A stretch of DNA of 59,218 bases, counting the filler, from Basidiobolus ranarum (Eukaryota): the NCBI GenBank assembly GCA_040143965.1. It is 10 parts of 10 records of this genome, joined end to end, with 100 filler letters (N's around TTAATTAATTAA, not from the genome) between each part and the next. Parts side by side here need not be neighbours in the genome. Positions count along the whole stretch, not along the records: positions 41,572 to 47,390 come from JASJQH010001492.1; 9 more parts are not named here. One strand, written 5' to 3'. The notes below the pieces were generated by a model. The model did not search any database. It had not been told where the DNA came from and was given only the letters and a program-made list of their open reading frames with translations. Position numbers and translations under genes: made by a program. This document shows positions 1-59,218 of the stretch, piece by piece; the first letter of the stretch is position 1; every line of letters begins with the position of its first letter.

Positions 1-296
1 GTTGTCATTAAAACAGGACAACCCCTCCAATACAGAGATGACCAGATAACATGGGTAGCAATACTGGATGACGTTATAGAGAATAATAATAATAATAACA
101 ATTAACATGCATTTCTTAGGGACCTTTAAATCAACTACAATTAATTACTACATCAGAAAATGCATAAGCAAAACCTGAACGCATCAGTAAAACATTGGAC
201 CATTTCGAATGGTTGAACCCCAATTTGTATACTTCAAAAAGCTCGCATACGCAAAGTCAAAGCATTTTCAACAGTTATCCTTTTTTTTTGAGTATA

Positions 297-1508
297 ATGA
301 GTGAAAGTAGACAAGAACTTCTTGCTTGGGTTAATGACCTTCTTCATCTTAACTATTCCAAAATAGAACAACTAGGAACTGGTATAGTTTAGTGCTTACG
401 TATTTGTGAATCAGTTGACTTTTAATTTCTAACTAAAGCGTACTTTCAGGTGCTGCCTATTGCCAGATTGTTGACTCTGTTTATGGTATTCAGCGTTGTA
501 TTGAATCTTCATATATGTAACTTCATACTGATACCTAATATCTCAATTTACAGGTGATGTTCCCCTTCCTAGAGTGAAATTTAACGCCAAACAAGACTAT
601 GAGTATCTTCATAATTTCAAGATATTACAGAATTCTTTTACAAAGCACAAGCTAGACAAAGTATGTTAATGCGTTCCAGATGATATATTCAGAGGATCTT
701 ATTCCTACATAGAACCTTATTTCTTTTCCAAACAAAAATCACTAAACTGCTATATTCAAGGCGATCCCCGTTGATAGCTTAATCAAGTGCCGTTTTGCCG
801 ATAATTTCTCTTTCTTGCAATGGTTGAAGCGTTTCCATGACACTAATGCTTCTAGTGAGTATGATCCATTAAGCAGACGTAAGGATGGCCCACCTGCTTC
901 AACGGCCACTCGCACGGCTGGTGTGCGTTCAGGAACACCATCTAGAAGATCTACCACTCCTTCTGGTAAGTGCAACCTCCAGTATATATATATGATAGTA
1001 TTATTCTAAGCCTCCACCTTGCCCATTTACAGAGAGGTCAGCCTCAAGAACTGGGAAAGTTGGGGTTGCCCGTCCTGGTTCCGCAACATCTAGAGCTGCA
1101 CCATCTGCTGACCAATCAGCCAAGATTGAGGAGCTTCAACGTGTCAATGTTGAACAACAAGCACAAATTGAAACTGTGGAGCGTGAGCGCGATTTCTACT
1201 ATGAGAAGTTGCGTGCTATAGAGGACTTGATGAATACCATTGATACCAATGAGAAGATTGCCACCCTTCTTAGAGGGCTTCACTCTGTTATGTATGGAAC
1301 TGAGGTAACTATTGTTTTCACCAGGGGTATTCTCTCAGAAAGCATCAACTAACTAGGGTTCAATCATGTTTAGGAGGGTTTTGTTCAGCAGGAAGAACAG
1401 ATAGATCCCGATCAAAGTCTTGTTGCAGATGATCTTTTAATGGAGCAGAATATCCAGAACATTCAAGACATCAGACTGCAAGATATCGATGAAGACGAGA
1501 CTTTCTAG
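297..1508 (+). CDS. BIM1: EB1/Bim1/Mal3-family microtubule plus-end tracking protein (6 exons: ~297-381, 450-485, 554-660, 761-965, 1033-1304, 1374-1508)
   Basis: Spliced translation gives the CH domain (MSESRQELLAWVNDLL...EQLGTGAAYCQIVDSVYGDVPLPRVKF...NFKILQ), the EBH motif ERERDFYYEKLRAIE and the C-terminal EEY/F-type tail DEDETF*. GT-AG introns keep the frame. Confidence 0.95.
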
Positions 1509-2218
1509 TTGTTTCTCCGAAGTTGTGTTTAGAAAGATTTTTTATTTATCGCTTGTTTCGTACACCTGTTTCGTACACGTACATAATTCTACTTCATGGT
1601 AATAGAAAATGACTATACCTTGATTCTCTATACCTGTACACATAAAATTCACCCAGATATTGAAGCATCATTTGCCTTTCCAATTGTTTCGCCCGTGTTG
1701 CTTGTTGCGCACACAACATCCTTCGTGAATAAATCGCTTATCACGTGAGTACAAGTGACAGTCACATCACAGTCACGACAAAGATGTGTGCAGATCCTGT
1801 AATAATCCTATCTTCCTTCATGTAAGGAGTCTGATACGATGTTTGTTCAGACCAAATATGATTGCGACCAAACACAGTCGGAGTAATCTTTTTGTGACAT
1901 ATCCAATATGCGTACTGGCGTACAGGTGTACAGGCGTGATGAGATCATAGAATAGACTCGGTTTAATCTGCAGTATATCAACAAATTCACTAACTACATT
2001 CGCTCAATTCGCTCTATAATATTCCTCGATTCGCTCCATACTACTCTTTCCTACACCGATTCTAATTTTCCCGTATATTGCATGCCCTCAAAAACTTCCT
2101 TTCTGATTCATAATTGCGCTGTATTTTTCGATTACTTGACGTGCTTGATTCTTCTGACTTGTTGCTCTTCATTACCTCCACTCATAACTCTTTAGAGACT
2201 CAGTCGAACCATTGAGCG

Positions 2219-3996
2219 ATGCTTTCATCTAACAACGGAGACAACCCGCCGATATACAAAACCGTAGGCCTTATCCTTGCCATATCAAGCGGTAACTTTA
2301 GCCTGATTTTCTTCAACAGTGCGAATGTTCTTTATCTAACTAGTTACCTAAGGCTTCTTTATCGGGTCCAGTTTCATAATCAAGAAGAAGGGTCTTCTTC
2401 AATCATACGCTTCAGGTAAGGTTCTTTTTCTTTGGCTTTCACTAATACGGGAACCTAATAAACCCCTTAGGCGGAGTTCCAGGCGAAGGCCACCCATATC
2501 TAAAATCTAAACTATGGTGGTCTGGAATGATTCTGAGTAGGTTTTTGACTATTAACTTTACCTTTATACTCTCTCTAACCAGTGATTCAATGGAACTATA
2601 GTGGTGGTAGGGGAGATCCTGAATTTTGTCGCTTATGCCTTCACTCCAGCCATACTAGTCACTCCTCTAGGAGCGTTAAGTGTTGTTGTCAGGTTGGTTG
2701 AATCTAACGATAAAGTGATTATGTTAACGTCAGCTGACCCTGGCTTTTCAATAGTGCCATTTTGTCTTCGATATTTCTTAAAGAGAAGTTAACATTTGTT
2801 GGGAAGATTGGCTGTGCTATCTGCATTGTAGGAGCAGTAATCATTGTTTTGCATGCACCAGAACAGAATGCACCAGCAACAATCACAGCATTTATGCAGT
2901 ATGCTATATCTCCAGGTATGGACAGTAGCGATGCTCCATCTCGGCCTTGAATACTAACATAATTTTAGTATTCATCACCTATGCGATTGTGGTTATTCTA
3001 GTCAGTCTTTTTTTGATCTTCTGGGTCGCACCTAAGTACGGAAAGAACAACATGATGGTATACATCAGCGTTTGTTCCCTAATCGGTTCGTTGTCAGTAG
3101 TTTGCACTCAAGGACTAGGCGCTTCGATAGTTTACTCCATTACTACCGAGAGTCAGTTCAAATATCCCTTCATCTATGCTTTGATCGTGTTTGTTGTCAT
3201 CACGTTGTTGGTTGAAGTGGATTATTTGAACAAAGCATTGAATTTATTCAGTACCGCCATTGTGACTCCCGTGTATTATGTGATGTTTACTACATGTACC
3301 ATTATGTCCACCGCTATCTTATTTCAAGGATTTCACGCCGAGACTTTGAATATCGTGACTGCAGTATGCGGTTTCTTGGTCATATGCGGAGGAGTACTCC
3401 TATTGCACATTTCCAAAGAAGCCGAGGAGGTGGTGGATGATTACCGCAGTGAATTGGATCCCGAGGTTGGCCAGATTGAAAAACCAACGCCGTTAAGGTT
3501 GGCCGATTCACCAAGAGTAGAACCAATGAACGAAACCACTCAAGAATCTATAGCATTAACTGACCTTACGACAGTGAATGCGGGTGCAGGTTCGGGAGTC
3601 CCTATACCTGCAACTACACTATCTCATCCAGCTACATTCCCACTTTTGCAATCTTCATCACTTTCACGTAGAAAATCCAACACTGAATTGATTAGCCGCT
3701 CACAAACGTTAATTGGTCCTACCAGTGGTTTTGACTCTCTAAAACGTACCCGTGGTAAAAGATCTTATACTCTAGATAGTCAAGATCCACGGGCTCCAAC
3801 GTCCTTAGGAATCAATGACCGTCAGTTAGCATTGATCCCTAGTGCGGCTCCAGGACTACTTCCAGGTGTCACAATGTCCCGAATTCGCTCCTTATCTTCA
3901 CTTAAATCCAACCGAAATGATTCAACGGAACATTCGGGAGGTACCACACTAGAGGCTCAGGCTGGCACAAGTTCCAACTCCCAATCTTCAAGTTAA
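2219..3996 (+). CDS. NIPA-family magnesium transporter (multi-exon)
   Basis: NIPA motifs across exons: GLILAISSG-FFIGSSFIIKKKGL, YLKSKLWWSGM, GEILNFVAYAFTPAILVTPLGALSV, YLNKALNLFSTAIVTPVYYV. Disordered C-terminal tail. Confidence 0.92.
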
Positions 3997-4943
3997 AAGT
4001 TCATACACGTGTGAGTCTATATATATATATCCTATTATATTTTCCATTAGAAATGTCATTGTAACTTTCGTTTAATTTTTCAATTATTAAAACCATTCAA
4101 TTCAACATGAACTATGACTTAAGTGTGGTAGATAATCATGTGTCGTGTGTACTTTGAGTATAAATTATCTATGGAAAATAGTGGTGTACACCCAGTCACC
4201 ATTATTAGCGCCTTTCAAAAGAGTCTACTGATATATCTTCAATATCTGATGACTAGTGGAGGAGCTTATCTTGATTACTTGGCTTAATTTTGACTTTTGT
4301 CCCTTATGTAAATTTTCTCTACAGTTTCCAGTGATTTCGCTATATCCTGATTTAACTGTAACTGTACGTTACTCTGACTCTAAAGTAGGAAAAGGTAGCA
4401 TTATAATTCTAGTTGTAAGTCTATCAGCTATCAAATACCTGGTGAGTTAAGCATGATATATAAATAGCTGGATGCTAGACTGTGACAAGTCTGCACTCCC
4501 ACTCAATTCATTATTTATATCTATCAATCCACAATTACTTACAAATATATCTTTTGCTAATAACTTAATAGTCATATTTTCTTTTATCTCTTTCATAAGA
4601 TATTAGTCTAACTAGGTATACACTACTAGTTTCTATCCGGTTTCAATTATGTTTCTAAGCTGTCGGATCCTGATGACTTCGACACATATATGATCTGACA
4701 GAGTATGCATATGTCGACGTCAGCTTATTATGTACTATAATGAATGAAGTTCTTATCATATATATATTCTTTAAGTTTAGTGTAGTACTGGTGTATTATA
4801 AATGAAGGTTGTAATAGCACTACCCGATTCATATTAAAAATGAAGAGTTCTATTAACTGCATCCATCATAATAAACATGATAACTCTAAGTACAATATGC
4901 AAAACCTTTCAATATTAATAGTAACTTGATGGTATGGAGAAGG

Positions 4944-5107
4944 ATAGGAGGCGGCGCATAGCGCTCACCTCCCACAAACAAAAATTTAACAGTCGAGACA
5001 CCCCGAAGGATGTTCACGTCCAGGACTCTGAGACGCTGTGCAATGCTCAAATTCCTAGACGAAGAGCCCACCTACATGATCGTAGGCTCCCCCTGCCAGG
5101 TAAGTAT
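4944..5107 (-). ncRNA. U1: U1 spliceosomal snRNA (~164 nt, short non-yeast type)
   Basis: Minus strand begins ATACTTACCTGGCAGGGG (5' splice-site pairing end). It has loop I GATCATGTAG, loop II ATTGCAC (U1A site), Sm site AAATTTTTG and a terminal hairpin GGGAGG-TGAGCGCTATGCGCCG-CCTCCT. Confidence 0.95.
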
Positions 5108-5475
5108 GCTTGTTACGTAATATATTGACCAAGTTTTAATTGGAAATTTTTGTGTTGTTTATTGTGGGATGAGATATAATAGCAAACACTGCCATAATAA
5201 ATCTGCTTTTCACAAGATTTGAATAATTACTAGCTTACAGATAAAATAAGACACGTTTGTCATTAATTAAACAATTAAACATTTAAGAGTACTTCCTTTA
5301 TTGCGACACCTTGTGCTCTGATTGATATCAAAGATCTAACAGGCATAATTCCTGCTTTGGTAGGTACATATGATCTAATGACTCCGTCTTGAAAATAAAT
5401 TTGAAGAAGGTAAATACCAGGAATAGATTAGAATAAACTGACAATCAGAACCAAATAGTAATCAATGAAAAAAGT

Positions 5476-5547
5476 TGCCTACTGCCGGGATTGAACTGGC
5501 GACCTTCAGTTTAGGATACTGACGCGCTACCGCTGCGCTAAGCTGGC
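5476..5547 (-). tRNA. tRNA with anticodon CCT (reads AGG, Arg); body resembles elongator tRNA-Met
   Basis: GCCAGCT-TA-GCGC AGCGGTA GCGC-G-TCAGT ATCCTAA ACTGA-AGGTC-GCCAG TTCAATC CCGGC-AGTAGGC-A folds as a cloverleaf with one acceptor-stem and one T-stem mismatch. A and B boxes are present, and a T6 Pol III terminator follows (5468-5473). Confidence 0.85.
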
Positions 5548-5740
5548 TTTGTTACTGATGTTGAAAACGAGTTTTGTAGGTAAATACTAACTGCTTATTT
5601 CGTAATTTTTAGCATGCCATTTTATAGGCGAAAATCGTGACTGTTAAAATCGAAATCGGATGGGTGAAATTGGTGGCTTGTAGCACTTTTCTGAGCATAA
5701 AAGTGCGATGGGCTCCAAAATGGTTTTCAACACGCTACAA

Positions 5741-5850
5741 CTGTTGAAATTAGCATTGCCTAAACACCTATATAGTCATATATAGCTTAGTACTTAGTTA
5801 TCTTATAATTCACTAAGATATTATCAATTATTCTCAATCGGAATTTACTT
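5741..5850 (+). repeat. Dispersed AT-rich repeat family, copy cut by contig end
   Basis: CTGTTGAAATTAGCATTGCCTAAACACCTATATAGTCATATATAGCTTAGTACTTAG... is near-identical to 41355-41471 and to the reverse copy at ~30230-30342. Confidence 0.9.
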
Positions 5851-5950
5851 NNNNNNNNNNNNNNNNNNNNNNNNNNNNNNNNNNNNNNNNNNNNTTAATT
5901 AATTAANNNNNNNNNNNNNNNNNNNNNNNNNNNNNNNNNNNNNNNNNNNN
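5851..5950. other. Artificial contig linker (also at 11796-11895, 17739-17838, 23679-23778, 29616-29715, 35545-35644, 41472-41571, 47391-47490, 53307-53406)
   Basis: Identical N44-TTAATTAATTAA-N44 six-frame-stop spacers. Flanking contigs shrink monotonically from 5850 to 5812 nt. Confidence 0.99.
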
Positions 5951-8900
5951 TAAGGAAATTCTATTCTCTCTGAGATACATGAAAGGAATCTTAACTGGAC
6001 TTGGGGTTACATCAAGGAACGACGAGACGACAGAAAAGCCTATATCCCGCTATATGTTGATTCCAAACTGGATAGACTTAATGCTCAAGTAAACTAATAA
6101 CATAGAATTAAGGTTCAACTGTAGCATAGTTGATGAAGTAGTTACTTCCTTTTTAGGGACAAGAAAAGCTTGCTGCACTCGAGTACAAATTGTCATTTGA
6201 AGATATTCGGTTTTACCGATCAATCGCACAAAGACAACTCAAAAGAGAAAAGGCCCTGATAGGTACATTTCGAGTGTTTTCAACCTTTTATAGCATGATT
6301 TTAATTCACTGGTGTTAGCTAAAAAACGACAAAGTGAGAAACCTAAAGGTTGGTTTGGTTGGTTGGGATGGTCCAATTCGGTAAGTGGCATAAGTCTCTT
6401 ATGAAAAGGAAACGACCAGAGAGCTAACTGTAAATATTTAACTGTTTAGGGAGAAGGGGAGAAAGATCCTGAAGCACTTTCGGAAAAGCAAAGACAGGAG
6501 CTCTATGATACTATTGACTTTGATGAAAATCTCCCCGTGTCTGCTTTTGAAATTCCTAGCGAGGTTCGATAATGGTTTTTTTGTTATTTAAAAATACCTA
6601 GCAGACACTTACTCAATAATCTCATTTCAGTGTGTAATACTTTCAATTACCACTCAACTCAAAACTGGATCTTTGGCGTTGAGACAATCTCCTCATGGGT
6701 CGGGTTATAGGTCGAATAGGGATATAGCCTCACTAGTATTTGACACCGTTACTCTGGAGTTCTTAAATAGGCCGGATTCGTTTAAGGCAGCAGTATCTTT
6801 GAAGGGGTTAAATCTTTATGATGGTGCTACTGAGGGAACACTTTACCCTTTGCTTATGCGTGTTCAAGAAGACAGCGGGGAAACAACTGAAGAACTACAG
6901 TTCACTATCCTCGATGAAAAGTAAGTTATGCCTGATGTCATTAGATATATATATAGCAACTAATTCAAAATGTTAGTGCTCATGCCCTTGGTATTCAAGA
7001 CCACGAAAATCCATTCTTTAGATTAATTTTCGAGCACAATCCCTTGGATGACCGAGCAGATGATGCTTTAATCATAAAGATGCGAAATCTTGAAGTATAT
7101 TACAACAATCAAGCAATTGATGCAATCTTAAAGTTCTTGAGACCTCCTGTGTCAACACTTGAATCCATGACTGTCTTGATGGTATGTGTCCATTGGTTTA
7201 CACACTTTTTGCTATTTCTTATCGTCCCTGATTTTAATAGGAAGCAGCTGGAAACACCATTGATGAATTGAGTCAACAAACTAGGGCAAGCTTACAATTT
7301 GCTTTAGAGGAACATAAAACTCTTGATGTGAAGATCGATATCAATGCCCCTATATTTATCTTTCCTGAAAGGTACTCATAGCATTACTTATAACTATAGC
7401 ATGCAGCATTTTGATTTACAATTATATATTAGTTGCACGGATCCAAACTCCCATGTTGTTGATGTTGATTCAGGGCATATTCTGGTGAAAAGTGAGTTGG
7501 TAAGCAAAGAGCAAAAGCAGGAAGTAGACGAAAAGGTTGGAAAGCAGCTCAATCAAGAAGAAATGAAGGCCTTGGAAAACTTGATGTATGACAAATTTGC
7601 TGTTGATATGACATCTGTACAGGTATTTATATTCTTTGCAGGCTTCTTACCAATCGAGCTCAAGTCATCAAACTAATATATTTAAATCTTTCAAATAGAT
7701 TTTAGTGGGACAATCAGTCAGAGAATGCTTAGAAAAAATAAACGAGCCTGACGCCGAACACACAGATGAGGATCTTCACGTTGTCGATAGAATCAATATG
7801 TCATTCTCTGTCGGGGTATCTATTCTACCAAAAGCTTCCAATATAACTGGACTTAAGATTTCTGGAAATTTACCATTACTGAAAGTAAATTTCTCCGACC
7901 GAAAATACAAGTGTATCATGCGTCTTATAGACTTGGTGATAGGGGGTTTGGACGAAAAAGAAGATTCTGACACAGTCAGTGTCAACAACGTCTGGGAGCA
8001 CTATTCTGCAGTAAAAACACCTACAACTAACATAATGGGATTCAATTTTGGAAAGCAAAATGAAGACCCGAATGATTTGTATATTAGATACGAATCTGAC
8101 CTGGATAGTAATGAATTTTACGACACTCAGGAGTCCCCGGTAATTGTTTGTTACTTTACGTGATTGTATTCAGGTTCAAAGCGTGTTGACATTTGTTCTT
8201 AGGATGATAGTATCTCTAGTAAATTCAAGAATCCCGAGCGTAAAGAACTTGAGTTTACATTTCAGATCGAGAAACTGACGGCATCTCTGAAAAAAGCTGG
8301 GAAAGATCATGACTCTAAAGAAGTAATCTTGGCAGAGTTGTACCTCAATCAATTTGAACTATGCCTTATTACAAGGACTTTTGATATCGAAGCCACGGTA
8401 AAGGTGAAATCTTTATTAGTAGAAGATATGATGGATCCTGGCGAGAATTTCAAGCAAATGGTTACTTCTGAGGTCGACAAGACAAATGAGTTAACCCAGG
8501 ATCTTTTAACTGTGGTTTATCGCAGTGTCAAACCTGAATCACCCGAATATGATTCAATAGACCAATCATTGGATATTGCCTTTTCTTCAGTCAATATTGC
8601 AATCACCAGCAAAAGTGTTCTAACTTTATACGACTTCATTCTTGTTACATTTGTCGATGATGACGACCCTGAGCATAGTGGACAAAGAGAGAGTCTTCAA
8701 CCGAACTCTCCACAAAGCCCAGGTTCGTCAAATTCTGGGAATCCTTCTGCCACAACAGGTACAATTAAAATCAAGGCAGAAATGAATAAGATCAATTTCA
8801 TTCTCAATAACGAAGGGACACGGCTTTCGACCATCTCTCTGTCCAAAGGAAATGTTTCTATATTCTTACAACAAGAAACACTTCGTGTTAGTGCACAACT

Positions 8901-11795
8901 CGGAAACATATCTATTGTTGATGATATGATGCACATGGAGAAAGATAATCTAGAGAACTTCAATCAGCTGGTAGCCATCCGAGGAGATGATCTGGTGGAT
9001 TTTCGGTATGAAACATTCAGTTCCGATAGCCAACAAGAAAGCTACCCTGGTTATGATTCCTCAGTATACCTTCGCCTTGGTTCAGTTCAAATCACGTTTT
9101 TGGAAAGCGCTATCCGAGAGATTATGTCGTTTGGTAGTAAATTTGCTGAAATGCATATGCTATTCGAGTCAGCTAGACAAGCTGCTACTCAATCGGCTGC
9201 TCAGTTGCAAAACCAAGCATCTAAAATGCACTTTAATATCGCAATAAAGTCACCAGTGGTGATTTTCCCTAGAGGTGGATCGCATTCCAAGGACACATTA
9301 ATTGCTAACCTTGGCGAGATTTCTTTCGAAAATAACTTCGCTGAGAATCCTGAAGGAACAAAGGGGGCATTCTTAAGTAAACTAAACTTAGACGTCCACG
9401 AGATACGGTTGACGTCCTCGTTCTATCTAGAGGAAAATTCCCCACAAATTCTCCAGATGATTGATGATGTAGATATAACACTCAAAATGGTATACGGAGA
9501 GCATGTTAAAGGATCCAAGCGACCCGACACCGAGGTAAAACCCAATAAGTACCCAGAGAAAATAGAAACCACTTAACTAATAATCTTATTGTGTCACTCT
9601 TATAGATAGTTGGTGATATCTCGGATATCAAGATGAATTTAACTGAGCAACAGTACGTATTCTTGTTTGAGGTCTTCAACTCTGTTGCTACTGCATTTGG
9701 AGGCTCCTCCGAGGGCCCCAAAGAAGCAGCTAGACAGGATATTGCTGCAGCGCCAATAGATTCTCACGATGTTGAGAATATTCCAGTCCCAAAGGTTGAA
9801 GATGGGACATGGATTTCTCTAGATTGCATATTTTCTTTGAACACAATATACCTTGAGATCTTTGCTTCTAGCGGGAACCAAAAGAAGGAAATTTCAAAAG
9901 CAAGTCTATGTCGTTTTGCTTTAAATGAAACTTCACTGAAGTATCAGATGTTGACCGATGGATCTTCTAGTGCAGAACTTCAAATTCATTCATTGGAAGT
10001 AACAGACACTCGCCCAAACCCAGATAATAAATTCAAGGAAATTATCCCTGCCGTCTCGTACGATGATCCACAATTCATGACGTTTGTTCGTATGGAGGCA
10101 TCCGGTGATATGGATTTGACAATAACAATCGACTCACCAAAAGTTATATTGGTTTTGGACCAATTGTTTGCCATTAGGGACTTCTTCTTCGCTGCTTTCC
10201 AGCAAGAACCAACAGCTGAAGACAAGAACAATCAGCTATCACGGGAGAACAAGGCCCCTGCTCAAACACCACAAAATGGGAAACTTACCTACAATGTTAA
10301 TATCGTTGATGCAGAAATCCTTTTGTTGGGAGATGCGCACAAACTTACCTCCGAAGCTATGGTACTTTCTGCTTCACATATTGCAATTCAACAACAAGAA
10401 CAAATGGATCTAAGCGCCACTCGTATTGGCGTGTTTTTGTGTCGAATGGATAAACGCGAAAAATCCCTTCGTATTATCGACAGCTTTGACGTACATTTAA
10501 GTCACAACAGCGGAACCTCCCCTGAGGATCAAATCATGCAAACAGTCATTGATATTGATGTTCAGCCATTTATAATAAGAGTTTCTTATCGGGATATCTT
10601 GATATTCACCAATATCATTAACAAGGCTTCGGAATTGCTTTATCAAACAGGCGCTGATGATACAACCCTAGCTCAGCCCAATACCCCAAACCAGATTGAA
10701 CTGGAACCACCCAAACAGGATAGGAATGCTGATACTCCTCGGTTGAGTGATGATTCGACATCGTCTACCAAATCTCCAAAGGAACTGGTGGACAACGGAA
10801 CATCACCACGCACTCGAGAATATCTAAAAGTCAACCTGGACGAAATCCAGATTGTGTTTATCCGAGATTTTAATGACTTGCCGATTCTGGATATTCATAT
10901 AGCTAAATCTGTTATTGGTGTGGAGAATTGGTCTACCTGGATGAAAGCAAGCACCGATATCAAAATGTTTGCAAACATGTTCAACATCAAGAATTCTCAT
11001 TGGGAACCATTGATAGAGCCTTGGGATTTCGTGGTCAATCTCTCGTGTCCGTCTGAACCACCCATGACAGATATTGAGTTTATTTCCAAAACCCAATTTG
11101 AAGTGAACATTACTCATCAATTTTTGGAGACTGCCCTTAGCATGTCGGAAGTATTTGATGGGACCGAATCCTCTTTAGAAACTGCGCGGGGTGTTGCTGT
11201 TCCTTATTTGCTGAAAAATTGCACCGGACTTGACATATCTGTTTGGGCTGAACCCGACTCTGATAATGATGATAACAGCTCCTCTATATACAAGCCTAAG
11301 ATTTACCAATTGGAAAACGGGACTGAACTCCCTTGGAGATTCCGAGACTGGATTAAATCGCGTGAAACAATAGTGTCTCAAAGAAATCGACTTGGAATCC
11401 AATTCTCGGATTTACCATGGGAATGTATTAACAACATCCCAGTAGACACTGAAGGTACACACACCTATTTACTCCGTCCTAAGATTGAAAACGTTGCGCA
11501 TAGATTGGTTTGTGAAGTGGTTTTGAAAGGTTCAACGAAAATTGTCACCTTCCGGTCCCCAATTGTCATTGAAAATCGCACCAAAGTCCCACTAGAGATG
11601 GCGATGGTTAATTATCAGGGTGAGATCGTTTCTTCTTCTCTAGTAGTAGCTCCTGGCGAAAACTATCCTGTTCATATTATATCCGGCTACGATAATGCGG
11701 TCAAGATGAAACCAGCCGCAAATGACGATTACACCTCGGGGACTTCAATGGTTCGGTTGCAAAGGAGAACTTAGGAGAGAGCGGGGAATGCGGCT
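5951..11795 (+). CDS. VPS13: VPS13 lipid-transfer protein, internal fragment (~10 introns; both ends missing)
   Basis: WTWGYIKERRDDRKAYI, NRPDSF, TRASLQFALEEHKTLDVKIDINAPIF, FNIKNSHWEPLIEPW, PYLLKNCTG, HRLVCEV...KIVTFRSPIVIENRT are typical of fungal Vps13. Confidence 0.93.
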
Positions 11796-11895
11796 NNNNN
11801 NNNNNNNNNNNNNNNNNNNNNNNNNNNNNNNNNNNNNNNTTAATTAATTAANNNNNNNNNNNNNNNNNNNNNNNNNNNNNNNNNNNNNNNNNNNN

Positions 11896-14800
11896 TCGGA
11901 ATCATTCCGCAAAAAGCTCCAACCACCATCCTGGAAGAACGCTGCTGTATCTTCGTTTATAGTCTTCATAATGGTGTTCCAATTGAGGTTGAGTGGACCT
12001 TCTGTAAAGGGTACATCCACTGAATCAAGCCATTCTTTAACATTATCCAGCTGTGTCATGGGGATGGTGTTGATGTGGAAAGGTTGTCTAGAGTAATCTT
12101 TGAACACAAACACAAGGTCAAAATTTTTCAGGCCAAATTGGACTCTCTCTAAATGAGCCAATTCGATATCCCCTAGAGTGATCACCAAAAATGGTGGATC
12201 AGAAAGATGAATCAACGCTTCGGTCGTGGGTTGGAGAAGCACATTCGTTCTGTATGGGACACCTTGGAAACCAAGCTCCCTGAAAGGAACATCCACTTCC
12301 ACACGTGATTCACTTAACTCGGCAATCTTTTCAGAGAACGATCTAAATTCTTTATTAAGCAAGGCACGGCGTCTACGTTCTTCTTGCTCGGCTTCTAGCT
12401 CGTCTTCGTCACCATAGTTATATCTGCGACGTCTATTTCCTGTCTCATCGAATTGGGCATCTGAGGCTTCACGATAGAATTGAACATCTTTGGTCTTCTT
12501 TTTTCCAATCATGATGGGATTCTTCAAATGGACGTGAAGAATAACAACTAACTCGTGGTCACAGGGTTGGAAGAAAAGATGCTTGATATTGCTAAAGAGC
12601 AAGTCAATTTTCTGCTCGTTTTTGAGCGGAGAAATATAGCGCAAACCGTTGACGTGGATTTCCAACTCGCCGGGTATTCTTTTACCATCCAGTACAGGTC
12701 TTGCGAACACGTCTGGTAATCTGAAGGGTCTTTTCCCCTTGACCTCAACAAGCTTATCCTGCTCGACGATGTCAGCCATCTCTTTCTTTTCAGCCTCTCG
12801 TTTGGCTAAGTGCTTCTTAAGATCCAAAATGTTCTTGTAGATTTCAGTCATACGATAAGTATCGGAGCTTCGGTACGTTAAGGCACGAACAAAGTTGGCA
12901 TTGGGGTCATCGAAAGGCATGTCTTCCTTTTTACCAACACCCTGGCCAGGAGTTAAGAAATTGAGACGAAGATAAACGTAATCTCCTTCATCATTTTTAC
13001 TGGCATTTTTTAGTGTCGAGATATGGAAAGGAACCGCCAAACCGTAGATTGGCAAGATGATACTTTCATTCTTATGATCCACGACAATTCTGAGTTCTTT
13101 AACCTCTTTTGGTAGAAGAGTTTCACGCTTGTAACTTTCGTATTTTTTGAACGCCACCTTCTTGGCATCTTGATTCTCCTCCCTACCCTCTGCAAACCTC
13201 GCTAAACCTTCCGCCTGTATTTGAACAGCAAGTTCTTTTTGATGATCTTTTCTTTTTTGCTCCGCACTTTCGTCGGTTTGCTCTTGACTTCTAAACTTAC
13301 TCTTCAAAATAGCAGAGTTTTTAGGTTGTTGCGGGGATGGTTCAGCTGCCTTTACTGCGCGCTCTTTCTTGACGACATCCTCACTCTCTTCCTCCTCAGC
13401 ATCATCTTTGAAGAAATAAGATACATCATTCAAGCTACTGCTGCACTCAGTGAGGACAACAGGTGAGGCATTAGTAACGCGCACTGTGTCGATCAAGAGC
13501 AACGAGTAAAGTTTACTTTTGTTGTCGCTAGCCTTTGGATTTTCGATATCCTGGAATCCAACTACAACAATAACAACCATGCCACTCTTGAGAACGCGAG
13601 TATTCTTTCCGTTAAGAATGTACGCTGATTCGCGGAACTCAATACCAGTAACGAAACCGCAATTCTTGACAAAATGACTTTCCAACTCTGGCCTTTTGGC
13701 CTTAATGTAAGATATAGCTTTCGAATAAACATCTCTTAGTTTCACTCCTTCTTTGATTGTATCCATGACTCGTCGCTGAAGATCAAGTAAGAACTCGTAA
13801 TTCTTCTCTTGTGTCTAGAATGGCAAAACGTCGATTTAGTTAGAAAATAGCTTTCGATAGCTTTGAATAGAGTCAACTAAGACGTACTTTGTTAGGATCG
13901 ATCAAAAATGTACGACCGATGTTGGAGCAATAAGACTTGTAACGGATACCAAGAGAGCAAATGATCGTGCCGGCATGTAGGTTTTCACTGTTGGAGACAG
14001 CAGAGGAACGTAAGTCATACGAACCACCACTTTGAACAATTGGAGAGTAACACCAATCAGCCAAGTCCAACTTTGCCTAAATTTGAAACGAACGAAAGAA
14101 AGGTTAGATTTAGTTTTACTCACAACGTATGCGAAGTCATAATATATCTTGGGAAATCTTACATCAGCTGGGAAACGAAGACGTTTGACTGCAGCGTCGT
14201 CCCAGATGGAATTTTCCGTTAATTCAGATAATTTATCGTGAGTAATTTGTTTTTCCTCATCGATAACTGATGACATTTCGTCAATGAAGAAGTTCTTCAT
14301 AATGAGAGAACTAAGCTTGCATGCCAATTTGGTGGTTTTCTAAATTCGAAGAATTAGTCAATATTTTTTTAGCTTCCATGATACGGAGGCGTTGTGAAAC
14401 TTACGATTTCCTCGTCTTCCTTCACTGCCAATGTAGTAGCAATACCAGCGCTAATGTCAACTTCCTCGAATGTGTTTGAACTACTCTTCAGAGCAGCTTT
14501 CCATTCGTCAACGAATTTTCCAGCGACTTTGTCCTTGGAGAAAACTCCGATACGTTTCTTTTAGAAAATAGGAGTTAAGAATAATGAACTCGAGGCTGGC
14601 GAGGCTTAAATATTTCAAGACAAAATTTGAAAAGTAAATATAAAATAAGGATACTCCTTCATTTGATTTGCTAATAATCTCAATAACATTCTCAAATAAC
14701 TTTCGATTGTGAGCCTCGTCCTTACTGCGTTTATGGATTTCAATTGGTACTTGGTTATTACCAAGCTTCAGCCCTTCAAGAAGGTTTCCTGAAGTAATAC

Positions 14801-15240
14801 CAACATTAGATAAAGGAGTCAAGACAGGTGTGGTGTATCATTTTTACAAACCTTTGCTTGCACTCGTGATGAAATGAATAGTGTCAGGAGTTATAAGGAT
14901 GAGGGTACTAGGAAATTCGTATCCAAGTAACCAGGTCTATACGCATCAATAAAGGTCAGCTGTTGCAGATCAAAATGACGAAAAATAGAATATACCTGTA
15001 AGGCAGTAGATTTCTGATACGGTATTTCTTCGTCTGCATTACCAGTTACTACCAAAATGCTGTCGATTTGTTCTAATGATTCATTTGTACCATTCTAAGA
15101 TGAAATAAAAGTACGGTGAGTCAGCTTAGCCAAACCCGAGATATCAGAACACGATTAACATCGAATCCCCCTACTTTCCAATAAGAGAGCAATTGCCGAG
15201 CCCTTCGATGAAATGTTCTCGCGTCCAGTTGAATACTCAT
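11896..15240 (-). CDS. SPT16: FACT complex subunit Spt16 (acidic C-terminus cut off by contig end; 7 introns in the 5' part)
   Basis: Starts [14 protein letters not shown]. Contains [95 protein letters not shown]. Confidence 0.97.
14558..14654 (-). other. U12-type (minor spliceosome) GT-AG intron in SPT16
   Basis: Donor GGA|GTATCCTTA, branch TTCTTAAC (14574-14581) about 16 nt from the AG. Removal gives in-frame SNEG-KRIGVF. Confidence 0.8.
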
Positions 15241-15778
15241 AATCTATTAAGTCGTAAGCGTTGCTAGAACAACCTAATAAAGTTAAACCAGCTAACAAAA
15301 TTTCACTGCGATTGAAAGGTGAATGTTTAGCAGAGATTTGTTTTTTTCTGATTTGTTATGAATTACAATGGATTTTATTCCGTAGTACTCATCTCATCTA
15401 CCGATTTCCAATTGAATCAATATTGAAAAATTCACTGTAAACAAATTGGCTTTTTGTTTGTTGTCACTAATCGAGTAATTTACGTTACAATCGAGGTAAC
15501 TGATTCTCTTTGTTTACTGAGGAAAAATCATGGAGTAAACTGTTGTTTCGAGAATTAACAAGATCACTAGAGTCAAGTGTATTTTAACTTTATTACATTT
15601 CACAAAAACCAATGGGGATGACGAAAATCACGGTTGGGATGGTGCGGATAATGAAATGGGTGAAAGCCGAGCTACTTAAAGGAGACCGCATTGGAAACAC
15701 TTCAATGGTGTAAATAACACACTTTGTCATCTATTTATTACAGGCTTTGGGTTCTAATGTTACAAAGGAAGAGTCGAC

Positions 15779-17305
<1,527 letters not shown>

Positions 17306-17838
17306 TTATAGTGTGTATGTGAAAATAAACTCAAATTCTATAGACAAAGAAAGTGAACTAGATGAACGACTTTCGACAAGAATGATAATTAGTGTTTGGG
17401 TTTTGTGTGGATCCCTATAAACAATAAATCAACAAATTGAAAAGATAAAAAAAATCCACTTTTTTTTTTCGAATAAAATTTCCAAATAAATGGTCATCTT
17501 TGCACCTGAATGGAATATTTTAACTAGCTTTTAGGAGCTTAGTGAATTACGTTCCCATCATGTGATTTATCGTGAATTTAAAATAAAATCAATTTATATA
17601 TATGCAGTAGCAGGGGCAGATGATGTCGTCACCCATAGAATCATGTATGTGATAGGAGGGAAATTGTTGGGAATGCCTGACGCTTCTATTAACTATCAAA
17701 CTTTGTCTACTGTTGTTTGAGTAGTTAACAAGTATGAGNNNNNNNNNNNNNNNNNNNNNNNNNNNNNNNNNNNNNNNNNNNNTTAATTAATTAANNNNNN
17801 NNNNNNNNNNNNNNNNNNNNNNNNNNNNNNNNNNNNNN

Positions 17839-18600
17839 TTATTCGATATCGGAATTTACTTAGAAGTTTGAAGATATATAGATTTTGATAACTTGTGCTA
17901 GAAGCCCCAAACCTTGCACACATGTTTCTGGGACCTTTCTTAACACACTCTACACGTTTGTCTGCTTACATCTTAATGAAACTATAAATGTCAGCTTTCA
18001 ACTCAATAAATCAATAAGTGAAAACCACCAATTTCTCCAGTTATCCAAACCACTTCCAACAGGCTCCCAAAATACTTTAACAAACTGAACACTTATTCTC
18101 TGATGAAGTAGTTTGGGGAATTAGAGGAATCTATGGTCTCACTTATTGATTTATTGGGCAGAAAGTCAACATAAAATATTCCAAGTATTATCGGATTAAA
18201 AATAGCGAGTGATAATTTTAGATCAATATGGAATAGCTAAGTACTAAGCTATACATGACTATATAAATGTTTGAGCTATGCTAATTTCGATAGCATTTTG
18301 GGAGTTGTTGGAAGTGATTTGGAGAACTAAAAGAATTGGTGGTTTTCACTTACTGATTTATTGAATGCAAGTTGACATTTATACTTTTGTCAAGAAGTAG
18401 ATAAAACAGCATGTAGAATATGTTTACAAAATCTCAGGAATACGTGTACAAAGTTTGGGGTCTCTTAGACAAGTGTGAGAAAATCATATAATCTGAGAAC
18501 TTTGGTAAATTCCTCATGAAGATATTGAATAATAACATAGTGAAATTTAGGTAGCTAACTATATGACTATGTATATGCTTAAGCTCTGTCATTTTCAACA
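17839..18600. repeat. Cluster of the AT-rich repeat: forward copy ~17839-18080, reverse fragments ~18100-18290 and ~18290-18600
   Basis: AATAAGTGAAAACCACCAATT...CCAAACCACTTCCAACAGGCTCCCAAAAT occurs forward, and its reverse complement TTGGGAGTTGTTGGAAGTG...AATTGGTGGTTTTCACTT follows within ~250 nt. Confidence 0.85.
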
Positions 18601-20050
18601 AATTCAAGATATGACTTTACTTCAAAATAACTAAAGTTCCCCAATATTTCTTTCAGCTTTCTAGCAACATATTCCTTTTATGCTTATAAATCTTATATTT
18701 CTTTGATTTTCCAAAACACTTGCAATTTACTCCAATATTTTCAATATTTTTCACCTATCCAGTTATATTCCACTCTACCTTAACAAGTTCGAGCAATAAA
18801 GGACCTGTTGGAGATTACTGGAGGAACGAGGGAATTATGCCAAATATTCCTATTAATTTCTAAATTGAATGTACTCTATTGATGATTAAAATCCTGGGTA
18901 GCAATTACCTAGTAGTTCAAGAAATGGATTACTATACGAGATAGTTGTCTGGATGCATTTGGTAGCGCATGAGGGAGTTTAGCTTGAATAACTAACTGAT
19001 GGCTGAGATATAGACATGTAAAAAGTAAATCAGTTATGAACACCTGTGTACGTTCTCATCGCCATGTTTGAGTGGATTTTCTTGTAATATTTTATCGTTT
19101 TCTTCAATAGAAAGTGGGAGCTTTGATATTGGCCGTAACCTCTTTGCATAATAATATTCATCTGAGTTATTCAACAATTAAGAAAACTTTGAAATCGACT
19201 AGTGATTGAGTACCCAAGATGTTCTATATTGATATGAACCATAGCGGGACATATTGAACATTCACAATTGTATCAATAAAAGTTTAATTTTCATATATCT
19301 GGGCTTGCAACATTCACTTGCGTTTTTGAAACTAAATATGGTCAAGGAATATTGAATCTCTATTAAACTATTGTATGCCTTTCTCACTTTGTCATTAGGT
19401 AGATTCTGGACAGAAAAAAATAACAACATAAGCAAAATCGAATCTTTTTTCAAATGGTTGTATGAGTTACACCATATCGCATTGTATATCTAGACATCGC
19501 TTTCGATTTCTTTCAATTTTACCTCAATAGAAATCTAGTGGTCATTACTACAACTCAACTGGGTGAATGGCAACGCCCTGAATTCAATATCGGTTTACAT
19601 TGCAATTGATTATAATGAGTGGTTGATATGGGCATATGAATTCTTTGGTTAGAATAATTTACTCCATATTTGATCTAATGTCATACTTCATTTGAAAATA
19701 CCCTGATTCCCATATAATTTATGCTATTTGACACACGATTAGGTTAATATGTATTTAATTAAGTGGGAAATATATGGGAATCGCTTAAACAAATTCCCCT
19801 TTTTTCTAGCAAAATAAAGTCTCCTAATAATGAAGATGGAATTTCATCCAAGAGTGTATTCAATTTCACCAACGTAAGAGAGTGAGAAAAGGGTTTCTTG
19901 TATTAATTCCAAGTGAGATTCATGGTAGTTACTAAAGCATAAAGTATGATGGAGCAAAGAGGATCCACTTTTGAGTGATGAAAGTGAGAAAAATAATTCT
20001 CAAGGTGTGGGTGGAAAGTGGATTGAATATTATTTATCGCCGTGAATAAT

Positions 20051-20934
20051 TTAAGAGAATTCAGAGGCTTTTCCAGACTATAATTACGAAAATATTGTTA
20101 GAATAAGTAACTTGAGTCGTTCAATAAATGGTTCGAAAAACTTACAGTCAATAGACCAACAATTAAACCAAATAGACCCAAGACAGAACCGAAAATCTCG
20201 ACAACGAGAATTTTGACGAAGAGTTGAGGATCTTGGGCATCAGCCAAAGCGGCACTAGAACCAGTGATTCCAACGCAAATACCACAGAAGAAGTTACAGA
20301 AACCAACTGTAAGACCGGCCCAGAATAGGGAGAAACCTATTAAATGAGGAATATTTAAGGATACTTTGGTTCTTTTGTGTAGTTATACTTGAGATAATCT
20401 TACCGGTATAATAGTGACTGGCGGTGAATCCATCAGAGCTAGTAGTACCAAGTTTGGCGGAGAAGACAATGGCCATAATTACTCCGTAGATGGCTACAAC
20501 TTCACAGAAAATAATACTATTGAAGAGTAACTTTAAAAGTGTGTTGTTAAGAAACGGACTTTCAATTCCCCTTACCTAATCAAGTTCTTGGTCTTAATTC
20601 TAGGAGTTCTGACAGCACCACCAAGAATGGAAGCGCCAGTAACAAGGATACCCCTTTAACAAAAAGATTAGAACAGATCCCTTCGATAGCATCAAGGAGA
20701 GTAAAAAACATCCAAAGTAAACAAAAATTACCAAGCAGCACCAACGACCGACATACCGATGCAGAGAGAAATACCCAATAATGCCCACATGTAAGGTGAA
20801 GTTTCTAGAAGGAATAATCCAAAGTTGAATGCTTCACCATTACCAGTGAATAATAGCCACAAAGCATAGACGATAGCTAGGAATATGATGAGGTAGATGA
20901 TGAGTTTCGACACATAACTGGAATAGTAATTCAT
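20051..20934 (-). CDS. VMA16: V-type ATPase proteolipid subunit c'' (4 exons)
   Basis: [110 protein letters not shown], ends SGKASEFS*. Confidence 0.95.
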
Positions 20935-23540
20935 CTTGACAGTCGCACAGAAGAAAAGGTCGAAGAGAAGAAAAGAAACAATGAAGGAGGGAGAACCAAA
21001 AGAGACCACTAATTATGTGCTTGAGAGTAAATGTTAATTCCCGATCACATTCATATGGTGGGGATTCAATTTCACACATTTGAAGTTAATCATGGGTTAC
21101 TTCAAGAGGCGTTTATTCATAATTGACGTTTTAGGATAAATACTGGAATCTTCGATAATTATTCATTAATTAGCTTCTTAATATAATCATTTATTGCAGA
21201 ATAGCCACTAATTGGTATGGGAATGGAAATCATCGATTCATGAATTGCCACACTGTACGATATTTGTTTTCGGATCAATATATATAAATGATCCAATCAA
21301 TAGTCATATTTGATAGAATCTAGGAAGGAAATCTATGAAGAGTACCTTGTAAGAGTGTAGCCGCCTGCCAAAGAAAGACAGGTGCCAAATTCCACTCAAG
21401 ACACCAATCAGTCGAAGGCAATCAGCATGTTGAGGCTCCTCTTTATAGCCACTGGCCAACCTTAAATTCCTGGTTGTTCACTCTTGTCGACGTCTTTGTC
21501 TTGTTCAAACCAACTGGGTACAAGCAGTACGGGCATTTCAGCACCGGCTAGTGTTTGTGGATCTTCCACATTTGTATACATTAGCCATGCCGTATAGAAT
21601 AAGCTTCAATTGCAAGGTGAGGATGCAGTAAAAAGAAAGTTCCGCACTGAAGAGTATGTATTGGCGATGGGCCAATGAAGTCCAGAGGGAAATCGGAGTG
21701 TACTAGAGTATGTATCCGAGGGACAAATCACTCCAGCTCAGAGATGTAGCAAGCCATGTTACCAGCGAATAGGTGCTGGATAGTGGACAAATGCTATACA
21801 TGGATTGAATAAAGCTGGTTTCAAAGCTTCCAGAAACTCGATAATTTCCATATTTATACCGAGTATGAGATCCATGTTACTGTTTAGGTAATTTGATGTT
21901 TAAGGCCGTTAAGCTTCGTGATCCCCAAAGTTCCATCCGCCTGTGTTCCCTTGTTCTGTCATCTCTTTCGTAGATCGTATCTGTACAGGGAGTGCATAAT
22001 TTGTGTCATCTCCTGCCTAGCTCTAACATGTAGATCCGTCATCAATCAAAATAAGTGCACAGGGACCTGCATGTAATTCCATCCATCATCCATATAGAAG
22101 ATGAAATCCGTTCCATTTCCCCAAGAAAATTTCCTTCTGAAACACTCAACCAGCGATGATAATAGCGATCATTGCTAGGACATTCACATCAGTACTTTCT
22201 CTGAATTCTCGGTAAATTTTTACTTTGAACAGCGAATCCCTCCGTTTAACAGTAGCTACGCTATACGTGATGAAGCTTGTGTATCAAGAGGCGCTAATTG
22301 CTGCGAGGATGGTTGGCCTACAACTCCGTTATCCAAGACTGAAGAAATCGTTGACTCGTACCCCTGACTGACTGATAAGATTAAACATCTAATTTTTGAT
22401 TGTTTAAATTGGAGCTATTTGAGGTGAATCTAACCTGAATTGCCTGTCTACTAAGCCATCTCCATTGACAGCATCCCAAGTTTCCATATGATTCAGTCTA
22501 TGGCTGTTGGTTCTAGATTTCCGACCACTAAGTGGTCATCCTAAACATCTCAAATCCGGTAGAGGTGCTGGAGGTCTGAGCTAGTTCATATACAACAATT
22601 ATATATCTATTTGCTCCGGAGATTCCCAGAATTTAACTACTACTGAGAGTAAATGTGGGAAGTTCATGCTCTTTCTGGTCCCATATTGAGTACACCGTTC
22701 ATAAGAGAGTTTCCTATCTCGTGTGACTGCAAATTATGTATCTACTCTACTGTATATCAAATCTATGAGATATGGCTGGTTCTATCTTTGCTGGCCAAAT
22801 ATTCATTCAGCGCAGATCCCAGATATGTTAACAATGAATTCAGGTATTTCATCAGAGTGTATTTTCACTATAGCAATACTTACCAGTAATGTTCAAAGGC
22901 GATTGCAATTGTTGAAATATTAGAATTAAGCGCCCAACTACTTATATATCACGTTTAGCATATTCAATGTTTATTTAGCTGATATTTCTTAAGTCTAAAT
23001 CGTCACATATTTTGGATAATGTATTTGACAAATGTCAGAAATGTTGAGAAAAGATAAAATTTTCCAAACTCTTCCAAAACTTCACAACTTTAACCCCAAC
23101 TTCCTGAACACCCTTGAAGCATCTCTCTGTCATTAATTTCTTCACCTTTAACATAAGTAAAAATACTTATTTTCGATTCTGTAAAACATATTTCTTCTAA
23201 TTATCCTAAACACTCCCAATTCATTCCGAATACTCGCAGCAGCAATAATATGAAATACAACCATAAGATCAACTTGCATTTACTCCGTATCAATCCTGGC
23301 TCACTACAAACATTCTGTGCTCCCCATAGCCTTCGTGTAATGACTGATAAATAGAAATCGATGAATAAGAATGTAAAGTCATCATGTCCCAACAGCAGAG
23401 AAGACTGATAAACCAACATAGGCTCTTAAGAGTGTGATTGCAGTACATTCAAACTTAAACGCATTGAAGCATATTCCTTTAATATATTAGATCAATGATA
23501 AGAACCAAAAGGTCCCAAAGTATACTCTCACTCCACTCAA

Positions 23541-23678
23541 CTGTTTAAGTATTTGGGAGCCTGTTGGAAGTGGTTTGGAGAATTAGAGGAATTGGTGGTT
23601 TTCACTTATTGATTTATTGAGTAGAAAGTTGACATTTATAGTTTTTTCAAGATATAAGCAAACTAACATGTAGAATGT
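23541..23678 (-). repeat. Dispersed AT-rich repeat family copy at contig end
   Basis: Reverse complement matches ~17950-18080 and 30730-30860. Confidence 0.88.
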
Positions 23679-24595
23679 NNNNNNNNNNNNNNNNNNNNNN
23701 NNNNNNNNNNNNNNNNNNNNNNTTAATTAATTAANNNNNNNNNNNNNNNNNNNNNNNNNNNNNNNNNNNNNNNNNNNNCACTGAGAGACTTAGTAGCAGC
23801 TATTGAATGCAAGACAGTTATTGCTTGTCCAACCTTACTTGTGATAGCAAATATTCATAAGCCAGATGGATTTTGGAAGTATCTCAAAGAAAATGAAAAA
23901 CATGCCCCTGGTATTCAAGTTCCTCTCTCAATAGCTATGGCTGAGAGAAAATTAAAGAACATCTCAAGAGTCTCTAGCAAAAGAGATAGAGTAGGACAAA
24001 TAGCAGCAGCTATAGACACTCTTATAGTCATGCAGATGTATCTTTATATATCAAAGATACATTCTTTGCCTTTCAGGCAATCAGGTGGCATATGAATACA
24101 CTTTGTACAGGATCCAGATGCCCCAAGTGTCAGCAATATTCCTAATTTAATCATGCTGAAAAGTGCTTTGCTTCAAGGATACTGATGCTCTTTTTCAGTT
24201 CCATAGTCAAAAAGCACTAAAGTTAAGGCTGGCAGCTTTAATTTTGACCATCAGACCTGAGTTGTTATAAATATTATATTGAAGTGTAAGTTGTATAAAT
24301 CTATGAATTTCCCTTTCGATATCAAGTAGTTTTCATGCAATTGACCAAATTTTGGTACATATATCCCCACAAGATTAATAGTTCTTTCCCTATATTAAAT
24401 TTGAAGCACAATCTGATATTCCCAACAAAGATTTTGAAAGCCTAACCCTAAGCCTGTAAACGTAAATAATGGCAAAAGATTGTGGCGAAACCACTAATTA
24501 GAGACCACATATGTCACTTGCACATTCAATATTTATTCATTTGTTATGTCAACAAAATAATTCACTTCATGTGCTACCACTTATAAAAGCATGAT

Positions 24596-24784
24596 TTATG
24601 GGAGACAAGCATTATAGTGGCAACATCTGTTTTGATCAACACACCACTCGACGCAGCAAGCAAGAGGCTTAACAGTGTTACCACTGCTAGAACTTTTAAC
24701 CTCGGCAGGAATCGGATTAGCCTCCACAGTTAAGGTTACCAAAGCGACCAAAGTTACGAGAAGAGTAGCGACAGAGAGTTTCAT
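24596..24784 (-). CDS. Small secreted cysteine-rich peptide, 62 aa (signal + short spacer + 6-Cys domain)
   Basis: Signal peptide MKLSVATLLVTLVALVTLTVEA|NPIP, C-terminus ACCVEWCVDQNRCCHYNACLP. TATAAAA lies ~65 nt upstream (24849-24855) and the start context is AAAGATG. Confidence 0.8.
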   Translation of the reverse strand: MKLSVATLLVTLVALVTLTVEANPIPAEVKSSSSGNTVKPLACCVEWCVDQNRCCHYNACLP

Positions 24785-25170
24785 CTTTGAGAAGACAGAC
24801 TGAGAGAAGATACAAATTTGATGTATTTAAGACTACTGGATGGTGATCTTTTATAATCATTGGTAGTCTTTGGGCTGTATGTATGTTACCGTGAGAAGGC
24901 CACCAACTAGCTGTAGGTTTGATCTTGGTCATGTGTTATCTCATTTGTAGAGTTGAAAAGGCTATCAGCAGGTTCTTAGTACTCCAATGTAACTTCTTGC
25001 TATAGGAAATTAGGAAATCAGTATACATCAAAAGTATTGATGGGCGCTGTGCGATCAGAAGATATCATGCAGTTGACGATTCAGGGAATTTGAAAGGTTG
25101 TCAACTAGTTTTTGGTACTTCAAATGAATTTGTTCTCACACTGTAAAAGTATACATCCATAGTAGTATTG

Positions 25171-25277
25171 AGTGAGTAGAAGCAGTAAACTAGTCTCGTA
25201 TACAGTGAGTAGAAGCAGTAAACTAGTCTTGTATAGAGTGAGTAGAAGCAGTAAACCAGTCTCGTATAGAGTGAGTA
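25171..25277. repeat. 33-bp minisatellite, ~3.2 copies
   Basis: AGTGAGTAGAAGCAGTAAACTAGTCTCGTATA(C/G) units start at 25171, 25204, 25237 and 25270 (partial). No unique spacers. Confidence 0.95.
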
Positions 25278-25342
25278 AAACACATTCAAATCTATACCTA
25301 GCATCTCCTATATACATATATCCTGTTATTATAGCCTCACAC

Positions 25343-25698
25343 AATGTACCACTCATCAAATAGCTATATCTCTGGCTACTGCTTCTCTTCTTTGTACTCT
25401 TGATGGTCCAAGAGGTGACAAGATGAGGTAAGGAGACCAGTTATTCAACAAAATAATTTGCTATATAACCTTATCTTTAAAAACAAATGTCCCCACAATG
25501 TCGGGTTGGCCACCTTATTGCAACGACTCTTCCAATGAATGGTGGCCTGGTGAAACATGCACTATTACTGTTGAGGATCAATTTTGGGGTTGTGCCGAGT
25601 GTGACATCAATAACAAAGTGATGAATACCGAAATTGGCAGTGTCACTGGTAACTGTGGTTCAGGTGAAGAGTTCAAGGGAAGAATGCTCTCAAATTAG
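25343..25698 (+). pseudogene. Possible decayed secreted Cys/Trp-rich protein gene
   Basis: Signal-like HQIAISLATASLLCTL is out of frame with the nearby ATG. A GTAAG donor at ~25428 has no clear acceptor, then GWPPYCNDSSNEWWPGETCTITVEDQFWGCAECD...NC follows. Confidence 0.3.
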
Positions 25699-26027
25699 TT
25701 TGTGACACTAACGTTTCCTTGGTTGAAGTTACATTCAATAACAGTAATAATCTTAATTACCGTGATGTATCACTTGAAGATAGTCAGAATTTGGTTATTG
25801 CCATCTAAGCTCATTCCAAAGTCAATTTGAATGTGGTAGCCCAACTGCTGATCGAAATGCTCAGATAGATATTGATGATGTGTCTTGAACCTATCGAACT
25901 TAATCTTCTATAAAAAAAGTTGGACGATCAGGGCTTTCTCTAGGTTTTGGGTAATAGAAGTATATAGTGACTAATGTTGGGTTTTTCCTAAAAAAGCCAG
26001 CACAACTCCAGACGTAAACAATATACC

Positions 26028-26203
26028 ACGTTATGTAGAGCAACGTTATGTAGAGCAACGTTATGTAGAGCAACGTTATGTAGAGCAACGTTATGTAGAG
26101 CAACGTTATGTAGAGGAGCAACGTTATGTAGAGCAACGTTATGTAGAGCAACGTTATGTAGAGCAACGTTATGTAGAGCAACGTTATGTAGAGCAACGTT
26201 ATG
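26028..26203. repeat. 15-bp minisatellite (ACGTTATGTAGAGCA) x11 plus a partial unit
   Basis: Perfect units except the sixth, which has a 3-nt GAG insertion. A degenerate 15-bp-period array (TGAGAATATT...) follows at ~26242-26290. Confidence 0.98.
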
Positions 26204-27526
26204 GGTGCACATCAAATAGATTCCGTAGATATGGATACTGTGAGAATATTGGCAATGGGAATATTAGCTATGAGAATATTAGGGTTATTGAGATAAAATC
26301 AAGTTATGGTTCAGGCCAACTGGTGTGATCCACTTACTCAGTAGATATCCATCGTGTACAAATCCAGATATGGATCGTGTTCTATTATTAGTGCGATCTC
26401 TACATTCTGATATTTTATAACTGATTCGATTTAGTGAAGTAGCATTGTTCCTATTTTACCCATTTTACCGTAGTTTGTCTATTTACGTCATTCGCAAAGA
26501 GCCAAGATATCACATACTTTAAGTGGATTACTAAGTATGTGAATGTGAATGAATTACTTACTCACCATCATAATTTAGGGTTAGGGTTAGTTTCACCCTT
26601 GGTAGATAACAGTACTTGGTATCGCCATCTTTACGTTAATAATGGTAATATGGTAAAGGTTATGAATTATGACTGATCTTAGAATCTGTATAAATATGTA
26701 TAAACACTTAGTATAAATTACGTTATGTAAATAAATACATCAATTGTATCTGAACTCTGTCATAGGATCATTTACAATATGATTTAAATATTAGTTCCTT
26801 TTCTTATACATAGGTTTGATCAGGCTTAAATTGCTATGTCATTTGATTGGATTAAAGAAGTGCTGGTGAAGCCGAAGAGTACACTTTGCTTGGTACAATT
26901 TGCTAGCACTATAGTTATGATTTTCCCACCAAACACTAGCGTTACATCTTTAGAAATTGACTATGAAGGGTTCGTTCTCCTGCCATTAGTGTTTGTTAAG
27001 AAAGTAGTCTACTAGATGTCGGTGTTTCTATATTACCTCTGTATTTTGGAAGTAAGACTAAATAAATATTGCACCTATTTAGACTTTTCCTCCTCTCCGA
27101 AGCAATAGTAGTTATCAAGTCAATCAAATTGCTCGAATCTTCCTGAAGTTGATGGAAATTAAAGAGTGTGCGAGAAAAATTTACACATCCTCAAAAGTCT
27201 CGAATTTCAATAAAAAAATCATAGTTGCTAAAATTTAGTAGCATATTTAGTGTTATTAATCGCACATGAGAATAATACAATCAGCGAGCAAATTACAAGT
27301 ATACTCTTAATATCGGAAATATCTATAAAAATGACCTGGCGGGGGTCGAACGCACGACCTTGAAACTATCCGTAATACCGATATGACAAACACGAAGTAT
27401 GATTCTGGTTTCAAGTGTCCAGGAGTGACTGATAGCTAAGTAGGAATTTCAGCAGAGCAATTCTGACAAATATCTGATTGTAATTCAGGGTTTATTATAT
27501 TTAGTCATGTCGTAAGTTGAGGTTAC

Positions 27527-29615
27527 TTATTCGTTGATACTTTCAATGAGTTGTTCCAGCTTATTTGCAACAGTCTCAACGTAAGGTGACTGCATCATTG
27601 AAAAATGGGAGCCATCAACTAACTCGGTGATATCCTTTCCTCTCATGAAATGTTCCCACCGCTGGACTACTTGGCGTGGATTTGCCTGCAATTTACTTTG
27701 CGAGCTCTGAATCTGGCACACAATCCCAGAATAATGGTCGGGCGTATACTCTCGCATTTGAGAGATCCGATTGAGAGCGTTAGTCAATAACTCTAGCGTC
27801 ACCTCATCATCTCTGGATATGCTGTTACCCAATCCAAACATATCTCTGATTATGTGGATTTCTTCGGTGAATATTTCAGTCGATTCCTGCATCTGATTCA
27901 TTAGATTGGTGATCATTCGAGTCAATGGTGCTGAATAGATCTCATAGTTCACAGGTCCAAATAGAGGATAAGAGTCGAATAGAATAACCGAGGGGACGTC
28001 GATGCCAATCTTTTGAAGCTGAACGGCCACCCCAAATGCAATATTACCTCCATAAGACCAGCCACCTATAATGAATTTTTGGGCAGCAGATGCTTTCAGT
28101 AGTGATTGGGCATAGTACTGTGTCATATCCTCCACAGTAGTAAAAGTTTGATGTTGCATAAGACCCAAGAAATCGGATGCGTATATTCCGTAAATAGGTC
28201 CGCTGTGATCCAAACATTCGATCAGAGGTTGATAGTACGAAATTCCACCCCCTATAGCATGAACCAAGACGATCGGTGTTTTTTCTCCCCCGTCACGAAG
28301 TGTGACTATCGGACTCTCATCAGTCTCGTTTTTTAAATTGAGACTTCGTTCAACTATAAGTTTGGCTAGCAAATAGATAGTGGGAGCCGTAAAGAGATTT
28401 TGTAAACTTATAGAGGCACCTAATATTTTGCGAATCTTTGAAATCAATCGAATTGAGAGCAAAGAGTGCCCACCTAAGTTGAAGAAGTTGCCATGAACAC
28501 TAACACGTTCAAGTCCAAGTACTTCCGCAAAAATCTGGCCAAGAGATTTTTCGAGGTCCGTTTCAGGTTTTACGTAATCAGCTTCCTCATCCACAAAACT
28601 CAAGCTTGGAGCCGGCAACGCTGCACGATTTATCTTACCATTAGGCATGAGTGGCAGAGTATCCAGGATGACAATGTAACTTGGAATCATAAATTTGGGT
28701 AGTACTGTACGTAGATACTCACGTAAATGCGGGACAAATTGCTTGCTAACAGCTTCATGCAATGGATTATTACCATACAATTTCCATTGCCATACATTAT
28801 AGTGTGGCTCCTTGAAGTGATAAACACTAAGTGTTTCTTGCCCAGTTTTACCAAAAATTACATCAAAGCATCCATCGTTCTGCTGACGACTCCAACTGAT
28901 ACTAACATCGTAACCTGCATTTTTTCCTATAGTATAAATATCGTCAACCTCAACACCTGAAGGTATAGTTGCCTCCAGCTGAGTTCTTATACTTGAGACT
29001 GAGAGTGCTTGAGACTCCTCCATCTCCAATAATTTAACAAGAGCCACCTCCTTAGTTAGCCTACTATTAGCGATGTTTTCAACTGCAAAATATTCTCTCT
29101 GACCACTTTCGAGTGTCTGCTTGATTTCATCTAGAGTGATCCCGGATATCTGATAGTCCACCCAATCCTCAATTACTTGACTTCCATCACGAGTGCCAAC
29201 TCGAATAACCACTTGGTAGCGGTATTGAGTCAGCTCGTTGAGACTACGACCAGTTTTGGTTAGAATCTCTACATTTCCTATCTCTGGGATTTCTTCTTTC
29301 AGTGCGAAGAAAAAGGCTGGATCAACCATCAGCTCTTTCTCACTCATCATCCGATCCAAGATGCGTTGCTCTAGTACGTCGGCTCGAAGATCACCATGGG
29401 CTTTGTGTAGCTCCATAGAGGAGTGATAATGTTTCAACAAAACAAGACTACGGATATCACCCAGGAAGATATGGCCTCCAGCTCGAAGTAACTTGACTGC
29501 CCTGACCACCACATCTTTGAGATACTCAATATTCGGGAAGTATTGAGCTACAGAGTTGCATATTATCGTGTCAAAACTTCCCTCTTCCATAGAGTCCAGC
29601 TGATCACCACTGCGT
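27527..29615 (-). CDS. Non-ribosomal peptide synthetase terminal module: N-methyltransferase - A(sub) - PCP - thioesterase (5' truncated, intronless)
   Basis: N-MT motif ICNSVAQYFP...GGHIFLGDIR, A10 motif LPLMPNGKINRAALP, PCP NFFNLGGHSLL, TE triad GWSYGG / LFDS / GSHFSMM. Confidence 0.95.
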
Positions 29616-29715
29616 NNNNNNNNNNNNNNNNNNNNNNNNNNNNNNNNNNNNNNNNNNNNTTAATTAATTAANNNNNNNNNNNNNNNNNNNNNNNNNNNNN
29701 NNNNNNNNNNNNNNN

Positions 29716-30860
29716 ATATAGACTAAGCATCTTTATAGTCATATAGCTAGCTACATCAGTTTCACTATGCTATTATTCATTATCTTTATGGGGAATTTAC
29801 TTGAAAGTTCTCATATTATCTGATCTTCTCAAACTTTGTACTCACACATTGGTTTATCTGCCTCATGAAGAAGGTATCAACATCAACTTGGATTTGGTAA
29901 TTTGGTAAGTGAAAACTATTGAAATATATTGCACATTTACTTGAAGTGGTAATGGGAACTGGAAAGAGTTGATAGTTCTTATGTATTGACTTGGTGATTG
30001 GAAAGTTGGCATATATAGCTTTATCAAGAGGTAAGAAATGAGAAATTGGTGGTTTTCACTTATTGATATATTGAGTAGAAAGCTGACTTTATAGTTTTGT
30101 CACGATTTGAGCAAATAAACGTGTGGAATATGTTAAAAAAAGTCCCAGGAGCATGTGTTCAAAGTTTTGGGTTTCTAGCACAAGTTTGAAAAATCTAAAT
30201 ATCCGAGTACTTCTAAGTTGGTAAAAATATTCCAAGTAAATTCCGATTGAGAATAATGGGTGATATCTTGGTGAAATATAGGATAACTAAATACTAAGCT
30301 ATATATGACTATATAGGTGCTTAGGCAATGCTAGTTTCAACATAACTAAGTATTAAGCTATATATGACTATATAGATGTTTAAGCTATGTTAATTTCAAC
30401 AGTAACATCATAAAGAGTAGTGAAATCACTGGCATAATATCAAAGACTGTAGTTTGGACTCAGGTTGGGCTGTAACCAATACTAGATTGAATCATGGAGT
30501 GAATGCAGCAATATTATCAAAAGAGAGATGCATGCAAAGCAATGAGTCAGTTAAGAGCACAGTGTATGACTCTGCGGATAATGCTCCAGCCTATGATTAA
30601 CACACAGTTTTTCCATTGGCTTGAAGATGATGATGAAATTAGTATAGCCTAAACATCTACATAGTCATATATAGCTTAGTATTTAGTTCTCCTACATTTC
30701 AACACCTGGGACCTTTCTTAGCACATTCTACACGTTTATTTGTTTACCTCTTGACAAAAATATAAATGTCAACTTTCTACTCAATATATCAATTAGTGAA
30801 AACCACCAATTCTTCTAGTTCGCCAAACCACCTCCAACAAACTCCCAAAATACTTCAACA
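29716..30860. repeat. Cluster of the AT-rich repeat: forward ~29716-29800, reverse ~30040-30402, forward ~30630-30860
   Basis: Shares TATAGTCATATATAGCTTAG and GTGAAAACCACCAATT blocks with 5741-5850 and 17839-18080, in both orientations. Confidence 0.85.
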
Positions 30861-32445
30861 GATGAAAGTCAATCACAATCTCTCTGGGGTTCTGAGAGTG
30901 GTTAAGACATTTTTTCAACATGGGAAGCACACTGAAGGTACTGGTGTGACAACATACTTTCGGGAGCATCAAAGAGACAGAATATAGATGGGATGACATA
31001 TTTCGTAGTTTAGTCGGTAGTTACAAATTGCTGCCATCAGATAAAGTGAGCAATCGTTGACCATTTATCCATTACTACTTGAATAGAGTCATACGAATGG
31101 AAGAGTGGAGGATCAGAAATGAAATATATGGAAATGGATTGCTGTTGTTGAACTATCAGATGCATTCAGAATTGATACTTTAACTTCTGTGAATGATGGA
31201 TTCAGAAGATGGCCAATAAATATGATAAGTAGGATGTATAGAAATCAAGATGCTCAGTCAATGTATCTCAGCAAAGCATTATTCCAATCTAGCGTGCACC
31301 AGAGTATTGAGAAATTTTTCCAATTCAAGGAATAAAGAAGATTGAGCAATACACATACTGTCCATAGAATTGATGTACATGTAAGTGTAAAAGTGGTTAC
31401 ACGTCGATAAAAGTTATACTTCTATATCAAGTATGTTGAAGATAAGAAAATACCTAATTTTAAGATATAAAAACACCTATTTCATCCAGTATATGGAGCA
31501 GCACGCGGATATAGTATATCTATACCCCCAATCTTGAAAAAGTCTATATGACAACTGTGAGCTGCCTTTCCCAAAAAGGCAGTGAATAATACTCCGATCA
31601 ATATCCAAATCGTACAAAAGAAAGTTAAAAGCTTTGGTATTCGTTTTGAAAGGACATGCAACAAGCTAAAATTGTCAATGACAGGATGGCAGATAGAAGT
31701 ATAGTTTCTATGATCTCAGATAACTTATGCAACGGCAAACACCAAAACGAAGGTGTAAAATATGCTGTGTAGAAACAATGCATATGTACTACTAATCAAG
31801 TATAATGCCCATTACATCGTTTGATGGATATAATGTTCAGATATCTAAATCTTCGAGCATATTTACGACCAGACTTTGCTAGTCGTGGAGTTTTGCTGAG
31901 ATGAGTCTGGGCGACTGGTTACATTATATTCTCATCGAGAATGATGAGTTCTGGTCCTACTATAGACTATACTGAACTCGAATGCTCCCGAAAATAAGAT
32001 CAAGTCCATTCAAGAGTTCACATCTAATAGAGACACATTCTTTGTCAGGAATAACTATCAACAAACCAAATGCACTGGATCGAAGGAGAATTACTCTGCA
32101 TTCGTATAAATATAAATATAGATTTTATCGTGTGGGAGTCATTTTTGTACAAGTATGAAATAGATGGATGCAAGAATTAATGGATGTCAAATATATGTTA
32201 GTAATCCCGTGTGCAAGGATTGTCGGAGTAGAGATTGATGGATTTTCATATATGTCGGAAGAAGGCTTAAAGAGCGTTTCTTTAAAGGAGCTAGTGATAT
32301 ATATATATATATAGTTGATGATAAGAGAAGCAAAAAGCGGGGGTGAAGTGAGGTGTCTACATGTGTACAGAGCGAAATGCTTGCTCCAATGAGTCGTAAA
32401 TGTGTAGAGAGGCATGTGCGTATGACCATGCTTAGAAATTGTTGA

Positions 32446-34226
32446 TTAATCATACCAACAATTATCATCTAATATGGACCTGTGTTCAGCTTCCATTTCT
32501 ATTGAACCAGGGAGTGACCATGATGAAGTAGTCTCCAGTAGATCCACAGAAACAAGGCTAAGACAAGACTTGAGGGTTTTGGATAGAGTGGAACGAGTCA
32601 GTGTGTCATTACGCTCAATCCTCAATACACGTAGACTGCGAGCGCAATGTGTTGAGATGGCGTCAAGAATATCGTTGGTGATGGTCCAATATTTGACATT
32701 TAAGTGTGTAAGACGAGCACCATGCTTCTGTATCAAAGGGATAAGAATATTCGAATCCAAAGGTGCTTGATTTTTTGACCGACGCGGACTCGCCGGAATT
32801 CGTAAATCCTGAATCAAGTGACATCTCTCAGTGATGATCTGAACTACATTAGGGGTGATTCCAGAACCTCCGTTAAGACTTAATTTGCGCAGACGAGTGG
32901 CGCACTGTTGCACAATAGATAACAAGCTAGCTTCGGTGAAATTGTGAGCTCCTAAGGAGAGCTCCTCCAGACTAGTGCAATACTGTGCTATCAATTCACC
33001 AATTCTAGCTTCTAATGGAGAGGAAATATCCCGGAGGTCAAGTATTTTGAGGCTTTTACCACAACGTTTCAAAACCTCTTCCAATGCAGCAACCAACTCA
33101 CTGTCATGAGAATGAAAACTCTCATGAAGTTTCAGCTGCTCAAGGTTTTTCGAAACGTACTTTCCCAATGAAACCAGACCTTGAATATTCAGGCCAGTAC
33201 GCTCTAATCTTAGCGAAGTTAACATACCCGAGTTAACCTCAAAGAGCTTGGACAAACTTTGATCATCAGCTAGGCTGGGATGTCCAGAGGATAAGGATAA
33301 ATCAAGCTGACGCAACCCGGGAAAGTAATAAGCGATATCTTCGATGAGTTGATCAACCGAGTACACATCTTTCGATGTCAACTTGAGCGACTGAAGCTGT
33401 GGTGAGATGGAAGCAATTTTTCCTATAAAATCTTCGTGAACCCCATTAACATTGATGGAAAGCTTCTGCAGGTTGGGAGCCAAAGGTAAAAACAAAGTGA
33501 AAAGAGTCATTTTCACTATAGCACCAGTTAACTTCAACGTTTTTAGGGACTCCATGGGTGCAAGGGATTTTCGGAATTCAGCAACACGGTCCGGTAATGT
33601 GAAGCTTAAATTGGGATCTGAAGGTTGATACATCGGTGCTTGAAAGCCGAGCTCGGTCAAACGAGTGCAATTTTTCATGAAGGAGAAGAAGTTTCGGGGG
33701 CCACGATGATCTGAGTGTTATTCTCCTCACAACTGAAGTGCAACCTACGAAGATATGGCTTAGACTGGGTAAGTGCAAAGAGACACTCGGCGGACGGACC
33801 AGCGCCATCAACTCGATTGAAAAGGGGAAGTTGAATAGACGTCAAAGCGGGGAGTTGACTAACAATCTGTTGAATAGAGGAATATGGAAAGAGATGGCCT
33901 TTATACTGTTTCAAATGAAACTCTCGAACAACGTGACAAGCTAAAGAAGTTACAAGGCGTTAGATAATGAAACATTAAGAAAGCAATATGAATATATCGA
34001 GTGTACCATCAGGTTGAGCTCGTAAACACTTCTCAAAAGCATTGAAAGAATCGACCGAGTTGAACTGAGGAGTATGCCATAGGTTTCCTACTGCGAAGCT
34101 ATACCAATTACGACACACCAAAAAGGCAGCAAACAAATCATGTTGAGATGGTTTTAAGTAGGGGAAAATTAGAGCTAATATCTCAAAGGGTAACTCTTGC
34201 CACTTGGGCACGATAGAAGAGGCCAT
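32446..34226 (-). CDS. F-box / leucine-rich-repeat (RNI-like) protein; one intron (~33941-34005) and an apparent frameshift near 33700
   Basis: F-box WQELPFEILALIFPYL...LVCRNW...LWHTP followed by many LxxLxL repeats (CTSLEELSL, LRKLSLNG, CLSLVSVDL). ORFs 33675-33914 and 32446-33678 are in different frames. Confidence 0.85.
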
Positions 34227-35644
34227 TGTACTACGATTAGTATAAGAATTGAAAGAAAGGATTGACAGTTGGGTATTGAGGAGAATAACGGACGTTTTTA
34301 TACGAATCAAGCTAACCGAAACCTACGCATAGCGGGGAAAAGGTTTTGTGGCACCGAGATTCAGGATATTGGGATAAACCAAATGTCAGAAATCGGGAGT
34401 GGGCGGGGTGAATTGAATGAAAGAAACTCAATACAGTGCTTTACAATCTAAACCCTTCGGAATGAAATTATTATTCAGGGAGTGGCTAAGCGAATTGTAA
34501 CTGATCTGACTGCTTTATTCCTTGCTCTCCATCCAAAACGAGAAGCCATTCATTCAATTTCTCATCTTAACATAAATAGACAGATTCTGTATTCTGATGA
34601 TTCCTGATGGTGAAACCAGGTGAATCGCCGTAATAAAATGAAGGATGTTGCTGCATTTTCGAAACACTTGTCTCTTTTAGGCAAATAATTATGTAGATGT
34701 TAATAGAAAGCGTCACACATATTAATGACACCAATATGATGTTTTTGGAACCTCTTTCTAAATCCTCGCATTTCCTCTTTTCCATACAATTCCCATTTCT
34801 AAACCAACCACAGCTCAAACGACGCATGAAACTAGTCTGGTGATACTCTGTCGGTTCTTGTCTGATGGAGATATCACGTGGATGACCCTCTCTGACCTGA
34901 ATCTAGGTGATGGTTCACTCTAAACACTCTTACTAATAGAAGCGGTTGGCGATTCTAGCCCTGCGCTCGAAGATTATCCGTAAAACTCTGGGCGCTCGCT
35001 GTAGATTGGAGACTAGTCTCGACTTCCGTTTCACTCTGCCATACCGACGTCGAATGGCTAAATGGAATGAACATGCGCTTGATCTTGCACATGAATCTTC
35101 CCTGGCCTTCTTGCTCAAGACCGCTCACATTATGAAGATGTTGTGTTTTTGAATCTGAGACCATCCAATTTCCGTCGAATCCAGCCAACCTGATCTACGT
35201 ACAATACTCGCACCAATGGTGATGTTCCTATGCTTCGATTTCACATGAAGAACGCGTGTTTTATTGCGACAAGATCTATTTGTCCAAGAGTGCATTCAAA
35301 TCAATTAATTAGTAATATCATGAGATGCTCAGTATAAACGTAGCTATGGTCCGATTTGCACAAATTTCCACTCGGATGTGACCAGATTTCGGTAAAAAAT
35401 ACTTGATTGATCCATCTTTATTCGAAACTTAAACATTGTATTAACGTTGCTGAATCAACATTCTTCCAGCTATCTGGCGGATACCCTGCAATATTGTGCC
35501 ACTCTGTATTAAGTTCTTCCCAGATATCTGCACGGTCAACACCANNNNNNNNNNNNNNNNNNNNNNNNNNNNNNNNNNNNNNNNNNNNTTAATTAATTAA
35601 NNNNNNNNNNNNNNNNNNNNNNNNNNNNNNNNNNNNNNNNNNNN

Positions 35645-35776
35645 CATCTCATCCTGGTTTTGGATGAGGAGCTTGATACGTTCAATGGGGGCAGCAGCAG
35701 TCTTGGAGACAGCGGCGGAGACACCACCCATGAGGAAATCAAGAGCGAAGTTCTTCTCGGTTTTTTGAGCAGACAT
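35645..35776 (-). CDS. AAC: Mitochondrial ADP/ATP carrier, 5' fragment
   Basis: [44 protein letters not shown], cut by the contig edge. Confidence 0.95.
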
Positions 35777-36360
35777 TGTTAATCAATTGAGATAGGAGGA
35801 ATGGCTCTTTACAAGAATTGAAACGTCGAAACTAATGGATAACTGTAGAGTATTTATTCTATTGTGAAAGTAGAAAATTTTCTATACTCTCCCCACTTGT
35901 TCCTATCTTTCCCCGCTTAACGGACGAAAGGTGTGATCATATGGTTCGATTGGGGAAATGATTTCTATCCAATCATATTGTATATTGATCCCGGATTTTT
36001 TCCCCCAAATGCATTAGGTCTTCTAAAAGTGGGGAATCCAATATGTTATCTAAATACGAATTTAGTCATTTCCTTTTGGTTCATTGGAAGTTTCTTTTAT
36101 CAAATGTCAGTGCATTCATTTGTCAATTCCTTTCATTCATACCATTCCACCGATTAATCGTTACCAACATCTATATTTGGAAGTATTAAAATCTGTTCCA
36201 AATAGTTGAAATAGCTAGATGGTTTCAGTTTCGGGGTATAGTGTAAGCCAAATGAATTCAGATCGCTAAACCACTAAGTATCTGTTGGCTGGATAATATA
36301 TCTTTCCTGGGGGGCTTTTACTTTGCTTTGGTAACCTTTCTTCGTAAATGGTATCGGAGA

Positions 36361-36420
36361 TTGATCTGTATTTATTTATGTTGATTTGTGTTAATTTATA
36401 TTGATTTATGTTGATTCATG
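36361..36420. repeat. Degenerate 10-bp tandem repeat (TTGATTTATG) x6
   Basis: Visible 10-nt periodicity just downstream of the cyclin stop codon. Confidence 0.7.
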
Positions 36421-36469
36421 AGCTCAGATTTCTATCACTCTTTCTATCGCTCTGGGTGTAACAAACTGC

Positions 36470-38024
36470 TTAGTTAAAGAAATATCTAACGGTGGAAGTA
36501 TCTACAGTGCTGGAGATATCAAGTTTACGACGTGTTGGCTCTACAAACAAAAGATGGGGGTTAGAAGCAATGTTTAAGTCTGATGTGAGCTACTCTCTTT
36601 ACCTTCACCATTATGATGTCCTTCTGTTCATACAAATCAGAGGGAAGTTAGTGTGTGAACTTCATGATAAGAATCAGACGAATCATACCCAAATGTGGTC
36701 GTTTTTTAGCTCTTTCATTCAGTTCAATCTTAACTCGAGTATATTCGGTTAGTTTGTCATCTTTGGGATCCGCTTGAGAGATATAAAAATCAAGCAGTTG
36801 ACAGCAAACATCTTCAAGAGATACTTTTAGTTATTTCATCATGTTGTATTGCTAATGCCACACCGCACATACCTTCAACATCGCTCAGGTGGCATGAGAG
36901 CGCCTTGTACCATGGCTTGCCATCTACAGTGCGAGGTATGGTGAATTTACCACGGGAGAGTAGGACCGCAAGATGAATGGCCCCAGCAGCTATGATATGA
37001 GGGGGATATTGCAGTCCCAGTTGTGTCTTGTAACTAAGTGAATTTCAATGAATTCCGTATATCTAAAAGTTTGTACAAATGAAAGACAACCGACCTCTCA
37101 ACTGTGATGTTCCATGCTTTTTGAGCCAATTTTTTGTCACCTGTGGTATATGTGATGTGTGAAATACTGTCAATTTATAAAGAAGCCAGTGAAGGTGCAA
37201 AGTACCATTGAGCTTCTTGACAAACTTAATGATATATTTGAATGGATGTTGTACTCTAAAGTCGAAACAGAGTGTCTCAATGATTAATCGCTCGTATGAT
37301 ATAATCCTCTTTCTCTTCTCTTCCACTTCCTACAGTTTTATAAAAGCTCTTAGTTACTCTGAAGATGCATGAGGGAATGAGGATGACTGAGTCAAAGAAA
37401 GTAACCTACCGGACTATCTAGACTCATATGTTTACCAGGATGAGCAACTTCATAGGTGGCAGCTAAGATGTCAGATAGCTTTTTAAAGGTTTCTTCTATT
37501 TTACATGCGACGAATAAACATGCGATCGATACTGTCTAAATATTCCCTCAATTCTTGAATAAAGGAGAAACGACTTCAACACGAGAAAAAGAAACTTACC
37601 ATAGGGGAGAAATCATTTAAAGAATAAAATAAGTAAAACCGATGATACAATAGTTGCGCCGTACTAAGAGTACGTTGAGGACTAAAAAGAAAGTAAAGTT
37701 AAGGTGAATCTTGAACCAAAACACATCTATTAACTAATTCCCAAATAAACCAAACTATTGCTCATTATTTCATAAAGGATACAAGCCTAATAGTTTCCCA
37801 CTATGAACAATAAAATTACAACAATGAACTCGGGTTTTCATCTCTTTTCGAATGGGTACGTTATCTCGTAGTGAGGGATTCTCTGTTAACTCCTCTTTGG
37901 TAAAGTAAATATGCGAATGTCGTTCTACACATAATTTTCGAGCTTGTTCAGATTTATCATTCTTCGAAGGGATGGTGTCGGAGTTATGCGTAGTACTTTT
38001 AGGTGAGCGTGTATTTGTTGACAT
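36470..38024 (-). CDS. Transcriptional cyclin, Ctk2/cyclin K-like (multi-exon)
   Basis: Cyclin box FPQRTLSTAQLLYHRFY, SIACLFVACKIEETFKKLSDI, YERLIIETLCFDFRVQHPF, YPPHIIAAGAI. Ends TVRYFFN*. The 3' exon structure is less certain. Confidence 0.88.
37682..37782 (-). other. U12-type (minor spliceosome) GT-AG intron, first intron of the cyclin gene
   Basis: Donor TT|GTATCCTTT, branch CACCTTAAC (37698-37706) about 16 nt from TAG. Removal gives in-frame LLGF-PQRT. Confidence 0.9.
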
Positions 38025-38322
38025 GTTTACAAGCTGAAGAGAGTCTTTCGTCTTCTACTTTAGTAAAATTCTATGAATCGTTAGTTAGTCATCTAATACT
38101 TCAAAAGCCCCATGTTATTTTAGGGATAAATATAGGAGAAAAAAGAAAAATATTCGATATTCACTGGTAAAATAAACCACATAAATTGAACGATTAAGAT
38201 GAATTTATTTTGGCAACATTATAAGAACAATTGTGAATATGTTTAATGAGAGGGATGATGTGATATGCGATATCAAGATATGTGAAGAACTTATTGCTCC
38301 AATTCTATGCTAAAAAGTTCCT

Positions 38323-38838
38323 TTAAACGCGATTGGCAGCAAATGATTGGCATTGCTTCAACATATCAAGGTAAAATTGACAAGCAGAGAAGTCGTTGTT
38401 GCTGGTTTCCAAGCAGTTGGTGAAAGCCTTGACGTCAGCATCACAGCTGTGGCTAGCGGGTGCTTGGAAAGGAGAAGCCTCGTATTGGGGAGCGGCAGGT
38501 TGAGGAGCAGCGGGCTGTGGAGCAGCTTCTTCAGAGCTACCGCTACCACTGAAAAGACTGGTGACTCCATGTCCGACAGCGTGTCCAACAGCGGAACCAA
38601 CAGCAACACCAGCAGCTGTAGTGGCCATTTGAGCGAAAAGTCCAGGTTGTTGGGGTTGGACAGGTGCCATAGCACCAGCAGGAGCTGGAGTCATGGCTGA
38701 GTGTTGAGCGGGAGCAGGAGCTGGTGGAGCAGGAGCATGTCTTGGTTGTGGGGGAGTGGCAACGGTGGATGCAGAACGTGTTTGAGTACGAGCAGCAGGG
38801 CGAGCGGAGCGACCGGAGCTTCTAGATGAACGAGCCAT
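38323..38838 (-). CDS. MIX17: Mitochondrial twin-CX9C protein Mix17/CHCHD2
   Basis: Arg/Ser-rich N-terminus, QPGLFAQMATTAAGVAVGSAVGH helix and CX9C-X10-CX9C. Confidence 0.95.
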   Translation of the reverse strand: MARSSRSSGRSARPAARTQTRSASTVATPPQPRHAPAPPAPAPAQHSAMTPAPAGAMAPVQPQQPGLFAQMATTAAGVAVGSAVGHAVGHGVTSLFSGSGSSEEAAPQPAAPQPAAPQYEASPFQAPASHSCDADVKAFTNCLETSNNDFSACQFYLDMLKQCQSFAANRV

Positions 38839-40329
38839 TTTCCAAAGGGGTATAAGTGAGGATTACAAGATTCAATGAGCAAAAACCTTTTATTATATCC
38901 CTTCGCATTAACACACGATCCAATCATGTGATCCCTTTTTTACACTAATTTTACTGCGGGTGGTTTGCTAAAGTTTCGCTAAACTTCTTTATCATCCCGC
39001 CTTTCCCCACTAAATAATCAATCCATTGATTGGTGGATATTTCATTTCCAGCTATGATAATCGGATCACAAACCCTGGTTGTCAGTAGTTCTTCGCTTAC
39101 CGCAGCATAGATATATATGTTACGCGTCCTCCTCTAAAGCTTCGGATATCAGAGCGTCATCGGGAATATCGGCAATAAAGAGAGGTGTAAGGATCTAAGA
39201 CGGCGTGGAAAGTGGAAAGTGATGGGAATATAATGAAATTAATATTATGAACTCCGCTATTGGTTGGTGCAGTGAATACTCCAATCAACAATGTGGATGG
39301 ATTGGCTCGAGCTTATAGCCAAATATATAGCAATACATGGAATCACATATATCTACCACCTGTAGAATATCGTTCTAACTGATTGTAAGAAATTCTGACT
39401 TTTATTTTATCTTTCAAAGTGAACGATAAAAGCTACTCTTTCACTGAAATATCATTAGCAGTACACTAATAAAGCTCAGTTACTGATAAGAAGCATTAAA
39501 GTTAACCAAAAATGATTACAGTAACTATCAGCAAGGTAAGCTCTATATGCTCAAGATTGTAGTCTACCCAAGCTTTACTGCTTAATTATTATCAAGCTGA
39601 TTCTTAACAAATGGTATGGTAAAAAATATGTTATGATTTTGCCAATTAGACTGTACTCTGACTAGCTATAGTTATAAATTCTCCATAACATTTTACATAT
39701 TTATGTTCCCATCCATATGAGCTACTCTTTAAATTTTGAGAAAAGGAGTCAAAATATTCAGTTTGTGTGACAGATTCTTTCAACACTTATTTGGTGAGTA
39801 TTGAGGAAAGTTAGTAGGAAAGTGACTACTTTAGTTAAAGCAAAAAAATATCACTACATCAAACTGACAACATTCTAGCCATATATCTTTACAAAATTCT
39901 TTACATTTTCAACAGGAAAAAGATGATTTGCATTAACTCTGCATATATCTCCCTTTAAAAAATTGATATTGGATGACCTTCATTGGATCCTGATCAAATC
40001 AAAGGAACACCATCAGAAATCCTTGATAAACCCTGCAACCTGGATTTTGACTGCTTTTATGCAGATTACCCTATGATGTTCTGATGGGATTCCTGCAGTA
40101 TTTTTGTAAAAATTGGATGATAAACCTTTATTCAATATCTTAGTTAACTTTAGTTATGATATATATATCCGAAACAGAAAGCAATGTATTTATAGCCCCT
40201 ATATTTTAAATAGGAATATCTCTATATCTGTACAACAAGTATGTCTTATCTCCCCATTAATCTATTATATCTTATCACAACAACTCCTAAATATCTCAAA
40301 CAATTGATTTACTTCTCCACTACATAAGT

Positions 40330-41010
40330 CATCATATTCTCTTAAGAATAAAGTAACAGAAACACTAGCATAAGTGGCCTCAATATATAAAGACTACCCT
40401 CATTATGTCAAGATCCTCAACATGGTAGCAGCAAGTGAATTAGGGTCTTCTTCCCAAAAGGAGATTACCAATGTTCCAACATTCAACAGGGAAGATTTTC
40501 ATGAATGGAAATCCAAGATGCAACTTATGCTTGAAGGGAAACATATCTAGGAAATAGTTCAAGCAGATGAGGAAGAAGAAACATCTGAAGAAGAAAGTAC
40601 AGATTCTGACACTGAAACAATGAAGCCCACACATAAAGAAGCCAGGGTAATCTTCAAAGAAAAAAACAGATTCGCATTTAGGGAAATATGTCTAAGAATG
40701 GGTTCACAACAATTTTTGCTAGTCAGAGATGCTGACTCTGCCAAGAATGAATGGGAAATCATAGTGGAATATCATGAGCAAAAAGGGCTTTCTCACTTGA
40801 TGATGCTACAAGGAAAATTTGTAAACTCTTGTATATCTGAGGATTCAGATATTTCAACATATGTAAATGGTTTCAAGAAACTTGCCCAATAACTGGAATC
40901 AGTGAATTATGAGGTACCAGAAGTGGATATAATCCTTACAATAATTGATGGTCTCCCTGAATCATATTTAGCCCTAGTACTCACTTTGGAAGCAATTGGG
41001 GATAAGCTTA
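40330..41010 (+). mobile_element. Decayed Ty1/Copia LTR retrotransposon 5' end (LTR end, PBS, gag)
   Basis: ...CAACA (40418-40422) is followed by PBS TGGTAGCAGC, complementary to an initiator tRNA-Met-type 3' end. Gag-like VPTFNREDFHEWKSKMQLML...SAKNEWEII...IIDGLPESY has stops at 40548 and 40890. The LTR 5' boundary is unresolved. Confidence 0.85.
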
Positions 41011-41354
41011 TTGGGAAAGTTTTGGCTGTTTGGAGGAACTTTAGAAAATTGGAGTTGTGAACAGCTTTGTGAGATAATTATTATTGTCCAGAAATAAAAC
41101 ATTTATACATTTTGGTAGAAATACAGAAAACTAACACTGGAGTTGCATTCAGAACATCTGTGGGAGTAAAATGAGCTATCTTTGGGGCAATTTGGACAAG
41201 TTTAAAATTCCAATATGGAATTGCTAATTCTCACATTATTCACATATATATATAATGTATGTTCCGACTTTCAGCTAAGTGAAATTTGAGTAAGTAATGT
41301 TAACTAACTTATATGTGATATATGAAGTAGTTAGGTGTATAAAGATAGAGATAA

Positions 41355-41471
41355 CTGTTGAAATTAGCATTGCCTAAACACCTATATAGTCATATATAGC
41401 TTAGTACTTAGTTATCTTATAATTCACTAAGATATTATCAATTATTCTGAATTGGAATTTACTTAGAATAT
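41355..41471 (+). repeat. Dispersed AT-rich repeat family copy at contig end
   Basis: Near-identical to 5741-5850. Confidence 0.92.
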
Positions 41472-41599
41472 NNNNNNNNNNNNNNNNNNNNNNNNNNNNN
41501 NNNNNNNNNNNNNNNTTAATTAATTAANNNNNNNNNNNNNNNNNNNNNNNNNNNNNNNNNNNNNNNNNNNNGGTAGATATGGTCGCCGATATGACTAAA

Positions 41600-42063
41600 A
41601 ACTGTTAGTAAATCTATGTGTGAATCAGAATTTCCAGAAATAAATGATGTTCTCTATGTTGAATTCTGAAAGCCACCAATATTCCTTTGGAATTACTTGA
41701 TATGAATCAGGCATGCGTTTTGTACTCTTCCTTTTACGAAACCAATGGAGATAACTCCAGTTGGTATGGCATTGCGAAGAGTTTATTCTTTGTTAGCAGA
41801 GACACCACTACTGATATATATTCAACTACCGAGAAATAAAAGTTGAGCCTGAAGGAATGTCACTCATCTCTCGTAAAACCTCTCACTTTCAATGATAACA
41901 CGACTTGGCTGTTGCTACTATTTCCTCGATGCAATATCCACCAATGGCTCGAAGAATCAACATTGATTAGTGATATATCAGAAGCAACAAAATCAATCGC
42001 CAAGTTAAACTTATCGGCCTAAATGAAGAAACCTCATGATAACCAACGAGAATGCCTCTCCAT
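41600..42063 (-). pseudogene. Decayed copy 0 of the unknown partner gene 'X' in the tandem array
   Basis: Homologous to 43204-43719 (VVLSLKVRGFTRDE*HSFRL, TGVISIGFVKGRV) with stops, frameshifts and a GT>AT donor. Confidence 0.55.
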
Positions 42064-42548
42064 CGATTTTTTACCTACTTACCTGCAACCACTTGAGATG
42101 TGAAAGAACACTGCCTTCACAAATTCAAAAACTCTATTGCTATAGATTATTTATTTATTTTTTAGCCTAGTAAACAATTCTCATCACTATTGTATTGGTT
42201 GATAGATTACCTTCGCATATACTAATACTCAGTAGCAATGTAAGAGTAACACTATATAGTAGCGTGTATTTTAATTTACGTAGTCAAATGTTACGACTTG
42301 AGCATAGATGGGTGAATATAATAGTCTCTGAAGTTGGATGTGCATTTTGTTGACATACGTATCTCTCATAATTTAAACTCTGTTGTTTGTATCACGAGTG
42401 AATGTTTAGTTCCCATATAGTTTATGTCAAAGATGACTGCACCTCAACTATAATAAAGTGTTGTTTGGTATATATAAGGTGTGTAGGTATTCTTGTATCA
42501 TTAGACAGCTTCACTTTACCTTTCAATAATCCAGTTTCACTATCCAGG

Positions 42549-43151
42549 ATGTATCTCAAAGTAGCCATTATCAGCGCCTTCTTGTTGGCCTCAGCCAATG
42601 CTGCCCACATCAAGTTATCCATGCCCTCTGACCACGAATTTCTAACTTCTGAGCTGACTTATCCAGCAGGAGAAGGATTCATGATTAGAGAAGGTCATGA
42701 ATTCTTCACCCCTTCTAAGTATACGAAACATGGAAAGAAAGTTGGTAAACAATGGTCAGAGATGACTCCTGAAACTAGTGACCAAGAAACCAACCTTCCA
42801 GTTACATCTGATAGCTCTGTGGCACCTGACGCGGAGAGTGCTGAAGATAATGATGTCGACTACAGTGTCGATGATGAAGGAAACACGGATTTGGATACTT
42901 CTCCCGAAGAAACTGAGTTGCGAGGAGGTCGCGGTGGTCGTGGTCGTGGAGGCCGTGGACGCGGACGTGGTGGAAGAGGTCGTGGTCGCGGGCGTTTTGG
43001 AAGAGGTCGCGGTCGTTTTGGAAGAGGTCGTGGACGCTTTGGCAGAGGCAGATTCGGTCGCTTTGGTCGTGGTAGATTCGGTAGATTTGGTCGTGGCAGA
43101 TTTGGTAGATTTGGTAGATACGGTGGATATGGATATGACTGTGGCTGTTAA
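42549..43151 (+). CDS. Secreted Gly/Arg/Phe-rich precursor, array copy 1 (200 aa; first cargo mostly deleted)
   Basis: Signal MYLKVAIISAFLLASANA, acidic linker ending TSPEETEL, 76-aa RGG/RFG tail ending YGGYGYDCGC. TATATAA at 42471. Confidence 0.88.
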   Translation: MYLKVAIISAFLLASANAAHIKLSMPSDHEFLTSELTYPAGEGFMIREGHEFFTPSKYTKHGKKVGKQWSEMTPETSDQETNLPVTSDSSVAPDAESAEDNDVDYSVDDEGNTDLDTSPEETELRGGRGGRGRGGRGRGRGGRGRGRGRFGRGRGRFGRGRGRFGRGRFGRFGRGRFGRFGRGRFGRFGRYGGYGYDCGC

Positions 43152-43203
43152 ACAAATTATACTTCAAATCTGAGGATTATGAATAGTCATTTGAAATATC
43201 CTT

Positions 43204-43719
43204 TTACCAAATAGATTCGGACATCGTGGATATGAATGGTATAATGGATACGACTATGAAAGCTGTTAGTAGATCTATGTTGTGAGTCAGATTTTCCAGA
43301 AATAAATGAACTTCTCTATGCTGCAATCTAGAGCTTATCAATATTCCATTGAAATTGCTTGATATGAATCCGGCATGCGCTTTGTGTACTCTTCCTTTTA
43401 AGTAACCGAAGGAGATAACTCCGGTGGACTCTCTACAATATGGCACAACAAAGGATTTGTTTTTTATTAGCAAAATCACCGCGGCATGTAGTAAATTGTT
43501 GATAAATAACCTGAAGGAATAGCACTCTTCTTTCGTAAAAGCGATCACTTTCTGTGATACTACAACTTCAATGTACTTGCTATTTGGGTCAACAGCATCC
43601 ACTAATGTCCCTAAAAACACGCATAAATTAATGCTATATTGGCAGCAATAACTGAGATTACAAAATTGAACTTACCAACTCAAGTGAAAAACCTCAGAAT
43701 AACAAAAGGTAAATACCAT
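43204..43719 (-). pseudogene. Unknown partner gene 'X', best-preserved copy (intron 43611-43675)
   Basis: Open exon GTLVDAVDPNSKYIEVVVSQKVIAFTKEECYSFRL...YCRESTGVISFGY... follows a canonical GTAAGT...TTTTTAG intron. The hydrophobic first exon carries a stop or frameshift. Confidence 0.55.
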
Positions 43720-44200
43720 TATTTTTTACTCTACATACTCTCAAACGCTACTTTAATCCATAGAACTCACATTACCGACACACCCTCAAACACTCACTAT
43801 TACAAAAGACCTCAATCTTAATTAATTATTCATTTCCTGACCCAGTAAACAACTCTATGGTTATTATATTGGTTGGTGAGCTACATTGGCAACTAGAACT
43901 ACCCAGTATCAATTTAAAAGTAACTCCATATAGTGTCATATATTAGGCTTTTTGTAATCATATGTTGCAATATGATTCTTTTTCTTAGCTAAATTGACAC
44001 TTTCAGTCACATACATCTTCCACTTTTTAAACTCACATCTACGCGACACGAATACATGTTCAACTTTCATATAGTTTATGCCAAAGATGACTGTGTATGA
44101 ACTATAATAAAGGTCTGTTTGGAATATATAATGTGCCGATATTCCTCAGTTTTTAGACAGCTTCGATTTTCTTCTCAACAATCCAGCAGCAATACTCAGG

Positions 44201-44935
44201 ATGTATCTCAAAGTAGCCATTATCAGCGCCTTCTTGTTGGCCTCAACCAATGCTGCACACATCAAGTTATCCATGCCCTCTGACCACGAATTTCTAACTT
44301 CCGGGATGACTTATCCCGCAGGTGAAGGTTTCATGATTAGAGAAGGTAACGAGCTCTTCCTCCCTAACTTTATGTTGGATGAGGAGATCGAAGTCACTCC
44401 GGAAGAGTCTCAGCTACGTCGTGTGAACTTGGGTAAGGCTTTATCTCGCATGTCCAAGTCCGCTCGAGGCAAGAAATGGAAAGGAAAAGGGAAAGGGAAA
44501 GGGAAATCCACCCATTCTAAGCTTGAGAAACATGGAAAGAAAGTTGGTAAACTAGGGTCAGAGATGACTTCTGAAACTGGTGACCAAGAAACCAATCCTC
44601 CAGTTACATCTGATAGCTCTGTGGCACCTGACGCGGAGAGTGCTGAAGATAATGATGTCGACTACAGTGTAGACGATGAAGGAAACACGGATTTGGATAC
44701 TTCCCCTGAAGAAACTGAGTTACAGAGAGGACGCGGTGGACGTGGAGGTCGGGGAGGACGTGGTCGTGGCGGACGTGGGCGCGGACGTGGTGGAAGAGGA
44801 CGTGGTCGTTTTGGAAGAGGCCGCGGTCGATTTGGTCGTGGCCGCTTTGGCAGAGGTAGATTCGGTAGATTTGGTCGCTTTGGTCGTGGCAGATTTGGTA
44901 GATACGGTGGATATGGATATGACTGTGTCTGTTAA
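44201..44935 (+). CDS. Secreted two-cargo cationic precursor, array copy 2 (244 aa)
   Basis: Signal peptide; DEEIEVTPEESQL|RRVNLGKALSRMSKSARGKKWKGKGKGKGK...KHGKKVGK; acidic linker TSPEETELQ|RGRGG...RFGRYGGYGYDCVC. TATATAA at 44125. Confidence 0.9.
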   Translation: MYLKVAIISAFLLASTNAAHIKLSMPSDHEFLTSGMTYPAGEGFMIREGNELFLPNFMLDEEIEVTPEESQLRRVNLGKALSRMSKSARGKKWKGKGKGKGKSTHSKLEKHGKKVGKLGSEMTSETGDQETNPPVTSDSSVAPDAESAEDNDVDYSVDDEGNTDLDTSPEETELQRGRGGRGGRGGRGRGGRGRGRGGRGRGRFGRGRGRFGRGRFGRGRFGRFGRFGRGRFGRYGGYGYDCVC

Positions 44936-44987
44936 ACAAATTGTACTTCAAATCTGAGGATTGTGAATAGTCATTTGAAATATCCTT

Positions 44988-45430
44988 TTACCAAAAAGAT
45001 TCGGTCATCGTGGATATGAATGGTATAACGGATACGACTATGAAAGCTGTTAGTAAATCTATGTTGTCAGTTGGATTTTCCAACAATAAATGAATTTCTC
45101 TATGCTGAAATCTAAAGCTCATCAATATTCCATTGGAATAACTTAATATGAGTCTGGCATGCGCTTTGTGTACTCTTTCTTTTACGTAACCGAAGATGAT
45201 AACTCCAGCTGAATCTCTACAGTATAGCGCTGCGAAGAGTTTGTTTTTTGTTGGCAAAGACCCCACGAGATGTGTTAAAATACTGCTACTAGATATTCAA
45301 CCACCGAGAAATAGAATTTGTGCCTGAAAGAATGACACGCATCTCTTGTAAAATGTCGTATTTTCGGTGACAACACAACTTGGTTATTTGTACTACTGTT
45401 ATCGATGCAATATCCACCAATGACTCAAAG
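44988..45430 (-). pseudogene. Decayed copy 2 of partner gene 'X'
   Basis: QVVLSPKIRHFTRDACHSFRH...KNKLFAALYCRDSAGVIIFGYVKERVHKAHA aligns with 43204-43620. It is frameshifted and its 5' end is deleted. Confidence 0.55.
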
Positions 45431-45451
45431 AATCAACACTGATTAGTAATG

Positions 45452-45840
45452 AGGCCTTCATCCCTAACTTGATGTTGTATAAGGAGGTTGAAGTAACCCC
45501 GGAAGAGTCTCAGCTGGGCCGTATGAAACTTACGAACATACTTTCTCAAATGATCAAGATAGCTTAAGGCACCAACACTTCGCCCACGCGAGACAGTGCT
45601 GTCTCATCCGATGTAGAGAATGATGAGAATAAAAATGTCAAAGGATGGTTAGGGTTAGGCATGAAGGAAATCCGGATTAGGATAATTTCCCAGAAGAGAC
45701 TAAGTTGCAAGGAGGACACGATGGGCGTGGTAGTAGAGGTGGATGTGGTGGAAGAGGCCGTGGTCGTGGCCGCTTTGGTAGGGGTAGATCTGGTCGCTGT
45801 GGACATGGATAGTATGGCCGATATGATTGGAAATTGTTAG
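45452..45840 (+). pseudogene. Pseudogene copy 3 of the cationic precursor (no signal peptide, internal stops)
   Basis: FIPNLMLYKEVEVTPEESQLGRMKLTNILSQMIKIA*...EGNPD*DNFPEETKLQGG...GRGRGRGRFGRGR. Confidence 0.85.
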
Positions 45841-46251
45841 TAAATCTATGTTGCGAATTAGAATTTCCAGAAATAAATGAAGTTCTCTATGTTGGGATTT
45901 GAAATTCATATATAAAGCACTTCATACTTAACCGGTATGCGCTTAACCTACTCTTCAAATAATCAAAGAGAGCCTTACAATATGCCATGATCAAGGATTT
46001 GAATGAGACAAAGATTACCGATTAATCAACTACCGAGAAATAAATGTTAAACTGACGGAATGGCATTTGTTCCTGCAAATCCCCTCACTTTCAGTGATAA
46101 CACATCTTGGGTATTGCTACTACTTCTATCAAAACTATGTATACGAATGACTGGAAGAATAAGCATTGATCAATAGCAATCAAAGAGTTCTCAAAACTGA
46201 ACTTATCAGCCTAAATGAAAAAACCTCACAATAACCGACGGAAATGCCACA
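45830..46251 (-). pseudogene. Decayed copy 3 of partner gene 'X'
   Basis: Nucleotide similarity to the other copies (TAAATCTATGTTG...TTCCAGAAATAAATGAA, ACTACCGAGAAATA, CTCACTTTCAGTGATAACAC). Confidence 0.5.
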
Positions 46252-46759
46252 CTATTGCTCTTTTAACCACCTGCCCTCAATAACAAATTTCTGAATTATG
46301 AGGCTCGCATATTCAAACACTTGCTACTAGAAAACATAACGCTGAACCAAATGATTATTTATTCATTTCCTACTCGGTAAACAACTCCGAGCATTATGGT
46401 ATTGGTTTGTGAAGCATATTGGCAATTACAAGTATTCATTAGCAACGTAAAAGTAGCATCATACTGTGTCATATATTTAACTTTGCGTAGTCATATGTTG
46501 CAGTATCCTCGGGCCTGAACAAGAAAATGCAACAGTCTTTGAAGTTGGATGCGCACTTCGCTGACATATGTATCTCCCACAATTTAAACTCTGTTGTTTG
46601 TATCATGAGTGAATGTTTAGTTCCTGTATAGTTTATGTCCAAGATGACTGTATCTCAACTATAATAAAGCGTTGTTTGGAATATATAAAATGTGCAAATA
46701 TTACTCAGTCTTTGGACAGCTTCTATCTGCTTTTCAACAATCCAATTTCACTATCCAGG

Positions 46760-47390
46760 ATGTATCTCAACGTAGTTACTATCAGCGCCTTCCTATTAGC
46801 CTCGCTAACCAATGCTGCTACTATCAAGCTAACCATACCTTCTGACCATGACTTTTTAACCTCTGAATTGGCCTATCCAGTAGGTGAAAGGTTGATAATT
46901 AGAGAAGGCAATGGTTTCTTCATCCCTAATTTTATATTGGATGAAGAAATCGAAGTCACTCCAGAAGAGTCCCAGCTGTTTCGTGTCAAATTTGGGAAGA
47001 TACTTTCTCGCGCGGTCAAGTTAGCTCGAAGCAAGATCGGGAAATTGACCCCTTCCAAAGTTGTGAAGATTGGAAAGAAAGTTGGTAAAGTTGCGTCAGA
47101 GATTATTTCTGAAACTGGTGACCAAGAAGCCAGTCCTCCAGCTACATCTGATGGCTCTGTGGCACCTGATGCGGAGAATGATGAAGATAAGGATGTCGAC
47201 TACAGTGTAGATGATGAAGGAAACACGGATTTGGATACTTCCCCAGAAGAAACTGAGTTACAAAGAGGACGTGGTGGGCGTGGAGGACGTGGAGGACGTG
47301 GTCGTGGTGGGCGTGGTGACCGTGTGCGCGGGCGCGGGCGTGGTGGAAGAGGCCGTGGTCGTGGAGGTCGTGGTCGTGGTCGTGGAGGTC
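46760..47390 (+). CDS. Secreted two-cargo cationic precursor, array copy 4 (3' end cut by contig edge)
   Basis: Signal MYLNVVTISAFLLASLTNA; VTPEESQL|FRVKFGKILSRAVKLARSKIGKLTPSKVVKIGKKVGKVAS; TSPEETELQ|RGRGG... TATATAA at 46682. Confidence 0.9.
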
Positions 47391-47490
47391 NNNNNNNNNN
47401 NNNNNNNNNNNNNNNNNNNNNNNNNNNNNNNNNNTTAATTAATTAANNNNNNNNNNNNNNNNNNNNNNNNNNNNNNNNNNNNNNNNNNNN

Positions 47491-49862
47491 ATCACATCTT
47501 CTTTAGACTCGGGCTTCGAGTGCTCCTCCACTATCACTTCTTCCATAGCAATCGCCTGTGATAGTTTTTCAGCCTTGATGATCATTCCTTTACTATCTGT
47601 ACTCTTAGCTTGTGTATTCAGCCCGTCTTCAAACAAAGATTCTAAGACCGCATAGTTAATCTTCTTGGAGACTTTCTTAGTGTTGAGCATTTGTTTCGCT
47701 GCTTCGACAACCGTTTGCGCTGGCGTGGTAGGCTTCGTTGATTTCTTTCTCCGCTAATATTGACGAAAGTGAGGTTGTTTAGTCTAAAGTATATACGAAT
47801 AGTCATGCATTGAAGATTAGCAAACCTTTCGGTGCGTCTTAGTATTTATGCCTAATTGTTCATTGAGTTCCTCTCGTTTTCGTTTGGCTAGAAATTATTA
47901 ATGAAGGATGATTAGTCTGATCCGAGATGTTAGTAACGTTCTCTCGTTAGCTTTCGTTACCTTCTAATTGCTCCAAATACTCCTTGTTATTTTCAGTCCA
48001 AACCTCCGTTTTGACTTTTACTTCATCGTCATCCAGAATTACATTACGAATCTCATCATCATCTATATCTGACCAATTCTCCACCTCTTCATCGATATCT
48101 TTCACTAACAAACCGGGTTGATTTAATATGATAATCGAGAAAGTGAACAGTAATTGTCGAATAAATACCGTTTATATCTTTAGCAAGACCTAAGAGCTGT
48201 TCACCATGAAGATATTCGTTCATCTCTGCCGCCAGGGTCTCTTCTTCATTATCCGATGAGCTCTCCTCCTTCTTCATCATACCTTCCTTAATGTCCACCT
48301 TTTGCCCGCCTACACTCATTCTCTGCTCTTGTTCATCCTCTTCTTGATCCTCTTCTGTCACGTCTTGGTGCTTCTTTCGTGCACGTTTAAATGCTGGGGG
48401 ATCACATGCCTCTTCCAACCAAAGGTTCTGAAAGTCCGAGACACTCAGATTTCCGGAGGGAGTTTCTTTGAATTCGTCCAATCTAAAGGAAGGTTAAGAA
48501 GAAAGAAAGTTTTAACCAATAGAGTTCAAACATTCCGTGCATTGAATGGCCATAGTTCCATGTTTCAATGTACCTCTTTCTGAGAGTGATTTCAGCGATT
48601 TTCACCACTTGAATAATCTCCCGTTGAGTTCTACGAAAATTATGCATTCTAGCAGCAATCAATAAGCCTGATTGAAGATGTTAACTTGTATTTCTAATTG
48701 AGCTTGTGGATTATCCTAATCATTAAAGTACTTACAGGCACCACAAATACCAGCAGGTCTACGCCCCGTTTGAATCCAATCTCGGTCCATTCTTTGAACC
48801 AGACGCATAGCATCAGCGGCGACTGCGTGAGTTTTATCTCCAAACTCAAGCATAGCAGCAAATCGCGAAATATACAAACTAGGATCGACCAGCGGTAGGT
48901 TCAAATGAAGCTCTCTAGCTAACTTCAAAAAAGTACTGCCCAGTGTAAAGACGTTGGTCTATTCCCCAGAATAGAAATTAAATGGGTCAGTAAAACGATA
49001 GAAAAGATGGGATTTAACAAAGTCTAAAAAAGCGAGAGAAAATACGAAACATATAGCAACCTGAAGTATATCAGAAAAATCAATCAACATATGACTTGTC
49101 TTTTCCATACGGCAAACTATATATAAACACGCTGCCACCACGTTCTGAGTTTTTCTTCCTTGTAGAAAGTTATTAGCGATGGCAAGGTTGAAATATCTCT
49201 GAGCGGCTTCCATAAATCTTTCGGATAGACGAAGAGCAGTAGCAATACTTTGAATTCTCTGACGACCTAGGGGAGAGAGAAAAACAGCATAAACACAAAG
49301 TTTTAGTTCGTGCTAAAAGGTTGTGTATAAAAAGAAAATTTTTCAACCCTCAGCGATCGTTTTTTCTCGAGACTCTAAAGCATTTTGTCGGCGATATGAG
49401 CCGATGGCAGCTCTTCCTAAAGTTATTTAGATATATCCCGTCAGTTTTCCAATACCTTGGTGAAGCAAGTAAAGAGCTGAACCTATTTACGAACAGTACA
49501 AGTATAAAAAAATACAAACCTTTGTCTGCCGCCACATATGAGCCCTGTAGAATGGCTGCTCCACTGGCAGATTCACCAAAAGTGACCTCAGAAACAATGG
49601 TATTCTCTTCAATAACCTACATACATAGTAATCTTCGTTAATATGACTTAACGCTGGTAATTGTTGGTTGCTGGTAACTGAAATCTCGGGTATAAAAAAA
49701 TCCAACTAAATATTACTGAAAGTACCCATTCATTCCATAAACGGGAAGGAAAAAGGGGAGTAGAATAGGAGTAATACTTACTGTACCACAGTTGGTACAC
49801 ACGGAGTTACCCTGGGTTGAATCAAACTCAATGATTGACTCTCCACATTGCCGACAAGACAT
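47491..49862 (-). CDS. BRF1: TFIIIB subunit Brf1 (multi-exon, 3' end truncated)
   Basis: Zn ribbon MSCRQCG...[83 protein letters not shown]. Confidence 0.96.
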
Positions 49863-50902
49863 TCCGAAAATAAAAACTCTATCTAATAACGTCCAGGACT
49901 CCGGTTAGTGGGGATTTATTATTGCTGGTATGTATGCTGGAAGACTTGGGTACAAACTTGGAAAAAGGCAAGGACTTGTGTTTATTTTTTTTTCCCAACA
50001 GTCAACTTGTCAAAAAAAAACCTGGTTGGCCTAATTAAAGCAAACCCATTTCCTTTTGCGGCGCAATTTTTGGTTACCCTTTTTTCTTGTTTGAATGGTA
50101 GATTTCTAATGATCTAGTATTAAGATATTAACACTTCGCCATATGCTACTGATATTAATTGTTATTCAATATTATATAGGCTTTTGTATGTGGTACAGTT
50201 CAAACCATACCTTACCAAATATCCGTGAATCATGCAGCAGGCTTGACAAGAGACTGAACATAATAAAGAGGGGGCTTTTGTGTGGTGCATCTATGTCAGC
50301 ATGTTGTGCTTGAGGGAGATGGGCCATTTCATTCGTTCGTTTTGATGGGCTTACATGGAATTCACAGAACACACCGTCTACATTTACTGACATCTAACGT
50401 TGGGATGCCCAAGCCCTGTATTAGGTAATTCGAGCATACACTCAGGAATTCTCTCGAGTATCAGTTTTTTGCGCTAATTGTTGGTGATATATGACCAATT
50501 CGATACAGGCTGGAGTAGGGTTTCAAATCTACTCAGGTCTCAACATTTGTTAGGGATAGCCTCTTGATTTTGAAATGATCTCGTAGAATGAACAATCATT
50601 GGTCTGTGGCTTGAATCATTCAGGAATTGCCAAGGGTCCTAGATTTTCCTAACACGTATAGCTGCGGAGGAGATGGGATGCTGATGTACGCAGTCTCAAG
50701 AGATTTGATAGACTTTTCAGTTGGGTGGAATTCACTTGAATTTAGTATAAAAAGTGAGGTGAATTTCTCGAGAACTCCATCAAGAAAAGGGGGGTACAGT
50801 TTCTTTAATCAAGTCTAAACACTTTCTATCGAATCGTAATAGTGTTTCTTTCACGCTTTGTTCACTTCAATATTCCCCTTCCCTCATTTTATCTCTTCCT
50901 AA

Positions 50903-52039
50903 ATGGCCTCTTTATTATTTGACGATATTGACTTTCCTACAGAATTATATGTCCGTGAAACTGCTGAATTCTCTACCCCTATACGGACTTTGCTACAATT
51001 CGCCCCACATATCTTGGAAAACTTACCAAAACCTGAAGATGAACAAATACCTATCCACCCTAAGGAAACAGACGCCCACTTAAAATCCCCTAAAGAAGAA
51101 AACGGTTCAACTGATAAGTCCTGGTGGTCAAACTTGTTGAATACAAACACCAGTCAAAGTTTAGCAAAACAATCGTTCGCTTTTTGTCTGGACATGGCAA
51201 GGTTATATATGGAACAAAACCAATGGCGTGAACGTACTGAAGCTAACCAAAATACCTTCCAAGAGAACTCTAAAAACTCTGAACGTAAAGCCCATCAAAA
51301 GAAAGATAACCCTCCAAAAGAAGAAGATACGGTAGATAAAAATTCTGTTAATAACGCTGATTACTCGAAAGTTGCCACCGCTGCTGCTGGAGTTTCCGCA
51401 CTTACCTTATCACTTTATTCTACTTATAAGTTATCTTCTACCATTGGTCAAATTACTTTTCATAATCAGCTTAGTTTACTCTTGGAACACGTGGAATCCA
51501 TCTTGGAGACTACTCGCTTTTGGATGCAAGAACAGGTGGATCCAGTTCCACCACTTGTGAAAAAGGATGTAGAGAGACTTGAGAAGCTGGTAGACTTATT
51601 TCACAGACTCGATAGCCGATCAGAGAGAAAAATGGAAGCAACTGCTTGGGCAGCTGGAGCCTTAGGAAGTCTGGGTCTACTAGGTGGTGTCGCAGTCGGA
51701 AGTGTTGTTACTCTTGGAGGAGGAGCTGTTGTAGCTTTGGGTGGTTTGTTTTATGGTGTTTACTCTAAAGGCCGATTCTCGAGTAAACAATACGCTGATA
51801 TACGTGGGATGTTAGAAGGGGAAGTACAAGAGATTGTGAGACAAATCGACGAAAAGAACCATACTAGAAGGCTCATCGATCAATTTCGACAAGTTCGACC
51901 CAAAGTCTATAACATGGCTGATTTCCCCAAGGTCCCAAACCATGTCCCGCATTCCACTAAACCTATTCCCTCCCCAGTGGAGGAGCAGAAAAATAACGAT
52001 AAGCAACGAACCAAAATTCCCCAAGCCTCATGGTTCTAG
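50903..52039 (+). CDS. Hypothetical membrane-associated protein, 378 aa, intronless
   Basis: Long uninterrupted ORF with TATAAAA upstream (~50746). Hydrophobic segments VATAAAGVSALTLSLYSTY and a Gly-rich hairpin AAGALGSLGLLGGVAVGSVVTLGGGAVVALGGLFYG. Confidence 0.75.
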   Translation: MASLLFDDIDFPTELYVRETAEFSTPIRTLLQFAPHILENLPKPEDEQIPIHPKETDAHLKSPKEENGSTDKSWWSNLLNTNTSQSLAKQSFAFCLDMARLYMEQNQWRERTEANQNTFQENSKNSERKAHQKKDNPPKEEDTVDKNSVNNADYSKVATAAAGVSALTLSLYSTYKLSSTIGQITFHNQLSLLLEHVESILETTRFWMQEQVDPVPPLVKKDVERLEKLVDLFHRLDSRSERKMEATAWAAGALGSLGLLGGVAVGSVVTLGGGAVVALGGLFYGVYSKGRFSSKQYADIRGMLEGEVQEIVRQIDEKNHTRRLIDQFRQVRPKVYNMADFPKVPNHVPHSTKPIPSPVEEQKNNDKQRTKIPQASWF

Positions 52040-52349
52040 CCTTATTCACACAGCCATATTATGTAAATTTAATTTAGGACAATAAATATTATGAAATATA
52101 CGTAGTTATACATATATTATTGATTTTATTCAACGAAGCAAACGATCATGGCTATCGTTTTGGAACGAGACATCTTTGCTCATGGTATATAAGATGCTAA
52201 TTATAATGATTATTCCTGAACCACCAACAACTATATTAAACTTCCATTTCGTCATTATGATGCTCGATGATCTCGTCAGGTTTAAGAAAGGAGGATTAAA
52301 TTGCAATAAGAATCTATGCGTTGATTTTCTATTAGGCTTAAAAGCATTG

Positions 52350-53135
52350 ATCTACACTATAAGCTTTAGGAAGGATAGTGTATTGGAATTCGTGTCTTTG
52401 CTCATAATCATACATATCTAAGGCCACGGCACACAAATTCGCAACAACTTACATATAATCATTACGGTATTTCCGAAGAACAGGGAGACAATCAGGGGTA
52501 GCAATGAAGCCCAAAGTCTCTGCAGCCTCATGACGTACCATGGGTGCTTCGTTGGAATCATCCAAAGCTTTAATCAAGGCAGGTGCACTATTGGGGTTTT
52601 GCATTTGTCTTAAAACAAAGGCAACCTCATATTTAAAGAGTGCACTCTTGTCTTTGAAGTCTTCACAGAGGATAGCCACCGCCTCATTGGTACCAACTTT
52701 GTGAGGACCAAACGTGGCATGATAATGCTTGAAAGAGGGAGCCCCTTGTTAAGGTAAGCCTAACAAAGATTCTCCAGGGATGCATTTGTCACCTGGTGCA
52801 GGATCATTGGAAGTGTAGACAATATGTTTGAGAGTGTTTTCCTTTAGTTTCTCATTATTGTGAAAGTTGATGTTTTCAATAGTTTGCTCACAAGTCTCAG
52901 TCACTGAAATGTAAGGGTCATTGTGATATTTCTCCAAAATATCCAAAGCAGACATGTGAGAAAGAGCACCCAAAGCTTCAGCAGCTTCATATCTAACCAT
53001 AGGATCTTTGTCAAGACTATCTAGGACCTTGATCAATCCAGGGATAGCATGGATGTCACTCATTTGTCTGAGAACATAGGCCAGTTCATGTCTTAGAAGT
53101 ACAATGGATCAACAAAGGCTATAATGGATGGTCAG
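52350..53135 (-). pseudogene. DOHH: Deoxyhypusine hydroxylase (DOHH/Lia1) pseudogene, intronless, 5' truncated
   Basis: HEAT-like repeats LLRHELAYVLRQM, PMVRYEAAEALGAL, SALFKYEVAFVLRQM, PMVRHEAAETLG, CAVALDMYDYEQ..FQY. Two Fe-binding HE motifs are mutated to YE; stops and a frameshift are present. Confidence 0.9.
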
Positions 53136-53177
53136 CTGGTTGCTAGATTGGCAGTCACAACTAACCCATGACTGGCT

Positions 53178-53306
53178 GGGAAATATGTCTAAGACTGGGA
53201 TCACAACAACTTATGCTAGTCAGAGATGCTGACTCTGCCAAGAATGCATGGGAAATCCTAGTGGAACATCATGAGCAAAAAGGGCTTGCTCACTTGATGA
53301 TGCTAC
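53178..53306 (+). mobile_element. Copia gag fragment, same family as 40443-41010
   Basis: GGGAAATATGTCTAAGA...GTCAGAGATGCTGACTCTGCCAAGAATG...CACTTGATGATGCTAC closely matches 40681-40809. Confidence 0.88.
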
Positions 53307-53406
53307 NNNNNNNNNNNNNNNNNNNNNNNNNNNNNNNNNNNNNNNNNNNNTTAATTAATTAANNNNNNNNNNNNNNNNNNNNNNNNNNNNNNNNNNNNNN
53401 NNNNNN

Positions 53407-56400
53407 TCAGAAGATGCTGCCATATCTACAACGGTCAAATCTTCATCATCCGTGCTAGATTGGGAAGAGGGATTTGCACCTTTTACCAAAGCCATGTCTA
53501 CCTCAGGTGCACAAGCAATGTTCGATGAGTCAAGGGTATAATTGATTCCTGGAAAGTTCAATCTATGATTCATTTTTGAATTACCCTAAGGTTAAACAAA
53601 TTAGTTAGGATTAATTGGATATAAACCAATGAAGTATATACTACCTCAATGTTACGAATTCTGGAACCACTATCCTCTCTGCACTCTGATACTTTCCGAC
53701 GAGGAATACTTCCGATTCTTCGAGGATCTATAACTGTATTTAGATCTTTTACTCTTGAGATATCTTGACTTTGCTTGACATTTTCCATCGATCTAACTTT
53801 GACTAATCCCTTTGAAGAAGACGGGCGTATACCATTTCTCAAATCATTTCCAGACTTTTCGGATAAGCAATCATCGTCTGGAGAGGACAAAAGTCTTCGG
53901 TTTCGTAGTATCTGTTTTGTAACTGTTGGGCTTAGTGACCATATGAAAATACATCCATCGCCGGCTGCGGATATTACTCTAGTACAGTCTTGGGAGAATT
54001 TGATTGAAGTAACTTGTTCTGAATGGCCATAGAGCTTTGCGATCAGATTCCCGTTAAGAACATCGAAAATACGAATGCTTTTGTCCGAGCAACAAGTGGC
54101 AACAAAGGAGCCAGAAGGGTCTAAAGAAATTTTTAGAATATTGGTATCCGGGCTACTTTCATCCAGGGACTCGGGTCGATGAGATTTTTCTACTTTTCCA
54201 GATTCAATGCCAAATAGATGAAACCGTTTATCTTGAGTCACGGAGGCTATGACGGGTTTTGTAGAGTCTAGATCCATATCATATACAGAAGCTTTTGCGC
54301 AATGATTTTGATAGCTCACAAAAAAAGGAACCTCTAGTTGCTGTCGAAAGTTTATCAATTAGTGACATTGAAACGTTCTCTTCGTTCAATTTTATAAACT
54401 ACCTGCATAGCTTTTCGGAAGATGATACTTTTATCAGCACTGCAGCTTATAAGTATCCCACCACCACCTGAGAATCTTAGCGAAGTAATTGCTGCAGAGT
54501 GTTCATCTAGCGTTTGGATAGGCGTGAAAGAGTTATTTGCATCAAATATATGAATTAATCTGTCACGGCCAGCAGTGGCAACCATAAAAGGCAATCCTGA
54601 TATTCATTTGCTTATTAGGTCATGGAATATTTGACTCTAAAACTGTTGCAAAAACAATACCCGTTGTAGAAGGATCGGAGAAGTCAATTGTCAATATATC
54701 GCCATTGTGTGCTTCTTGATAAACAACCTGCTCCATAGAAAGTAAATCATAAATCCTAAAAATAAAATATTGAATGGGTTATGAAAATATATTAAGAGTT
54801 GAGGTTACTTAAAACACATATAACTAACCTTAAATTTCCTTCTTTGTCACCTGAAGCAAGATACCGACCATCAGGACTTATTCTAATCGAACGAATTGCT
54901 CTACTACTATGGATTTTTGGCACAGTACTCGTAACCTCGCCCCAATCTAGATCAGAACGAAATCAGTGGTTTTGCTGAAGCAGGAGCGAAAGAATACATT
55001 TTACCTTCAGAGTTTTCAGATATCATAGGTTGATATTGATTAATGACTAGCATAGATAAAAGCTCACGACTATATATATTTCCTCGGTATGAGGTGATCG
55101 AGCCAGGACTAGTTGGAGATACAACGGGAGATGTTACTGAAGAAGGGGCATAAAGGTGCTCCAAATTCCAAAATCTAATGGTTCCATCTGAAGAGCATGT
55201 TGCAAAACTATCAGACGGGATATAAGCACCAAGAGAATCAGGAGTATTGATTGTCTCAGGGTAAGTCTATATAATGTAGTGTCATTATTTTTCTTGCAAA
55301 AACCTAGATTCCCCCATTGCTTACCTCGACATTCCATACACAATCACTATGATATAAAAAGCTTCGGTATTTGCCAACGCGTTCCAGATTTTTTATATCC
55401 CAAATGAACATGCTACGATCGCTGTATATGCACGCTATCTTTTCGCTATTATATGTCAATCGAACTGCGATTGTATTGGGATAAACACCTTCAGCATTTG
55501 GTTGATAACTATGATTAGACATTAGTCTTGTGTTTCGTTGTATCTTCTACACATTAAATACGCTTACCCAGGAGAGGTTACATCAACATCGAGTTGGTGT
55601 GGTCTTGGAAGTGTTCCCAAATATTTCAATGTAATAGGTTCAAATAACCTAGTATTTGAAGGACGAATTGATAAGATTTCTCATTTTCTAACCAAAAAGA
55701 GGAATTGAACCATACCGTATGATTCCATTTTCACATCCACATACAATATATTTATCATCAGCACAAATTGAAAATGCTTTTTTAACCTAAACAAAGTTGT
55801 GAGATAATATCTTATATGTTGAGTCAAGTGTCAAATTACCTGCAAGTTTATCCATTTTTGGATTACTCTCCCCTCACTGAACTGACAAAGAAGTCCGCTA
55901 GCCGTGATACAGTACATTATATCCCCTCCACTATCATCTTTACCGCAAGCAATATCGACAAATGTGTTATTACTCAGACTAGAAAGGATCCCAGAACGGC
56001 CAATCATAACCTTTGTAGTCTTATAAGAAAGTCACACTTTCATTATTATCTTGGACATTCAAATAAAGGAACCAGAATCCAACTATATTTACCGAGGTAT
56101 TACTATTTTCATGTCCATCAAAGTACCAATATTTGATATGTCGAAGACCAGCCGTTATGCAATATGAACCCCCATTTGCAAAAGTCAAAGCAGATACCTA
56201 GTAAAGGAGATGTTAACGGTTTATCTAGAGTACGTGGCCTGCTATTGCGAATTTCACCTTTGAAGAAATTTTGTTCGAAGCAAGCTTCATGCCTGTTCTC
56301 CAGTCCCATGCATAAAGAAATCCATCATGCTGTAGAATTGATGATCGTTTAAAAAACTACCACAGTCAAGCTGTGACAAAATCTTAAACATATTCACTTA

Positions 56401-57118
56401 CCTGGAATCCTATCGACACTAAACACTTCATATCAGGAGAAAACGATACAGTAGAGACACCAAATTTGTGACCTAATAATTCACTCACAATGGTCAAGAG
56501 CCTCCAGTCCCAGATTAAAACACGAGGTTGGTATCCACTCTAATGATTAATGATTTAGTGAAAAAAGATACGATATTGTAGCAGTAGAGCTTTCAGAGTT
56601 ACCTCACCAACAGCTAAAAGATTTCCATCTGGTGAGAATGTCAAACAAGAAATAGCTTTAGGTGCATAATTGAGGGGTATCTTGGATTGAGAAGCGCTAC
56701 TATTAAGGGTGGGAGTAATAGAAACGCCGAAACCTAATTTACTATTTTCAGTTGAAGTATTTAGTTGGTGAACTGCAGCGCCGATAGCCTGTAAAAATCC
56801 GATTTGCTTGTTCTTCCTGTAGTTGTATAATACTACAACACAGCCAGCAGCATACGCTATAATATCTTGAGAAGGGTGTACAGCAAAAGCAGAGTTTTGA
56901 GCGGTGGTCAAACCAAGGATGTGTTTGAGTGTAGCCTTTAAAAAGATCAGTTAAAAACCACAAAAGGATTTGGTAAAAGTAAAACTGCGAACATTTGGTG
57001 CTTTGTTTGTATCCTTCACTCTTCTTCTAAGTGAGGTAATGGGAGGTTTTCCACTAAGTGGGTATTGTGTATTTTTACCAGAAGAGCGTTTTTGGTAGGA
57101 TTGTAGGAATTCAAGCAT
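53407..57118 (-). CDS. WDR62/MAPKBP1-like WD40-repeat protein (many introns, 3' truncated; start codon tentative)
   Basis: ILGLTTAQNSAFAVHPSQDIIAYAAGCVVVLYN, ISCLTFSPDGNLLAVGE-SGYQPRVLIWD, YRSFLYHSDCVW, ATAGRDRLIHIFD, TLDEHSAAIT, ISCSADKSIIFR, GHSEQVT...GDGCIFIW. Confidence 0.88.
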
Positions 57119-59218
57119 ACTATTCTAGATAGCAACCCTTTATAACAACCCTTCTATAGAACAAAGATATCAGGAAACCTTCTGTTATTGCTCAATCAGT
57201 ATAGAGGATGCTAAGGAAGGCACTCTACCAATGAACAATGTTTGAGTTCTGATATCAAGAGATCTTGATATGAGCTCGCCAAAGAGAAGATTTGATATTT
57301 TTGTATTTCACCTATGCACTATCACAGTAGTTGGATTGAAGAAGGCGTTGACAAGGAATTAAGGAGTAGTTCAGCATCCAAAATAGGAATCTTTTTGATG
57401 GTTAGATGTCCTAGGCTTGGCTTGATTATATGCTTAGTAAATCCGGCCCACAGTGTCTCGCGTGAAGATAATCAATTGTAGCGAGAGGTAAAATAAGACC
57501 ATACAAAAAAGGAAATAGATTGTAAATTTTAAATTCCAAAGTATAACGGTAGCTGGTTGGCTAGATCCTCAATTGTAGTTGGATTGAGTGGATCCCGTGG
57601 ACTTGGTAATCTCTGTAGCTTGCGAAGCTGGAAGAGAAATAATGCTTAAAATATGCTCCTATTGCATTGAAATTGCTGATGAAGAATCATTATTCGAAAG
57701 AGATCACGCTGACAATGGCACTGTCTGCTTCAAGAGAACGATGGAGATGGAGTGATGAACTCACTGACTGGGGCTACTATGAATGTCAATGGAGGGAGGT
57801 CACTTTGGAATATGTAGCGATAGACTTCCCAGGCTCATCGGAATTGGATCAGTGATCCTAGTGTATTACATGGATGTTGCACGCGATACAAACATTCGGT
57901 GTCTTCTTGCGGATGTAACTTGTCTAGGATTTTGTCAGCTCGATTGATAATTACCAAGAGTGTACTTTAAAAGAGTTAGAATGGTAGCTACAGCCAATAG
58001 CAACGTATGGCTATTTTCGCTATCGTGGTTGTCTCTCATCGGGTCTACAAGAAGCTGATGTTCTGTGCATCTTTGGGTCTGTATGACCACGATGTGTGAT
58101 AACTCATCATAAACCTGAATATGATGTAAAATCATCCGAAACATCGAATGTAGGACGAAGCATGTGAAGATTCCCACCAAAGCCTTGATGCAAGAAACAC
58201 GATGTATATTTTTATTAACGGGCGTTGGAGGCCTTGTCCAATAACTATTGACTTCTCCAATATAACAGAAGCACCTTTATACTAGGAGTCATGGTTGCCA
58301 TACTAAATTCACCATATTTTCAATGCTCCGTATCTAACAAGCAACAGTACTAACAACTGAATCATCCACGATCACCTATGTCGATGTGTTAGTCAAAGAC
58401 CGAACACAATGGAACATCTCACCCTTCGGGGAATATTAGTCATGGATTACGCCTCAGAAACATCAGAGTTGTCCATGATAATGAATTGTCGGCCTACCTA
58501 TGCTATGCACATTATTACGCTGGATGCTTCGCAAAGAGCTATTCTTCTTCAGCCAGTCCAGATAGCAAGTTGTATCCAAGTTTGATATCTCCATGAGAGC
58601 AAACCATGTGAGAATGCTTTACAAGGGCTACCCCTAGGTTGTTCACCTTAGAGCTGGCAGCGTGGTTAAACTTCAAAAAAAGTTGATGCCCAACAAAATC
58701 GAGTGTATGGCGAGGTATATCATAATCCACCTGCAATTAATCACATAGCTCTTGGGTTTTTGTCCTTTATTGGATGATTTTAAATGAGTCGCACTATATC
58801 AATCCATCGACCAGCAGAGGGGTTTTCAGCAAGCCCGCATATAAATCGTCTGGCCAATTTACTGACATCAATGTGAGTTGGTGTCGAAGCTTAATCTTCC
58901 CAATGCCGCCGGCTTCAGAAGATCGGACCTCTCAGATGAATCCTTGCATGACAAGCACTTAATGGCCTTCCGAACAGGACGCGGTCCTTCACAAAGAATA
59001 CGCAATATAGCTTGCTTTCGTGTTAAACCAAATAGGCTCAAGCTCATTGTGGGTGCGGTTTTCTACGTTGGTGCAAGCCAGTAAGCAAACAGCAGAGGGA
59101 TATTGCTCTCTGATGGAAATACCTGTTGGCTCAACGAGAGTACATGTCATGAGTTTTGAATCAAAATCACCATGACTGTACACATGGGCTCATGATCCAC
59201 AACAGAGCATATCATATC

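Follow-up and report, generated by a model that had tools for sequence, protein, structure and literature searches.

At the end of a contig of Basidiobolus ranarum, a stretch of 40 codons had been read as a cecropin-style peptide, with two amphipathic helices joined by a central proline. Does this segment belong to that class, and how could it be released from the precursor that carries it? It lies in a window of 59,218 nt (the whole stretch of DNA analysed here), in which contigs measuring some 5.8 kb are strung together by Ns. The contig concerned (G000:C1492, positions 41572-47390) carries a tandem array composed of two complete copies (1 and 2), a decayed copy 3, a partial copy 4 holding the 40-codon segment and one extra 3′ flank. 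The N-linker begins at 47391, right after copy 4. Coordinates are collected in Table 1, where cargo 1 and cargo 2 designate the cationic segments that follow motif 1 and motif 2, respectively.

Table 1. Features of the precursor array, in window positions
Feature	Position	Strand	Remarks
Copy 4, precursor ORF	46760..47390	+	cargo 2 interrupted by the contig end at 47390
Copy 4, putative signal peptide (about residues 1-19)	46760..46816	+	assigned by eye from hydrophobic core and family alignment; helix 3-17 in the model
Copy 4, conserved acidic pro-segment ending in motif 1 (TPEESQL)	46916..46978	+	71% identity, 23 paralogs
Copy 4, cargo 1, first half (helix 1)	46979..47020	+	cationic amphipathic helix kept across the family
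Copy 4, cargo 1, second half	47021..47098	+	variable, Lys-rich, not hydrophobic; Pro at 47051-47053
Copy 4, acidic spacer ending in motif 2 (TSPEETEL, 47228-47260)	47099..47260	+	
Copy 4, cargo 2	47261..47390	+	Arg/Gly repeats, incomplete at the contig end
Copy 2, complete precursor	44201..44935	+	cargo 1 at 44417-44560; Arg/Gly/Phe tail with terminal CxC
Copy 1, complete ORF without motif 1 and helix 1	42549..43151	+	junction 42707/42708; second half of cargo 1 and cargo 2 retained
Copy 3, decayed	~45448..45830	+	three-frame translation: start and signal peptide missing, stop right behind helix 1 (45565-45567), frame break, further stops
3′ flank of another copy	41595..41723	+	coding part beyond the contig start

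What had been said of the sister copies was borne out. Cargo 1 of copy 2 is a diverged version in which a 24-nt insertion gives KG repeats at 44480-44506. Copy 1 has lost the first motif and helix by a clean deletion, which fuses FF in frame to TPSK, makes the copy 126 nt shorter than copy 4 and 150 nt shorter than copy 2, and shows microhomology at both ends (5/6 nt). Copies 1 and 2 end in CxC (43137-43148 and 44921-44932), where most paralogs have instead an acidic two-Cys tail. Two fragments located at contig ends (L036:1154-1333 and L019:3-230) are very near copies 2 and 4, and are probably further array members or alleles.

Charge and amphipathicity of the 40-residue segment

Translation of 46979-47098 gives 10 Lys, 3 Arg and neither Asp nor Glu, exactly the 13 basic and no acidic residues first counted. 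The resulting charge of +13 is reached by none of the 3,947 40-residue windows taken from 10 other ORFs of the window, for which the maximum is +7. Amphipathicity is real but modest for such a composition: under three choices of scale and window, the moment of the best window is attained by 262, 309 and 667 of 5,000 shuffles. Cargo residues 4-14 (net +4) have a moment of 0.70, and this 11-residue value is equalled by 184 of the 3,947 control windows. The single proline expected at the centre is present but off-centre, at position 25 of 40. When the segment is split at this proline, a split picked after viewing the sequence, the two-helix statistic is reached by 30 of 5,000 shuffles. Residues 26-40 have a net charge of +5, a mean hydrophobicity of 0.13 and a GRAVY of 0.08 (-0.06 and -1.15, respectively, for the equivalent part of copy 2). 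For copy 4, the AlphaFold model (mean pLDDT 49) is mostly disordered; it predicts one helix, residues 68-90, from the TPEE motif through helix 1, and coil of low confidence beyond residue 90. Since the modelled helix spans both elements, TPEE may be a mere helix cap.

Cecropins consist of a basic N-terminal helix, a hinge and a hydrophobic C-terminal helix (PMC11840601), with Trp2 as a key residue (PMC4496781). Like the insect cecropins (PF00272), cargo 1 has about 40 residues, no Cys, a cationic amphipathic N-terminal helix and a Gly/Pro break near 22-25; a cecropin-like Phe5 is found in copy 4 only, where 27 of 30 copies have Leu. Unlike cecropins, the family has a Lys-rich C-terminal half, no Trp2, a Pro that differs between copies, a long acidic pro-region and a downstream spacer. 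Cecropin membership fails because the second half is Lys-rich instead of hydrophobic and the hinge Pro is replaced by His in copy 2. It is further ruled out by the missing Trp2 and by hmmscan, which gave no PF00272 match for precursors or cores; the model, with its coil in place of a second helix, agrees. More generally, no Pfam match was obtained by hmmscan for precursors, cores or nine cargo-1 segments, and a PDB sequence search with the 40-mer returned no match at E 10. Scanning the genome for PF00272 and PF05298 gave nothing, but neither did the controls, and these scans carry no weight. What stands of the original prediction is thus a secreted precursor with an acidic pro-segment and a strongly cationic segment, amphipathic in its first half; the cecropin label does not. 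Cargo 1 of copy 4 may work like a cationic helical peptide, helix 1 recalling wasp mastoparans and frog temporins, but it is no cecropin.

A precursor family of Basidiobolus

A search of the B. ranarum genome (65 Mb in 13,754 contigs) with copy 4 matched 43 of 47 candidates, many of them in tandem arrays, from which about 35 gene copies are estimated. A profile built from 27 copies gave 10 matches among 1.84 billion representatives, namely copy 1 and nine Basidiobolus proteins (seven from B. ranarum, two from B. meristosporus). Three word-seeded searches, over 165, 75 and 7,371 candidates, gave 3, 2 and 8 matches, each of them from Basidiobolus or the window's copy 1. As judged by these sequence searches, the family is so far restricted to the genus Basidiobolus. 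Its paralogs in this genome are annotated publicly as hypothetical proteins of Basidiobolus ranarum, and the B. meristosporus members are ORX90058 and ORX65005. The family is absent from the titles and abstract openings of the papers listed on Basidiobolus antimicrobial, secreted or adhesive proteins and on fungal linear helical peptides, subscription papers being mostly outside the scope of this survey. Within the scope of these searches, the precursor family is an undescribed, genus-restricted one, of a general design already known.

The precursors are ordered as follows: signal peptide, acidic pro-segment ending in PEEx[QE]L, cargo 1, acidic spacer ending in PEETEL, cargo 2 made of Arg/Gly/Phe-rich repeats, and a short Cys tail. 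In a tree of 33 N-terminal regions, an old group of five, including a B. meristosporus protein, is separated from an expanded group of 28 (support 100/99); copies 2 and 4 are sisters (97/99).

Ratios of dN/dS were obtained as pooled pairwise counts, which are non-independent, from 23 of 27 aligned rows, after removal of copy 1 and of three divergent rows. They amount to 0.14 in the motif-1 segment and 0.10 in motif 2; within cargo 1, residues 1-14 give 0.34 and the remainder 0.75, and the spacer gives 0.42. Both motifs and helix 1 are under purifying selection, and the pattern is that of a conserved pro-motif and a variable cargo. Within helix 1, Lys7 and Arg11 are each found in 29 of 30 copies, Leu5 in 27 and Leu12 in 26. 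The family mean moment over cargo residues 5-15, a window picked after inspection, is 0.68, and 39 of 10,000 column permutations attain this value. For three further windows the counts are 672, 1,895 and 1,067 (the last being that of residues 25-40, taken from 27 copies), and therefore the first helix alone is a family trait. The net charge of cargo 1 over 40 residues drops to between +4 and +7 in 14 of 30 copies. Pro25 is shared by copies 4 and 1, and the family Pro lies mainly at position 17 (16/30), where copy 4 has none. What follows helix 1 shifts from Lys-rich to His/Lys-rich to Arg/Pro-rich, while the helix-1 pattern is the same in B. ranarum and B. meristosporus.

Several paralogs depart from the two-cassette order. 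P0008 (L039:3669-3986, minus strand, G000:C605) is a cargo-1-only protein of 106 aa: a stop comes directly after a 36-residue cargo 1 of net charge +11, and the same 3′ element as behind the window copies lies downstream. In its core the Pro is at position 10 and the second helix is amphipathic (18-residue moment 0.60, reached by 235 of 5,000 shuffles), and in a single-sequence AlphaFold model (pLDDT 44) two helices flank the Pro. P0008 is a better helix-hinge-helix candidate than copy 4; an ESM Atlas search with it gave no usable lead. Copy 1 and L047 (G000:C541, ~11120-11499, minus strand) lack motif 1 but have motif 2 with its cargo 2. On L047 the open genomic frame enters an Arg/Tyr-rich tail, whereas the database gene model P0012 joins a downstream segment instead. 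The cassettes can stand alone, since P0008 ends after cargo 1 and other genes carry cargo 2 only. Two tandem genes (L040:2-445 and 1311-2000, G000:C3789) join cassette 1 to KKSGG-type repeats and a 6-Cys domain, which take the place of cargo 2; for this domain no Pfam match was found. Another locus (L034, G000:C10419) holds two near-identical copies, inverted head to head and with the same frame break, which may be an assembly artefact.

Processing sites and comparable precursors

The two residues after motif 1 were compared in 32 copies: Arg-Arg occurs in 22, His-Arg in five and Arg-Ser in two, while Phe-Arg (in copy 4), Pro-Arg and Arg-His are each found in a single copy. In all 32 an Arg lies at most two residues downstream of the motif. 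At site 2, compared in 24 copies, Arg-Arg comes after the motif in 17, and Gln-Arg in copies 2 and 4. In B. meristosporus the site-2 motif is followed by Trp-Gly-Arg, which argues that PEExxL is older and firmer than the basic pair. Aromatic P2 residues make poor Kex2 sites, and with its Phe-Arg copy 4 may be poorly cut at site 1. Kex2 itself prefers Lys-Arg and Arg-Arg, some single-Arg sites being also cut (PMC6624476).

Between sites 1 and 2, KR or RR is absent in 22 of 24 copies, and this piece of 72-100 residues is net negative (-1 to -12) in all 24; therefore kexin alone would free no 40-mer. Copy 4 has no dibasic site from cargo 1 to motif 2, and with none after cargo 1 the 40-mer's C-terminus is simply the point of charge change. 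Arg11 becomes dibasic in divergent members. For cargo 1 of the two-cassette genes another cut would be required, perhaps made by secreted extracellular proteases. Proprotein-convertase P-domains were detected at four loci (seven matches) on contigs C6895 (two), C2655 and C6903 of the genome. The two loci inspected are kexin-like with a membrane anchor and carry what we take to be kexin-like catalytic motifs; most fungi have one Kex2. A genome scan for the MBTPS1 (site-1 protease) domain was empty, its control was silent as well, and it carries no weight.

Traits common to precursors with an acidic pro-segment and a cationic cargo are found here: a signal peptide, an acidic pro-segment and a cationic segment, the pro-segment being conserved and the cargo variable. 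A cargo flanked by cut sites or placed at the C-terminus is found with cargo 1 of P0008 and with cargo 2, not with cargo 1 in 22 of 24 two-cassette copies. In spider precursors, an acidic propeptide and spacers are thought to neutralise the cationic peptides, and a Glu-containing motif precedes an Arg (PMC6832493). The family shares the acidic-spacer layout of these linear cytolytic complex precursors (PQM/iPQM), and its site 2 (ETEL-R) fits the PQM wording. By the same wording site 1 (ESQL-R) differs, having no Glu at -2 to -4, and no inverted motif follows cargo 1. A general spider-type PQM rule was rejected since it fits site 2 and fails at site 1 and at the B. meristosporus sites. No homology between the family and the spider complex precursors was found.

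Bombinin precursors contain a signal peptide, an acidic spacer and two cationic peptides per precursor (PMC12999879). In this two-peptide layout the Basidiobolus family resembles the bombinin/maximin precursors of toads of the genus Bombina (PF05298), which form its nearest cluster in the ESM Atlas. Unlike them, the family has neither a Gly amidation donor nor a dibasic site after cargo 1, and its cargo 2 is an Arg/Gly repeat. Homology to bombinins, or a transfer from amphibians, was rejected: the Atlas score of 0.79 is below a level often reached by shuffled proteins, which leaves the likeness as analogy only, and hmmscan gave no PF05298 match.

Among fungal systems, candidalysin/Ece1 of Candida albicans comes from a single gene. 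It is a secreted preproprotein from which a cryptic amphipathic helix is freed by kexins at cut sites on both sides (PMC5784256). The family is like it in being a fungal secreted preproprotein with an amphipathic helix, and differs from it in that candidalysin has cut sites on both sides; the two have no sequence relation. Kex2-processed repeat proteins (KEPs) have a signal peptide and basic-pair sites, and 43 were counted in B. meristosporus (PMC7329392). Unlike KEPs, the family has two unlike cargos instead of repeated cores, and its cut sites vary; ORX90058 and ORX65005 are absent from the three supplementary files of that survey.

Possible roles of the family

We give a probability of about 0.45 to the reading that the family encodes precursors of membrane-active, probably antimicrobial, cationic peptides. 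The array would then belong to a Basidiobolus-specific multigene family of secreted prepropeptides, with gene units of one or two cassettes, each made of an acidic pro-segment ending in PEEx(Q/E)L and a cationic cargo. The acidic segments would mask the cargos in secretion, and a protease would cut at or just past PEEx(Q/E)L, most likely a kexin acting on the Arg that lies downstream by one or two residues. Cargo 1 could bind anionic membranes via its short amphipathic helix and variable Lys-rich tail, cargo 2 being a presumed Arg/Gly/aromatic polycation. Likely targets would be bacteria and other microbes in amphibian gut, dung and litter. In favour of this reading are the size of the family, the constraint on both motifs, the Arg within two residues of motif 1 in all 32 copies, the moment of cargo residues 5-15, the single-cassette genes, the L040 fusion, the kexin-like loci and the layout shared with spider and bombinin precursors. 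Release is its weakest point: in the 22 copies lacking a dibasic site behind cargo 1, this cargo would stay on a net-acidic piece, and neither the sites of copy 4 nor site 2 of B. meristosporus has the basic pair. The lower charge of cargo 1 in 14 copies, the results for the three other moment windows and the modelled helix running on from TPEE also count against it. Antimicrobial cargos are usually variable in sequence, and the conservation of helix 1 thus counts against this reading. By analogy, the masking resembles that proposed for the spider precursors (PMC6832493).

Several of these observations would also suit a secreted charge-block (polyampholyte) material, cut or uncut, that coacervates into a spore coat, a wall matrix or a sticky adhesive of secondary conidia, with helix 1 as an anchor or assembly element. 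Basidiobolus does form adhesive capilliconidia, the modelled protein is mostly disordered, and Arg/Gly/aromatic repeats occur with terminal Cys motifs. The inter-site piece is acidic in every copy that has one, the genes are many and arrayed in tandem, and the cargo of B. meristosporus is His/Lys-rich. We nevertheless find such a material rather unlikely: P0008 lacks a repeat tail, an amphipathic helix forming its C-terminus, the tail of the L040 genes is replaced by a 6-Cys domain, and the strong constraint on two short motifs fits a processing signal better than a bulk material. If the product were a spore glue or coat, it would be a new fungal charge-block material.

Helix 1 might also be a pro- or sorting element, part of a single helix starting at TPEE, and not cargo; cutting would then take place later, for instance after Arg11, or at site 2 only, and the product would be the variable tail or cargo 2. 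The near-invariant Arg11 and its dibasic form in divergent members are consistent with this, as are the helix pattern kept between the two species while the downstream part changes, the unbroken helix 68-90 in the model and the frame of copy 1, open without helix 1. No such helix follows motif 2, however, which indicates that the motif works without it, and between copies 2 and 4 helix 1 changes at 0.35 non-synonymous against 0.39 synonymous (14 codons only). We hold this assignment to be improbable. Low hydrophobicity combined with high positive charge usually favours bacterial over animal membranes, and this speaks against effectors aimed at the host, which would resemble candidalysin in attacking arthropod or vertebrate cells as polycationic, cell-penetrating or cytolytic peptides. 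Helix 1 is amphipathic, and fungal helical cytolysins released by kexin exist (PMC5784256), but the two-sided cuts needed by candidalysin are absent here. A role of this kind appears very unlikely.

The reading of the family as precursors of antimicrobial peptides has a bolder form, which we regard as tentative and rather doubtful. Basidiobolus would possess an independent, animal-style arsenal of dozens of modular linear antimicrobial peptide precursors, in which PEEx(Q/E)L, and not the basic pair, marks the starts of swappable cargos (amphipathic helix, His/Lys-rich, Arg/Pro-rich or Arg/Gly/aromatic repeat). The motif would possibly be read by one of several duplicated kexins, and the peptides would shape the bacteria of the amphibian gut. 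Described ribosomal antimicrobial peptides of fungi are mostly Cys-rich, and candidalysin is the standard kexin-released helical peptide. If true, this vertebrate-gut fungus, which infects people as well, would offer in its modular family of 35 copies a new natural source of cationic peptides, a convergence with the precursors of frogs and spiders and perhaps a novel signal for processing.

Elsewhere in the window, two minus-strand genes were recognised by eye. The next contig carries, at 47439-50000, a spliced gene resembling the TFIIIB subunit Brf1, unrelated to the array. On another contig, positions 27527-29590 correspond to the end of an NRPS-like ORF with methyltransferase-, carrier- and thioesterase-like segments.
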